Part shown: in pieces, positions 1 through 48,322 of the stretch
Layout: each line of letters starts with the position of its first letter
Numbering within the stretch: position 1 is the first letter of the stretch
Source of the DNA: Candidatus Uhrbacteria bacterium
GTDB taxonomy: Bacteria; Patescibacteriota; Patescibacteriia; UBA9934
Direction of reading: 5' to 3'
Assembly (NCBI GenBank): GCA_903827265.1
Contig: CAIKHN010000024.1
Location: 69,332 to 117,653, forward strand
DNA: 48,322 bases
Position numbers and translations under genes: made by a program
The notes under the pieces: generated by a model
What the model saw: the letters and a program-made list of their open reading frames with translations, nothing else
Told to the model about the DNA's origin: nothing
Databases searched by the model: none

Positions 1-339
1 TTCGTGGAGTGCACTGCTCAAGCAAAGCACATCGGAACGATCGTCTACAACGAAGGGCCGGAATTCGAAAGTGAGGACGATCGTGTGTCCATCGACCAAC
101 CGGGAGCGGTGAGCGTGGGCATGAGCCTGGTTCCGCAGGCCGCGCTCTGGGCATACTTCACCGTCACCGCCGGCCTGAAGCCGAAGGAAGACGCGTTCAT
201 CGTGGCGGTGTCCTGCATCAGCAACGGCAAGGAGGACCCCCACGGACACCCCTCCAACACCGCGGTTCTGCGGAGCAAAGCGACGGAACTCGGTCTCGTG
301 CTCGAGGGCGTCGTAAAAACCGTTGCGACGATCTGCTGA
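1..339 (+). CDS. hypothetical protein, C-terminal part (ORF open at window edge); GC-rich orphan
   Basis: Frame-1 ORF is open from nt 1 to TGA 337-339, with no recognisable motif. Hand-counted G+C is about 55-67% per 60-nt line, versus about 42-52% in nearby housekeeping genes. A strong intrinsic terminator follows within a few nt. Confidence 0.4.
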   Translation, partial: FVECTAQAKHIGTIVYNEGPEFESEDDRVSIDQPGAVSVGMSLVPQAALWAYFTVTAGLKPKEDAFIVAVSCISNGKEDPHGHPSNTAVLRSKATELGLVLEGVVKTVATIC

Positions 340-343
340 TCCC

Positions 344-387
344 CCACGCCTCGCGGCGGCCCTTACCCGGCCGCCGCGTTCGCTTTT
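344..387 (+). repeat. 44-bp exact direct repeat, copy 1; contains an intrinsic terminator
   Basis: ccacgcctcgcggcggcccttacccggccgccgcgttcgctttt is identical to 1036-1079. The hairpin is GCGGCGGCC-CTTACCC-GGCCGCCGC followed by a T-run. Confidence 0.9.
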
Positions 388-409
388 TATTTAATATTAG
401 CCACTTTTC

Positions 410-438
410 TTGACTTTTTGGCGATTTTTTGTTATAGT
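410..438 (+). promoter_or_regulatory. sigma70-like promoter TTGACT-17-TATAGT
   Basis: TTGACT at 410-415, 17-nt spacer, TATAGT at 433-438. It lies in an AT-rich spacer between two GC-rich ORFs. Confidence 0.6.
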
Positions 439-487
439 AAAGGGGTTCCATCAGTTTCTCGCACCAAACCCGAACCCGGAAATCACC

Positions 488-1030
488 GTGAGCCATCCCT
501 CACTTTGCCCTCACTGCAACTCCCCGCTCGTTCCCTTCAACCTGCTCGAGGACGACCGGCGCTTCGGCGTCGTGTGCTCCGGAGCAACGCTCGAGAACGG
601 TCTGACCCCTGACGGACTGCGCTGCTCCAAGGTGTACCAGCACGAATTCGGCTTCGTCGGCGAACGTTTCGTGAGCATCGACTGCAAGATCCGCTCCGAC
701 GGACCGCCGACGAAACCCTCTCTTCGGGAGCGTTTCGCCGACGGGCTCGCGATGTTCGTCCTCGAAATCCCCTTGCTGCCGGGGTGGGTCGGAGCAATCT
801 GTGAAGACCAGCTCTTCAAGTACCGGCTGGTGGTCGAATCCTGGTTCGTCCTCTACGATCCGAATGAACCGTACATCTCCCCGGAACAAGAAACGGCGAT
901 CCTCGCGGACGCCGAAGCTGATCGGCTGGGAGAGGAGTGGTCGCCTCTGGATGAGGCATACTACCCAGACGTGTATTGGGAAGATTGCGTCGATCTGGAT
1001 GACGACTCGGATCCGGCGACCAAACCCTGA
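488..1030 (+). CDS. hypothetical protein, GC-rich orphan, acidic C-terminus, CPHC motif near N-terminus
   Basis: The ORF track gives 410-1030, but its first 80 nt overlap the predicted promoter. The in-frame GTG at 488 is the first plausible start; the true start is uncertain. G+C is clearly above the window background. The ORF ends 5 nt before copy 2 of the 44-bp terminator repeat. Confidence 0.45.
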   Translation: MSHPSLCPHCNSPLVPFNLLEDDRRFGVVCSGATLENGLTPDGLRCSKVYQHEFGFVGERFVSIDCKIRSDGPPTKPSLRERFADGLAMFVLEIPLLPGWVGAICEDQLFKYRLVVESWFVLYDPNEPYISPEQETAILADAEADRLGEEWSPLDEAYYPDVYWEDCVDLDDDSDPATKP

Positions 1031-1035
1031 CCACA

Positions 1036-1079
1036 CCACGCCTCGCGGCGGCCCTTACCCGGCCGCCGCGTTCGCTTTT
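1036..1079 (+). repeat. 44-bp exact direct repeat, copy 2; contains an intrinsic terminator
   Basis: Identical to 344-387, with the same hairpin and T-run. Confidence 0.9.
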
Positions 1080-1091
1080 CCACTGATCCTC

Positions 1092-1120
1092 TTGCTCCCC
1101 CACTCAATTCGGTGTATATT
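1092..1120 (+). promoter_or_regulatory. sigma70-like promoter TTGCTC-17-TATATT upstream of secE
   Basis: TTGCTC at 1092-1097, 17-nt spacer, TATATT at 1115-1120. It is followed by a mini-hairpin CCCC-GCAA-GGGG plus T6 at 1130-1147. Confidence 0.5.
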
Positions 1121-1163
1121 CTCCCCGTTCCCCGCAAGGGGTTTTTTGATACACTACTTTCAT

Positions 1164-1367
1164 ATGCAACGCATTCTCAACAATCCAGCGGTGAAGTACT
1201 TCCGTGAAGCACGGATGGAGCTGGAAAAGGTTTCTTGGCCAAGCCGCAAAGACACCATCATGTATTCATCGATTGTCCTTATTCTCAGTCTTGCGACCGC
1301 AGTCTTCATTGGCGCGCTCGACCTCGGCTTGAGCAAAGGCCTCGAGTTCCTTATTTCCAAAGTCTAA
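1164..1367 (+). CDS. secE: preprotein translocase subunit SecE
   Basis: 67-aa protein with a single C-terminal TM helix (IVLILSLATAVFIGALDLGL). It lies immediately upstream of nusG, the conserved position. Confidence 0.85.
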   Translation: MQRILNNPAVKYFREARMELEKVSWPSRKDTIMYSSIVLILSLATAVFIGALDLGLSKGLEFLISKV

Positions 1368-1369
1368 GT

Positions 1370-1915
1370 ATGGCAAAACAAACCGCCAATTACGGCCGAC
1401 GCTGGTACGTCATTCACACATACTCTGGATACGAAGAGAGTGTTGTGGAAGCGCTCACTCAGCGTATGAGCACCATGGACATGGAGGAGAAGATTTTCAA
1501 TATTCTCGTTCCAAAGGAAAAGAAGATCAAAATCAAAAACGGAGCCCGTAAGGTTATCGAGGAAAAGATTTTCCCAGGCTACGTGCTCGTGGAAATGATC
1601 GTGACCGACGACAGCTGGTACGTGGTGCGCAATACGCCAAACGTTACCGGATTCATCGGAACCGGAAACACACCAACACCGATTCCTCAGGAACAGGTTG
1701 ACGATCTCATGAAGCGTGTGGGCGTTGCCGAGCCAGAATTCAAGATCGACGTCGAAAAGGGTTCCCTCGTTGCTATCACCGACGGTCCGTTCAAGGGCCA
1801 GCAAGGAAAGGTGGACGACGTGGATATGTCCCGCGGAAAGGTCAAAGTCATGGTTTCCATGTTCGGCCGCGAAACGCCGCTCGAACTGGACTTCCTCCAG
1901 GTCAAAAAGGTCTAA
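1370..1915 (+). CDS. nusG: transcription termination/antitermination factor NusG
   Basis: NGN start WYVIHTYSGYE, FPGYVLVEM, and a C-terminal KOW motif (GPFKGQQGKV). Confidence 0.95.
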   Translation: MAKQTANYGRRWYVIHTYSGYEESVVEALTQRMSTMDMEEKIFNILVPKEKKIKIKNGARKVIEEKIFPGYVLVEMIVTDDSWYVVRNTPNVTGFIGTGNTPTPIPQEQVDDLMKRVGVAEPEFKIDVEKGSLVAITDGPFKGQQGKVDDVDMSRGKVKVMVSMFGRETPLELDFLQVKKV

Positions 1916-1920
1916 GAATA

Positions 1921-1952
1921 AAAACGCTCCGAGCAATCGGGGCGTTTTTGTA
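1921..1952 (+). terminator. intrinsic terminator after nusG
   Basis: Hairpin ACGCTCCG-agcaat-CGGGGCGT followed by TTTTTG. Confidence 0.7.
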
Positions 1953-1973
1953 TTGATGATACAATCGGCGAAT

Positions 1974-2597
1974 ATGATGGATGCAGAACGCCTCAAAGTT
2001 CAAGAATCGATACCGGATCGTCTAAAGAAAGAAGGGACCGTTGCGTTTGACGTGAACGCTACCCAACAGGAAGAAGAAGCAATCCGAACGGTGAGTATCG
2101 AAAGTGAACCCGAAGATTTCGATTATTATGGAAGTGACATGGCCGAGCTTGAGGCGCTGCTCCGTCACCATTTACAACGTATTGGATCGAATTCCAACGA
2201 AACGCTCGATGCAATCTCCAAACTCATCACGAGGACCGTCGGCGACATGAAGACTCGATTCCAGCAAACATCCGCATGGACAACGGTACGAATCTTTCTT
2301 CCGAGCGATATTTTCGATGCTCCGCGCTGGCATTCAGACGGGCATTACGTCAAGGACGAGGGCGGCGAGTTCATTTCGGAGGAGTACAAGCTTGAATTCG
2401 CCCCAAAAGGAGCCCCAACCCGATTCCGCAACTTCTCCGTAAAAGAAGGCCAAGCGGTCATCTATAGGGTTGGCGAACGCGAGACGAATGCCCACAGCGA
2501 ACCTGAAATCAAAACTCCAAGAATCTTTACATCGACGATCGTCGGATCACACGCGCAGATTGAAGAGCTTCAACGTCGTTTTTCATCCCAAGAATAG
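1974..2597 (+). CDS. hypothetical protein; possible small Fe(II)/2OG-dioxygenase-like fold (WHSD ... H)
   Basis: ATG at 1974 follows the nusG terminator. PRWHSDGHY and a later NAHSEPE could form an HxD...H facial triad, read by eye only. The gene is inserted between nusG and rplK. Confidence 0.35.
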   Translation: MMDAERLKVQESIPDRLKKEGTVAFDVNATQQEEEAIRTVSIESEPEDFDYYGSDMAELEALLRHHLQRIGSNSNETLDAISKLITRTVGDMKTRFQQTSAWTTVRIFLPSDIFDAPRWHSDGHYVKDEGGEFISEEYKLEFAPKGAPTRFRNFSVKEGQAVIYRVGERETNAHSEPEIKTPRIFTSTIVGSHAQIEELQRRFSSQE

Positions 2598-2750
2598 CCA
2601 CAATGCAGAGCACCCCGATTGCCCAGGGCGCTTTTGTATTTTGCTTTTTCTTCAATATTCCAGTACGCTAGGCAGCCCGCTCATTTCACGGTGCACAACC
2701 GGTGGTCATCTCTGGCCATCGGTTCCACCCCGCGAAACGGACTCGACCAG

Positions 2751-3017
2751 ATGAATCCCCGCATCAACGCCCGCCGTATCCTCCCCGCAATCCCCGCCAT
2801 CCTCGTGATCGTCATGAGTACAGCCGTCGGAGTCATCGGAGGGCTCTTCAGTCCTGCCGGCACCACGTTCGGCTTCACGCTTCTCGGCGTGTTCGCCCTC
2901 ATCATGGTCGCCCTGGGAATGAAGACAACGGAGCGCTCCGCCAAGGTCCTCCTCTTCATGGGCATCGGAATCGTTTGCGTCCCAGTCGGGGCAATTGTGA
3001 CTGGGCTTCTGCAGTAG
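2751..3017 (+). CDS. small hydrophobic membrane protein, GC-rich orphan
   Basis: 88 aa with 2-3 predicted TM segments (ILVIVMSTAVGVIGGLF, FTLLGVFALIMVALG, IGIVCVPVGAIVTGLL). G+C is well above background. The start is uncertain, since the ORF is open from 2619. Confidence 0.5.
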   Translation: MNPRINARRILPAIPAILVIVMSTAVGVIGGLFSPAGTTFGFTLLGVFALIMVALGMKTTERSAKVLLFMGIGIVCVPVGAIVTGLLQ

Positions 3018-3044
3018 GCATACGGCCACTGCGCCCACAACGTT

Positions 3045-3084
3045 CGACGTCGGCTCCTCAGAGCCGACGTCGTTCCTATTTTAT
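3045..3084 (+). terminator. intrinsic terminator
   Basis: Perfect 11-bp stem GACGTCGGCTC-ctca-GAGCCGACGTC (3046-3071) followed by a T-rich tail. Confidence 0.8.
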
Positions 3085-3179
3085 TGACTTTCTTAGCCAA
3101 TCCTGGCACACTTTCCGCACTAAATAACGACGTGGTCGCTTCGGCTAAATACTGAGGAATCCACTGTAAAAAAGATCGT

Positions 3180-3605
3180 ATGGCAAAGAAGATCAAAGCC
3201 GTCATCAAAGTCCAGTCAATCGGAGGACGCGCAACGCCTGCTCCACCACTCGGACCAGCGCTCGGTGCTCAAGGTGTAAACATTCAGCAGTTCGTGCAGG
3301 AATTCAATGCACAAACACAGGACCGCATGGGAGAAACTGTTCCAGCGATCATCACCATTTACGAAGACCGCACATTCAGCTTCATTCTCAAGACTGCTCC
3401 AGCGAGCGACTTGGTGAAAAAAATCATCGGCCTTGAAAAAGGATCCGGAAAGCCGCTCACCGAAAAGGTGGGAAAAATCACCCAGGCTCAGTTGCGCGAA
3501 GTTGCCATGAAGAAAATGCCAGACTTGAACACGACTAACGTGGAAGCTGCTATGAAGATCATTGCAGGAACGTGCCGACAGATGGGTGTGGACGTGATTG
3601 CTTAA
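3180..3605 (+). CDS. rplK: 50S ribosomal protein L11
   Basis: [34 protein letters not shown] is the typical L11 N-domain. Confidence 0.97.
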
Positions 3606-3658
3606 ACTAATATCGTGGGAGATCGATTCCGATCGTTAACACCACTAACCAAAACACT

Positions 3659-4345
3659 ATGACCGGCAAGCGAATGACTAGCGCAAAGCAGATGATCGAC
3701 AAGAAGAAGCTGTACGCCGTAAAGGACGCTGTTGCGCTCTTGAAGGAAACAGCAAAGGCAAAGTTCGACGAGACGGTTGAATTGCACTTCGCGCTTGGAG
3801 TCGATCCAAAGCAGGGCGATCAGCAGATTCGTGGAACCGTTACGTTGCCACACGGCACCGGCAAGACGAAGCGCGTGATTGCCTTCGTCGACGCAAACAA
3901 CGAAGCTGCAGCAAAGGCAGCGGGCGCAGACATTATCGGAACCGAAGAAGTACTCGAAACAATTATCCGCACCGGAAAAATTGACTTCGACGTCGCTGTC
4001 GCTGTTCCAAGCATGATGCCAAAGCTCGCGAAAGCCGCAAAAATTCTCGGACCTCGCGGACTCATGCCAAACCCAAAGACTGACACCGTTGGTCCAAACA
4101 TTGGAAAGATCATCGAGGAACAGAAGGGCGGAAAGGTCGCGTTTAAAAACGACAACACCGCAAACGTTCACATGATCGTTGGAAAAGCTTCGTTCAGCGC
4201 AGAAAACCTCGTGAACAACCTCGCAGTTGCTATCGAAGCAATTCGCAAGGTGAAGCCAGCATCAAGCAAGGGTATCTACATGAAGTCGGTCACCATGACC
4301 TCAACCATGGGTCCAGCAATCAAGCTCGATCAGGCGTCAGTGTAA
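3659..4345 (+). CDS. rplA: 50S ribosomal protein L1
   Basis: KFDETVELHFALGVDPKQGDQQIRGTVTLPHGTGK is the typical L1 signature. The gene follows rplK. Confidence 0.97.
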   Translation: MTGKRMTSAKQMIDKKKLYAVKDAVALLKETAKAKFDETVELHFALGVDPKQGDQQIRGTVTLPHGTGKTKRVIAFVDANNEAAAKAAGADIIGTEEVLETIIRTGKIDFDVAVAVPSMMPKLAKAAKILGPRGLMPNPKTDTVGPNIGKIIEEQKGGKVAFKNDNTANVHMIVGKASFSAENLVNNLAVAIEAIRKVKPASSKGIYMKSVTMTSTMGPAIKLDQASV

Positions 4346-4363
4346 GAAAAGGCAGTAGCCAAA

Positions 4364-4402
4364 AATCCCCTCGATTCGAAAGAATCCGAGGGGATTTTGT
4401 TT
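4364..4402 (+). terminator. intrinsic terminator after rplA
   Basis: Long hairpin AATCCCCTCGATTC-gaaa-GAATCCGAGGGGATT followed by TTGTTTG. Confidence 0.85.
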
Positions 4403-4453
4403 GTCCACATGATCGATTATGCATCCTGCCGATCACTGCTAAACTCGGGACAT

Positions 4454-5047
4454 ATGTCCTCGCCCTATCACGATCCGTTTGGTCCGGGGTCGAACGTAAA
4501 AAATCGAATTATCCGCGATCACGCAAAGCTCTCCTTGGTGATCGAGAGCCTCCGAACATTAGGAATGAAGATCGTCCTTACACAAGGCTCATACGATCTC
4601 GTTCACATTGGCCACGCTCGATATCTTGAAGCAGCGAAAAGCAAGGGGGATATTCTCGTTATTGGAATTGATAACGACGAAAAGATTCGCGCACGAAAAG
4701 GACCAGAACGCCCAGTAGTCCCAGAAGATGAACGCATGGAAATGGTGAGTAATCTTCGCCACGTCGATATTGTGGTTCCAAAAACACTGAAAGACCCTAA
4801 ATGGAATCTCATCAAGCTCATTAAGCCCGATGTGCTTGTCGCAACCAAAGAAACGTATTCAAAAAAAGAGCTTACCGATCTCAAGAAATATTGCGGCGAG
4901 GTTGTAGTACTCGAACGCATGGCGACCACGTCTACGAGTGCGAAAATTCGTCATTTACAAATTACCACCGCGAATAAACTCGAACGCATTCTCACACCAA
5001 AAATTCTAAAAGTCCTTCAGGAAACACTCAAAGGCATCGAAGGATAA
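4454..5047 (+). CDS. cytidylyltransferase-family nucleotidyltransferase (RfaE domain II / RibL / TagD-like, HxGH)
   Basis: TQGSYDLVHIGHARYLEAAKSKGDILVIGIDNDEKIRARKGPERPVVPEDERMEMV is the HIGH-type nucleotidyltransferase motif. The substrate cannot be assigned. The start could be 4397, 4409 or 4454. Confidence 0.7.
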   Translation: MSSPYHDPFGPGSNVKNRIIRDHAKLSLVIESLRTLGMKIVLTQGSYDLVHIGHARYLEAAKSKGDILVIGIDNDEKIRARKGPERPVVPEDERMEMVSNLRHVDIVVPKTLKDPKWNLIKLIKPDVLVATKETYSKKELTDLKKYCGEVVVLERMATTSTSAKIRHLQITTANKLERILTPKILKVLQETLKGIEG

Positions 5048-5055
5048 TTGCCGAT

Positions 5056-5895
5056 ATGTCGCCGATAATCATCGCGTATATTCCCGTATTACACGAAGGC
5101 TATCGACGCTTTTTTGAAAATCATCCAGACGCGAAAGAGCTCTGCGTCTTCGGAACCGACGTCATTCAATCGTACGAGCATCTTGTAAAAGATATCCGTA
5201 AACTCGATCCCTTTCTCATCCAGAAATCGATAGAAGCTTGGGGAATTTTTGATCGCGTAACTATCCTCGACGAAGCAAAAATACAAGAGATTCAAACACA
5301 GAACATCCCTATTATTATTTCCGACGACGACATCACCACCGAACTGGTCGCAAAGCATTTCTCTCAAAATCCTGCCGAGGTCGACACGATTTTTCTACGC
5401 TGGGACAAAAAAACTTCCATCGAACCAGTTCAGATTTCGCCTGACGTTACAGTAAGTACCGACGAGATCGACCAGGCGATGATGACGATCGCTCACGAAG
5501 AAGGTGCAAAGAGCAAAGACTGGTGGAGAAGGCTCGGTGCATTGGCGGTTCGCGAGAAAAAGATCATCATCCAAACACATAACATCTACACTCCAATCGA
5601 TCAGATCGCATATGACGAAGGAGATCCGCGAGGAAACTTTAAAAGTGGCGTAAACCTTGAATCTTCTCTCGCACTTCACGCCGAGGCTGGACTGGTTGCG
5701 CAAGCGGCAAAAGACGGAATTTCGCTCAAAGGAACCGACGTGTACGTCGAGGTATTCCCCTGTCCGCAATGCGCAAAGCTCCTCGCGTATTCCAATATAC
5801 GGCGACTGTATTACCGAATCGGCTACAAAGTTCTCGACGGTGAACGCATTTTAAAAAGCCAAGGCGTTGAAATTATTTTCGTGAGCAAAATCTAA
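5056..5895 (+). CDS. dCMP (deoxycytidylate) deaminase with an unassigned ~130-aa N-terminal domain
   Basis: The C-terminal half has the zinc motifs HAEAGLV ... PCPQCAKLL of the cytidine/deoxycytidylate deaminase family. I do not recognise the N-terminal domain (IIAYIPVLHEGYRRFF...). Confidence 0.8.
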   Translation: MSPIIIAYIPVLHEGYRRFFENHPDAKELCVFGTDVIQSYEHLVKDIRKLDPFLIQKSIEAWGIFDRVTILDEAKIQEIQTQNIPIIISDDDITTELVAKHFSQNPAEVDTIFLRWDKKTSIEPVQISPDVTVSTDEIDQAMMTIAHEEGAKSKDWWRRLGALAVREKKIIIQTHNIYTPIDQIAYDEGDPRGNFKSGVNLESSLALHAEAGLVAQAAKDGISLKGTDVYVEVFPCPQCAKLLAYSNIRRLYYRIGYKVLDGERILKSQGVEIIFVSKI

Positions 5896-5896
5896 A

Positions 5897-5922
5897 GGGC
5901 CGCCGCGTTTCCGCAGCGGCCC
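5897..5922. terminator. GC-rich bidirectional hairpin between convergent genes
   Basis: GGGCCGC-12 nt-GCGGCCC. A T/A-rich tail follows on the minus strand (TTTAGATTTT). On the minus strand it shares the 13-mer CGCGGCGGCCCTT with the 44-bp repeat. Confidence 0.6.
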
Positions 5923-5944
5923 CTCGTTGTGACATTCGTCACAT

Positions 5945-6523
5945 TTACTCCAACCGATCCTCCACGAGCCTCTGCTGCTCGGAAGAAAGGTCCGCGAACT
6001 GCGTTCCGGTACGCATGAGCTCGAACGCGATGGCGCGAGCATTCGATTCCGCCTCAGAAGCATCACCCTTGTAGAAAGGCGATTCTAACCTTCCCTTGCC
6101 ATTGGGCACCATCATGTGGCCATGAAGATGGTGGATCGAACCAGCCCCGAGCGTCGCATCGCCGTCACGCATGAGCACGCCATTGCTCGTGATAGCATGC
6201 ATGAAGCGAAGCTCCCGGAGAATGGCCCAGAACTGCGCACCGTCCACGTCGTCATCAAGCTCTTCCATGCTGAGGACATGGCGCTTGTGTGCGATGATGA
6301 AGTGATGCGCCGTAAAATCCTCCGGAGTAGGACTCTGCCAGGCACGCCAACAGCCGTTTTTCGCGATGACGACATTGAACTTCTCGTCCAGGTCACAGAA
6401 CGGGCACTTGCCAGCCAGCGCCTCGGCCACCGATCGTACGTACATCCTGTACTTGCGAGTACGCGCGAGAGCCGCGCACTGCCCCGGACTCAAACCCGGA
6501 ATTTGAAGACGGGAAAATTCCAT
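5945..6523 (-). CDS. HIT-family nucleotide hydrolase/transferase, GC-rich paralog
   Basis: Histidine triad GSIHHLHGHMMVP with an N-terminal CPFC. Hand-counted G+C is about 58-60%, versus about 42% for the neighbouring HIT gene. Confidence 0.7.
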   Translation of the reverse strand: MEFSRLQIPGLSPGQCAALARTRKYRMYVRSVAEALAGKCPFCDLDEKFNVVIAKNGCWRAWQSPTPEDFTAHHFIIAHKRHVLSMEELDDDVDGAQFWAILRELRFMHAITSNGVLMRDGDATLGAGSIHHLHGHMMVPNGKGRLESPFYKGDASEAESNARAIAFELMRTGTQFADLSSEQQRLVEDRLE

Positions 6524-6584
6524 GAATCACACTCCTTACCAGGATCTCTGGTGAGGGCTTTTTACACGAAAATCGCCTCCCTGG

Positions 6585-7070
6585 CTAGCTGAGCTTCTTA
6601 TAATTCTTCGGCTGGCCAAACTTAAACTTCCATGCCTCAGTTTCATCGAGAGCTTCGAGGTCGGGCTCAATGAGATGGGCATGAATATGAAGGACACTCG
6701 ATCCATAGCTTCCAAACGGCGACGATCCAAATCGCATCGCAACTCCTCCGCCAGGAATATTTCGCTTCTTCGCCTCTTCGCCAAACAAAAGAAAGAGCTC
6801 ACTTCCAGCCACCGGATCCATTTCCGAAATATGCTCGATGTGCGTTTTATAAATCGCAAGAAGTTGATGCTTTACCTTTTTGTACGGCCACTGATTTTCC
6901 GTAAGCAGCCAAAACTTCCCTTCGGCAATAATCGAGGCCTTATGATATTTTGCCAAATTCTCAGCACAAAACGGACAATGCCCTTCTTCCTGAATCTCTT
7001 CCATCACTTTCAGCTGCTCTTCGGTGCGAGCCGCGTTTACATTCACAAACCTGTTCTGTTCGTCAGACAT
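6585..7070 (-). CDS. HIT-family nucleotide hydrolase/transferase
   Basis: CPFCAENL ... SVLHIHAHLIEP contains the HxHxHxx triad. Confidence 0.75.
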   Translation of the reverse strand: MSDEQNRFVNVNAARTEEQLKVMEEIQEEGHCPFCAENLAKYHKASIIAEGKFWLLTENQWPYKKVKHQLLAIYKTHIEHISEMDPVAGSELFLLFGEEAKKRNIPGGGVAMRFGSSPFGSYGSSVLHIHAHLIEPDLEALDETEAWKFKFGQPKNYKKLS

Positions 7071-7078
7071 ACATTGCG

Positions 7079-7990
7079 CTAAATCGCAACAGGAATTCCC
7101 TTGATCCCAGGATGCGGTTCGTAGTCCTCAAGCGTAAAGTGTTCTTTTCTGAATGCAAAGAAATCTGTGACGTTCGGATCGAGCTTCATCGTCGCGAGTC
7201 TCTTTGGTTCGCGTGACAACATGGTTTCTACCGCTGGAATTTGATCAACGTAAATGTGCGCATCTGAAAAACTGTGAATATATTCGTGTGGAATTGTTCC
7301 CGTCACCTGCGCAATTATCATGAGCAACGCGCCGTATTGCACCATGTTCGACGGAACACCGACAGGAACATCGGCCGAACGTTGGAACATGTGCAGCGTG
7401 AGCTTGTTATCGATCACTCGCAAATGAATCCAACCATGGCATGGCGCAACCACAACTTTCTGTTCCTTTCCCGTACCGCGAATAATGTATTGCGGAACCC
7501 AAGGAGAAATAAAATGCGTACGCAAATGCGGGAACTCGATAATTTGTTCAATGATGTTTTTGAACTGGTTATATGTTCCGCCGTCTGCTGTTGGAAAATC
7601 GTGGAACGCAGCACCGTACGAACCCGGACCAAGATCGCCAGTTTCTAATCCACGCTTTGCGCACTTCTCTGGAGTTACCCACGATTGCCACCAATAACAT
7701 CCGAATTCCTCAAGTTCCTTTTGTGTCCGTGCGCCATTTGCGAATCCGCAAATCTCCGCAATAGCCTGTCTCCATACCGTTACCGGCAAATGCTCAGACT
7801 CTTTCGGCGCCATGTTTCGTTCGTTGATGATAGGAAAGCCGTTGTCGAATTTAAAATGCAGCGAATTTGGTCCCATGAGTGTAAGTGCATCGGTACCTTG
7901 CTGACTATTTGTGCGCTCCCCTTTTTCAAGAATATCCCGCAACAATCGCTGGTACTGTGCATCTGGCGTTCTGTCGACAATTGGCTTCAT
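7079..7990 (-). CDS. thyA: thymidylate synthase (ThyA family, divergent, with insertions)
   Basis: VAPCHGW (catalytic Cys), FQRSADVPVGVPSNMVQY, SDAHIY, and a C-terminal YEPHPGIKGIPVAI nearly identical to the canonical ThyA end. Confidence 0.85.
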   Translation of the reverse strand: MKPIVDRTPDAQYQRLLRDILEKGERTNSQQGTDALTLMGPNSLHFKFDNGFPIINERNMAPKESEHLPVTVWRQAIAEICGFANGARTQKELEEFGCYWWQSWVTPEKCAKRGLETGDLGPGSYGAAFHDFPTADGGTYNQFKNIIEQIIEFPHLRTHFISPWVPQYIIRGTGKEQKVVVAPCHGWIHLRVIDNKLTLHMFQRSADVPVGVPSNMVQYGALLMIIAQVTGTIPHEYIHSFSDAHIYVDQIPAVETMLSREPKRLATMKLDPNVTDFFAFRKEHFTLEDYEPHPGIKGIPVAI

Positions 7991-8490
7991 AAAACAGCGT
8001 AATGAAGAAGAATGGTCTGATCGTTCAGCATCCGAGTTTCTACCAGCTTGAGGTTTACTCGATCGAAATCCTGCGCAAGCGGCACGCCTTTTCCAAACAG
8101 GACCGGCTCAATTGTTAAGAAAAGATCCGTGATAAGACCGGCAGAAAGAAACTGGCCGTACACTCCAGAACCGCCACCAACAACAATTGTTGTATGTCCA
8201 TCAGCTTCGAGATTGCGCACAATCGATCCCGGCGATTCTGACGTATATTCTACGCCGTCCATCCCCTCCTGTTTTTCCGGGTCACACGTCATCACGATCA
8301 ATCGTCGATCCTTCAGCGGCTTACCAATTGTCGCGAACGTCTTTCTTCCCATAATCACCACTCCAGCCTCCTTTGTTTTTTCAACAAAAAATCGCAAATC
8401 TTCTTTACTCGTCCAATCCAACGAGGATTGATCCACCTTTTCCGCTATTTTCCCATCCGCGCTCATGGCGGCGATCAACCAAACGTTCAT
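7987..8490 (-). CDS. folA: dihydrofolate reductase (FolA / RibD_C-like)
   Basis: LIAAMSADGKIA ... VIMGRKTFATIGKPLKDRRLIVMT ... VVGGGSGVY. A 4-nt overlap with the thyA start suggests translational coupling. Confidence 0.75.
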   Translation of the reverse strand: MNVWLIAAMSADGKIAEKVDQSSLDWTSKEDLRFFVEKTKEAGVVIMGRKTFATIGKPLKDRRLIVMTCDPEKQEGMDGVEYTSESPGSIVRNLEADGHTTIVVGGGSGVYGQFLSAGLITDLFLTIEPVLFGKGVPLAQDFDRVNLKLVETRMLNDQTILLHYAVL

Positions 8491-8549
8491 AGTTGCACTG
8501 ATGGTAGCAAGGCTTCCACATGCCGACCAACGAATTCTGTGGATAGAAA

Positions 8550-8587
8550 ATCACGCGGCCAAGCATGGCGACCGCGTGATACGCTTC
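8550..8587 (-). promoter_or_regulatory. terminator-like hairpin in the 5' leader of folA-thyA
   Basis: Minus strand reads AUCACGCGG-13 nt-CCGCGUGAU followed by UUUCUAU. It lies about 3 nt after the predicted TSS of promoter TTGACC-16-TACAGT (8617-8590) and about 60 nt before the folA ATG. Confidence 0.45.
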
Positions 8588-8696
8588 GCACTGTACACGG
8601 AAAAAATTGAGGGTCAATAAAATGATGTGGATAAGGAATTCGGGGGTGGATAAATGTTCGATAATCTTCACGATATCAAGTACAGTCGGAGCGATT

Positions 8697-9122
8697 ATGG
8701 AAATCGCAATTCGACGACTATCGCCAAACGTTCCGCTTCCAGAATACAAAACACCCGGAGCATGCGCATTCGATCTTGCAGTAATTGAAGGAAAAACACT
8801 TGCACCAAATGAACGCGCTTTCTTTGGGACAGGCCTTGTAGTAAATGTCCCAAACGATCACGTGCTCCTGCTCCTCCCCCGTTCCAGCAACGGAAAGAAA
8901 GGCATTCGCCTCGCAAACGGCACTGGCGTGATCGACTCTGACTACTGCGGACCGAACGACGAACTAAAACTCATGCTGCACAATATTGGAGACGAACCAT
9001 ACATCGTAGAGATCGGTGAGCGTATTGCTCAGGGCATGTTCGTCCCTATTACTCGAGCGCAATTTATTGAACCAACAGATTGGTCGGCTGTAGACCGTGG
9101 CGGATTCGGAACAACGGGATAA
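8697..9122 (+). CDS. dut: dUTP diphosphatase (dUTPase)
   Basis: GACAFDL, PRSS, GVIDSDYCG, and a C-terminal RGGFGTTG. Confidence 0.9.
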   Translation: MEIAIRRLSPNVPLPEYKTPGACAFDLAVIEGKTLAPNERAFFGTGLVVNVPNDHVLLLLPRSSNGKKGIRLANGTGVIDSDYCGPNDELKLMLHNIGDEPYIVEIGERIAQGMFVPITRAQFIEPTDWSAVDRGGFGTTG

Positions 9123-9157
9123 TCCTGATATACTAGGCGTAACTTTACCTTTCTCTT

Positions 9158-10045
9158 ATGGCGAACGTTATTACGCTCGGATCTCTCATCGATCGCACCG
9201 TCGAACATTACCGATCGCACTTTAAAGAACTTATCGGCATCAGCCTCTGGCTCGTTGTCGCATCGATGCCATTCTTGTTCTCTGGATATTTAGCACCATT
9301 CGGCGTCGATCAATACACGCCGACGAGTGAAATCGTCGCCTATATTGCCGCAAGTGTCACCGGACTCATTGCAACAACACTCGCGAGCCTTTGGATTGGC
9401 GTCTGTCTTATTCTCACTATCGATGCTCGCGCAAACAACAAAACGCCAGACCACGTTGCGCTCGGAAAACGATCATGGAAATTCTTAGCATCCTTCTTTG
9501 TTCTTTCGACATGCATCGCTGCCGGCCTTAGCATTCTCTCTGCGCTGTTCCTTGTTCCGGGAATTCTCATCATGATGCTGAATACCGCAACCGGAACACT
9601 AGGAATGGTACTTGGAATTCTTGGCGTCATCCTCATGTTTGCCGGAACTGTGGGTGCGATGTACACGCTTATTCGCTACAGCGTCGAACTTTCTTTTGCG
9701 CAGTATCATCTTGTTCTTGAAAGCTCCACCACGAAGCTCTCATTCAAAACACTCATCGCGGCAGCAAAAGCATCACGCGAATCCGTGAAAGGCCGCTGGT
9801 GGTCTGTTGCTATTCGCCTATTCGTTCCAAACGCAATCATCTCTCTCATTGTGGTTGGATTCACCATGACGACTAATCTTGCAACGACTGTTCTCATTTC
9901 ATTTGCCGCAGCGTCCCTGTCGCCTCTCGCAATCACACTCATTTCCGTCGCATTAACACTGAGCGTTTTCATTGTAAATGCAATTGTCATGCCGCTCTAC
10001 AGTCTGACGACCTACTATCTCTATGACAGCGTCAGCAAACGATAA
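9158..10045 (+). CDS. polytopic membrane protein, unknown function
   Basis: At least 6 hydrophobic segments. No catalytic motif recognised. Confidence 0.6.
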   Translation: MANVITLGSLIDRTVEHYRSHFKELIGISLWLVVASMPFLFSGYLAPFGVDQYTPTSEIVAYIAASVTGLIATTLASLWIGVCLILTIDARANNKTPDHVALGKRSWKFLASFFVLSTCIAAGLSILSALFLVPGILIMMLNTATGTLGMVLGILGVILMFAGTVGAMYTLIRYSVELSFAQYHLVLESSTTKLSFKTLIAAAKASRESVKGRWWSVAIRLFVPNAIISLIVVGFTMTTNLATTVLISFAAASLSPLAITLISVALTLSVFIVNAIVMPLYSLTTYYLYDSVSKR

Positions 10046-10772
10046 CGCCCCAACGCTTCCAAGCGTATTTGATGTTCTCCTTTACAGCATTACCCTCACA
10101 AAACGCTACGCTGCGGACGTCTATGGATTCACCGCGTATCTCCTCTTCCCACTCATCCTCTATTTTGGTATTCAAGGCGTTCCGGGAAGCCTAGGAAAAG
10201 CAACGATCGCTGTCGTATACGCGGTATTCATTGGAGTTGCGTGCTGGGTTGCTGCCGCAGTCAGTACGCTTGTGAGCTTAAAATCTGCGCACCCAAAAAA
10301 CGATCACGACCCGCGCAGTATCGGCACTCATGCAACAAACGTCCTCACCCCACTTGTTCTTGCAACATTCCTCTACTGGATTCTTCAGGCCGCTGGATAT
10401 TTCCTATTTATCATTCCCGGAATTCTCGCAACGATCATCTTCACTTTTGCCTTTGAAGAAGTCGTTCTTCGAGGCCGGGGACCGATCACGGCGCTTGCGG
10501 AATCGCGCACGCACGTAAAACACCAGATTCTTGCCGTTGGACAGCGCCTTTTCGGTGTTGGTCTCGCGTATTTTCTCGTCTACGCCGCTCTCAGCATGGG
10601 AGCCATCGCCCTTGGAGCAGCGCTCCTGCATACAAGCGTCGGCGGCCTTCTTATTGATCGCCTGCCACTTTGGCTCGACGCAGCTATTTCGCTTATTCAA
10701 ATCGCCCTTGTACCCCCAATCGTTATTGCGCACACCGTACTTTACCTCTCAACTGCTCCTACAGTAGACTAG
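10023..10772 (+). CDS. polytopic membrane protein, unknown function
   Basis: At least 5 hydrophobic segments. It overlaps the upstream membrane gene by 23 nt. Confidence 0.55.
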   Translation: MTASANDNAPTLPSVFDVLLYSITLTKRYAADVYGFTAYLLFPLILYFGIQGVPGSLGKATIAVVYAVFIGVACWVAAAVSTLVSLKSAHPKNDHDPRSIGTHATNVLTPLVLATFLYWILQAAGYFLFIIPGILATIIFTFAFEEVVLRGRGPITALAESRTHVKHQILAVGQRLFGVGLAYFLVYAALSMGAIALGAALLHTSVGGLLIDRLPLWLDAAISLIQIALVPPIVIAHTVLYLSTAPTVD

Positions 10773-10778
10773 TCCGAT

Positions 10779-12257
10779 ATGCGACTCCAACCTGTTATCG
10801 GCCTTGAAACCCACATCGAGCTCAGCACGAAAACCAAGATGTTTTGCGGTTGTAACGCTCATGACGAAGGCGCCTTGCCGAATACTCACGTCTGTCCAAT
10901 TTGTACCGGCCACCCAGGAACACTTCCCGTTCCAAACGCCGGAGCACTTCGCTACGCCGTCCTCCTCGGTCTTGCACTCAATGGAACCATTACCGAACAC
11001 TCAAAGTTTGACCGGAAGCATTATTTCTACCCCGATCTTCCAAAGGCGTATCAAATTTCACAATTCGATCTTCCCGTCATGCAGAACGGTGAACTTGTTA
11101 TAGATGTCCCAAATGAAGGCGCGGTTCGCATCGGCATTGAACGCATGCATCTTGAGGAAGATTCCGCAAAAAACATTCACGGCGATGACGGAAAAACATA
11201 CGTCGATTTTAATCGTGCAAGCGTTCCGCTGTGTGAAATTGTTACAAAACCAGACTTCCGCAATTCAGCGCAGGCAAAAGCGTACGTTCAGGAACTGCGC
11301 CTTCTTGTGCGAACGCTTGGTATTTCTGAAGGCGATCTCGAACGTGGACACTTGCGATGCGATGTGAACGTCTCCCTTCGAGAAGTCGACGAACATGGTG
11401 CACCAACCGGTCCGCTCAACCCAAAGACGGAGATTAAAAACATCAATTCCTTCCGCGCGATTGAACGATCAATCGACTACGAAATTGCTCGACAGACCGC
11501 ACTATGGGAAGCAGGAACACCGCCAATGATTACCACAACTCGAGGATGGAACGACACAACGCAAACAACAGATCTTCAGCGAACCAAAGAAGACTCTGCT
11601 GATTACCGCTACTTCCCAGAACCAGATATTCCGCCATTGGATTTGCGTGAATTTGTTCGTGAAATCACAGAAAATATTCCAGAACTTCCTCGCGCAAAAC
11701 GGGAACGTTTTGTGAATGACTACGGTTTTAAGCCTGAGATTTCCAAACAAATCATCGACGACTCTGCGCTCGCAGATTTCATCGAAGGAACGATGAGCGA
11801 ACTCCGATTAAAGCTCCAGTCTTCGCCACTATTGGCCGCCGATCTCGCCAAGCTCGTCAGCGGCTGGACACTCACGAAATTCGCAAGCGTCCTTGCAAAC
11901 GAAGGGAAAACTATCCTCAGCGCAACAATGACGCCAGAGCGCTTTGCGGAATTCCTCGCGTGCCTCGCGCAAGGAAAACTTACCGCGCAAAAAGGACTCG
12001 AAGTTCTCACTGCAATGGAGCGCGACAATCTTGAACTCTCAGAAGCAATGAACGCCGTCGGCGCGTCATCGATCGACGATTCATCCGTCATCGATTCAAT
12101 CGTCGCCGACGTCATGGAAAAGAATGCAGGCGAAGTGGCGCGCTACAAGAATGGCGAAACAAAACTCTTCGCGTTTCTTCTTGGCCAAGTCATGAAAGCC
12201 GCAAAAGGAAACGCCGATCCTGCAACCGCAACAGAAGCACTAAAAAAAGCGCTATAA
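10779..12257 (+). CDS. gatB: Asp-tRNA(Asn)/Glu-tRNA(Gln) amidotransferase subunit B
   Basis: IGLETHIELSTKTKMFCGC, YFYPDLPKAYQISQ, LRCDVNVS, YRYFPEPD, and a C-terminal YqeY-like tail. Confidence 0.95.
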   Translation: MRLQPVIGLETHIELSTKTKMFCGCNAHDEGALPNTHVCPICTGHPGTLPVPNAGALRYAVLLGLALNGTITEHSKFDRKHYFYPDLPKAYQISQFDLPVMQNGELVIDVPNEGAVRIGIERMHLEEDSAKNIHGDDGKTYVDFNRASVPLCEIVTKPDFRNSAQAKAYVQELRLLVRTLGISEGDLERGHLRCDVNVSLREVDEHGAPTGPLNPKTEIKNINSFRAIERSIDYEIARQTALWEAGTPPMITTTRGWNDTTQTTDLQRTKEDSADYRYFPEPDIPPLDLREFVREITENIPELPRAKRERFVNDYGFKPEISKQIIDDSALADFIEGTMSELRLKLQSSPLLAADLAKLVSGWTLTKFASVLANEGKTILSATMTPERFAEFLACLAQGKLTAQKGLEVLTAMERDNLELSEAMNAVGASSIDDSSVIDSIVADVMEKNAGEVARYKNGETKLFAFLLGQVMKAAKGNADPATATEALKKAL

Positions 12258-12971
12258 TCCGCGTTCTGCGTTGATCATTCTCGCCATATCGTGATCGATA
12301 GCTTTCATCTCTTTCACGATTTCTTGTTTTCGCCCAAACTGCCAGAATTTCAGTGTTTCAAGCTCAAATGCAAGCTCCTCCCGACGGGCACGAAGCTTTT
12401 CTTTTGGCGTCGCAACCGCGCGCTCGACTCTCTCTTCCTGAGACATCGCCGCAGAAAGCACTGAGCCAATCTTCTCTTGCGCTGCACGAATTCGTCCGGC
12501 ACGAGAACCAGAACGCGCCGCGTTTGGAAGCATGGATTCAATTTGCGATTCAACGCGATCGCGCTGTATTCGAGCTTCCTCAATCTCACGATCAAGCGTC
12601 GCGAGCCGCTCACGCCCCGCCTTTGAGAGTCGCGCAACAAATCCATCTGCGTTCTTTCGCGTAAGGCGAAGTTCTCGTAATTGCGCATTCAACGCGTCGC
12701 GCATCGCCGTAAGAACAGCGGGCTGTTCGGAAAGCGATTCCGTTCTGCTTGGCCTATTTTGCGTAAGACGACCACGGATCTCTTGAGCCTTGACTCGATC
12801 TTTTGCACGAAACGTTGTTTCACCAGACTGCCCTCTGATCTCATTCGGTGGCAACATTGGCGCGCCAACAATGTCGTCAGCAGATTCGACGACGCTTTCT
12901 GGAATATTCGGCAACTCAATTCGAGGCATCTTCTCCGCATCGTGCATCCCTTCCATGCGTCCATCGACCAT
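12252..12971 (-). CDS. hypothetical charged/coiled-coil protein
   Basis: Arg/Glu-rich helical sequence with no motif recognised. It lies 11 nt downstream of miaA on the same strand. Confidence 0.5.
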   Translation of the reverse strand: MVDGRMEGMHDAEKMPRIELPNIPESVVESADDIVGAPMLPPNEIRGQSGETTFRAKDRVKAQEIRGRLTQNRPSRTESLSEQPAVLTAMRDALNAQLRELRLTRKNADGFVARLSKAGRERLATLDREIEEARIQRDRVESQIESMLPNAARSGSRAGRIRAAQEKIGSVLSAAMSQEERVERAVATPKEKLRARREELAFELETLKFWQFGRKQEIVKEMKAIDHDMARMINAERGL

Positions 12972-12982
12972 ACACTTAAGCG

Positions 12983-14002
12983 TTAGCGCTTAAGGAAATT
13001 GTCCGCTAATTTACGAGCCTCGTCGACGCCAGTTACCCACAGAACCCGCGAATCCCTTTGAAACCACGTCTCTTGGCGCTTTGCGTAATGGTGGCTGTCG
13101 TATTTTATGCGCAATACCGCATCACGGAGCTGTTCTTTCTTTTGGAAAAAATCGACAATCTGTCGGTAGCCGATTCCCGTCATTCCCGGACAATCATCGC
13201 CATACTCGTCACGAAGCTTACGAACTTCATCGACAAGTCCTTTGCCGATCATTTCATCAACGCGCAGATCGATGTCGGCGTACAGCTGTTCGCGAGGCTT
13301 GGTGACGCCGATCTGAAGCGCATCGTACATCGGTTCACCGAATTCCTGGCGGTCCGCCAATGTTTTTCCTGTTGTTCGAAGAATCTCAAGCGCACGAATG
13401 AGTCGTCGACGGTTCCGATCATCAATTGTTGACGCAGTGTCAGGATCACGTGACGCAATCTCTTCAAGAAGCTCATTGTCCGTCATCAATTCAAGTTCCA
13501 ATCGGAGCGCAGCGTCAGGCGCGGTATTTGCGTAGTTTGGGCGATCGATGATGGCGCGAATATATAAGCCCGTTCCACCAACGAGGATAGGAACATGACC
13601 ACGGTCAAGGATCTCGGCAATTTTCTTGTCGGCATACTCCTGAAACTGCGAAACCGTGAAAACCTCGCTCGGATCGACGAGGTCGATTCCCCAATGAGGA
13701 ATGCCCTGAACCATGTGAGGGCGATCGGCGAAAAGCGCGTTGATTCCCGATTCGGGTTCGAGACGACCCAGCGAGTCGTCTCTACGATCGGATTCGGGCT
13801 TTGCCGTCCCGATATTCATGTGTCTGTACACCGTTCGGCTATCGGCAGCGATAATTTCTCCGCCAACGTGTTTTGCGAGCACAATGCCAATATTCGTTTT
13901 CCCCGAACACGTCGGACCGACAACGGCGATGATTTTTGGAAGATTTCCGTCCATATTTTCCAATCCTATCACCTTTTTTTGAACCAATCTATTCCCCGTC
14001 AT
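12983..14002 (-). CDS. miaA: tRNA dimethylallyltransferase
   Basis: P-loop VVGPTCSGKT, then TAKP, GGTGLY. The start could alternatively be the ATG at 13954. Confidence 0.9.
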   Translation of the reverse strand: MTGNRLVQKKVIGLENMDGNLPKIIAVVGPTCSGKTNIGIVLAKHVGGEIIAADSRTVYRHMNIGTAKPESDRRDDSLGRLEPESGINALFADRPHMVQGIPHWGIDLVDPSEVFTVSQFQEYADKKIAEILDRGHVPILVGGTGLYIRAIIDRPNYANTAPDAALRLELELMTDNELLEEIASRDPDTASTIDDRNRRRLIRALEILRTTGKTLADRQEFGEPMYDALQIGVTKPREQLYADIDLRVDEMIGKGLVDEVRKLRDEYGDDCPGMTGIGYRQIVDFFQKKEQLRDAVLRIKYDSHHYAKRQETWFQRDSRVLWVTGVDEARKLADNFLKR

Positions 14003-14046
14003 CTCCTGAGATCATGGTATTATGCGTCTATATTTTGCCAGCTTTT

Positions 14047-15630
14047 ATGAATATGAAACTCGAAGTGTTCCCTGCGGGAGCAAAGATTCCATCAAGAGAA
14101 GCACTGGAGGAGCGCAGCCATAAAGAAGCGCTTGTCGAAACAGCGACAGAGAATACTGCTCAGCGCGGCATTGAAATTGTCGATCAAAAACTCAAGACCG
14201 AAGAAGCCGGGATTGCGGCGCGTGATGCGAATATTACGAAACGAATTCAGTCGCTCCTCGTCGATACCGCCAAGGCAACGCCGAGCTTTGCGGCGTCGAT
14301 GTTCAACGGATATATTGGAGAAACGTTCAGAAGTCTCACAAACTTTCGCGCAGGAGAAACCGAGCTTGAGCGCGAGGAGCGTCTGCACGCAAAAGCACAG
14401 CAACCGTCATTAAAAGAAAAAATCACGCAATGGAGCGAGAATCGGAAACGCGAGGCGGAACAGACTGCAGAGGACAAACGAAAGCTTGCGGAAGACATGG
14501 AACGCGATCGTCAAGCATTTGGAATATCCCTTGCAAAGGATTTTGCTCGACGACACGGAAAAACATACACACCAGAGCAAGAAGAACGTGTCGGGAAAAA
14601 ACTTCTTGAGCAAAAAGAAATCGCCGAGCTCGCCGAGCTCAAGGCGAATGCAGAGCCTGGAGACGCTGTTGCGGTCTTGAAGGGAACGCTTAAAGGTCTT
14701 CGTGCATTCTCAAAATACTTTACCGTGGAATTTGCAGAATCGAATACCGCGATCGATCGCGCGCTCCGCACAGAAAAAGAACAACGAGAGTTCGAGGAAG
14801 CAGAGGATATTCGCTCAGGAAAAGTTCGCGATGACAACGGAGAAAAAATCCGAGGACTTCCCCGAGAAATGGGAGGCACTGTTCACGCACTTGAAGACGC
14901 CCTTGGCGGAAAAGGTATCGGAAAAATGCTCGCAAACGTCGGCGCGATCGACGTGAATCCATTCAAGAAAGAAACCGATTACTACGCGCAAGGCGCCGAA
15001 GATTTCGTTCCAGAAACACCAGAGGCTTCCCTGCTTCGACAGCTGCTTCCAACTGTGTTCTTTATTAAGGATTCAGTCACTATTCGGAATATCGAAATTC
15101 AAATCGAGGCAGCAGAAAAAGCACAACAGGCAAAACAACGAATTGCGCGCGCTTGGGACACATTCACCGGAACCCTCAATACCGTTCGCGAGAGCGCAAT
15201 GCTCGCGGCTAATCTTCATGAAGATTCCTCTGTTCGTGACTCGCTTCGCTCGGCGCTTCGCGCAAAAGAAGAAGTTCTACACATTCGCCCAGAAGCACGA
15301 AAAGAATCGACGCCCCTCAACGTGCTCACGGAAACATTACGCTCGAAAGGCGAAATACGTCAGCAGCTCAATCTCCGGGGCGCAGGCGGATATGACTTTG
15401 TTGTTCAGAAAGACGCTGACGGAAAGTTTGCAATTGGACTCATGAGTTCAGGAACCACGTCTACTCTCGAAACAGTCATCGGATCCTCTGCCGATGACGC
15501 CGCAGCAATCTTCCTGAATCTTAAAAACGATTTCGCGCGAAGCGGCGAGGCGCTCACACGAAGCGAAGCACTTCGCCGCATCGCGAACGCCGTTAAGGAA
15601 CAACGGCCGCAGGAATCGCTCGCCGCGTAA
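14047..15630 (+). CDS. hypothetical large charged protein (527 aa)
   Basis: Lys/Glu/Arg-rich, predicted helical, no motif recognised. ATG at 14047 follows a divergent AT-rich promoter region. Confidence 0.55.
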   Translation: MNMKLEVFPAGAKIPSREALEERSHKEALVETATENTAQRGIEIVDQKLKTEEAGIAARDANITKRIQSLLVDTAKATPSFAASMFNGYIGETFRSLTNFRAGETELEREERLHAKAQQPSLKEKITQWSENRKREAEQTAEDKRKLAEDMERDRQAFGISLAKDFARRHGKTYTPEQEERVGKKLLEQKEIAELAELKANAEPGDAVAVLKGTLKGLRAFSKYFTVEFAESNTAIDRALRTEKEQREFEEAEDIRSGKVRDDNGEKIRGLPREMGGTVHALEDALGGKGIGKMLANVGAIDVNPFKKETDYYAQGAEDFVPETPEASLLRQLLPTVFFIKDSVTIRNIEIQIEAAEKAQQAKQRIARAWDTFTGTLNTVRESAMLAANLHEDSSVRDSLRSALRAKEEVLHIRPEARKESTPLNVLTETLRSKGEIRQQLNLRGAGGYDFVVQKDADGKFAIGLMSSGTTSTLETVIGSSADDAAAIFLNLKNDFARSGEALTRSEALRRIANAVKEQRPQESLAA

Positions 15631-15638
15631 ATTTCTCT

Positions 15639-15992
15639 ATGTCTCTCCAAACCATCGTGACCAACGCACCACTTGCAGAAGACGTTCGGGCATACCTCCT
15701 TGAGAGAATCGAGAAAGAAGGCGCGACGGCGGATGTTCTTGCAACAGTGAAAGAAGCACTTCAGGCGTACATCGATGCAGGGTTTAAATCAGAAGGAATC
15801 GAAGTGAACGCAAAAGATCCTGTTGTTGTGACGGCGCAACAAGCGTTTGCTGAAGAAGTCGCGGAAGCAACAGCAGAGTTTACCGAAGAAACTGAAAATC
15901 TCGCGATTGATGCAGCCGTTGAACAAGCAAAGGCAAATAAAGCACTCGACAGACTTCAGGCAAACACAGTACGAGCACAAATGGCCACATAA
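15639..15992 (+). CDS. hypothetical acidic helical protein (117 aa)
   Basis: Ala/Glu-rich. It starts 8 nt after the preceding gene. Confidence 0.5.
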   Translation: MSLQTIVTNAPLAEDVRAYLLERIEKEGATADVLATVKEALQAYIDAGFKSEGIEVNAKDPVVVTAQQAFAEEVAEATAEFTEETENLAIDAAVEQAKANKALDRLQANTVRAQMAT

Positions 15993-15996
15993 ATAC

Positions 15997-16032
15997 AAAA
16001 CACACGGCGCCAATTCGGCGCCGTGTGTTTTG
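15997..16032. terminator. bidirectional intrinsic terminator
   Basis: AAAACACACGGCGCC-aattc-GGCGCCGTGTGTTTT lies between convergent genes. Confidence 0.85.
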
Positions 16033-16038
16033 TATTAC

Positions 16039-17781
16039 TTACACTGGCAATTTTCCTGCCTCTACTGCGCGGCTCACGATCTCGCTCCGTGGAATAATGA
16101 GCGATTCGTCGCTTCCGAAGACTTTCACTTGAATGTCTCCCCCGTCGCGCTCCTTTGCACCAACCACAATAGTCCAGGGCACTTTATTCATTGCGGCGTC
16201 ACGAATCTTCTTTCCCACTTTTTCCGGCGCGTCGTCCAGTGTTACGCGGACGCCGGCAGCTTCGAGATTCATCTTCATCGCCCTTGCGGTGTCAATAAAC
16301 TCATCGGCCACCGTTGCAACGCGAACCTGCTCTGGAGCAAGCCACATTGGGAAAGCACCAGCAAAATGCTCAATCATCACGCCGATGAATCGCTCGAGCG
16401 ATCCGAGAATCGCGCGGTGAATCATCACCGGGCGTTGCTTCACGTTTTCAGAATCTGTGTATTCAAGCTCGAATCGCTCTGGAAGATTAAAGTCGAGCTG
16501 AATTGTTGCGAGCTGCCATTCACGACCGATCGCATCAGTAGCGATAAAGTCGATTTTTGGCCCGTAGAACGCCGCCTCACCAACACCGAGGAAGTACTCC
16601 TGGTTCATATCGGCGAGCAATTCTTTCAGCGTTCCCACAGCCTTCTCCCACACTTCTGCGCCGCCAAGATACGCTTCTGGCTTTGCAGGATCGTTCACCG
16701 ACAAGCGAGCCTTGAGCGGCATCTGGAATGCCTCGTAGAATTTCGTGATGATATTCGCGATTGCACGAGCCTCGTCCTTCACCTGATCAAGCCGGCAGAA
16801 CACGTGCGCGTCGTCTTGAGTGATCGACCGAACACGCGACAGCCCCTGAAGTTGTCCGGTATTCTCGTCGCGATACACGGTGGTCACTTCGCTATAACGA
16901 AGCGGCAAATCGCGATAGCTTCGGCCACGTGACGCAAAAATTTGCGTGTGATGCGGACAGTTCATCGGCTTTAACACAAATGCGTCGTCCGTCTTCTTGC
17001 TCGACACATGGAAAATGTCGTCCGCAAATTTATCCCAGTGTCCACTCGTTTTATACAAGTCGCTCTTTGCCATGTGCGGAATGGTCACTTTGGTGTATCC
17101 GTACGGCTTCATAAGTGCCCAAACGAACGCGACAAGCTGTTCACGAAGCACAGTGCCGCGAGGCGTGAACAATGGAAGGCCTGGTCCGACCAGTGGGGAA
17201 AACGCGAAGAGATCGAGCTCAACGCCGAGCTTTCGGTGATCGCGCTTCTTTGCTTCCTCGAGCATCGCAAGATGCGCATCGCGCTCTGCTTTTGTTGGAA
17301 ACGCAATACCGTAAATACGCGTCAGCTGATCGTTATGTTCATCGCCGCGCCAATATGCTCCAGCGAGTTTCGTGAGCGAAAAACATTCTGGATCGAGTGC
17401 GGCAATACCGTCAGCATGACCGCCGCGACACAGATCGGAATAATTTCCTGACGTGTAAAGGGTCAGCGTCTGCCCATCGCCAGCAAATTCATCGATAAGT
17501 TCAACCTTGTATTTGTTATCTGCGAACAGCGATCGAGCTTCGTCTGTCGTGACTTCTTTTCGATGGAATGCGATCCAGTCCGGCATCAGCTCACGCATCT
17601 TTGCTTCAATCTTTGGAAGATCTTCTTCTGAGATTGGCGTAGAAAATGCGAAGTCGTAATAGAACCCGTCATCGATAGCTGGGCCAATCGTGCGTTTTGC
17701 ATCCGGATAGAGTTCGAGCACTGCCGCTGCGAGCAAGTGCGCGAGTGAGTGTCGGAGATGTTGTAAATCTTCAGAGTTCAT
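16039..17781 (-). CDS. thrS: threonine--tRNA ligase (no N-terminal TGS domain)
   Basis: HSLAHLL (editing/SAD HxxxH), class II motifs (FRDE-like YRDENTGQLQGLSRVR, GVGEAAFYGPK) and a C-terminal anticodon-binding domain. The ATG at 17781 is preferred because the upstream 108 nt of the ORF overlap the T-box terminator. Confidence 0.93.
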   Translation of the reverse strand: MNSEDLQHLRHSLAHLLAAAVLELYPDAKRTIGPAIDDGFYYDFAFSTPISEEDLPKIEAKMRELMPDWIAFHRKEVTTDEARSLFADNKYKVELIDEFAGDGQTLTLYTSGNYSDLCRGGHADGIAALDPECFSLTKLAGAYWRGDEHNDQLTRIYGIAFPTKAERDAHLAMLEEAKKRDHRKLGVELDLFAFSPLVGPGLPLFTPRGTVLREQLVAFVWALMKPYGYTKVTIPHMAKSDLYKTSGHWDKFADDIFHVSSKKTDDAFVLKPMNCPHHTQIFASRGRSYRDLPLRYSEVTTVYRDENTGQLQGLSRVRSITQDDAHVFCRLDQVKDEARAIANIITKFYEAFQMPLKARLSVNDPAKPEAYLGGAEVWEKAVGTLKELLADMNQEYFLGVGEAAFYGPKIDFIATDAIGREWQLATIQLDFNLPERFELEYTDSENVKQRPVMIHRAILGSLERFIGVMIEHFAGAFPMWLAPEQVRVATVADEFIDTARAMKMNLEAAGVRVTLDDAPEKVGKKIRDAAMNKVPWTIVVGAKERDGGDIQVKVFGSDESLIIPRSEIVSRAVEAGKLPV

Positions 17782-17789
17782 AGCAGAGG

Positions 17790-17940
17790 CTATCGTGAAT
17801 AAAAAATACCCGATCCGAGCACAATGCTCACGATCGGGACCGAGCTCAGCTCGGTGGTTCCACCCGAATTCCCTTCTTCCGAAAGGCACTCACTGAATTT
17901 GTATTCGACTCGCGGGTTGGTAGTCCGGTCGTTGCCGATG
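17790..17940 (-). promoter_or_regulatory. T-box riboswitch leader (Thr specifier ACC) controlling thrS
   Basis: - Specifier: the minus strand has a specifier hairpin loop ACUACCAAC at 17924-17916.
- T-box core: GGGUGGAACC.
- Antiterminator: UCGGG/UGGAACC bulge/ACCGAGC-UGA-GCUCGGU/CCCGA at 17867-17834.
- Terminator: a mutually exclusive terminator CCCGAUCGUGAGC-AUUGU-GCUCGGAUCGGG plus UAUUUUUU at 17838-17801. Confidence 0.85.
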
Positions 17941-17945
17941 AAAAC

Positions 17946-17974
17946 ACTATAGAACGAACGCAAAACACGCGCAA
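17946..17974 (-). promoter_or_regulatory. sigma70-like promoter TTGCGC-17-TATAGT driving the thrS leader
   Basis: On the minus strand, TTGCGC at 17974-17969, 17-nt spacer, TATAGT at 17951-17946. Confidence 0.6.
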
Positions 17975-17979
17975 GTGGA

Positions 17980-19131
17980 CTATTCCGTAATAACAATCTT
18001 GATATGATCCTTCAGCGTTGGCACACGTTCAAGCCAGAATGGAGTAAAGCTTACTGACGCGTCCTTCACCGCTTCCGATGCGCGAAGCAACGTCAGCACC
18101 TCATTCGGCGCACGACCAACAAAACGATCCTTATTCAACACCGCGGAGTCTTCTGAGAGAATCGCCTTTCCTTCAAGATACACGCCAAGTGTTGCCGTTC
18201 CCTTTTTTACATCCGCACTCTTCACCGACATCTGCACGGCGTCCGTAGAAACATTCTCTGCAGCGTATCCGTCAGGAACGCGGCTGTACAGCTGCGACAG
18301 TGCGTATTTCTTTACCGAATTCTGATCGTAATAGACCGCCGTCACGTCCATGGAAAGCGTAACGGTAAAACTTCCAACATCAGCACCAACTGCAGCACTC
18401 GCGCCTTGAGAAGTTACGGTTGACGTATATGATTCGCCAGTGAAGACGTTTCGATCAACGCCAGCCGACAGCGCTGCTTTTGCCTTTTCAAGTTGTGACG
18501 TTGAAACAGACGACACCGCGTCGTCGATATCTTTCTGCGTCAAAACACGCTTGTATGACACTCCACCCTTCATCGACTCTACACTCACTGCGTAAATGGT
18601 TTTCTGCATAGACTCTGGCAGTCCTGGAATAGTGAATTGCGTTGGACCAATTTCACCGGAGAGCCCAGCTTTGTCTGCATGAGCGATCACGTCGACCTGA
18701 CCTTTCGACGGAACGTTCACTGCGGAATCGATTCTGAAGAGCACACCATCCTTCGAAAGCAGCCGTGTTGTTGCAACGAGCGCTTGCGATGATCCGGATT
18801 CGTTAATAATCGTTACCGTTCCTCCAGCCTTTTCCTCAACCGCCGTTCCGCCGTCTGTTGGGAGCGTAATCACTTCCTGAGTGTTGAACGACTGCTTTGA
18901 AACGATGCCGCTCAATTCACCATCATTCGCCGGGTTCGCTACCGCTTGCACTTCCGTATCGACCGAAATCACTCGAGGATTCGCAATAATAGTGATCGTT
19001 GCTCGAGAAATAGATAAATACAGCACCGCGAGCAACAGAAAAAACGTCATGAACACAAACGCCACCGCAATCCGCTGATACACCTTCAGCGAACGCGATA
19101 GTGGCTGTGCTCCGCGAGTTTCACGTGCCAT
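17980..19131 (-). CDS. hypothetical N-terminally membrane-anchored extracytoplasmic protein
   Basis: A single N-terminal TM (IAVAFVFMTFFLLLAVLYLSI) followed by a beta-rich Ser/Thr/Val-rich domain. No motif recognised. Confidence 0.6.
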   Translation of the reverse strand: MARETRGAQPLSRSLKVYQRIAVAFVFMTFFLLLAVLYLSISRATITIIANPRVISVDTEVQAVANPANDGELSGIVSKQSFNTQEVITLPTDGGTAVEEKAGGTVTIINESGSSQALVATTRLLSKDGVLFRIDSAVNVPSKGQVDVIAHADKAGLSGEIGPTQFTIPGLPESMQKTIYAVSVESMKGGVSYKRVLTQKDIDDAVSSVSTSQLEKAKAALSAGVDRNVFTGESYTSTVTSQGASAAVGADVGSFTVTLSMDVTAVYYDQNSVKKYALSQLYSRVPDGYAAENVSTDAVQMSVKSADVKKGTATLGVYLEGKAILSEDSAVLNKDRFVGRAPNEVLTLLRASEAVKDASVSFTPFWLERVPTLKDHIKIVITE

Positions 19132-19139
19132 ATACGGAG

Positions 19140-19148
19140 ATTATAGCA
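19140..19148 (-). promoter_or_regulatory. extended -10 promoter TGCTATAAT, probable leaderless transcript
   Basis: The minus strand reads TGTGCTATAATCTCCGTATATG. Only 8 nt separate the -10 from the ATG at 19131, and there is no SD. Confidence 0.5.
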
Positions 19149-19182
19149 CAAAGCGAACGAATCAACGGGTGGCGCCGATTAT

Positions 19183-19320
19183 CGCGAGCGCCAGTGACGA
19201 GGGTGCATGTTTCGCAACGAGCCGCACAGTCGTCCAGCCACAGTCGAGCAGCGCAAGACGTCGTGGCGTGACGATCGTTGCGGCGAGTGAAGAAACATGT
19301 ACCCGAGTCACCAGCGAGCG
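19183..19320. other. GC-rich long imperfect hairpin (about 135 nt), possible structured RNA
   Basis: 19189-19213 pairs with 19292-19316 and 19214-19220 pairs with 19275-19281. That gives more than 30 bp, with tandem G.A/A.G mismatches and a 10-nt bulge. There is no U-tract on either strand. Confidence 0.5.
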
Positions 19321-19333
19321 AGGATTACTGGAA

Positions 19334-22300
19334 TCACACCCTCACATTCTCCTCCCCCACCACTTCCCTCACCTTTTTGACCACCTCAAGCGAGAGTTCC
19401 ACAGAATACTCGGTGGTAACCTTTCGCATTTCTCCACCAGATTCCACTAGAAGGAAAACGCGAGCTCGGCCAGGATGCGCACGGAAAATTTCACGAAGAC
19501 GTGCAATCATGTCGTGTGTTGGATTTTGAGGAACGGTAATTGACAATCCCTCAGTAAGCGATCCTGCAGGCGCAGCAACCGGTGCCGGAGCCTCCATTGT
19601 CATCGGAATGTCTGATGCATTTACATCAGTCCATCCTCCTCGAGCGAGCATTGATGCCAACGTTGGGATCTCGGATTCAGTAAACGCAATAACGCCATCG
19701 ACGAGAACAGAATATTCCACCGTTTCCGATTCTTCGCGCTTTCGATGCGATACTTTTCCCATAATCAGCAGCATCGCTTCGGGATTCAGCAACATACGAG
19801 CCGTCACGTACGTTTTTGGGAACACCACAGACTCAATACTGCCGGACGGATCCTCAATACGCACGAATGCCATCGGCTCATTTTTCTTCTTGGTAAAAAT
19901 CTGCTTAATGTTGCTCGCGACGCCGGCAATTTTCACCATCGCACCGTCGTCATACGTCGGAATCGCACTCGCCTTCACGATGTATGGAGAGAACTGTTCG
20001 TAAAACAAACCTGCGGGATGGGACGAAACATACAGTCCGAGAAGCTCTTTCTCCCATGTAAGCAACAAACTCGTTGCAATCTCCGGCACACTTCGGAACT
20101 CAATCTTCTGCTCAACGATCGACGTGCTCAACCCAAACAATGACGTCTGATTCCGTGCGAGTTCATGCTGAACATGTTTGTTATACAGCACGAGTGTGTC
20201 GAGGTTACCGACAAGCTGCGATCGATCACCGAATCGGTCGAGCGCGCCAGCTTTCGTAAGTGCCTCAAGCGTCTTCCGATTGAATGCACTCGTCTTTACT
20301 CTGCCGAGCACGTCGGCCAAATCCACATACGGCCCGCCACGCTTTCGCTCGCGAACAATCTCCTCCGCAACTTCTTGTCCAACATTCTTAATTGCGGAAA
20401 GTCCCCAACGCACATTCTTCGTGTCCTTCACCACCGCAAAACCCGCGAACGATTCGTTAATATCTGGCGCAAGCACTGTCAGCCCCATACGCCTACATTC
20501 CTCAACCTCGATGGTAATACGCTCGATGATCCCAGAATCCGAATTCATGAGCGCTGCCATGAACTCCCCCGGATAATGCGCTTTCAAATACGCCGTGCGA
20601 TACGCGATCATTGCATAACACGCCGCGTGAGATTTGTTGAATCCGTATGCCGCAAAGTCCTCCAGCTTCTGGAACACCTTCATTGCAACATCAGGCTTCA
20701 CGCCATTTTTAACGGAGCCGTCGACGAACTTCGCTTTCATCTTTTCCATCAACTCTGCAATTTTCTTTCCCATGGCCTTTCGGAGCGTGTCAGCTTCGCC
20801 TCCGGTAAAACCCGCCATGTCTTTCGCGACTTGCATGACTTGCTCCTGGTACACCGGAATACCGTACGTTTCGCGGAACGAGTTTTCCATGAGCGGATGC
20901 TCGTACACCACCTTTTCCGTTCCGTGTTTTCGACGAATAAAACTTTCAATAAATTGCATCGGACCAGGGCGATATAAGGACACCATTGCGATAATATCCT
21001 CAAACGCGCTTGGCTGAAGTTCTTTAATGTATCGTTTCATGCCGTCAGATTCCAACTGGAATACACCGGTCGTGTCACCTCGACCGAGCAATGCGAATGT
21101 CATCGCGTCATCGAGTGGCGCGTTATCCAAATCAACCACTACACCGTGCACCGCGCGAATAATATCGAGCGCGTCTTCAATAACGGTTAAGTTACTCAAC
21201 CCAAGGAAGTCCATCTTCACGAGCCCGACGGCTTCTGCGGAGTTGAGCGAATACTGCGTAATGAGCGCCATGTCCTCTTTCTGGCCCTGCTGCAACGGAA
21301 CGCGCTGAACCAGCGGCCTATCACCAATCACAATGCCGCACGCATGCTGCGAGGCATGGCGAGGATTGCCCTCAATTTTCATGGCAAGATCAATCACGCG
21401 TCGTGCCATTGGATTACCGTTGTACATCTGCTGCAAATCCGGCGCTTCGACAATCGCGACTTTCAGCGGCGTGTGCTTTCCTTGAATTGGCGGCGGCACA
21501 ACCTTCGCGATAACATCAGCCTCTTGAAATGACAGTCCAAGCACACGAGCTGCATCACGAACCGCAGCACGCGGCATAAGCGTTCCAAACGTCACAATGC
21601 CTGCCACGTGATCGGCGCCGTATCGTTTCGTGACGTATTCCAAAACCTTTCCACGACCACGATCGGCAAAGTCCGTGTCGATATCCGGCATGGAAACACG
21701 GTCAGGATTGAGGAAGCGCTCAAAGAGCAAGTTGTATCGCAATGGCTCGATGTCGGTAATACGTAGTGCGTAAGCGACGATGCTTCCGGCAGCCGATCCA
21801 CGACCCGGCCCCACCAACACGCCATTGTCCTTTGCCCACGTAATGTAATCCTGCACGATTAAAAAGTACGACGAAAATCCCATCTTCACGATGGTTGCAT
21901 ATTCAAACTCGAATCGTTCCATCACGTTTGGTGGAATTGGATCCGCGTAGCGATCTTTCAATCCCTGAATACACAAATCATGCATGACGTCGTTGTCCGT
22001 CTTTCCTTCTGGCAACGGGTAAATCGGCAAGAAATTCTTTCCAAGTTCCATGGTGTAACTCACATGATCGGCAATGCGACGCGTGTTTTCAATTGCCTCG
22101 GGAACATCGGCGAACGCAGCCATGATCTCCTCGGGAGTTCCAAATGAAAGATCGACGTCGTCCGTCGACGTCCGCCGGAAATCCTCAAGCGTTCTGCTGC
22201 GTTGAATACACAGCTGCGCTTCGTATCCCTCGCGGTCGTCTGAGTTCAAGTAAAAGACATTCTTCGTGGCGACAAGCGGAACATCAAGCTTTTTCGAAAG

Positions 22301-22885
22301 TGCTCGGAACGCATCGTTAATATCCACCTGCCGAGGCATGTCCGGATGATGAATAAGTTCGAGGAAAAAATTCCCCGCCCCAAAAATATCTTGATACTCG
22401 CGAATAAGCGCCTCCGCTTTTTCATGTTCGCCGCCAAGGTAGGCGTGCGCAATTTCACCGCTCACACTTCCCGAAAGCGCGATCAGTCCTTTGGAGTGAG
22501 CACGAAGAAACGCCTTATCGACACGTGGCTTGTAATAGAAGCCCTCAAGGAAGGCAGCAGACACAATCGCGAGCAAATTGCGATAGCCTTCCTCGTTCTC
22601 GACGATCAGCACGAGGCGATACGGACGATCGTCTAATCGAGGCCGACGATCGGTCATGCCGTGCTGCGCCACGAAAATATCGGCGCCAATAATCGGCTTA
22701 ATCTCCGCATCCTTACACGCCTTGTAAAACTCCACTGCGCCGTACAAGTTTCCGTTGTCCGTCAGCGCCAGCGCCGTCATTCCCAGGCTTTTTGCACGCG
22801 CAACAAGCGCCTTAGGCTTTGGAAGCGCCTCAAGGAGCGAATAATGCGAATGGACGTGCAAATAGACGAAATCTTTGGGATCCAT
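19334..22885 (-). CDS. dnaE: DNA polymerase III subunit alpha
   Basis: PHP domain start FVYLHVHSHYSLLEA, polymerase core (PDIDTDF), and a C-terminal OB region. The ATG at 22885 is preferred over the TTG at 22906. Confidence 0.95.
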   Translation of the reverse strand: MDPKDFVYLHVHSHYSLLEALPKPKALVARAKSLGMTALALTDNGNLYGAVEFYKACKDAEIKPIIGADIFVAQHGMTDRRPRLDDRPYRLVLIVENEEGYRNLLAIVSAAFLEGFYYKPRVDKAFLRAHSKGLIALSGSVSGEIAHAYLGGEHEKAEALIREYQDIFGAGNFFLELIHHPDMPRQVDINDAFRALSKKLDVPLVATKNVFYLNSDDREGYEAQLCIQRSRTLEDFRRTSTDDVDLSFGTPEEIMAAFADVPEAIENTRRIADHVSYTMELGKNFLPIYPLPEGKTDNDVMHDLCIQGLKDRYADPIPPNVMERFEFEYATIVKMGFSSYFLIVQDYITWAKDNGVLVGPGRGSAAGSIVAYALRITDIEPLRYNLLFERFLNPDRVSMPDIDTDFADRGRGKVLEYVTKRYGADHVAGIVTFGTLMPRAAVRDAARVLGLSFQEADVIAKVVPPPIQGKHTPLKVAIVEAPDLQQMYNGNPMARRVIDLAMKIEGNPRHASQHACGIVIGDRPLVQRVPLQQGQKEDMALITQYSLNSAEAVGLVKMDFLGLSNLTVIEDALDIIRAVHGVVVDLDNAPLDDAMTFALLGRGDTTGVFQLESDGMKRYIKELQPSAFEDIIAMVSLYRPGPMQFIESFIRRKHGTEKVVYEHPLMENSFRETYGIPVYQEQVMQVAKDMAGFTGGEADTLRKAMGKKIAELMEKMKAKFVDGSVKNGVKPDVAMKVFQKLEDFAAYGFNKSHAACYAMIAYRTAYLKAHYPGEFMAALMNSDSGIIERITIEVEECRRMGLTVLAPDINESFAGFAVVKDTKNVRWGLSAIKNVGQEVAEEIVRERKRGGPYVDLADVLGRVKTSAFNRKTLEALTKAGALDRFGDRSQLVGNLDTLVLYNKHVQHELARNQTSLFGLSTSIVEQKIEFRSVPEIATSLLLTWEKELLGLYVSSHPAGLFYEQFSPYIVKASAIPTYDDGAMVKIAGVASNIKQIFTKKKNEPMAFVRIEDPSGSIESVVFPKTYVTARMLLNPEAMLLIMGKVSHRKREESETVEYSVLVDGVIAFTESEIPTLASMLARGGWTDVNASDIPMTMEAPAPVAAPAGSLTEGLSITVPQNPTHDMIARLREIFRAHPGRARVFLLVESGGEMRKVTTEYSVELSLEVVKKVREVVGEENVRV

Positions 22886-22958
22886 GGGCGTAGAGTAACA
22901 GACCAAGCGAGCAAAGACGTTGTGGACAGCTTGCTAGCTAGACAAACACTCGTTTTTT

Positions 22959-22967
22959 TGCTAATAT
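22959..22967 (+). promoter_or_regulatory. extended -10 promoter TGCTAATAT
   Basis: TG-C-TAATAT lies 24 nt upstream of the ATG at 22991. Confidence 0.45.
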
Positions 22968-22990
22968 CAGCCACGCACCTGGGTACATTC

Positions 22991-23539
22991 ATGTTCATCT
23001 TCCTCCCGCCCGCTCCTCCGCCCTTCATGCCTTCGGTCTTCCGGCGGGTGCTCTACTCCACCGTCCCCAACGTCGACAGCCTCGTGCATCACCGTCGGAC
23101 GACTTTCATCGCCGCGATGGCGATCGCGGGCTACCTGGCCATGGCCTTCGCCGCCGTCACAATCGCCTTCCTCCTGTGCGGAGTTCCCCCCACGATCTCA
23201 TGCTACATCGGCGGATGGATCTGCCTCGCCGCGCTCATGTGGACGAGCCGCTGGCTCGCCAACACGAACGAGATGATGTTCACCTTCTTCTGGGGCGGAA
23301 TGCTGTACGTCGTCGATGACGGAACCATCAGCCTCACCACCAAAATCGGCGTTGTCGATCATCCCGCAATCGAGACCGCGGTTCGCGTGGAAATCCCCGG
23401 TGTGTTCTTCCTGGGTTACGCGTACTGCCAAGCGTACAAGCCGCACTACGATCGGACTGAACACCTGATCACGCGAGAAAACATCATGAACCCGATCAAC
23501 GTCTACCGCGATCGCAAGTTCAGGCACGGTTACGAGTAA
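22991..23539 (+). CDS. hypothetical membrane protein, GC-rich orphan
   Basis: 182 aa with 3-4 hydrophobic segments and a Pro-rich N-terminus (FLPPAPPPFMPS). G+C is clearly above background. It has its own promoter and terminator. Confidence 0.5.
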   Translation: MFIFLPPAPPPFMPSVFRRVLYSTVPNVDSLVHHRRTTFIAAMAIAGYLAMAFAAVTIAFLLCGVPPTISCYIGGWICLAALMWTSRWLANTNEMMFTFFWGGMLYVVDDGTISLTTKIGVVDHPAIETAVRVEIPGVFFLGYAYCQAYKPHYDRTEHLITRENIMNPINVYRDRKFRHGYE

Positions 23540-23548
23540 ACACGCACG

Positions 23549-23597
23549 AAGCCCCGTGAGAGTCACCGAAAGGTGGTGACTCCGGGGCTTTGCCGTT
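23549..23597 (+). terminator. GC-rich compound hairpin terminator
   Basis: AAGCCCCG ... CGGGGCTT enclosing AGTCACC-gaaa-GGTGGTGACT, with a weak T tail. Confidence 0.6.
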
Positions 23598-23617
23598 TCG
23601 TGCTACCATTTCTCTAT

Positions 23618-23878
23618 ATGGATTCCAAAGACATTCTCTACATGGTGCTCGCGTTTTGCGCGCTGTGGTTTACCGCGTTCCTCTGTTTTGCGCTGTACCA
23701 CATTGCAAGATTCATGAAACGCATGCAGGAACTTTCCAGCCACGTTCGTGAAAAAGTGGACGATGTACTCAACAGCGTCAACACGATCCGCATGAAGATC
23801 GAAGGACACGTGAGTGCCATCACATCGATTGGCGATGGAATCCGAAAAATTATGGACGCGTTGCGCGCCCGCGAATAA
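23618..23878 (+). CDS. small membrane-anchored coiled-coil protein (DUF948-like by eye)
   Basis: 86 aa with an N-terminal TM (ILYMVLAFCALWFTAFLCFAL) and then a helical region. Confidence 0.5.
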   Translation: MDSKDILYMVLAFCALWFTAFLCFALYHIARFMKRMQELSSHVREKVDDVLNSVNTIRMKIEGHVSAITSIGDGIRKIMDALRARE

Positions 23879-23886
23879 TTTCACTT

Positions 23887-24693
23887 ATGAAAAAATCAAC
23901 AAAGCGCCCTCTTCTTATTCTTGCCTGTATTGCTCTCATCATTTTCCACGTCTTTGCTATTCGCGAAGTACTTGGCCAACGCGTTGTATACGCCACGACA
24001 AACGCCGTCGCATACGCAAACGGCAATGCGGAGTTTGTTCTAGAAGATGCAACGCCTGACAACGTCAGCCGAATCTACCGCGCAACAGTTCCAGCGATTG
24101 GCGTTGCACCATGGTGGTACGCACCAGAGCTTCACGCGCGAGGCGGATCATGGGAACGACTCGTGTATACATTTATGGACACCGAGGGAAATTCTTGCGA
24201 CAACAGCATTTTATACATTGATCGTACCGAGAAGACTGCAGACATCGTAAAGGTCAATCAAGAAAATACCTGCATTCAAGGCGTTCTCGACGATCACGAT
24301 GTTACGCACTTTATCGCAACAAAATACGGAGCTCCAACGCAAACCATTTCTGTTGGAACGTTCAAAAACGGAGCGATTGTTGCGTCACATGCCGGACCGG
24401 AGCAAATGGCGCTCACCAAATGGGCATTCAACTGGGAGCTCAACAAGGCCGCACTCTACTTCGATCAAAAACTCGCGTGTAGCCTTGATGAAGACTGCAA
24501 AACCGCTCCCGTCGTCTATCTCTGGGACCTCACAACTGGAGCGTGGACTGCTGCGAAAATCCCAACATACGCTTCGCAGATTGCCGACGACGGAACAGCG
24601 CTCTCGTACGATAGAACGTCAAACACATTCACGCTCAACGTCGTGCTCGATAACGGCGTAAAACCATGGAACGGCGTCACGATACTTAAGTAG
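23887..24693 (+). CDS. hypothetical secreted/anchored protein
   Basis: N-terminal signal/anchor (LLILACIALIIFHVFAI). No motif recognised. Confidence 0.55.
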   Translation: MKKSTKRPLLILACIALIIFHVFAIREVLGQRVVYATTNAVAYANGNAEFVLEDATPDNVSRIYRATVPAIGVAPWWYAPELHARGGSWERLVYTFMDTEGNSCDNSILYIDRTEKTADIVKVNQENTCIQGVLDDHDVTHFIATKYGAPTQTISVGTFKNGAIVASHAGPEQMALTKWAFNWELNKAALYFDQKLACSLDEDCKTAPVVYLWDLTTGAWTAAKIPTYASQIADDGTALSYDRTSNTFTLNVVLDNGVKPWNGVTILK

Positions 24694-24701
24694 TACAGCA
24701 A

Positions 24702-24735
24702 GAAAACACCCACCGGATACTCGGTGGGTGTTTTC
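24702..24735. terminator. bidirectional intrinsic terminator
   Basis: GAAAACACCCACCG-gatact-CGGTGGGTGTTTTC. Confidence 0.85.
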
Positions 24736-26249
24736 TATACAAGCCGCTCCAATGCGCGAGTCAATGCGCTGATAATCTTTTCGACCTCAATAACCGTCTC
24801 GGTTCCCGCACTAATTCGAAGAAACGGTTCTGTGGTTCCAACGGCGCGCAACGCCGTGAGATATACGCGAGTTTTTGACAATCCAAAACTGCTTCCGGCA
24901 ATGAGTTCGACTCCGCGATTTCGCGCTTCTTCAACCGCGTACTCAAGAAACTTCATGTGCGTTGCGGTCTTTCGATATCGTTCTTTTAAGACGATGACGA
25001 AGAAAGCACCGTGAAAGTCTCGATCTTTCATCCAAGCATGCGCCGGATGATTCGGTAACCCTGGATATACAATACGCTCAAGCACGGTTCGACGATCGGA
25101 TCGAACGTGAATATCGAGTGCCTGCGCAATCATCGTTGCGTTCCGATGATGTCGACCTAATCGTTTCTTGAGAATCGATCGATTCGGCCACGGCAGCGAA
25201 AGCACCGATGCATCGACGAGATTTGTTCCAATATGCATCCTTCTACCGAAGAGCGGAAACGGGGACATCGCGGTTCGCCACATGATTCCTCCACTCACCC
25301 GATCCATTCCGTACTGATGAAATTTCAAAAGACTTTCAAAGACAATGACGTGCAGTTTTATATTGAGCAAAGGAATATCATTCAATACTTGATACGTCAT
25401 CGACGTTCCTGTTGCATCGAGAACGAGCGTCAATGGAGACTCAAGAACATGAAAAATCCGAGGAATCAACGTCGCGAGATCCGGTGCCGCCATCGTTATC
25501 GCATTACACATCGTGTCCAAGAAAAGCACCGAAGGCTTATGAACACGAATCGCTTCAATGATCGCCTCGACGTCCATCTCGTCGACAAGAATAACGCGAC
25601 TGGGGAAATAGAGTTGCGCGATTTGAATATTTTCAAAATAACTCGATGCACCAATCAACACCGGCCCCTTGCATGTTGGATCGTCGAGGAGCGTTGCGAC
25701 AATAGTCGTGAATGCAGCCATTCCACTTGCTGTCACAAATGCAAACGGCGTGAATCGCAACGCGGAATCGATATATTCTTTTACAAATGCCTGTTCGTAT
25801 CGCAGTTCGTCCCAATGCTGATCACGTTTATAATCATTCACTGTTCCGGTAATACTCCCCGTCTCAAGCCCGGCCTGCGAGTGCTTCGCGGCCAAAAACG
25901 ATGGCGATTGCCAACCGGAAGACGCGAGGAGTGCACCACTCACACCCTGAAAATTTCTCAAAATATCGGCGACACGATCGCGAACCTGCAAACATTCATC
26001 CAACCGGCTCTGATCACGGACACTCAACAACTCGCGGAGATCGCTCGCGCATTTTTCGTAGATTGATAGCAAAGTTTTTTCTTGATCAAGAAGCGCTGTC
26101 GATGTTTCCGGAAGAAGATGCTTCTGGCGCTTCGACCGAAGCGCCGCAATACGCTCGGATCGATCTTCGATGATCCACAAAAGCTCGGCGCAGTCGTCGC
26201 GGAGATCCAGGAATGATTGTGCAACAGCATCGTCCATATCTTCAAGCAT
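24735..26249 (-). CDS. PLP-dependent enzyme of the Cys/Met-metabolism (cystathionine synthase/lyase-like) fold with N-terminal extension
   Basis: ASGMAAFTTIV and FESLLKFHQYGMDRVSGG (candidate PLP lysine) are typical of fold-type I trans-sulfuration enzymes. About 130 extra aa at the N-terminus are unassigned. Confidence 0.6.
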   Translation of the reverse strand: MLEDMDDAVAQSFLDLRDDCAELLWIIEDRSERIAALRSKRQKHLLPETSTALLDQEKTLLSIYEKCASDLRELLSVRDQSRLDECLQVRDRVADILRNFQGVSGALLASSGWQSPSFLAAKHSQAGLETGSITGTVNDYKRDQHWDELRYEQAFVKEYIDSALRFTPFAFVTASGMAAFTTIVATLLDDPTCKGPVLIGASSYFENIQIAQLYFPSRVILVDEMDVEAIIEAIRVHKPSVLFLDTMCNAITMAAPDLATLIPRIFHVLESPLTLVLDATGTSMTYQVLNDIPLLNIKLHVIVFESLLKFHQYGMDRVSGGIMWRTAMSPFPLFGRRMHIGTNLVDASVLSLPWPNRSILKKRLGRHHRNATMIAQALDIHVRSDRRTVLERIVYPGLPNHPAHAWMKDRDFHGAFFVIVLKERYRKTATHMKFLEYAVEEARNRGVELIAGSSFGLSKTRVYLTALRAVGTTEPFLRISAGTETVIEVEKIISALTRALERLV

Positions 26250-26276
26250 GCTACCAGAACATGCTAAACTCTTTCT

Positions 26277-27167
26277 ATGTTTTTATCCCTTTTCTCGCAA
26301 AAGCCCCGAAAAATCGATGCAATCGAGATTCTTGGGAATTTACCAGGGGAAACGCTCCTCATTACCGCAGGCATGGACGGCGACGAATACGCTGGTATTG
26401 CCGCAGCCCATGAAATCGTTCGACGATTCTCCTCGCGAGCGTTTTCTGGAAAACTCGTCGTTATCCCAATCGTGAACATGCCAGGATTCATGAATGAATC
26501 GAGCCATAATCCTATTGATGGGAAGTTTCCGAAAATGCTCTTCCCAGGAAATGCGAACGGGTCATCGACCGAACAGATCGTTGCGTCACTCGCGCCATAT
26601 GCCTTCACCGCAAATTGCTGGCTCGATTTGCATAGCGGCGCAATAACCGAAGGGCTGAATCCATTCCTCTGGCTGCATCGAACGGGACATCACGAGATTG
26701 ATTCACGAATCGATCAAATCGTTTCCGCAAACATCACCGATCGCATTCTTATTGAATCCTGCTCTGTGGGAACAAAGGCTGCGCAGCTCGCGAAACGTGG
26801 CTGCATGTATGTCGTCGCAGAATCTGGAGCTCGGGGAGATCGCAATATCCTCGATATCGAGCGACACGTTCAATGGGCCGAGGCGATGATGTCGATCCTC
26901 GGCATGATCGAGGCACCAGCGACGCAGAGCGAGGCGCCGATCGTCATGAACCACATCCGATACGTTACTGCATCACACGATGGCATTTGGGACCCATCAG
27001 CATTCGCGACCGATACAATCAAAACGAATGACGTCATTGGTATCGCGCGATCAACAAATGGCAACAAACCAAAAACGATAGCAGCGCCAGTAGCGGGCTA
27101 TCGTTTGTGGTGGAAGGAAACGATGCGAATGAAGAAAGGTGATGTGTTGTGCGCAATTGGTTTTTAA
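26277..27167 (+). CDS. succinylglutamate desuccinylase/aspartoacylase (AstE/AspA, M14-like) family protein
   Basis: LLITAGMDGDEYAG ... IPIVN ... FPG ... LDLHSG layout. Asp stands where the family usually has the first His ligand (read by eye). Confidence 0.6.
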   Translation: MFLSLFSQKPRKIDAIEILGNLPGETLLITAGMDGDEYAGIAAAHEIVRRFSSRAFSGKLVVIPIVNMPGFMNESSHNPIDGKFPKMLFPGNANGSSTEQIVASLAPYAFTANCWLDLHSGAITEGLNPFLWLHRTGHHEIDSRIDQIVSANITDRILIESCSVGTKAAQLAKRGCMYVVAESGARGDRNILDIERHVQWAEAMMSILGMIEAPATQSEAPIVMNHIRYVTASHDGIWDPSAFATDTIKTNDVIGIARSTNGNKPKTIAAPVAGYRLWWKETMRMKKGDVLCAIGF

Positions 27168-29551
27168 CCACGAATCACCGCGTCCAAACGCAATGCAAGC
27201 TCGCGAACAACCGTCGTCATCACGTCGTCAACCTCTTGGCTTGTCAGCGTTCGATCAGGCGACACTAAAGTTACGCGAACGGTGACACTCTTCTTTCCGG
27301 AAGGAATTCCCTCACCGCGATACAGCTCAACGATTGAACAATCTGTAACGAGATTTTTTGCGCCACGAACAACTGAAGCGATCTTTTCAAACTCAATTTT
27401 TTCATCAACGAGAACGGCGATATCGCGAGTGACCACCGGGAATGCTGGAAGCGCCTTGTATTGATGCGCATGGCGCATGAAGGGGAACAATGCTTCAAGG
27501 TTTATTTCCGCAAGGAATACGGGTCGGTGAATTCCGAATGATGCTTGGAAATCGCTCGCCACCTGTCCGAGGACACCAACGTGAACGCCGTCAACAGAAA
27601 TAAACGCTGTTCGACCATCGTGCCAATGGTCATTCTCACCGTCGCGAGTAATGGTAAATGCAATCCCTGTTTTTTCGCCGAAATATTCCAACACGCCTCG
27701 CAAGTGCATGAATGCATTTTCCGCATCAATAACTCCGTATTCACCAAAAACCATCATCATTCGTTCCTCCGGTAATCCGTCATCCTGTGGAAGATACACG
27801 CGTGCAAGCTCGAAGATATTCGCAGACGCTGTAAATGCCTGATTGCGCTCAATGGCGCGCAAAACCGACGGAATAAGCGACGGACGAAGATGCGTGAGGT
27901 CGGTAGAAAGCGGGTTATACAACGGAAGCGCGTCTTTTGGACTCACACCGTACATTTCCAAATCCGCAACACTCACCATGGAATTACTGAAGAACTCTGA
28001 GAATCCTGCACCAGCTAAAAATTTCTTTGTCCACATTGCCCAATCAAGCGACGCGTCGTCGAATCCTGCTGGTGGACGTGACGCCGGAAGCACCGACGGC
28101 ATATTGTGATAGCCGTACATGCGAGCGACTTCTTCAGTAAAATCAACTTCATCTTCAATATCGTCCTCACGCCAATATGGAACCGTTACCGCGTATCCCG
28201 TTTTTTTCTTTGCTACCTCAAACCCAAGCCGCGTCAGAATATCGACTTGTTGCTCGTCGGAAATATCGACACCAATCCGCCTCCGCGCCGCGTCAGGATG
28301 GAATGGGAAAACTTTTGCCTTTCGTGCTTTTGGATATTCATCAATAACCTGAACGAGCGATCCTCCGGTAATTTCAATCGCAAGCTCGACAGCACGCGCA
28401 AGCGCAACCGGCAATGCCGACGGCGACAATCCCTTTTCGAAAAGCAACTGCGAATCAGACGCAACGTCAATTGCGCGAGATCCACGACGAATCGTGAGCG
28501 CATTGAACGTCGCGGCTTCAAACACAATAGTTGTTGTGTGCGCAGTTGTTCCAGAATCTTTCCCTCCCATGATTCCTGCAACCGCGAGCGCTTTCTCTGG
28601 ATCAGCAATAACCGTGATCGACGGATTGAGTTCAACGACTTTTCCGTCGAGCAATACAAGCTTCTCCCCCTGTTTTCCCTGGCGAACAACAATCGCATCT
28701 TTTGCGATTGTCTCTGCGTCGAATGCATGCATCGGCTGACCAAGTTCGAGCGCGACGTAATTTGTGATGTCGACGATTGCGTTGATTGGTTTCAGTCCAG
28801 CAAAGAGCAAACGCTTCTGCATCCACCACGGTGAATCGCCAACCGTCACGCCCTCCACGACCGCCGCCATGTATCGCTCACAGCGATCATCTTCAAGACG
28901 GACGGTGAAGCTTCCCTCCTTCTCCCCCTTTGAAAGCGAGAGGCCTTTCATTGGAATAAAATCAGCACCAACTGCTGTCGCAGCTTCACGAGCTAATCCG
29001 AGCATCCCCATCGCATCTGGACGATTCGTGGTGATTTCAATATCGAACATTGTGTCGTTGCAATCAAACGCCGCCGCAACCGACGCGCCGGCTGGTGCGT
29101 CAATAACCGCCGTTAAGTCCCAAATTTCGTGATCGCCACACGCAACCTTATCCAGTCCAACTTCCGATGGAGCACAAATCATTCCAATACTTTCGACACC
29201 GCGAATAGATGTCTTCTGCAGCTCCGTCCAATCAGCACCGCCGTGCCATCGTACTCGTGACCCCGGAAGCGCAACCAAGACGCGCATGTTTTCCGCAAGA
29301 TTCGTTCCGCCGCACACAATAGGAACTTCCTTCTCTCCGATATCAACCGTCGCGACGCGCAAACGATCCGCATTCGGATGCTGCGCAATAGACTTCACCA
29401 CGCCAATCACCATGTTTTCGAATCGCTGATCCAAACGATCAATGCTTTCGACACTCATGGAGCGCAACGAAAATTCCTTCGCGAATTCTTCCGCAGAAAG
29501 TTTTGTCTTGACGTGCTCTTTTAACCAATTGTAAGAAGCAAGAATATTCAT
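27164..29551 (-). CDS. pheT: phenylalanine--tRNA ligase beta subunit
   Basis: N-terminal tRNA-binding domain (HPNADRLRV), B3/4 and B5 domains, and a C-terminal FDX-ACB domain. It immediately follows pheS. Confidence 0.95.
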   Translation of the reverse strand: MNILASYNWLKEHVKTKLSAEEFAKEFSLRSMSVESIDRLDQRFENMVIGVVKSIAQHPNADRLRVATVDIGEKEVPIVCGGTNLAENMRVLVALPGSRVRWHGGADWTELQKTSIRGVESIGMICAPSEVGLDKVACGDHEIWDLTAVIDAPAGASVAAAFDCNDTMFDIEITTNRPDAMGMLGLAREAATAVGADFIPMKGLSLSKGEKEGSFTVRLEDDRCERYMAAVVEGVTVGDSPWWMQKRLLFAGLKPINAIVDITNYVALELGQPMHAFDAETIAKDAIVVRQGKQGEKLVLLDGKVVELNPSITVIADPEKALAVAGIMGGKDSGTTAHTTTIVFEAATFNALTIRRGSRAIDVASDSQLLFEKGLSPSALPVALARAVELAIEITGGSLVQVIDEYPKARKAKVFPFHPDAARRRIGVDISDEQQVDILTRLGFEVAKKKTGYAVTVPYWREDDIEDEVDFTEEVARMYGYHNMPSVLPASRPPAGFDDASLDWAMWTKKFLAGAGFSEFFSNSMVSVADLEMYGVSPKDALPLYNPLSTDLTHLRPSLIPSVLRAIERNQAFTASANIFELARVYLPQDDGLPEERMMMVFGEYGVIDAENAFMHLRGVLEYFGEKTGIAFTITRDGENDHWHDGRTAFISVDGVHVGVLGQVASDFQASFGIHRPVFLAEINLEALFPFMRHAHQYKALPAFPVVTRDIAVLVDEKIEFEKIASVVRGAKNLVTDCSIVELYRGEGIPSGKKSVTVRVTLVSPDRTLTSQEVDDVMTTVVRELALRLDAVIRG

Positions 29552-29552
29552 A

Positions 29553-30620
29553 CTAGAATTGTGTGAGGAAACGGAGATCGTTCTTGTACAACGTTCGAAT
29601 GTCGTCGATATTGATGCCGGAGCGCATCATCATGGTGCGTTCCAAACCCCAACCGAATGCGAAACCGGTATATTCGTTCGGATCAAGTCCGCCAGCTTTC
29701 AATACATTTGGATGCACCATACCAGCACCACCAAGCTCCAACCACCCGCCTTTACACAACTTACATTTCACACCATCAACCTTTCCGGTTCCTTCACACA
29801 CTGCACACGAAATATCCAACTCAAAGCTTGGCTCAGTAAAACGGAAATGATACGGGCGCAATCGCGTTGCACGGTTCGCGCCAAAATATCGCTTCACAAA
29901 ATAATCGAACACGCCTTTTAACTCTGTGACCGTCACATTCTTGTCGATCATGAGTCCTTCAAATTGATGGAACATCGGCAAATGACGCGCGCTTGCTTGA
30001 CGACGATAACATTTTCCAATGTTAATCATTCGAATCGGCAACTCGCCTTTTTCGATCTCGCGAACCTGGCCATTGCTTGTGTGCGGCGTAAGCACAATTT
30101 TTCCCTTCTCGCCGACTGCAACTTCGCCGTCATCGCCAACAAAGAATGTTTCCCATTCGTCGCGAGCAGGATGTTCCTTTGGCATGTTCAAACTTTCGAA
30201 CGCGTAATAATCCCAATCAATCTCAGGATGACGCGAGCGAACAAATCCAATGTGCGCAAAAATTCCACTGATCTCGTCGATCGCTTGCGTTGTTAAGTGC
30301 AGATGACCAACAGCCGGCGGAATTCCCGGAAGCGTAACATCAAGCCATTCCTGTGCCTGACGTTCCTCTGCGGCGCCTGCAACAACTCGAGCTTCTGTCG
30401 CCTGAAAACTTGCCTCAATTGTGCGTTTCACGTCGTTTGCGATTTTCCCGGCGTCGCGTCGAGCTTCTGCATCAAGAGATGCGAGGTCTTTCATTGCTTC
30501 CGCAAGACGCCCCTTTCGCCCAAGATATTCGACACGAGCCGCCTCGAGTTCCTCAAGTGTTTTCACGTTCAAAAACACCGCGAGTGCTTCGGTTTGGAGT
30601 TGAAGAAGTGCGTCTTGCAT
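29553..30620 (-). CDS. pheS: phenylalanine--tRNA ligase alpha subunit
   Basis: HPARDEWETFF, class II motifs (FRFTEPSFE, GFAFGWGLER), and a CxxC...CxxC insertion. Confidence 0.95.
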   Translation of the reverse strand: MQDALLQLQTEALAVFLNVKTLEELEAARVEYLGRKGRLAEAMKDLASLDAEARRDAGKIANDVKRTIEASFQATEARVVAGAAEERQAQEWLDVTLPGIPPAVGHLHLTTQAIDEISGIFAHIGFVRSRHPEIDWDYYAFESLNMPKEHPARDEWETFFVGDDGEVAVGEKGKIVLTPHTSNGQVREIEKGELPIRMINIGKCYRRQASARHLPMFHQFEGLMIDKNVTVTELKGVFDYFVKRYFGANRATRLRPYHFRFTEPSFELDISCAVCEGTGKVDGVKCKLCKGGWLELGGAGMVHPNVLKAGGLDPNEYTGFAFGWGLERTMMMRSGINIDDIRTLYKNDLRFLTQF

Positions 30621-30623
30621 ACA

Positions 30624-31712
30624 TTAGCTGAAGAATATACGAACAATATCTTTGACTGTAACAAGTACCACAATCAAGAGCAACGCCGCAAAGCCAATGG
30701 CGTGAACCGTCTGTTCAAACGATGGTGCGGCCTTTTTCCTCCGAATCACCTCATACAGCAAAAACGCGAGGCGTCCGCCGTCGAGTGCCGGGAACGGAAG
30801 AACGTTAATAACCGCAAGGTTAATGGAAAGCATCGCCGCGAACTGCATTAAGTGAGAAATGCCAAGCGACGCAACCTGACCAGTAAGAACCGCAATGCCG
30901 ACAGGGCCAGAAAGGTTTGCCGACACATCCTCATGACGGAAAATACTCGTGACAAGTCCACCAAATGCGGACAGCACTTCCCAGGTAGAACTCAACGTCA
31001 TTTCAACGCCCTTTACTGGCGCGAGATACCACGGATAGCGCACAAAGCCTGTTTCAATGAGCGCGACACCAACACCGTCACGACCAAGCTCTTCAACAAA
31101 TAGCGGCGCTACGGACACTGTTCGCGTTTCGCCGTTATGCGCGATCATTATCGAGAGCGGCGACGCATCGCCGTGCGGCTTCAAGGCATCGCGAGCCGAG
31201 GAACCTGAATCGTACGCAACGCCATCAATCGTCAGCACACGATCGCCAACCTCGACACCGGCAACGTCGGCCGCCGAATTTGGAAGCACATCAACGATGT
31301 TAATCGCGCGATCGGTAACGGTTACACCAGCCTCGACGCCGTCTTCAACAATCGCTGGAAGTCCAAACAAGAACCCGATCGTGAACAAAAACCACGCAAG
31401 AACAAGGTTCATGACGACGCCAGCGATAACAACAGAAAATCGTCGCCACCATGACTGTGATGCAAAACTATCGGGTGCATCAGCGTTCTCGCCAGACTCT
31501 CCTTTGATTTTTACAAACCCGCCGAGTGGAATAGCGTTCACGCTCCACGTCGTTCCAGACTTCGCTATCCACGAAAACACCCGCGGCGGAAAGCCAATGC
31601 CAAATTCCTCAACCGTCATTCCGGCCTTTTTTGCAGCAATATAATGACCAAGCTCGTGCACAAGGACCAAAACGGACAGGAGAAGAAGGAACAAGAGAAT
31701 GGTCCAAATCAT
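30624..31712 (-). CDS. rseP: RIP site-2 metalloprotease RseP
   Basis: HELGHY, a PDZ segment, and NVLPFPALDGG. The ATG at 31712 is preferred because the GTG at 31751 lies inside the upstream hairpin. Confidence 0.9.
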   Translation of the reverse strand: MIWTILLFLLLLSVLVLVHELGHYIAAKKAGMTVEEFGIGFPPRVFSWIAKSGTTWSVNAIPLGGFVKIKGESGENADAPDSFASQSWWRRFSVVIAGVVMNLVLAWFLFTIGFLFGLPAIVEDGVEAGVTVTDRAINIVDVLPNSAADVAGVEVGDRVLTIDGVAYDSGSSARDALKPHGDASPLSIMIAHNGETRTVSVAPLFVEELGRDGVGVALIETGFVRYPWYLAPVKGVEMTLSSTWEVLSAFGGLVTSIFRHEDVSANLSGPVGIAVLTGQVASLGISHLMQFAAMLSINLAVINVLPFPALDGGRLAFLLYEVIRRKKAAPSFEQTVHAIGFAALLLIVVLVTVKDIVRIFFS

Positions 31713-31740
31713 AATGAGCACAGTGTACCTAAAAATGAAG

Positions 31741-31777
31741 AACCCGGCCACATCGCGTGTCGCGACATGTCCGGGTT
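31741..31777 (-). terminator. intrinsic terminator-like hairpin downstream of murD
   Basis: The minus strand reads AACCCGG-23 nt-CCGGGUU followed by CUUCAUUUUU. The interior contains the palindrome TGTCGCGACA. Confidence 0.55.
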
Positions 31778-31988
31778 GCTATCGTGGAGCTACAGTGGGT
31801 GACGGGGAAAGGCCTGTTGCTTTCCCCGCCACCGTAGCGTGTCGCGACAACACCATCGCTGCCGTTTCCCGAGACTTCGGGCAACGAACTAGATGATGAA
31901 GTCGATGGACGAGGAGAACATTGGCACCTCACGCAGGATTCACCTTGCGCATCCGGCGAGTCCGGAAGCGATTGGCATGAAAAGCATA
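31778..31988 (-). other. GC-rich structured intergenic segment (possible ncRNA or long 3'/5' UTR)
   Basis: Several stable hairpins: CGGGGAAAG/CTTTCCCCG at 31803-31828, GTTTCCCGA/TCGGGCAAC at 31864-31885, and CCGG-CGAGT-CCGG near 31953-31965. There is also a second copy of TGTCGCGACA at 31840-31849. Confidence 0.4.
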
Positions 31989-33263
31989 TCAAACCATCTC
32001 GGCCGCAGCAATAAATTGATTTCCGCGGTCTTCGAAATTTTTAAATTGGCCGTAACTTGGAGATGCCGGGGAAAGAAGGCAGATCGATCCTGGTTTTGCG
32101 CGGGCGACGACGTCACCTACGATCTCGCCGAGCGTTTTCATCGGAATCGACTTCCCGCCAACCACCGCGATCGCGTCGGCAATCTTTTCTCCCCCAGGAA
32201 GAATGTACGCAGTGATTCCGAGATCGACTACGCGTTTCGCCAAATCGGCAAAATGATATCCACGATTCTGGCCGCCGAGAATAATCGCGCCGAGATCTTT
32301 TTCAAAAACAGCGATCGCCGCGAGTGCAGACTGCGGAGTTGTCGAGATCGAATCGTTGACGAACCGAATTCCGTGATGAACGCCAATATCCTGCATTCGG
32401 TGCGGCAATGGCTCGAAGGCGGAAAATGCCTTCTCAACAACTGCGCGATCGATACCAAGATAATCGGTGACCGCAAGCACGCCGGCGGCGTTTTCGCGGT
32501 TGTGGTCGCCGAGAAGTTTCAGTGAATTCAAAGATCGATCATTTCGATCAACAAACGGAATCGCCTTCGACTTTACATGTGCTGCGAGGTCGACAAGTTT
32601 TGGAAACTTCTCGTTGTACACAAAAACATCGTTCGCGGCTTGCAGGTCGGCGATGCGCATCTTCGCGGCGTGGTAACTTTCCACGTCGCCGTGATAGTCC
32701 ATGTGCTCTTCGTACAAGTTGAGGATAACAGCGATGTCGGGAGCGATGGTGAGATCGGAAAGTTGGTAACTCGACATCTCGAGGACAAAAATCGTTTCTA
32801 CAGGATCGTTCACGTGTGAAATTGCTGGTTCGCCGATGTTTCCCGCAAGAACAACAGGCTTCCCCGCCGCCTTCAGAACGTGAGCAAGAAGCGACGATGT
32901 GGTGCTCTTTCCTTTCGTTCCAGTAACACCAACAATCTTCCCCTTCCCCTTGCGCTCGGCCATGAAAATATTCGTGCTCGAGGTGAAGTGAGCGCCAGCA
33001 TTTTGCATTTCCTCGACGTACGCGCGATGCCATGGGATTCCTGGAGATTTGATGACGACGGTTTCTGGAGTAACGGCGGCAATAGCGTCGATGAGTTGGT
33101 GATACTCCGGAACACCAATCTCCTGCTCGTCGGTGACGATGATGCGTACTGTGGGAACCTTGGATTTCAAAACATCGTACACCGCTTTTCCTTCGCGGCC
33201 GAATCCTAAAATGATGACAACTTTATCGGAAAGATCAGCGAGATGCATAGACCAATTGAGCAT
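31989..33263 (-). CDS. murD: UDP-N-acetylmuramoyl-L-alanine--glutamate ligase (MurD family)
   Basis: GFGREGKA, GVTGTKGKSTTSSLLAHVL, and Mur ligase middle and C-terminal domains. Confidence 0.88.
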   Translation of the reverse strand: MLNWSMHLADLSDKVVIILGFGREGKAVYDVLKSKVPTVRIIVTDEQEIGVPEYHQLIDAIAAVTPETVVIKSPGIPWHRAYVEEMQNAGAHFTSSTNIFMAERKGKGKIVGVTGTKGKSTTSSLLAHVLKAAGKPVVLAGNIGEPAISHVNDPVETIFVLEMSSYQLSDLTIAPDIAVILNLYEEHMDYHGDVESYHAAKMRIADLQAANDVFVYNEKFPKLVDLAAHVKSKAIPFVDRNDRSLNSLKLLGDHNRENAAGVLAVTDYLGIDRAVVEKAFSAFEPLPHRMQDIGVHHGIRFVNDSISTTPQSALAAIAVFEKDLGAIILGGQNRGYHFADLAKRVVDLGITAYILPGGEKIADAIAVVGGKSIPMKTLGEIVGDVVARAKPGSICLLSPASPSYGQFKNFEDRGNQFIAAAEMV

Positions 33264-34662
33264 ACTCCTCTGGCAGAGAATGTTCCGTTGAGAGTGTTAG
33301 GGCACGATTAATGAGCGCGTCGATGTCTTTCCTCGACGACATCACGTCTGCCTCGAACCATTTCATCATTGGCGAATCCTCGTACTCGCCACGGCCGTGA
33401 ATCAACGCGAATGCAGCAATCACTTCTTCGAATTCACCGACACATTCAAACGGCTTCATCGTTCCGTATCCTGTAAGATCTTTGTACATCGGAAGAAGAT
33501 CTTCGCGGACCAACAGATCTTCACCAAACATCTCCACCATCTTTCGTCGAGGAATAAATGCGCCGAGCATAACGAAAACGAATGCACACTTTGGGCACTT
33601 GCCGCACCATCGCGTCACCGTTGGTACACTGCCTTGTTTGTAATTCGTATTACAGCTCGAAAACACGTTGAAATATTTTGCGTTTGCCGCAAATCGGCGC
33701 GCGATGTCGAGCTCGGAAAGTGGTCGGAGCAGGCTGAAGACGCGAACATCTTTCGATACGAACAATTCGATGTAGTGCTGAAGATCGCGCTCAGCCTCAA
33801 GGCTTTTGCTGTACTGGTGGTTAATGACAACACCGTCGACTTCCGTGTTTCCCGAGTTCGCACTTCGCTCATTAGCGAAAATCACATCGCGTCGACCATT
33901 CAGCGTCGCCACGATCGATGCCGCGATTCCGACGTACGCCGTAATTGGCACGTGACCGTTCCACGCACCGGCCTTGTTCAGTTCGATAAGTTTCGGATCG
34001 ATGACGCGCGATACGGAGAAAAGTTTTCCACCGACCTCTGCAGCAACCTCGCGGATTCTTGCGTGATTCCCAAACATGAACAGATCGAACGGGATATTCG
34101 CCAACTTCAGCATCTCGATTGCGACGAGGGAATCCTTCCCGCCACCGATGGGAACGATGGCGCCGGCGAGTGGCTTCCCCTTATTTATGGGGGGACCGAG
34201 GGGGGCCGAATCTAACGCCCCCTCCGACTCACTCTCCTCACCCGGCTCAGGTTCGTCGAGCGCCATAAATGGGGGAGAGAATTCGCCAACCGGAAACCTC
34301 ACATAATCCCTAAAATCTAAATCATTTCGGAAAAAGAACTCACCGAGTCCCAACGTATACAACTTATTCCACGATGCAGCCTGCTCGGCAGACAATGTTC
34401 CAGATTCAACGATGATCGTTGGAGGTAACTTCGCTTTGTAGTAGCTAATTCCGGCGATGAGGTGAAGGGCGAAGAGGGCGCGATCCAAAGCCCCCTCCGA
34501 CTCCCCCATAAATGGGGGAGTGTTTTCACCAATCGGAAACACCAACCGCTCCACAAATTCCTCTTCGTCGATTCCGTACTTCAACAACACTTCCCCACTT
34601 TCGCGATCAAAAGAATAGGACTTGAAAATGAATTGCTTCGCAGGGGAAATGATGGTTTGCAT
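33235..34662 (-). CDS. PP-loop-like ATPase-fold protein of unknown function, coupled to murD (MurL-like candidate)
   Basis: IVPIGGGKDSLVAIEML resembles the SGGxDS PP-loop. It also has a C-terminal CGKCPKC. Its 3' end overlaps the murD start by 29 nt. The gene contains in-frame GC-rich repeat elements. Confidence 0.5.
   Translation of the reverse strand: MQTIISPAKQFIFKSYSFDRESGEVLLKYGIDEEEFVERLVFPIGENTPPFMGESEGALDRALFALHLIAGISYYKAKLPPTIIVESGTLSAEQAASWNKLYTLGLGEFFFRNDLDFRDYVRFPVGEFSPPFMALDEPEPGEESESEGALDSAPLGPPINKGKPLAGAIVPIGGGKDSLVAIEMLKLANIPFDLFMFGNHARIREVAAEVGGKLFSVSRVIDPKLIELNKAGAWNGHVPITAYVGIAASIVATLNGRRDVIFANERSANSGNTEVDGVVINHQYSKSLEAERDLQHYIELFVSKDVRVFSLLRPLSELDIARRFAANAKYFNVFSSCNTNYKQGSVPTVTRWCGKCPKCAFVFVMLGAFIPRRKMVEMFGEDLLVREDLLPMYKDLTGYGTMKPFECVGEFEEVIAAFALIHGRGEYEDSPMMKWFEADVMSSRKDIDALINRALTLSTEHSLPEEYAQLVYASR
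34207..34295 (-). repeat. in-frame C-run/G-run palindromic element, copy A (interrupted by about 31 nt)
   Basis: The coding strand reads ttccggttggcgaattctctcccccatttatgg[31 nt]gagtcggagggggcgttagattcg, about 85% identical to copy B outside the insert. Further hairpin modules abut it at 34177-34225. Confidence 0.7.
34481..34538 (-). repeat. in-frame C-run/G-run palindromic element, copy B
   Basis: The coding strand reads ttccgattggtgaaaacactcccccatttatgggggagtcggagggggctttggatcg. It forms a perfect 8-bp hairpin CTCCCCCA-TTTA-TGGGGGAG and encodes FPIGENTPPFMGESEGALD. Confidence 0.7.
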
Positions 34663-34664
34663 AC

Positions 34665-35441
34665 TTATCCGTCAAGTTCCGCAAGCCACTGTTTGAGTAC
34701 GGCTTTTGTTTCTTCTGGATCTTTTACCGACACCGTCTCAACGCCGGTGCGGATCACTGGGTGGTCATTTCCACCTTCATAAAGCGCATCTCCCACAAAA
34801 ACCATTGCAGAGACAGGAATGCCAAGATGCTCCTCAATTTTCTCAATGCCGTAGCCTTTATCGATCCCTTTGCGAGTTATATCAATCGACGTTAACCCAG
34901 GAACCTTCACTTCGAAATCTGGCAAAAGCTTTCGAACAGCGTCCGCAAGCGCGAGCCGACGATCATCGTGCGCAGCCTTAAACGCTTCCTTTACTTCAAG
35001 AGGCGCCTGTTGGCCACATGCCGAAAACGTCATCTGAGTTCCTCGGTCTTCCACTATCTCGCCGTAAACAGTCTCGGGATCGTGATAGTCGATGTCTTTG
35101 TACGCCTGTTCAAACGCGTCCCTAATTTTTTTGCGTTCAGCCTCTGACATTTCATCTGCATAGACCTGTACCCATTCCCCGTCGATACTCCGATAAAATC
35201 GTGTTCCTGTTGTTGGGAAGAAAAATAATCGAGAAAGATGGTCTGCATCACGCGTTAATGCTTGAAACTGTGCCTCGAATCGATCAAAGGCGCCACCGGT
35301 AATCACGGCAATACTCATGCGATCAAGAATCTTTTCAAAGAGGTCCGCCATCTCCGAATCCATTGGCGATTTACTTGGCGTAATCGTCCCGTCAAGGTCA
35401 AAAACCATGATTTTCTTTCCAAGAATTGATGGGATGTTCAT
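34665..35441 (-). CDS. HAD-IIB family hydrolase (phosphomannomutase-like)
   Basis: MVFDLDGTITPS (DxDGT), ITGG, and FVGDALYEGGND. Confidence 0.75.
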   Translation of the reverse strand: MNIPSILGKKIMVFDLDGTITPSKSPMDSEMADLFEKILDRMSIAVITGGAFDRFEAQFQALTRDADHLSRLFFFPTTGTRFYRSIDGEWVQVYADEMSEAERKKIRDAFEQAYKDIDYHDPETVYGEIVEDRGTQMTFSACGQQAPLEVKEAFKAAHDDRRLALADAVRKLLPDFEVKVPGLTSIDITRKGIDKGYGIEKIEEHLGIPVSAMVFVGDALYEGGNDHPVIRTGVETVSVKDPEETKAVLKQWLAELDG

Positions 35442-35534
35442 AATTTGGCTTACGTTAGCGACAAGCAGCATTTTACCGCTTTACGGTGAGTGAGGAAAGA
35501 CCTATGATTCTTGCAACACATTAACATACCTTCT

Positions 35535-36083
35535 ATGCCAATGATGATCGTGGTCGGCGTACTTGTTCTTGGAGGACTTTGGTTAGTTGTCGTCTTCAAC
35601 GGCCTCGTCACCAGCAAGAACCGTGTAGACGAAGCATGGGCAGATATTGAGGTGCAATTGAAACGCCGATACGATCTTATTCCAAACCTCGTGAACGTCG
35701 TAAAAGGATACGCAACACATGAGAGCTCGGTGTTCGAAAATGTCACAAAGGCTCGCAATACCGCAATGAATGCAGGAAATCCTGTTGAACACGCAAAGGC
35801 AGAAAACGCACTCTCTGGAACGCTGAAGACGCTTTTCGCGGTTGCAGAGAACTACCCAGACTTGAAGGCATCAGATAACTTCAGCCATCTGCAGCGCGAG
35901 CTTGTTGACACCGAAGATAAAATTCAAGCTGCACGCCGCTTCTACAACGGTAACACTCGCGACTTCAACACCAAGCTCCAGGTGTTCCCAACGAATATGG
36001 TCGCAAACATGCTCGGCTTTAAGAAGTACGATTTCTACGACGCTCCTGAAGTTGCAGACATCGCACCAACGGTGACGTTCTAA
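35535..36083 (+). CDS. lemA: LemA family membrane protein
   Basis: N-terminal TM, then NGLV...VDEAWADIEVQLKRRYDLIPNLV ... ENYPDLKA ... RRFYN. The ATG at 35535 is preferred over the TTG at 35511. Confidence 0.9.
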   Translation: MPMMIVVGVLVLGGLWLVVVFNGLVTSKNRVDEAWADIEVQLKRRYDLIPNLVNVVKGYATHESSVFENVTKARNTAMNAGNPVEHAKAENALSGTLKTLFAVAENYPDLKASDNFSHLQRELVDTEDKIQAARRFYNGNTRDFNTKLQVFPTNMVANMLGFKKYDFYDAPEVADIAPTVTF

Positions 36084-36091
36084 ACACATTT

Positions 36092-36113
36092 GAGACGGCC
36101 CGCGGGCCGTCTC
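36092..36113. other. perfect 22-nt GC-rich palindrome between lemA and htpX
   Basis: GAGACGGCCCGCGGGCCGTCTC, with no U-tract on either strand. Confidence 0.7.
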
Positions 36114-36123
36114 TACAGATTCT

Positions 36124-37017
36124 ATGTACGCAGACATTGCCAGCAACAAACGCAGAACGTGGATTCTTGTGCTTGTCATGAGTACTGTTGTCATTGGAAT
36201 GTCATGGCTTTTGGGAACACTCAACGGACTCGATGCTAGCGGAAGCATCATTCTCGGAACCGTCATCGCAACAATCTACAGCCTCATCAGCTATTACGGA
36301 TCCTCATCCATTGCGCTTTCTGTGAGTGATGCGAAACCAATCGCAAAAGCACAAGCACCGGACCTCTACAATGTCGTCGAAAATCTCTGTATTGCAAACG
36401 GCCAACCAACACCAGCGATCTACATTATTGAAGACGCGAGCCCAAATGCCTTTGCAACAGGGCGCGATCCGGAACACGCGTCGATCGCCTTCACCACGGG
36501 AATTATCGCAATCCTTACCCGTGAAGAACTCGAAGGCGTTGCCGCGCATGAACTCTCACACGTGAAAAATTACGACATTCGTGTCATGACGATCGTCGTC
36601 GTCCTTGTTGGACTCATCTCGCTCATTGCTGACATTCTCATTCACATGCGCATAAGTCGGAGCAGCGATCGCGACAATAATGCGGCCGGTATTCTCATGG
36701 TTGTCGGCATTGTGCTCGCAATTCTCTCCCCGCTCTTTGCGCAACTGATTCAATTCGCAATTTCACGAAGTCGTGAGTATCTCGCCGATGCAAGCGGGGC
36801 GCTCCTCACCCGCTACCCAGAAGGCCTCGCATCGGCATTAACCAAAATCAAAACAAACGGCGTACCGATGCAACGCGCAAATCACGCAACCGCACATTTG
36901 TTCCTCAGTAATCCATTCGGCGCAAAGAAAGAATCCCGATCCTGGCTCTCAAACATCTTCTCTACTCACCCACCAATTGAAGAGCGCATCGCTCGTCTCC
37001 GTAGCATGGGTCGATAA
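36124..37017 (+). CDS. htpX: M48 zinc protease HtpX
   Basis: AHELSHVKNYD (HExxH), four TM segments, and a C-terminal THPPIEERI. Confidence 0.93.
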   Translation: MYADIASNKRRTWILVLVMSTVVIGMSWLLGTLNGLDASGSIILGTVIATIYSLISYYGSSSIALSVSDAKPIAKAQAPDLYNVVENLCIANGQPTPAIYIIEDASPNAFATGRDPEHASIAFTTGIIAILTREELEGVAAHELSHVKNYDIRVMTIVVVLVGLISLIADILIHMRISRSSDRDNNAAGILMVVGIVLAILSPLFAQLIQFAISRSREYLADASGALLTRYPEGLASALTKIKTNGVPMQRANHATAHLFLSNPFGAKKESRSWLSNIFSTHPPIEERIARLRSMGR

Positions 37018-37022
37018 TCTCT

Positions 37023-39533
37023 ATGAATGAACTTCTTGAAACCTTTACAAGCCACCTCAAAGCCGTGCTCACGAGAGCATTGTGTTTGGCGGTGGAAGAA
37101 GGCGGCGACACCATTGCGCCGACGCATTTGCTTTGGGCACTCGGAACAGAAGATGGATGTATCGGCGCGGAAATTCTCCGAAAAGCCGGCGCAACACCAG
37201 CAAGCCTGCGTCGACTCGTGTTTCTCGACGAAGCAGGGCTACCCGACGACGCAATTATGCGCGCGAGCAAAATTACGCCTCTGCTTTCTGAAGAATCGAA
37301 AGCGATCATCGAAAAAGCCGTGCACGCGGCGAGCATTCATGGGCATCGTTATGTTGGCACCGAACACTTACTTCACGGAATCATCGAGGCAAAGACTCCT
37401 GAAATTGCAACGTATCTCGTTGCAGACGGCATAAGCGAAACCGTTATTCATGACAATCTTTTGACCGTATTTCAAACCACGGCAAACTTCCCGGAACCAC
37501 TGGAAAACGCAAAAAGCATTCGTGCCGCAGTGAAACAAAATGAAGACAAAAAGCCGTGCGAAGAATGTGGACATATTCATGACGATAACGATCACGGCAA
37601 CGAAAAAGACTCCGCGCTTGGGTATTTCACCACCGAACTTACCGATACGGAGATCGCGAGCGCCATCGATCCTGTCATTGGCCGCGACGAAGAGATCGAT
37701 CGCGTTATTGCAATTCTCGCACGTCGCACAAAAAATAATCCACTCCTCCTTGGCGAACCTGGCGTTGGAAAAACCGCAATCGCGGAAGGCTTGGCAAAGC
37801 GCATCCTTGAAGGAACTGTTCCTGACGCTGTTCTCCGATTGCACGTTCATCGTCTCGACATGTCTGCGCTTGTTGCTGGAACAATGTATCGTGGCGACTT
37901 TGAGGCACGAGTAACGCAACTGCTTGAAGAACTTCAGGAACGCGATGACGTCGTGCTATTTATTGACGAAATCCACACCATCATTGGCGCAGGGGCCGCA
38001 AGCGGATCACTTGATGCTGCAAACATGCTCAAGCCAGCACTCGCTCGTGGTGAATTGCGTTGCATTGGCGCGACGACATCCGCCGAGTACAAGAAGCACA
38101 TCATGGTCGATGCTGCACTCGAACGCCGATTTGCTCCCGTCATCGTTCGCGAGCCTAGCGCAAACGAAACACTCAAAGTACTCAATGGTATTAAACATCG
38201 GTACGAAACACATCATAGCGTCGTATACCCCGATATTGCCCTCGAGACTATTGTCCGCATTGCCGATCGCTACATGACCGGAAAACAATTCCCTGATAAG
38301 GCGATCGATCTTCTAGACGAAGCCGGAGCACACGCAAACGTCGGCAGAAAATCAACCGATCGCCGTGCGCTCAAAATTCGTGCACTCGAAACCGAGCTTG
38401 CGCAGATTCGCGAATCAAAGTCCTCAGCAGTCACAAACGAACGCTTCCCCGACGCTGTTGCGCTCAAAGACAAAGAAACCGCACTTCAGCGCGACATCGA
38501 CGAACTCAAGGCGGCGCCAGTGACCCGATCTTCGATCACTATTACCAGCGACATGATTCTCGCAGTGGCATCAAAAACCACCGGTATTCCCTTGACGCGA
38601 TTAAACGCCGATGATCACGAATCACTCCGCAGTCTCAACGAACGTCTACAGAAGCACGTCGTAGCCCAAGATTCGGCTATCGCGACCGTTGCAGACGCAA
38701 TGCGCAGAGCAAAGCTCGGCTTCGCCAAACCAAACCATCCATTGGCATCATTCCTCTTTGCCGGACCATCGGGTGTCGGAAAAACCGCGCTTGCAAAAGC
38801 GCTTGCCGTCGAAATGTTCGGTGACGCAAAGGCGCTCATTCGTTTTGATATGAGTGAATTTGCAGAAGGCTTTAGTGTCAGCAAGCTTGTTGGCGCTCCG
38901 GCTGGCTATGTTGGCTACCGCGAAGGCGCAAAGTTAAGCGATGCGCTTCGAGATCGACCGCACGCAGTTATTCTCTTCGATGAGCTCGAGAAAGCGCACA
39001 GAGACGTTCAAGCGCTCCTCCTTCAGATTCTCGATGAAGGCTCGATTACCGATGCAACCGGCGCAAAAGTAAACTTCCAGCAAAGCGTCGTGATCATGAC
39101 AACAAACGCCGGACAAGACAGACTCCAAAAGAAAAACCTCGGCTTCCACGAGGCACAACAATCGCCATCAAAGGCACACGACGATCTTCGCGCGGTGTTT
39201 GAGGAGCAATTCCGCCCTGAACTCGTAAATCGCATTGGACACATTTGCGTGTTTAACCCGCTGAAGGCCGATGACATTGTGAAAATTACCAAAATCGCCA
39301 TTTCCGACATGATCGCACGACTCAACACCGCGAAGCTTTCCGTGACGCTTCCAAAAAAGCTCGCAGAAACGCTTGCGAAATATGTCAAAACGCATCATGG
39401 CGCTCGCGATGTCCATCGCGTACTTGAAGAACATCTCGAACACAGCATCGCAAACGCGATCCTCTCTACAAAACGATTAAAGTCCCACCTAAACGTTACC
39501 ATCGAGAAAGACGGCAATATCAAGGTTCGATAA
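37023..39533 (+). CDS. clpC: ATP-dependent Clp protease ATP-binding subunit (ClpC-like, two AAA+ modules)
   Basis: Clp_N repeats, Walker A GEPGVGKT and GPSGVGKT, a short middle domain, and an LGF tripeptide in D2 suggesting ClpP docking. Confidence 0.85.
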
Positions 39534-39550
39534 TCATATAGTCCCTAAAC

Positions 39551-39578
39551 AAAACCATCCGAATTTTCGGATGGTTTT
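39551..39578 (+). terminator. intrinsic terminator after clpC
   Basis: AAAACCATCCG-aatttt-CGGATGGTTTT. It is followed by the extended -10 TGATATAAT at 39589-39597. Confidence 0.85.
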
Positions 39579-39608
39579 GTGTGTTGCGTGATATAATCAG
39601 GACATCAT

Positions 39609-40436
39609 ATGGCGTCGCCTGCCGCAGTATCGCGCACAGCATCAGCACAACAAAGCATCGCGCTTCGTGCTGCGCGTCTTGAGGCACAAAAAAAATACAT
39701 GGGGCGTACCGCAAGCGGCAATAGACGTGGACTAAGCACGCAATCTGTTTCCACGCAGCGAAAGACGGCGGGATCATCCACCACTCAAGATCGCATGAGG
39801 CAATTCAACGCAAGCCGTCATGCCGCACAACGCTACGCCGCCCCAAGCCGAACCATTCCGTCGCTCCAAGAAACAAGTGCATCATTACGCGAAAGCGATA
39901 CTGATCAGGAGGATGACGCCGACGAACTCGAAGCGTATGCTGCACAAATTGCCGACGAGAACGATGAAGCTGAAACACTCCAGCTCGGGCTTCGCGCTCG
40001 TTCGCGCGCAAAATCTGCAACCGAAAAATCCGCACAGAAAAGCCTTGAAAAACACATGAAGGAAATTGAACAGCTCACCGCAGAAATGAAATCATTCGCC
40101 ACAAACAAAGGAATGTCATTATTTGGCCAAGGCGAAGAACTTGAAGTCGCCGACACCACCGGAACAACAATGTCGTTCGTGCAATGGGGAATGACATTCT
40201 TTAAGGACAGCATCAGCGACGACCAAAAAACCATGCTCGCAAAAGTTGGCTTACCGATTAACGACAAATTTAAGATTGGCGCCGATCTCGGCACCGTTGT
40301 TCAGGCATTAGCAATGACCGCAAAAATTACATTCATTCTTTTTCTCGTCGTCTTCATATTCCTCACATTCACCTATGCCCATGAAGTGATTGGCGGCGTC
40401 ATAACGACGGCACGACAACTACTTCTCGGTATTTAA
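39609..40436 (+). CDS. hypothetical protein with disordered N-half and C-terminal TM anchor
   Basis: Ser/Thr/Arg/Gln-rich low-complexity N-terminus, an acidic stretch, and a C-terminal hydrophobic helix (ITFILFLVVFIFLTF). Confidence 0.5.
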   Translation: MASPAAVSRTASAQQSIALRAARLEAQKKYMGRTASGNRRGLSTQSVSTQRKTAGSSTTQDRMRQFNASRHAAQRYAAPSRTIPSLQETSASLRESDTDQEDDADELEAYAAQIADENDEAETLQLGLRARSRAKSATEKSAQKSLEKHMKEIEQLTAEMKSFATNKGMSLFGQGEELEVADTTGTTMSFVQWGMTFFKDSISDDQKTMLAKVGLPINDKFKIGADLGTVVQALAMTAKITFILFLVVFIFLTFTYAHEVIGGVITTARQLLLGI

Positions 40437-41671
40437 TGTCTTTTATGTCTGATCGCACAAAATTCTTTCTCAAAATTGCGGGATTCGCCGCCGTAACTGG
40501 AATCATTGCCTGGGCAATTTATGCCGTGTTTTTCCAGAAGGCCGTCACGATCCTCACCACGACGACGCCGGGAACAACAACCAACGGATCCTTGCCTTCC
40601 GCAAACACCGGAACACCAGGAACCGGAACAACCGGAGGAACAACAAATGACAGCGGAACAGGAACACAACTCACGCCATCTTCTATTGCAAAAGGAGGAG
40701 AAACGATAACAACACGCCTCACAAACACCGCAATTTCAAGTCCAACGGTTACCGCCGACGGATCTGTCGCATATTACGATCCTGCTGACGGAAAGTTTTA
40801 CACCATCGATGCGAACGGCAACGTTGTCGCAATGTCACAAGCAACATTCCCGAAAGCAGAAGCCGTCACCTTCGATGCAGGTGCAACGAGCGCAGTTATT
40901 GAATTCCCCGATGGAAGCAACGTCGCATACGATTTCTCAACTGCAAAACAAGTCACATTACCAAGCCACTGGGAAGACTTCTCGTTCTCCGCAACCGGAG
41001 ACAGTATTGCTGCAAAAAGCGTTGGTACAGACCCATCAAACCGCGCGCTCGTCGTCACGAATACCGACGGAACTGAAACAAAAGTCATCGCAAGCCTTGG
41101 AGCAAATGACGACAAAGTCAGCGTAAGCTGGTCGCCAAATAATACCGTTCTCGGATTCTCCGCAACTGGAGGAAGCATTGGCGGCTCGTTTGGAAGACAG
41201 GAAATTTATCTCATCGGCCCAGATGGAAGTGCGTCCGGTGCCCTTATCGTCGATGGCACAAGCTTCCACAATATCTGGGCGCCTGATGGAAAGCACCTTC
41301 TCTATTCTGTCGCAGACAGCGAAAACGGCTACAAGGCAGCGCTCTGGTATGCCGACAGCAAAGGCGATCGTGCTGGCGAAAGCCGAAAGAAAATGGCCGT
41401 CTCAACACTGGTAAGCAAATGTACGTTCGCAACAAATACCATTGTGTATTGCGGCGTGCCACGCGAAATGTCACCAGGAGACGGAAGTGATTCATCACGA
41501 ATTACTGCCGACGACGACTTGTACAAAATCGATGTTTCTACGGGTAATGCAACGCTTGTTGCAGTGCCGGCCGTTGATACGAAAATTTTCTCCCCAAGTA
41601 TTTCGAGCGACGGCACGAACTTCTTCTATACTGATGCAAGCGGGCGCCTCAATGTTATCCATCTCAAGTAG
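40436..41671 (+). CDS. membrane-anchored TolB-like beta-propeller (PD40/WD40-like repeats)
   Basis: N-terminal TM and a Thr/Gly-rich linker. Repeated motifs of the type SP(T/N)...DG..(L/I)(A/Y)Y/F follow, such as WSPNNTVLGFS and WAPDGKHLLYS. Confidence 0.65.
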   Translation: MSFMSDRTKFFLKIAGFAAVTGIIAWAIYAVFFQKAVTILTTTTPGTTTNGSLPSANTGTPGTGTTGGTTNDSGTGTQLTPSSIAKGGETITTRLTNTAISSPTVTADGSVAYYDPADGKFYTIDANGNVVAMSQATFPKAEAVTFDAGATSAVIEFPDGSNVAYDFSTAKQVTLPSHWEDFSFSATGDSIAAKSVGTDPSNRALVVTNTDGTETKVIASLGANDDKVSVSWSPNNTVLGFSATGGSIGGSFGRQEIYLIGPDGSASGALIVDGTSFHNIWAPDGKHLLYSVADSENGYKAALWYADSKGDRAGESRKKMAVSTLVSKCTFATNTIVYCGVPREMSPGDGSDSSRITADDDLYKIDVSTGNATLVAVPAVDTKIFSPSISSDGTNFFYTDASGRLNVIHLK

Positions 41672-41674
41672 CCT

Positions 41675-42322
41675 ATGAAATACTTCTGGCATTTTGCAAT
41701 ATCCATCGGCGTACTTGCGCTCATTTTGTTCGCATTCTTTGGGGCTTCGCTCTCGTTTGGCAATCACATTACCTATACAGATCAAAACACTATTACCGAA
41801 CCAACAGTCACTTTCATTGACCCTATTCTTGGAAACTCACCAGCAAAGGCAACTATCGTTGTGTATGGAGACTACGGATGCGACACATGCGCAACACTCG
41901 ATGCAGCGCTCGTAGGCCTTCTTGCCGAGGACTATCCGAACGATCTGCGCATTGTATGGAAAGACATGCCGAACACGTCACAACATCCGGAAGCACTGAA
42001 CGCGGCTATCGCTGCTCGATGCGCCGGAACGCAAGGAAAATTTTGGGAATACAACGCGCTTCTCATGAAAAATCAAGCGACGCTTGGCGCAGAACTGTAC
42101 AGCACAATCGCGACACAGCTTGAACTGAAGAGCTCGTCATTTGCATCATGTGTTAGCCAGCAGACACCCTCAGCAATTGTTCAACAAACATACGAAGAGG
42201 GCCTAACGCTCGGCGTCAGCGCAACACCAACGATCTTCATTAACGGAACGCGATACACCGGAGCAATCGATAAGGGCACGTTAAAAACAATGATCCGACA
42301 AATTGTTGTTTCAAACACATGA
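41675..42322 (+). CDS. DsbA-like thiol:disulfide oxidoreductase
   Basis: N-terminal anchor and a thioredoxin-fold CxxC (YGDYGCDTCATLD). TPTIFINGTRY is typical of DsbA/DsbG-like proteins. Confidence 0.8.
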   Translation: MKYFWHFAISIGVLALILFAFFGASLSFGNHITYTDQNTITEPTVTFIDPILGNSPAKATIVVYGDYGCDTCATLDAALVGLLAEDYPNDLRIVWKDMPNTSQHPEALNAAIAARCAGTQGKFWEYNALLMKNQATLGAELYSTIATQLELKSSSFASCVSQQTPSAIVQQTYEEGLTLGVSATPTIFINGTRYTGAIDKGTLKTMIRQIVVSNT

Positions 42323-43782
42323 CACACCTCATGAAAAACATATTTCCTCGAGTCGCCGTCATATCAACAGCGCTGTGTTTCGCATTTCTTGGCGCAACCG
42401 TACCAATGCACATCGCACATGCAACGCCAATTCCTGATTTAGAAACATGCGACAGCGACGGAACCATGGTCACGACCTACGCATGTATTTGCGCGAGCGG
42501 CAGCAATACATCTCCTGTTATCGACTCTGTCTTTACCGCACAAATGTGCAACGACACGTGCTATAACAGCTTTTATCAGGACGGCACGTACAACATGACG
42601 TGCACCGCAACGAGCACCATTAATAAAACCCTGTCACTCACCTACACAATGAATGAAGGGAATGTTGTCGCGCCAGAAGGCGTTTTACCTGATGCGCCAG
42701 CAGAACCCGAGCAAGCATTCACGGTTCCTATTCTGAATATTCAAATTCCAGGATTTCAGCAATTCGACACTCCAACAAAATCTGCAGACGGAAGCGTAAT
42801 TTCCGTAAACTTCCTTGCGACGTATATTAATGCAATTTATGCATGGGCACTTGGAGCAGGGGCGCTTGTTGCCGTAGTCATGATGATGCTCGGAGGTTTG
42901 CAGTACGTACTCTCGCGTGGAAAGAGCAAGTACATCGAAAAGGCAAAGACGCGTATCACCAACGCAATCACCGGGCTTGTCCTCCTGCTCGCTGCCTATA
43001 ACATCGCATTCCTTATTGATCCGAACACGACGATTCTCAAGTCGCTCGATGTCACCAACGTTGATCGGCTCGAGTACTTCCCGCCTGAAGGCGAAGAGGA
43101 ATCTGATGCGATCACCGCGAACACAAGCCTCACCGGCGATACCGATCCAATAACTGGCGACTACATTACCGCGTATTCCGGCGCAGCCGTTGACGGCGAT
43201 GTGCTCACCGCGTTGCAATCTGCCGCAAAGGTATTCCATGCAGAAACCGGAAAGAATGTTGTTATTACCTCGGCAACACGAGATCTCACCAAACAAGCTA
43301 CGCTTTTTTATAGCAATTGTCTGAAAACTGGTGGCGTCTGCTCACCAACGACATGCAATCCCGCAAGCACATCTGTTGTAAAAAAAGTCAGCGGGAAATA
43401 CACACTCATAGGCAAATACGCGAACGAGACCGATTCATCGACGATCATTTCTGACATTGTCAGCAACGCACAAGTTAGTAATTGCCCACATACTTCCGGA
43501 ATTGCACTTGATGCCTGGTGTGCAGACGGCGGCTCAGACTATCGCCATGATCCGGAATGCCAAACAAAACTCATCAAAGCAATGATTGGCGCAGGATTCT
43601 GCCGACTTTCGCTCGAGCCTTGGCACTTCGAACTCGACAGCAAAAAAGTCTCAACGAAGAGCTGCTCGACGAGTTGGAATGACGCATCGTATCTTCTGAA
43701 AAATGGAACAACGGAAACTCCTGGAACCGATTGCCAGAAATGGGACTTTAAACAGCATCGATGCGCGGTAAAAAAGCCCTAG
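42319..43782 (+). CDS. fusion: signal peptide + Cys-rich domain + T4SS-pilin-like two-TM module + M15 (VanY-type) peptidase
   Basis: - Signal peptide: ends in HIAHA.
- Cys-rich domain: 9 Cys within about 60 aa.
- Pilin-like hairpin: AIYAWALGAGALVAVVMMMLGGLQYVLSRGKSKYIEKAKTRITNAITGLVLLLAAYNIAFLI.
- M15 motifs: SATRDLTKQATLF, HTSGIALD, EPWHFE.
- The start overlaps the dsbA-like stop (ATGA). Confidence 0.65.
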   Translation: MTHLMKNIFPRVAVISTALCFAFLGATVPMHIAHATPIPDLETCDSDGTMVTTYACICASGSNTSPVIDSVFTAQMCNDTCYNSFYQDGTYNMTCTATSTINKTLSLTYTMNEGNVVAPEGVLPDAPAEPEQAFTVPILNIQIPGFQQFDTPTKSADGSVISVNFLATYINAIYAWALGAGALVAVVMMMLGGLQYVLSRGKSKYIEKAKTRITNAITGLVLLLAAYNIAFLIDPNTTILKSLDVTNVDRLEYFPPEGEEESDAITANTSLTGDTDPITGDYITAYSGAAVDGDVLTALQSAAKVFHAETGKNVVITSATRDLTKQATLFYSNCLKTGGVCSPTTCNPASTSVVKKVSGKYTLIGKYANETDSSTIISDIVSNAQVSNCPHTSGIALDAWCADGGSDYRHDPECQTKLIKAMIGAGFCRLSLEPWHFELDSKKVSTKSCSTSWNDASYLLKNGTTETPGTDCQKWDFKQHRCAVKKP

Positions 43783-43810
43783 CCAAAACGTCAGAGTTCT
43801 TCTAGGCTTG

Positions 43811-45154
43811 ATGCATATGTTTGTCTGTACACACTGCGACGCACAAAGTCTAAAATGGAGCGGGCGATGCGTAACCTGCGGACAATGGGGAACGGTTTTT
43901 GATGAAGGAGAAGTTCCAGAAAAAACAGGATCGACAAAAGCAAAAAGTGTAAAGTCGCGACCAGCCGCAACGCTCAACCTCGCAGCAGCAACAACGGCCA
44001 TTGTTGAACGACAAAGCACAAACATCAGCGAACTTGATCGCGTTCTTGGCGGCGGTCTTGTGCCAGGATCGGTCACGTTACTTGCCGGAGAGCCAGGAAT
44101 CGGAAAAAGCACATTGGTCGCGCAGTTGGCGGCGAGCTTTTCGGTGAATCCTCCCCCTCCTTATGAAGGAGGGGGTCGGGGGGAGGTGAAGAACTCATAC
44201 TACGCTTCCGGCGAGGAATCAGAAGGTCAGGTTCGACTTCGGTTTGTTCGACTCGGACTCAATCCTGAACATGTCGTATTCTCGAATGCGACAGAAACTG
44301 GATCAATCATCGCGGCAGCGGAAACAATGAAGCCGAGTATCGTCATCGTCGACTCAATCCAAACAATGATGACGGAAGGCGTGGAATCGTTCCCTGGCAC
44401 ACCAACAGCGGTGCGAGCAGCGACATCAGAACTCATCTCGTACGCGAAAGCCTCGAATGTTCCGGTGCTCATCATCGGCCAAGTGACGAAAGATGGAATC
44501 GTGGCAGGCCCGAAGACACTCGAACATCTCGTGGACACTGTTTTAACACTCGAAGGCGATGCGACAAGCGCGTATCGGCTGCTTCGCGCAAGCAAGAATC
44601 GTTTCGGTAGCGTGGAAGACGTTGGTGTATTCGCAATGACGGAAAAAGGCATGGTCCCCGTCGAGAATCCGTCGGCGATGTTTCTAAAAGAGCGTGTCGA
44701 CGGCCCAGGATCGGTCGTAACGTGCATTATGGAAGGCAACCGTCCGTTCCTCGTCGAGATCCAGGCGCTTATTGATAAAAGCTTTTTCCCAAATCCTGTT
44801 CGCCGTACGAGCGGTTACGATGTTGGTCGATTACAAATGCTCCTCGCGATTCTAAGTAAGCGCGCCGGCGTTCGGGTTTACGATCAAGACGTGTACGTCA
44901 ACGTTGTTGGCGGCTTAAAGCTCGACGAACCAAGCGCCGATCTGGCTGTTGCCGCAGCAATCCTCTCCGCAATAGACAACGTCACCTTCCCCGCCAAAAC
45001 CATCGTCATCGGCGAACTCGGACTCGGCGGCGAAGTACGGTCTGTCGCCTTCAGCGAACGCCGTCGAAAAGAAGCGGAACGATTAGGATTCGGAACGATC
45101 CTTGATCCGAAATCAATTAAGACCGTCAGTGAGCTGAGAGCGAAGATGAAATAG
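43811..45154 (+). CDS. radA: DNA repair protein RadA/Sms
   Basis: Zn finger CTHCDAQSLKWSGRCVTCGQWGT, Walker A GEPGIGKST, KNRFG, and a Lon-like C-domain. It contains a 42-nt in-frame GC-rich insertion. Confidence 0.93.
   Translation: MHMFVCTHCDAQSLKWSGRCVTCGQWGTVFDEGEVPEKTGSTKAKSVKSRPAATLNLAAATTAIVERQSTNISELDRVLGGGLVPGSVTLLAGEPGIGKSTLVAQLAASFSVNPPPPYEGGGRGEVKNSYYASGEESEGQVRLRFVRLGLNPEHVVFSNATETGSIIAAAETMKPSIVIVDSIQTMMTEGVESFPGTPTAVRAATSELISYAKASNVPVLIIGQVTKDGIVAGPKTLEHLVDTVLTLEGDATSAYRLLRASKNRFGSVEDVGVFAMTEKGMVPVENPSAMFLKERVDGPGSVVTCIMEGNRPFLVEIQALIDKSFFPNPVRRTSGYDVGRLQMLLAILSKRAGVRVYDQDVYVNVVGGLKLDEPSADLAVAAAILSAIDNVTFPAKTIVIGELGLGGEVRSVAFSERRRKEAERLGFGTILDPKSIKTVSELRAKMK
44141..44190 (+). 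repeat. in-frame C-run/G-run palindromic element inside radA
   Basis: ggtgaatCCTCCCCCTCCttatgaaGGAGGGGGtcggGGGGAGGtg. It forms a perfect 8-bp hairpin CCCCCTCC-ttatgaa-GGAGGGGG and encodes NPPPPYEGGGRGEV between Walker A and the YASGEES segment. Confidence 0.7.
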
Positions 45155-45163
45155 TTCTACACA

Positions 45164-45189
45164 AAAAGGATCCGATGGGATCCTTTTTG
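45164..45189. terminator. bidirectional intrinsic terminator
   Basis: AAAAAGGATCC-gatg-GGATCCTTTTT. Confidence 0.85.
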
Positions 45190-45210
45190 TATTTGTGTAC
45201 GAAAAATGTG

Positions 45211-45534
45211 TTATGCGATTCGTGCCCAGCGTTCGAGGCGAGACACTCGACGATCAAGGCCGTCGACCTGCGGCAATACTCCATTAATAACATCGATGAT
45301 GTCATTACGGACGTTGTACAATTCCACATGCAATATTGCGTGGATTTTTGCAGTCATTTCTGTCACAAGCTCGTCTCGAAACACTGAAAATTTCTGATCG
45401 AGCTTCTGATTGAGTTTCGTCTCAAGCTTTTGCTCAAGTTTCGTCTCAAGCTTCAACTCAAGACTTTGCTCTATTCGAACCTCCTGCTCCGCAAACATCT
45501 CTCGTAACACCTGGATATCACTGGCATCAAGCAT
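45211..45534 (-). CDS. small coiled-coil protein with (K-L-E/x-x) repeats
   Basis: LELKLETKLEQKLETKLNQKLDQKF. The ATG at 45534 is preferred. The ORF is open to the GTG at 45627, which would add a Gly6-containing GC-rich N-terminus. Confidence 0.5.
   Translation of the reverse strand: MLDASDIQVLREMFAEQEVRIEQSLELKLETKLEQKLETKLNQKLDQKFSVFRDELVTEMTAKIHAILHVELYNVRNDIIDVINGVLPQVDGLDRRVSRLERWARIA
45414..45461 (-). repeat. tandem 24-bp repeat (2 units) inside the coiled-coil gene
   Basis: gtttcgtctcaagcttttgctcaa / gtttcgtctcaagcttcaactcaa, encoding the KLETKLEQ repeats. Confidence 0.8.
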
Positions 45535-45656
45535 AATTTTGATGCTACACGAACCTCCGCCGCCTCCCCCAGCGTGCGTGTCGCGGGAATAAATCACAGG
45601 AACCTGGAGATGCTTCGACTGTATCACGAATCGTTGCGACTGTTGAGGCTCGAATT

Positions 45657-47732
45657 TTACTCAAAATGCACTTCGTCGACGTACTCCTGTAAGCGATCAC
45701 GAAGTTCGGGATACGCAGCGAGATCTGGGCTTTCATCCAGGATTTCTTTTGAGAAGTCTTTTGCAGAGCCCATGAGGTCGATGTCGTTCATGGTGCCGAG
45801 CTTGAATTGATCGAATCCTGATTGTTCGGTGCCGAAGATATTTCCGGCGCCACGAAGTTGAAGATCCTTCTCCGCCAAATCAAATCCATCCTGACTCTCC
45901 ACAACCGCCTGCAAACGCATGCGCGCCACTTCGCCAAGGATTCCTGTTGGATGCAGATAGCACGCGCTCTCGTGCGCTCCACGGCCGACACGGCCACGAA
46001 GCTGGTGAAGCTGCGCTAATCCGAATCGTTCAGCACCTTCAACGTACATCACCGTCGCATTCGGCACGTCAACGCCCACCTCAACGACTGTCGTCGAAAT
46101 AAGCATCTGTGCCTCACCTTGAGCAAATGCGCGCATCACGTCGTCCTTTTCTTTGGTTTTCATGCGACCGTGCAACATCATGACGCTATATCCCTTAAAT
46201 GCGCCATTGGAGAACTCCTTGTGAACGTCGTGAACGGAATTCGCGCCAAGCGCGTCAGATTCTTCGATAAGCGGACAAACAACAAACACCTGACGTCCGG
46301 CGTCCATCTGCTTGCGCATTGCCTCATACACTGCCTCTTCCCTTCCAGGCTCAACAACTTTCGTTGCAATCGGCTTTCGGCCTGCTGGATATTCATCGAG
46401 CACCGAACGATCGAGATCGCCGTATAACACCAGCGCGAGCGAACGCGGAATTGGCGTTGCAGTCATCGACAGCAAATGCGGCACGCTGTCCTGATCTCCG
46501 CGGCGATCTTTCAGCGCCTGGCGCTGACGCACACCGAAGCGATGCTGTTCATCGACGACAATGAAACCGAGACGGTCGAAAAGCACGTCGTCTGTGAGGA
46601 GCGCATGCGTTCCAACCGCAAGCTGCACCTGGCCATTACGAAGCGCAGCGAGTAATTGTGGCTTTGTCACCTCTTTTCCACCAACACGACGCTTTGTCCG
46701 TGTGTACAGCGCAATAGTCATCTTGTCACCAAAAAGTTTCTGCAATGTTTGCGCATGCTGCTCGGCAAGAATTTCTGTTGGCGCAAGAATTGCCGACTGC
46801 CAACCGTCATTCGCCGCGTTCAACGCCACGATTGCCGCAACTACCGTCTTCCCGCTTCCGACATCACCTTCAAGCAACCGATTCATCGGCTCCGGCCGAT
46901 TCATATCTTTAATAATGGCCCAAATCGCTTTTTTCTGTGCACCAGTCAAGTCGAATGGCAACTTTGCGACAGCGGCACGAACGACGTCTTCAAAAAAAGG
47001 AACTTTTGGGGCATTGCGTTGTTTCATTTCTCGTCGGCTCTTTGCAGCAAGAAGTTGATGCAAGAAGAACTCGTCGAACTTTAATCGACGAAGGGCCGCG
47101 TCCTTATCTTCCTCAGAACGAGGAAAGTGCATTTCGACAATTGCCTCCGGAAGCTTGAGAAGATCAACTTCACGAAGGATTCTCCCTGGCATCCAATCCA
47201 CAACCTCGCGAACCGTCGAAAGCGCAGCTTCAGCAACTTTGCGACGAAGCTTTTGCGTGAGGGCGCCGGTTAATCGGTAAATCGGAACTATGCGACCGGT
47301 GTGTTTCGTTGTTTCAACCTTACCAAGAATTTCGTATACCGGATTTACCAGCGACAGCCCGTACCGATCGTCAACCTTTCCTGCCAACGAAACCACTTGT
47401 CCAGGCTTAATGACCTTCGTTAAAAAACCTTGATGAAACCAGATGGCTTTTATGGTTCCCGTGCTGTCCTGAACGAGAGCCTCTGTCACCATCATGCGCA
47501 TCGATTTTTGACTCCGACGATTCTCAATAGCAGTGATCGTTCCCTTCAGCGTTACTTTCGCGCCCGGTTTTGCGTCGACAATGGAAATTGCGTTGCTCAA
47601 GTCGTCGTAACGGAATGGAAAATCAAAAAGCGCGTCTCGCAAAGAGACAACGCCAATACGAACAAAATCCTTTGCTTTCGTTGCGCCGATTCCGGAAATA
47701 CTTGCGACAGAATCCTTAAGATGGAAAGCCAT
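45657..47732 (-). CDS. recG: ATP-dependent DNA helicase RecG
   Basis: N-terminal wedge/OB domain, GDVGSGKT, DEQHRFG, and QLHQLRGRVGRG. Confidence 0.95.
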   Translation of the reverse strand: MAFHLKDSVASISGIGATKAKDFVRIGVVSLRDALFDFPFRYDDLSNAISIVDAKPGAKVTLKGTITAIENRRSQKSMRMMVTEALVQDSTGTIKAIWFHQGFLTKVIKPGQVVSLAGKVDDRYGLSLVNPVYEILGKVETTKHTGRIVPIYRLTGALTQKLRRKVAEAALSTVREVVDWMPGRILREVDLLKLPEAIVEMHFPRSEEDKDAALRRLKFDEFFLHQLLAAKSRREMKQRNAPKVPFFEDVVRAAVAKLPFDLTGAQKKAIWAIIKDMNRPEPMNRLLEGDVGSGKTVVAAIVALNAANDGWQSAILAPTEILAEQHAQTLQKLFGDKMTIALYTRTKRRVGGKEVTKPQLLAALRNGQVQLAVGTHALLTDDVLFDRLGFIVVDEQHRFGVRQRQALKDRRGDQDSVPHLLSMTATPIPRSLALVLYGDLDRSVLDEYPAGRKPIATKVVEPGREEAVYEAMRKQMDAGRQVFVVCPLIEESDALGANSVHDVHKEFSNGAFKGYSVMMLHGRMKTKEKDDVMRAFAQGEAQMLISTTVVEVGVDVPNATVMYVEGAERFGLAQLHQLRGRVGRGAHESACYLHPTGILGEVARMRLQAVVESQDGFDLAEKDLQLRGAGNIFGTEQSGFDQFKLGTMNDIDLMGSAKDFSKEILDESPDLAAYPELRDRLQEYVDEVHFE

Positions 47733-47779
47733 AAGCTCAACGGAGGGTACCAGAAGATTTGGAAAATAGCAACATCTCT

Positions 47780-48322
47780 CTACCGCTTGATCGCAATAAA
47801 ATTGAGATAATTCTTCGTCCCTGGCGTGTATTCGGCGAAGTGGACAATTTCGAATCTGTTTCGAGTCAGAATCTCTTCGATCTCGGCCCTTGTATAAAAA
47901 CTAAACCATCGCGGCGCGCCGACTCCAGAACTCGATCGATAGTCATCAAACTCGCCCTCGATCATGCCGAGCGCGAATACTCCTCCGTCTTTCAGTATTC
48001 GATGAATCTCTTTCATCGACGTATCGATCTCAGCCTTCGGTACATGCAACAACGACGTGTACGCCCACACTCCAGCGGATTCCCCGTCGGCGAATGGCAT
48101 CGCCTCGAAATCGCCGAGCACCGACCGGAAGCCTTGCGATTCTGTCATTGCGATCATCGATTCCGACGCATCGAGACACGTGACATCCAGTCCTCGATCT
48201 CGAAGGAGAACGCTGTCCCGACCCGGTCCGCTCCCAACGTTCAGAATCTTTCCCGAAACCTGAGCCACAAATTTATCAACAAACTCCCCCGGAAATCGCG
48301 CCCAAAAATCCACCGTCTCGTC
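47780..48322 (-). CDS. class I SAM-dependent methyltransferase (start at GTG 48313 or beyond the window edge)
   Basis: Motif I ILNVGSGPGRD and motif II-like VTCLDASE. The reading frame stays open to the window end. Confidence 0.75.
   Translation of the reverse strand, partial: DETVDFWARFPGEFVDKFVAQVSGKILNVGSGPGRDSVLLRDRGLDVTCLDASESMIAMTESQGFRSVLGDFEAMPFADGESAGVWAYTSLLHVPKAEIDTSMKEIHRILKDGGVFALGMIEGEFDDYRSSSGVGAPRWFSFYTRAEIEEILTRNRFEIVHFAEYTPGTKNYLNFIAIKR

Follow-up and report, generated by a model that had tools for sequence, protein, structure and literature searches.

A predicted minimal-architecture threonine T-box riboswitch coupled to a transcription terminator upstream of thrS in Candidatus Uhrbacteria

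Does the 198-base gap 5' of thrS in a Candidatus Uhrbacteria contig hold a T-box riboswitch, and how little RNA would such a riboswitch use to read its tRNA? T-boxes are a model system for RNA-RNA recognition of tRNA, and the CPR/Patescibacteria have tiny genomes with few known regulators. We analyzed a stretch of 48,322 nucleotides (here referred to as "the window"), in which an earlier reading made from the letters alone (the sequence-only reading) had proposed a compact threonine T-box whose Stem I is ultrashort, with an apical ACC and a terminator, in a CPR-like host. This core claim is borne out by the covariation of the helices among orthologues, by the swap of ACC for GGC in front of another synthetase gene, by U73 in tRNA-Thr and by the profile match of thrS. 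We consider the leader to be probably (at about 0.8) a minimal-architecture, threonine-specific, transcription-attenuating T-box riboswitch 5' of thrS.

The identity of the downstream gene is given by TIGR00418, with 637 bits against a cut-off of 384, and Pfam agrees. The nearest ThrRS belongs to a Candidatus Uhrbacteria MAG (96% identity), in line with the CPR-like host. The elements of the leader span 17798-17974 on the minus strand, in the order promoter, K-turn, stem of five pairs with a 7-nt loop, 14-nt linker, GAGUG-Stem III-AA, antiterminator, terminator with U-tract, and thrS. Counted from the K-turn through A1, the element is 104 nt long (17834-17937), about half the usual T-box size. 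The features that we located are as follows, in the direction of transcription:

17969..17974, minus strand: -35-like hexamer TTGCGC, read from the sequence; weak, 3/6 to consensus
17946..17951, minus strand: -10 hexamer TATAGT, 17 nt after the -35
17906..17937, minus strand: ultrashort Stem I, 32 nt; C-stem CGGC/GUCG, bulge AAC, tandem GA/GA, CCGGA/CCCGC, loop CUACCAA
17917-17923, minus strand: apical loop CUACCAA, 7 nt, read from the sequence
17919..17921, minus strand: putative specifier ACC (Thr), with A17918 and A17917 behind it; complementary to GGU, the anticodon of tRNA-Thr
17892..17905, minus strand: A-rich single-stranded linker AAUACAAAUUCAGU, 14 nt, at the position of Stem II and the IIA/B pseudoknot in other T-boxes
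17868..17891, minus strand: 5' part of the discriminator, GAGUG (RRRxG), Stem III CCUUUC-GGAA-GAAGGG and AA(U), from the RF00230 alignment and covariation
17871-17886, minus strand: Stem III, CCUUUCGGAAGAAGGG; 5/5 pairs covary
17834..17867, minus strand: antiterminator, with A1 UCGGG/CCCGA (17863-17867 / 17834-17838)
17856-17862, minus strand: T-box bulge UGGAACC, 7 nt, read from the sequence
17839-17855, minus strand: A2, ACCGAGC-UGA-GCUCGGU; 7/7 pairs with compensatory changes
17798..17838, minus strand: intrinsic terminator, CCCGAUCGUGAGC-AUUGU-GCUCGGAUCGGG and then the U-tract UAUUUUUUAUU; hairpin 17809-17838, called in part by the scan
16039..17781, minus strand: thrS (threonine--tRNA ligase, 580 aa), from TIGR00418 and Pfam; N-terminal TGS domain absent, ATG at 17781

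Checked base by base, every sequence element listed in the sequence-only reading was found where it had been placed, except that its outer hairpin helix and its statement that there is no K-turn did not stand. In 14 orthologues, the outer helix CGAC/GUCG has only 66% of its cells paired, and two of its pairs are broken in 8-9 of the 14. The C-stem CGGC/GUCG (17934-17937 with 17906-17909), in contrast, has 100% of its cells paired in these orthologues, with three of four pairs compensatory. The latter helix is also paired in 95% of cells in a set of 54 sequences, where all four pairs are compensatory. The CGGC helix, the AAC bulge and the invariant GA...GA together make up a K-turn pattern, and we predict from this pattern a kink at the base of Stem I (CGGC-AAC-GA ... 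GA-GUCG). Moreover, about 45 CPR leaders share the layout of 4-bp C-stem, 3-nt bulge and GA...GA although their C-stem sequences are of many kinds, and the K-turn is the best-conserved non-pairing motif of the leader class.

We then computed conservation and covariation. In 14 close leaders, 96.5% of cells are paired, compared with 78.1% in shuffled ones, 17 of the 25 pairs have changed on both sides, and slid controls reach at most 52%. In 54 leaders, which are the matches to a covariance model (R1) taken one per locus, the proportion is 93.6% versus 66.7%, slid controls stay at or below 55%, and 21 of the 25 pairs are compensatory, with the helices of Stem I, Stem III and A1/A2 preserved. 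About 45 leaders were fetched by a pattern that fixes ACCAA, GA and GGGTGGAACC, and the conservation of those letters among them is circular; the evidence is therefore limited to the helices and to loci that were found independently. The first genome pattern scan did not list L001, which does match the pattern. The metagenome pattern scan gave almost all noise, the useful ones among the matches listed being L139 (on the contig of L091) and L201.

The Rfam model RF00230, to which the sequence-only reading had pointed, matches the 3' half of the leader (Stem III and antiterminator) with E=0.0016 in a 351-nt search (24 bits, local), and over the whole window it gives a full-length match of 28.6 bits with E=0.014. 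The E-values of 0.0016-0.014 are in favor of a T-box, but the scores of 24-28.6 bits fall far short of the gathering score of 93, at which Rfam finds no match in the window and RF00230 passes none of 18 sister CPR loci (0/18). R1 and Rfam each find a single element in the window and no further T-box. The motif GGTGGNACC, considered as a sign of additional ones, occurs 19 times in the window against 18.7 expected, which is chance. Two weak Rfam matches in the window, SpF41 and mir-486, are just the terminator hairpin.

The apical triplet is the point at which the leader can be matched to its gene. ACC followed by a purine had been proposed as specifier, and this holds: ACC-A is present in the window, and all thrS leaders retrieved by searches that did not ask for ACC have it too, both those reached by protein (L001, L002, L009, L226-L228) and those reached by pattern (L088, L091, L100). 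Two leaders in front of glyS (L201 and L365) have the same architecture with a 13-14-nt linker and carry GGC, then A, in the corresponding position as counted from the 3' side of the loop. Both triplets are codons of the amino acid of the regulated gene with C as third base and a purine behind (ACC-A; GGC-A in L201 and L365), and judged from these comparisons the loop triplet behaves as a specifier, ACC before thrS and GGC before glyS. ACU, which had been offered as a second specifier, is to be dropped, as its A is the last base of the stem and the triplet varies among relatives (GCU, ACC).

A leader in front of thrS may also call to mind E. coli, whose ThrRS binds to the leader of its own gene, at a tRNA-like hairpin. 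The 5' hairpin here is indeed sized like an anticodon arm (5-position stem, 7-nt loop), and a ThrRS-binding operator of that style could be supposed. However, the loop presents the codon ACC and not a Thr anticodon (GGU, UGU, CGU), so that it complements the anticodon arm and does not mimic it; the equivalent hairpin before glyS carries GGC; and the remaining leader is a textbook discriminator with a terminator. We regard such an operator as scarcely credible.

For a T-box, a second contact with the tRNA would be made by the bulge. The sequence-only reading had noted that UGGA can pair with a tRNA end UCCA, and we found UGGA to be complementary to U73-C-C-A of CPR tRNA-Thr, with which it is predicted to pair. 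U73 is present in 89 of 90 genes for tRNA-Thr(GGU) and (UGU), nearly all from CPR genomes, and two of the contigs carry both a T-box and tRNA-Thr (L246/L281 and L254/L286). In loci with tRNA-Thr U73, tRNA-Trp has G73 and tRNA-Tyr has A73. No tRNA gene lies in the 48,322-nt window, and the U73 count comes from other genomes. The lone exception among the 90 is probably a misparse.

The small stem and the antiterminator that had been read from the sequence were both located, with helices that covary in orthologues. The purines RRRxG and AA flank Stem III in the other parsed leaders too (motif definition RRRxG - Stem III - AA from PMC7583486). A1 is paired in 98.5% of cells. The closing pair of A2 is G.U or A-U in classical T-boxes, where it is said to sense the aminoacyl group. 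Beside the bulge the window has A-U, but in its class this pair is free to vary (AU 10, CG 9, GC 9, GU 8 and UA 6), which counts against the T-box reading, whereas classical thrS T-boxes have mostly G.U (GU 22, GC 7, AU 2; n=31).

The first five bases of the terminator are the 3' strand of A1 (CCCGA), and the hairpin and U-tract end about 17-20 nt before the ATG. We computed the free energies of the exclusive helices: A2 plus terminator has -31.2 kcal/mol compared with -16.8 kcal/mol for the antiterminator, so the default state is OFF. The earlier claim of a competing terminator in place of Shine-Dalgarno sequestration agrees with these results, and no anti-SD/SD helix was seen in the window leader. 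An equivalent hairpin with a U-tract is present in most of 42 folded orthologues and weak in a few. In the window, A1 (5 bp) alone is exclusive with the terminator, which is a further point against the T-box reading.

At the other end of the leader, the proposed promoter TTGCGC-17-TATAGT is present in sequence and its position is supported in 27 of 42 orthologues, whose best sigma-70-like match ends 7-8 nt 5' of the K-turn C-stem; in the window it ends 8 nt before Stem I. The program promoter scan of the window called no site, however, because the -35 matches just 3/6. Orthologues have TTGACA, TTGACG or TTGACC where the window has TTGCGC. With the promoter so constantly 7-8 nt away from the K-turn (27/42 leaders), a longer Stem I would not fit in between. 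With a Stem I of 32 nt in total, the AG bulge and distal platform are missing, as had been stated, which speaks against a T-box; accepted actinobacterial T-boxes lack this feature as well.

In the mechanism that we propose, the transcript would start 1-3 nt 5' of the K-turn (at about 17938-17940 in the window), and the K-turn would carry the 5-position stem, whose 7-nt apical loop would offer ACC to the GGU anticodon of tRNA-Thr. The unstructured 14-nt linker would join Stem I directly to the canonical discriminator (RRRxG, Stem III, AA, A1/UGGAACC/A2). When the bound tRNA is uncharged, its 3' U73-C-C-A would pair with UGGA and stabilize A1, the 5 bp that have a strand in common with the terminator, and read-through into thrS would follow in the cell. 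Otherwise the more stable terminator would fold and transcription would stop about 20 nt 5' of the ATG, and in this way charged and uncharged tRNA would be told apart.

We further compared the leader with four kinds of known or related T-boxes. First, actinobacterial ultrashort-Stem-I T-boxes have a K-turn and a short helix with apical specifier and no elbow platform (PMC7583486, PMC10651847). The likeness to actinobacterial translational ileS T-boxes (Mycobacterium, Nocardia farcinica; TBDB class II) that had been remarked on is a real one, for they share with the window the apical specifier on a K-turn-based short Stem I, and the discriminator of RRRxG, Stem III, AA and A1/UGGN bulge/A2 is common to both. 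They have, however, a Stem II S-turn and a IIA/B pseudoknot, reported to be essential for tRNA binding, where the window has the 14-nt linker; they sequester the Shine-Dalgarno sequence where the window has a terminator hairpin and U-tract; and they belong to ileS with AUC in Actinobacteria, whereas the window has thrS with ACC in CPR. Second, the glyQS-type T-boxes of Bacilli resemble the window in having a flexible single-stranded linker behind the K-turn and neither Stem II nor IIA/B, in their intrinsic terminator and in their G+C-rich codon-anticodon duplex (PMC7583486). Their long Stem I bears a distal double T-loop platform that stacks on the tRNA elbow, an elbow platform being said to be essential for transcriptional T-boxes (PMC7583486), whereas Stem I of the window ends 5 positions above the K-turn. 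Their specifier is GGC and lies in an internal loop with an S-turn, while that of the window is ACC in a 7-nt hairpin loop, with GGC only in the glyS relatives L201 and L365. Third, the classical thrS T-boxes (Firmicutes, Chloroflexi; RF00230) have in common with the window the thrS gene, the UGGA bulge (~30 loci) and the antiterminator/terminator logic, but they measure ~200-300 nt and possess both a long Stem I and Stem II, along with the IIA/B pseudoknot.

Fourth, the sister CPR thrS T-boxes (Moran-, Wolfe-, Nealson- and Doudnabacteria, other Uhrbacteria, Paceibacterota) are matched by R1, as the window is, and like it have the K-turn, apical ACC loop, discriminator, UGGA bulge and terminator with thrS downstream. 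Their loop is mostly of 9 nt (NYUN-ACC-AA), compared with 7 nt in the window, and they keep an H-type pseudoknot of 24-31 nt with IIA/B topology between K-turn and Stem III. In all members of the window's clade (16/16), the corresponding linker is 13-16 nt, versus 24-31 nt with the pseudoknot in other CPR leaders. In the window itself, Stem II with S-turn and the IIA/B pseudoknot are absent, with just 14 unpaired nt from the K-turn to RRRxG. It appears from this comparison that the window's clade lost the IIA/B-type pseudoknot of its sisters. This lack of Stem II and IIA/B pseudoknot, which the sequence-only reading had not mentioned, is more surprising than the short Stem I. We also considered whether the linker pairs with the A1 flank and rejected this, the match being AU-rich and, by eye, not consistently complementary.

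The predicted architecture is an unusual combination of an ultrashort Stem I in the actinobacterial style, a bare linker in the glyQS style and a transcription terminator, in CPR. A limited literature search found no published report of a T-box in CPR/Patescibacteria (including Parcubacteria and Saccharibacteria), and nothing relevant on a "minimal" or "Stem II-less" T-box.

Can so reduced a leader work on its own? According to published measurements, RNAs with a truncated Stem I have hardly any affinity for tRNA when Stem II is missing, and T-boxes of the transcriptional kind depend on the elbow contact to capture tRNA quickly (PMC7583486, PMC10651847), which suggests a working but non-autonomous T-box. 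In such a T-box, with no contacts other than those of 3 bp at the codon and 4 bp at the acceptor end, a helper (an L7Ae-family K-turn binder, ThrRS or another CPR factor) would hold the tRNA, or the A-rich linker would replace the minor-groove reading of the Stem II S-turn. The high conservation of the K-turn fits with a helper, since K-turn-binding proteins have been discussed for T-boxes (PMC7583486). The linker can be cited on both sides: in the window's clade its length stays within 13-16 nt and the motif ACAA(A)UU turns up repeatedly, but its sequence is not conserved across the clade (AGAGGCAACAGAGAA in L236, for example). On the other hand, no candidate protein was found at the locus, where the upstream gene has no Pfam match and nothing else points to a cofactor, and glyQS T-boxes work without Stem II given a G+C-rich duplex (PMC7583486); ACC/GGU has two G-C pairs. 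Dependence on a helper or on the linker seems unlikely to us, though it is the most serious of the rival explanations.

The strongest form of the T-box reading is that the leader is the smallest natural T-box architecture, of 104 nt with no elbow platform, Stem II or pseudoknot, which would sense tRNA co-transcriptionally by the 3-bp codon-anticodon and 4-bp acceptor-end contacts alone and would suffice with no further RNA domain or protein. It would then be the most strongly reduced form in a T-box lineage that runs throughout the CPR and goes undetected by RF00230 and TBDB class I and II searches. We hold this form tentatively, at slightly under even odds.

The distribution of the leaders is patchy. 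Among the thrS relatives sampled by protein, 5 of 11 have no T-box at all, five of six glyS relatives are without any leader, and besides the two glyS leaders no other amino-acid class was found in the CPR DNA searched. The patchiness in thrS, the loss of three usual tRNA-contacting or organising domains and the relaxed closing pair of A2 might together indicate a decayed remnant, in which the discriminator and terminator would form a constitutive or otherwise-controlled attenuator (e.g. by NTP levels or polymerase speed) and the hairpin would no longer read tRNA. Decay is difficult to reconcile, however, with the compensatory changes kept in the C-stem of the K-turn and in the specifier stem, with the fixed linker length, and with ACC and UGGA being invariant across ThrRS divergence to ~65% identity. 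Moreover, GGC before glyS is what selection for tRNA recognition predicts. We consider a remnant very improbable and retain the threonine T-box.

In the current structural account, tRNA is captured either by the elbow platform of Stem I (transcriptional class) or by the S-turn of Stem II together with its pseudoknot (ultrashort translational class). A T-box that is conserved, covarying and terminator-coupled, with neither platform nor Stem II, would make testable how little RNA reads tRNA identity and charging, and it would provide a compact scaffold for engineered tRNA sensors. The minimal autonomous reading, if true, would contradict two working rules of the field, one asking for a long Stem I in transcriptional T-boxes and the other for Stem II wherever Stem I is ultrashort. 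Rfam-based annotation misses the whole class (0/18 loci tested). With respect to CPR/Patescibacteria, these bacteria would use the predicted tRNA-sensing attenuation for thrS and, occasionally, for glyS.

On the minus strand, 198 nt separate the TAG stop codon of the upstream ORF (17980-17982) from the thrS start codon ATG (17781), and all the elements that the sequence-only reading had listed in this gap were found when we re-derived their coordinates base by base. The following gene is a threonine--tRNA ligase according to TIGR00418 (637 bits, cut-off 384), and the Pfam matches in its product are the class II core, an anticodon-binding domain and SAD. Most bacterial ThrRS possess an N-terminal TGS domain; the 580-aa ThrRS of the window (16039-17781, minus) is without it and begins at the SAD-containing editing domain. 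Pfam gave no match for the 383-aa ORF directly upstream of the leader (17980-19131, minus) or for a nearby 564-aa ORF (13936-15630, plus). The position of the 383-aa gene between dnaE and thrS is kept in the relatives L227 and L228 (L-numbers designate loci fetched for comparison).

Features of the thrS leader in the window
17969-17974, minus: -35 hexamer TTGCGC, read base by base
17952-17968, minus: promoter spacer, 17 nt
17946-17951, minus: -10 hexamer TATAGT
17917-17923, minus: apical loop CUACCAA
17887-17891, minus: purine string GAGUG
17871-17886, minus: Stem III, CCUUUCGGAAGAAGGG
17863-17867 / 17834-17838, minus: helix A1, UCGGG / CCCGA
17856-17862, minus: T-box bulge UGGAACC
17839-17855, minus: helix A2, ACCGAGC-UGA-GCUCGGU
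17809-17838, minus: terminator hairpin, 30 nt
17798-17808, minus: U-tract, UAUUUUUUAUU

Covariation, codon-gene match and tRNA complementarity support the reading proposed earlier, in which a CPR (Patescibacteria) host carries a compact Thr T-box that has an ultrashort Stem I and is coupled to a terminator; we give this T-box identity and mechanism a probability of about 80%. The Rfam T-box model RF00230 had no match anywhere in the window at its gathering score. Under permissive thresholds, model positions 158-216 (Stem III and antiterminator) matched 17835-17892 with 24 bits (E=0.0016), and the whole-window search returned a full-length match at 17832-18000 with 28.6 bits (E=0.014), below the gathering score of 93 and by itself suggestive only. 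We regard the comparative evidence as decisive.

Among species-representative genomes, the nearest ThrRS (96% identity) comes from a Candidatus Uhrbacteria MAG (L001), and further close relatives are MAGs of Uhrbacteria or “Patescibacteria group”; NCBI taxonomy places Uhrbacteria within the Parcubacteria and Patescibacteria groups, that is, CPR. ThrRS similarity and gene order suggest that relatives with automatic labels such as “uncultured Gammaproteobacteria” are putative mislabelled CPR. Leaders were gathered by three independent routes. First, ThrRS protein similarity yielded L001, L002, L009 and L226-L228. Second, a DNA pattern of linker plus T-box was used that constrained neither the specifier nor the fourth bulge base; among the matches listed were L088, L091, L100 and L201. 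Third, a pattern fixing ACCAA-N5-GA and AANTYGGGTGGAACC matched at 55 loci. About 45 of these belong to CPR, with Uhr-, Moran-, Wolfe-, Doudna- and Nealsonbacteria and Paceibacterota among the lineages; for letters that the pattern imposes, conservation is circular, and this set was used for helices and distribution only. The distribution is patchy: among 11 thrS loci taken by ThrRS similarity, the element is present at 6 and absent at L003, L004, L005, L007 and L010.

Insertions of about 110-190 nt, with imperfect inverted-repeat ends by eye (MITE-like), separate the T-box terminator from the thrS start codon in L001 (2390-2500) and L009 (2330-2500); this type of insertion is absent at the window's leader and has no copy in the window. 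The leader of L009, also from Uhrbacteria (2100-2300, plus), differs in its Stem I, which is longer and of a more classical kind (AGAGA ... short hairpin ... GGC-ACC-AAAG) and holds the specifier in an internal loop; its middle region is longer too, so several T-box architectures coexist within Uhrbacteria.

Stem I of T-boxes has a K-turn at its base. Alignment of the 5' hairpins revealed a recurrent order of a 4-bp helix (the C-stem), a bulge of 3 nt, GA, five stem positions and a loop of 7 or 9 nt that ends with ACCAA, then on the 3' side five stem positions, GA and the second strand of the 4-bp helix, a layout that we read as the sequence signature of a K-turn. The window's hairpin is CGGC-AAC-GA-CCGGA-[CUACCAA]-CCCGC-GA-GUCG, and among relatives the C-stem is diverse (CGGC/GCUG, UCGC/GCGA, ACAC/GUGU, AAGC/GCUU, GAGU/ACUC, CCAU/GUGG and others); the earlier statement that the leader has no K-turn does not stand. 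As for the specifier hairpin first proposed, its apical loop with ACC was retained, and its outer helix CGAC/GUCG was rejected because 66% of cells paired and two positions were broken in 8-9 of 14 sequences.

In an alignment of 14 close leaders (MAFFT, not fitted to a model), 96.5% of the cells of five helices (C-stem, specifier stem, Stem III, A1 and A2) were paired versus 78.1% in shuffles, both sides changed at 17 of the 25 pairs, and at most 52% paired when the 3' partners were slid by 1-3 columns. R1, a covariance model built from this alignment, matched 54 of 70 loci, each of them once. Fitting to R1 biases the 54-sequence alignment somewhat toward structure; the margin is large (93.6% paired, 66.7% in shuffles and at most 55% in slid controls, with compensatory changes at 21 of 25 pairs), and the 14-sequence alignment agrees. 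The covariation of A1 and A2 looked for in orthologous leaders was thus found.

ACC occupies positions 3-5 of the 7-nt loop, is followed by AA, and is kept in every thrS leader from the routes that left it free. L201, found through linker and T-box alone, has the same K-turn, the same discriminator and a 13-nt linker (AUACAAAUUGAGA), with GAUGGCAC instead of the ACC loop, and the gene after it encodes glycine--tRNA ligase (NF003211, 665 bits, cut-off 312). L365, whose GlyRS is 79% identical to that of L201, has the same arrangement with other stem sequences, CAAC-GCC-GA-UCCGA-[UGUGGCAG]-UCGGG-GA-GUUG (R1 53.6 bits, E=2.5e-12). Both glyS leaders (L201:7946-8050, minus; L365:1268-1392, plus) possess a 13-14-nt linker and an 8-nt apical loop NNU-GGC-AN. 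Since the triplet two bases ahead of the loop's 3' side is ACC with thrS and GGC with glyS, it appears to behave as the specifier, as had been claimed for ACC and its following purine, and L201 and L365 would represent a natural switch from Thr to Gly. They seem to have branched off from the thrS element; five further relatives (L361-L364, L366) have no leader before glyS, which abuts the preceding gene, so glyS copies are rare. In E. coli, ThrRS binds an anticodon-arm mimic at thrS; such a mimic is excluded here because the loop holds a codon rather than an anticodon. Nor is a decayed T-box relic likely, since the helices carry compensatory changes, linker length is fixed and ACC is exchanged for GGC.

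No tRNA gene was found within the window. The Moranbacteria contig of L246, with the same T-box class, also carries tRNA-Thr(UGU), tRNA-Tyr, tRNA-Thr(GGU), rpmG and tRNA-Trp, and we fetched this cluster via rpmG from 80 genomes, mostly CPR. U73 is the discriminator in 55 of 56 tRNA-Thr(GGU) (the exception parses poorly at the acceptor stem), in 34/34 tRNA-Thr(UGU) and in the single tRNA-Gly gene seen, with G73 in 72/76 tRNA-Trp and A73 in 41/41 tRNA-Tyr. This pattern argues that the bulge UGGA, already suggested to pair with a tRNA 3' end UCCA, fits tRNA-Thr, and tRNA-Gly, specifically. T-box and tRNA-Thr occur on the same contig twice (LBXA01000007.1, L246/L281; LSNL01000003.1, L254/L286), and UGGA is also present in the fetched classical thrS T-boxes of Firmicutes and Chloroflexi. 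The cluster (L281-L343) is whole or partial in many CPR lineages, its tRNA genes mostly not encoding the 3' CCA. In L226, from a genome closely related to that of the window, ARAGORN calls a tRNA-like gene (2579-2652, minus) that adjoins pheT and has a two-base undetermined “anticodon”.

The A1 3' strand CCCGA doubles as part of the terminator hairpin, in agreement with the competition first proposed, and computed energies are -31.2 kcal/mol for A2 plus terminator and -16.8 kcal/mol for the antiterminator, so that termination is the predicted default, like in T-boxes. Of the 42 orthologues folded, most show an equivalent hairpin and then a U-tract, a few of them weak. Leaders of the Moranbacteria type draw the A2 3' strand into the hairpin as well. 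A terminator scan of the window called part of the hairpin. The promoter hexamers are present; the promoter scan of the window made no call because the -35 matches 3/6 only. In 27 of the 42 orthologues, 7-8 nt lie between the end of the best sigma-70-like match (frequently TTGACA-16/17-TATCAT or TAGAAT) and the K-turn, consistent with the position proposed here. The transcript probably starts 1-3 nt before the C-stem, and a longer Stem I would then not fit.

The A2 closing pair beside the bulge, described as sensing the aminoacyl group sterically, is mostly G.U in classical thrS T-boxes (G.U or A-U in 24/31), whereas it covaries freely in the CPR class (AU 10, CG 9, GC 9, GU 8, UA 6); the window has A-U (17839 and 17855; columns 212 and 270 of alignment A2).

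A long Stem I carrying an elbow-binding platform is what transcriptional T-boxes “generally require”, and Stem II is dispensed with only in glycine T-boxes, which is credited to strong GGC-GCC pairing (PMC7583486, PMC10651847). The window's element has the Stem I of ultrashort-Stem-I T-boxes together with the bare linker and terminator of glycine T-boxes. The two G-C pairs of ACC-GGU may help here. Because published truncated Stem I RNAs alone bind poorly, so minimal an RNA might need a helper, a protein or functional linker, to hold the tRNA, which we consider rather improbable. For TBDB, class I T-boxes were gathered via RF00230 and Rfam, and the search with its class II model was confined to Actinobacteria (PMC7778990); none of 18 CPR loci passed the RF00230 gathering score. 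The full-text literature searched contained nothing relevant on T-boxes in Patescibacteria, CPR, Parcubacteria or Saccharibacteria, or on minimal or Stem II-less T-boxes. This variant form within the T-box kind is perhaps described here for the first time.

Counted from the K-turn through A1, the element is 104 nt long, compared with 219 positions in the Rfam model. The linker measures 13-16 nt in the 16 leaders of the window's clade, whose loops are all of 7 nt, and 24-31 nt in other CPR leaders, where 16 of 18 contain an H-type pseudoknot with Stem IIA/B topology (IIA 3-4 bp, IIB 4-6 bp); the pseudoknot sequences differ by lineage, with a summed score of 135 versus 41 +/- 13 in shuffles. They covary and directly follow the K-turn (L233, L238, L243, L246, L254, L260, L263-L265, L275 and others), and most other CPR thrS T-boxes combine a 24-31-nt pseudoknot with a 9-nt apical loop NYUN-ACC-AA. 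None of the 18 longer leaders has a Stem II. The CPR lineage as a whole thus combines an ultrashort Stem I with the lack of a Stem II, and in the window's clade the pseudoknot has been lost as well.

Follow-up and report, generated by a model that had tools for sequence, protein, structure and literature searches.

The question raised by this locus is what two look-alike segments rich in C and G runs are, and how they came to lie in the reading frame of a single gene of the window (the whole 48,322-nt stretch of DNA that was analyzed). It is highly probable that they are in-frame copies of a dispersed, triplex-type repeat of a Patescibacteria clade, which would most likely have spread as DNA in association with DUF559 cassettes. 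Site 1 of the host gene, murL, holds one intact unit, site 2 holds a broken unit together with a decayed inverted partner, and a further unit is present in radA. The features are as follows.

33235-34662, minus strand: gene for a MurL homologue of 475 aa (NCBIfam NF041275, Pfam, AlphaFold2).
34490-34530, minus strand: copy B at site 1, a single intact unit (family-profile nhmmer, fold, repeat blocks).
34216-34287, minus strand: copy A, site 2, disrupted unit (family-profile nhmmer E 1.9e-4, repeat blocks).
34177-34215, plus strand: decayed inverted partner unit, site 2, abutting copy A (weak nhmmer match).
44143-44186, plus strand: third locus, unit in frame in radA (43808-45154; alignment to RadA 5LKM).
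34-mer of the unit: CTCCCCCATTTATGGGGGAGTCGGAGGGGGC.

Judged by its sequence, the host gene product is a MurL homologue, a predicted UDP-MurNAc-L-Ala-L-Glu epimerase of the pathway described in PMC8788868, and the genome is that of an Uhrbacteria-like member of the Patescibacteria. The match to NF041275 (E 1e-116) reached 390 bits, which falls under an equivalog cut-off of 700 bits that was set for Xanthomonadales. The Pfam domains MurL_N and MurL_epimerase_C (PF26299, PF26298) were found on a database protein identical to the host MurL, and a murD-type ligase gene (31989-33263) lies directly downstream of murL and overlaps it, so that the murD linkage of MurL is present here. A sequence search retrieved no solved structure for MurL, and the AlphaFold2 model of the host protein has a mean pLDDT of 86.9. 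Genes for DUF559 and Lgt were both sought in the 48-kb window and neither is present. The G+C content computed for the window is about 50-51%, which corrects the figure of about 48% given in the initial annotation.

A repeat search within murL recovered the two look-alike segments as two direct-repeat blocks, one of 35 nt with 86% identity (34263-34297 versus 34506-34540) and one of 34 nt with 79% identity (34197-34230 versus 34470-34503). The copies are offset by 243 nt in one block and by 273 nt in the other, and copy A is therefore longer by a net 30 nt; the extra insert that had been described in copy A exists, while its stated length of 31 nt was off by one. A 33-nt stretch of copy A (34231-34263) occupies the place of GGG in copy B. 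Several further claims of the initial annotation held in full: both copies are in frame, with the same codon phase at the start of each; copy B contains the perfect hairpin ACTCCCCCA-TTTA-TGGGGGAGT, located at 34500-34521; the additional modules CCCCTTATTTATGGGGGG and GGGGGGCCGAATCTAACGCCCCC are present at 34177-34225; and the encoded peptides are FPIGENTPPFMGESEGALD at residues 42-60 and FPVGEFSPPFM...ESEGALD ahead of GGGKDS (173-178). The 15-mer CTCCCCCATTTATGG occurs three times against 0.04 expected. Runs of at least five C or G are rarer than chance in the window (26 versus about 80 in shuffles), and 10 of the 26 fall in murL and one radA site.

In copy B, the leader GGTGAAAACA is followed by a hairpin with the arms CTCCCCC and GGGGGAG around an ATTTAT loop, and then by the linker TCG, the mirror box GAGGGGG and a final C; the copy is translated as GENTPPFMGESEGA (residues 45-58). 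It matches the family profile with an nhmmer E of 6.7e-11, and its predicted fold has -16.5 kcal/mol (z = -4.6; ViennaRNA, which considers Watson-Crick folds only). It is identical to site 2 of L003 at 41 of 42 nt; the two MurL proteins are only 71% identical, and conservation of the DNA thus exceeds what the protein would require. Copy A retains the leader GGCGAATTCT, the CTCCCCC arm, the loop and the GAGTCGGAGGGGGCG box, but its purine arm has been lost and the 33-nt stretch stands in its stead. This stretch is identical at 32 of 33 positions in L002, whose MurL (P0017) is 72% identical. On the plus strand, the partner unit consists of CCCCTTATTTATGGGGGG, ACC and GAGGGGGGC, followed by a 9-nt spacer that joins copy A; the region gives a weak nhmmer match (34164-34204, E 0.021), and the relative L001 keeps the partner unit perfect as TCCCCCC-ATTTAT-GGGGGGA-TTG-AGGGGGG.

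Mapping onto the AlphaFold2 model, a check proposed initially, placed both murL sites in loops. Copy B lies in a coil between the strand at 34-41 and the helix at 54-70, and the site 1 unit replaces the loop sequence PATGIPEGID of relatives; close relatives have FPIPATGIPEGIDGALD at this site. Site 2 is a disordered linker (pLDDT <50) whose length and sequence are highly variable among orthologues.

The comparison of copies defined a unit of about 40 nt, composed of a GGTGA-type leader, a pyrimidine arm of 7-9 nt, a loop of 3-7 nt and the complementary purine arm, followed by a linker of 3-4 nt and, last, a purine box with the mirrored sequence of the purine arm. The mirror rule is obeyed by 47 of 48 units with seven arm types, the terminal A sometimes being T; on the opposite flank, used as a comparison, 1-5 of 7-9 positions are mirror-matched. 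The stems are perfect and the loops vary between copies, and the leader (GGTGAA...CTC) and the fixed 3-4-nt linker are common to copies in unrelated genes and genomes. A longer element of 82 nt is formed by a CCCCTCC-type and a CTCCCCC-type unit in inverted orientation. The initial description as a palindromic element was correct regarding the hairpin but incomplete, as the mirrored purine box is also present.

Such a unit has the sequence pattern that a class II (purine-motif) intrastrand triplex requires, and the family is therefore related to BoxC / PIT / TM_ECO (Hoyne & Maher 2000 and 2002, as cited in Holder et al. 2015, PMC4666352). From the symmetry of the sequence, the unit is predicted to fold as an intrastrand DNA triplex. 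For TM_ECO, a pattern with G.G:C, A.A:T and T.A:T triads and a mirrored purine stem was described, and triplex formation in vitro was evidenced by CD and NMR (PMC4666352). The layout is the same in both cases, with a 5' pyrimidine stem, a loop (3-6 nt in BoxC / PIT / TM_ECO), a purine stem, a 3-nt loop and a mirrored purine stem. Both groups also share conserved stems with variable loops, a dispersed, multi-copy occurrence with copy numbers that differ strongly between related strains, and inverted pairs of two different types. In contrast, the units do not match the TM_ECO consensus CCCTCNCCC-N3-6-GGGNGAGGG-N3-GGGNGAGGG with its 9-nt stems; the arms found here are CTCCCCC, CCCCTCC, CCCCCTCCT, CTCCCTCC and similar sequences of 7-9 nt, and they belong to another phylum, the Patescibacteria. 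Furthermore, TM_ECO in E. coli K-12 was reported to be always intergenic and was reported without a link to mobile elements (PMC4666352, in which the word "endonuclease" is absent), whereas many units analyzed here are in frame in essential genes and units bracket DUF559 genes. The initial remark that no described family with this sequence was known has to be refined: the architecture class is known, while the sequence family, as well as its in-frame habit and its link to DUF559, is not described in the literature searched.

Further copies were searched for, as had been suggested, and were found in radA within the window and in many genes of related Patescibacteria genomes. The radA unit consists of the leader GGTGAATCCT, the arms CCCCCTCCT and AGGAGGGGG on either side of a TATGA loop, the linker TCG and the mirror box GGGGGAGG; the last two leader bases (CT) lengthen its stem to 10 bp. 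It is translated as VNPPPPYEGGGRGE, a 13-residue insertion relative to the solved S. pneumoniae RadA 5LKM that lies after the Walker A helix and ahead of the following strand. The same stretch comprises 19 residues in 34 of 120 homologues, one of which is 94% identical. In the 48 kb covered of this organism's own genome, radA is the one locus besides murL that carries a unit. Outside these 48 kb, an exact 18-mer was detected on at least five contigs of one Uhrbacteria MAG and on three of another. Units are in frame in MurL, RadA, UvrB, ComEC, Rpe, MurD, a PKD-domain protein, a GT2 glycosyltransferase and class I and class II aminoacyl-tRNA synthetases, and a few are intergenic (L048, L103 and position 13090 of L137). 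The load can differ sharply between genomes, as about 10 units are found in 21 kb of L137 while the syntenic 21 kb of L004 contain none, and units of 40-82 nt are near-identical between genomes. The scan of the sequence collection took in ATTTAT-loop variants only, and these loci are among the matches listed. A metagenome scan with a pattern of 28 specified bases returned only 6 loci because exact matching passes over variants, and the unit was found in none of the viral contigs scanned. The initial annotation had proposed dispersed, in-frame palindromic elements resembling the Rickettsia RPEs, which is supported by these data; neither outcome that it named as refuting was seen, since further copies exist and the distant orthologues lack the peptides.

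The units consistently bracket genes for DUF559, a Vsr-like endonuclease, in Patescibacteria and Alphaproteobacteria. Among the matches listed, which amount to about 1 Mb of loci selected by the motif, there are eight DUF559 genes, all of them located at most 222 nt from a hairpin, and 12 of the 13 closest DUF559 homologues begin or finish in unit-encoded peptides. The cassette of about 470-490 nt has the same two ends as the short element (L134, L130): in L134 both halves of the 82-nt element, left and right, are present with DUF559 where the spacer would be, and the L130 cassette carries perfect inverted terminal units of 36 nt. A TATGATC repeat flanks the L130 cassette and coincides with overlapping stop/start codons; it could simply preserve these codons. 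DUF559 genes were found wedged between operon genes of the same orientation with overlapping stop/start codons, at Wzy-GT4, trxA-trxB and X-lgt junctions. In E. coli, a canonical TM_ECO is located about 170 nt downstream of ycjD; E. coli O157:H7 was uninformative as an empty site, as the region contains other genes and no motif. DUF559 is not known to have transposase or homing activity, and a literature search for DUF559 in connection with repeats or mobility, and for MITEs in Patescibacteria, returned nothing relevant.

One possible origin of copy B, although not the favored one, is within murL itself by ectopic gene conversion of the site 2 element onto site 1. The anchors TTTCCGrTT upstream and GGnGCnyTnGAT downstream are available for this process, site 1 departs from its relatives exactly between them (33 nt are replaced by 39 nt), and genome-wide mobility would be unnecessary for copy B. 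One motif type also occupies both sites in other lineages (PPLQGGVG in P0031/P0035, TYNL in P0013/P0015 and PYEL in P0033), and the two murL sites of L137 share about 85-100 nt, including the tail past the box. However, copy B is nearer to the consensus of the family (it agrees with the right half of the L119 element at 40 of 41 nt) than to the present-day copy A (86% and 79%), the L137 variant of both sites is also found at other loci of that genome, and each of the two loops may just be a hot spot for any abundant variant. Moreover, such conversion leaves the units in radA and other host genes unexplained.

It is improbable that the hairpins were made in situ by template switching or quasi-palindrome correction at runs of proline codons without any repeat family. 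Loops that vary between copies while the stems are perfect would fit this process, as would filled sites that resemble replacements rather than clean insertions. Yet template switching generates inverted or direct repeats and not mirror repeats, and the mirror box covaries with the arm across the seven types; the common leader and linker in unrelated genes and genomes and the near-identity of 40-82-nt units across genomes also argue against it. Little probability is likewise given to the units being regulatory signals for their host genes, such as ribosome-pausing mRNA hairpins, attenuators or terminators. The stable fold of copy B and one terminator-like match, an antisense-strand hairpin followed by TGTTTTCA, would agree with this function, but the match is antisense and within chance (1 found, 1.1 expected), and a promoter and terminator scan of the region yielded nothing above chance. 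Rfam, searched with the murL region and five full-element loci, gave no family above threshold, only look-alikes among microRNA precursors and sRNAs. Both orientations and several frames are represented among the copies, which lie in genes of unrelated function, and PMC4666352 reports, citing its refs 41 and 43, that E. coli PIT elements showed neither promoter nor terminator activity and that RNA does not form purine-motif triplexes. Finally, the idea of an ancient repeat within the protein, or of a functional MurL peptide motif kept by protein selection, can practically be dismissed: both copies are in frame in identical phase and the site 2 peptide SPPFMGE(S/L)EG recurs in P0002, P0019, P0021 and P0027, but the orthologue table, the comparison asked for initially, revealed that most close and all distant orthologues lack the segments, which rules out an ancient domain repeat, and site 2 is a disordered linker of variable length, synonymous positions are kept across lineages with about 30% protein divergence, the same DNA in unrelated proteins is read in other frames or orientations as SPIYGGVGGG, APSDSPINGGE or LPHKWGR, and a decayed copy, ISAPSMVEVEGAL, is present in P0012.

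For the dispersed repeat, the most likely route would be spread as DNA, either through insertion or through gene conversion of short tracts, linked to the DUF559 (Vsr-like, PD-(D/E)xK) cassettes. The DUF559 cassette may be the autonomous parent, with the 82-nt and 40-nt copies as gene-less derivatives, or the nuclease gene may home into the repeat, which could then be a landing site rather than a passenger. Filled and empty sites were compared at murL site 1 (L001, L004) and radA (L132); the loop was replaced, no clean insertion was apparent, and no transposition signature or target-site duplication was found at murL or radA. Copies would survive in proteins because their positions are surface loops or a disordered linker, and because most unit frames lack stop codons (5 of 6 for the core, 4 when the leader is included and 3 for the full element) and the C and G runs would yield a Pro/Gly-rich coil.

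Similar traits are distributed over several known systems. Rickettsia RPEs are also short self-complementary repeats that occur in frame in unrelated housekeeping genes without a known transposase and add peptide segments at fold-compatible positions. By description they are set apart, as RPEs measure about 150 bp, form ten families and are Rickettsia-specific (PMC10969869), while the units are 40-82 nt long, G/C-rich and equipped with a mirror box. MITEs resemble the 82-nt element in their small size and inverted terminal modules, and MITEs with their parents resemble it in that the longer DUF559 form carries both ends and the load is very unequal between related genomes; in contrast to MITEs, the cassette codes for a Vsr-like PD-(D/E)xK nuclease and no known transposase, no clear target-site duplication is seen and the terminal modules lie within the ORF. 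REPs are extragenic, have a conserved 5' tetranucleotide of the GTAG type and require a RAYT (Y1 HUH) gene. REP / REPIN sequences likewise are short hairpins, single or in inverted doublets, with many dispersed copies; units analyzed here have no GTAG-type start and many are intragenic. Free-standing homing endonuclease genes offer another likeness, a small gene for a predicted nuclease between operon genes. A Vsr-like group I intron endonuclease belongs to the same PD-(D/E)xK clade as DUF559 (PMC3424549).

These observations indicate that essential enzymes of Patescibacteria with their reduced genomes (MurL, RadA, UvrB, aminoacyl-tRNA synthetases) bear translated, structured DNA repeats, which annotation pipelines and structure predictors handle as plain low-complexity linkers. 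The units account for unusual Pro/Gly-rich insertions and for differences in length among aligned Patescibacteria orthologues. They also widen the class of intrastrand-triplex repeats, which now takes in coding DNA as well as a new phylum. BoxC / PIT / TM-type repeats have remained orphans since the 1990s, and DUF559 is a concrete candidate for their origin or movement, which the BoxC / TM_ECO publications left open. It can tentatively be proposed that these repeats are the terminal structures or homing targets of a selfish element that is widespread and carries the DUF559 endonuclease as its sole gene. If this is true, DUF559 would gain a function and triplex repeats a means of spread, and gene-less derivatives would colonize protein loops in frame in the streamlined Patescibacteria, which would be a second bacterial lineage after Rickettsia with selfish DNA routinely translated within essential proteins.

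A repeat search of murL recovered the two similar segments claimed by the initial annotation, as two blocks on the coding (minus) strand: 34263-34297 versus 34506-34540 (35 nt, 86% identity) and 34197-34230 versus 34470-34503 (34 nt, 79% identity).

Features in the window
33235-34662, minus strand: murL, host gene
34490-34530, minus strand: copy B, at murL site 1
34216-34287, minus strand: copy A, at murL site 2
44143-44186, plus strand: radA unit, in frame in radA (43808-45154), GGTGAATCCT-CCCCCTCCT-TATGA-AGGAGGGGG-TCG-GGGGGAGG

Copies A and B have the same codon phase at their starts. The block spacings of 243 and 273 nt give copy A a net gain of 30 nt, and a 33-nt stretch (34231-34263) occupies the place of one codon in copy B; the insert reported for copy A is present, as a net 30 nt and not 31 nt. 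The perfect hairpin ACTCCCCCA-TTTA-TGGGGGAGT was confirmed inside copy B (34500-34521). As single-stranded DNA, copy B folds with -16.5 kcal/mol (z = -4.6) and the folding of the broken copy A is unremarkable (z = -0.9). A shared 15-mer was counted three times across the window versus 0.04 expected. The window G+C content was measured at about 50-51%, not the roughly 48% given for the genome. C or G runs of at least 5 nt are rarer than expected (26 versus about 80 in shuffles), and 10 of the 26 fall in the murL segments and one radA site. Elsewhere in the window, a 27-nt hairpin, CGCGGCGGCCCTTACCCGGCCGCCGCG, occurs twice (352-378 and 1044-1070, 692 nt apart), and four long perfect hairpins with 13-20 bp stems and A-/T-runs at their feet (15992-16036, 24701-24736, 39549-39580, 45161-45190) look like bidirectional intrinsic terminators.

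A family profile built from six 82-nt elements matched copy B (E 6.7e-11), copy A (1.9e-4) and the radA unit (3.9e-3). The unit consists of a leader (GGTGAA...CTC), a pyrimidine arm, a loop, a purine arm, a 3-4-nt linker and a purine box, which mirrors the purine arm and is not its complement.

Purine arms, purine boxes and instances in which the mirror rule is kept
GGGGGAG, GAGGGGG: 27 of 27
GGAGGGG, GGGGAGG: 6 of 6
GGAGGGAG, GAGGGAGG: 2 of 2
GGGGGGAG, GAGGGGGG: 1 of 1
GGGGGGA, AGGGGGG: 1 of 1
AGGGGGAG, GAGGGGG(T): 6 of 7
AGGAGGGGG, GGGGGAGG(T): 4 of 4

On the opposite flank of the hairpin, no more than 1-5 of 7-9 positions match. Proteobacterial loci with the 18-mer TCCCCCATTTATGGGGGA keep the mirror rule as judged by eye. 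Since replication slippage and template switching yield direct or inverted repeats and not mirror repeats, the covariation of arm and box points to a structural constraint. Two units in inverted orientation, one of the CCCCTCC type and one of the CTCCCCC type, make up the 82-nt element, which forms two hairpins and a closing terminal stem when folded as single-stranded DNA (-23 kcal/mol, z = -2.9).

A class II purine-motif intrastrand triplex is known from E. coli BoxC (PIT elements, TM_ECO; CCCTCNCCC-N3-6-GGGNGAGGG-N3-GGGNGAGGG), with CD and NMR evidence for the triplex in vitro (PMC4666352). TM_ECO was counted 3610 times across 262 proteobacterial genomes, differs strongly in copy number among related strains and is associated with rearranged loci; in E. 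coli K-12 it was reported to be always intergenic and without link to mobile elements, and five copies form inverted pairs of two types (PMC4666352). The Patescibacteria units share this architecture and pairing habit but differ in sequence, phylum and location. In the literature searched, the suggestion that no described family has this sequence is upheld; the architecture is a described one, which, going by the TM_ECO literature, should be able to form an intrastrand triplex. In-frame self-complementary repeats are otherwise known from Rickettsia RPEs (PMC10969869), and the analogy drawn to such elements proved apt, as the units are likewise self-complementary and in frame in unrelated genes. 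The literature searched held nothing on such elements in Patescibacteria, nor on DUF559 with repeats.

The murL product matches NCBIfam MurL (UDP-N-acetyl-alpha-D-muramoyl-L-alanyl-L-glutamate epimerase; E 1e-116), and Pfam assigns MurL_N and MurL_epimerase_C to an identical database protein. An overlapping murD-type ligase gene lies downstream and a HAD/PMM-type gene upstream; the MurD2/MurL pathway has been described (PMC8788868). Named relatives are Patescibacteria, mainly Candidatus Uhrbacteria. Many MurL orthologues, including some without any unit, bear the NCBI label 'endonuclease domain-containing protein' (P0012, P0018, P0022, P0049, P0060, P0094, P0100). Comparison of 38 aligned homologues and of 120 tabulated ones revealed that the segments are lineage-specific: site 1 reads FPIGENTPPFMGESEGALDRAL in the window versus FPIPATGIPEGIDGALDRAL in close relatives, and in distant orthologues the loop there is similar in length and unrelated in sequence. 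Site 2 lies between a conserved FP and the GGGKDS loop, and its length ranges from about 20 to over 60 residues. In an AlphaFold2 model (mean pLDDT 86.9, pTM 0.86), site 1 falls in the coil that links strand 34-41 to helix 54-70, and site 2 is predicted as a disordered linker (pLDDT <50 for residues 128-162) directly before the strand into the P-loop. Other peptides recur in the same two loops in other lineages, namely GEPGLPRRDYxPRNDG (P0006, P0011, P0014, P0016, P0036) and TYNLQP / TPYELRP (P0013, P0015, P0028, P0033, P0034, P0087, P0104; at both sites in P0013, P0015 and P0033), and probably derive from other repeat families.

The radA unit (VNPPPPYEGGGRGE) places a further in-frame copy outside murL. 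Compared with the solved RadA of S. pneumoniae, it adds 13 residues after the Walker A helix and before the strand that follows. The stretch at this site has 19 residues in 34 of 120 homologues, one of them 94% identical; in other relatives the site holds different units, in one case a full two-unit element. Half, full and decayed units make this loop a hot spot among relatives.

Among murL relatives, site 2 of L003 (MurL 71% identical) reads GGTGAAAACTCTCCCCCATTTATGGGGGAGTCGGAGGGGGCT and matches copy B at 41 of 42 nt, and the 33-nt stretch inside copy A is identical at 32 of 33 positions in L002 (72%). L001 (85%) has an uninterrupted unit at site 2, followed by a perfect inverted partner, and L004 and L005 (80%) have a decayed copy, ISAPSMVEVEGAL. 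Unit DNA is conserved beyond the needs of the protein. Filled and empty sites in the murL and radA comparisons differ by replacement. Copy B may have arisen by intragenic conversion from site 2, as site 1 was swapped exactly between short homologous anchors and same-type motifs recur at both murL sites in other lineages. The other reading is independent acquisition from another genomic copy, in line with copy B being nearer the family consensus than copy A and with L137, where the variant at both murL sites is also found elsewhere in the genome. Both are template-directed events on a dispersed family.

Dispersal was examined within 48 kb for the window organism and by exact matching in collection scans. 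The 18-mer was found at no fewer than 120 loci in public genomes versus about 17 expected by chance (our estimate from collection size), with at least five contigs of one Uhrbacteria MAG and at least three of another. Related Patescibacteria hold many further copies within coding sequences and in frame. In public genomes, in-frame units lie in UvrB, one class I and one class II aminoacyl-tRNA synthetase, a GT2 glycosyltransferase, ribulose-phosphate 3-epimerase, ComEC and a PKD-domain protein, and a few units directly follow stop codons. L137 carries about ten units within 21 kb; among these, murL accounts for two, murD for three and pheT for one, and radA holds a full element. L004 has none in its syntenic 21 kb.

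Units of L137 in murD (three), pheT and intergenic DNA
11567-11628
11780-11802
12765-12858
13090-13192
16685-16719
18977-19012

The heavily colonised genome of L137 shows several variants of the loop and of the arm, as well as a longer tail module (GGGGAGTCGGCTCGCGGYTCCGAAG...). The identical 18-mer hairpin is also the core of multi-copy repeats across many phyla, each with its own flanks (Pantoea, Caulobacteraceae, Hyphococcus, Chloroflexota, cyanobacteria, Pasteurellaceae); by eye these follow the mirror-box rule, and their linker is sometimes a second hairpin.

In about 1 Mb of loci selected for the hairpin alone, all eight DUF559 genes lie within 222 nt of a hairpin, six of them from Alphaproteobacteria. 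The DUF559 reading frames of L130 and L127 (Pfam E 2.5e-33 and 3.5e-37) are bracketed by inverted units, which in L130 are 36-nt perfect terminal repeats. Both units lie inside the reading frame (MIEAPSDSPINGGE ... SPPFMGESEGALV). At either end, the reading frame overlaps its neighbour in an ATGA, which combines a start and a stop codon. Three more cassettes occupy tight operon junctions (Wzy-GT4, X-lgt, trxA-trxB).

DUF559 reading frames wedged between operon genes, with overlapping stop and start codons; first and last codons formed by units
L130, 6019-6474
L127
L134, 1612-2103
L135, 1030-1497
L136, 2439-2924

In L134 the DUF559 gene replaces the spacer of the 82-nt element and is flanked by exactly the element's left and right halves. 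Among the 13 homologues closest to the L130 protein, 12 start or end with unit-encoded peptides. In E. coli K-12 (L138, NC_000913.3 1351030-1351840), a second, relic DUF559 3' end comes after ycjD (DUF559), and beyond it, about 170 nt downstream, lies a canonical TM_ECO (CCCTCGCCC-CTCT-GGGGAGAGGG-TTA-GGGTGAGGGG). This proximity is unlikely to be due to chance, because the 4.6-Mb genome has only 23 copies (PMC4666352). A 901-nt sapF-ycjD-fabI query had below 80% coverage in about 38% of 5426 E. coli genomes; the low-coverage genomes listed keep only its fabI-proximal end. Among PD-(D/E)xK nucleases, DUF559 is a member of the Vsr clade, which includes a group I intron homing endonuclease (PMC3424549).

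The units form a dispersed repeat family with in-frame, loop-located copies and mirror covariation, physically associated with DUF559 genes. Copies would persist because most frames are open (five of six for the core, four with the leader, three for the full element) and C-/G-runs encode Pro/Gly coil. Their spread may involve the putative DUF559 nuclease, whose cassette would be the parent of gene-less derivatives or whose gene would home into the repeat.
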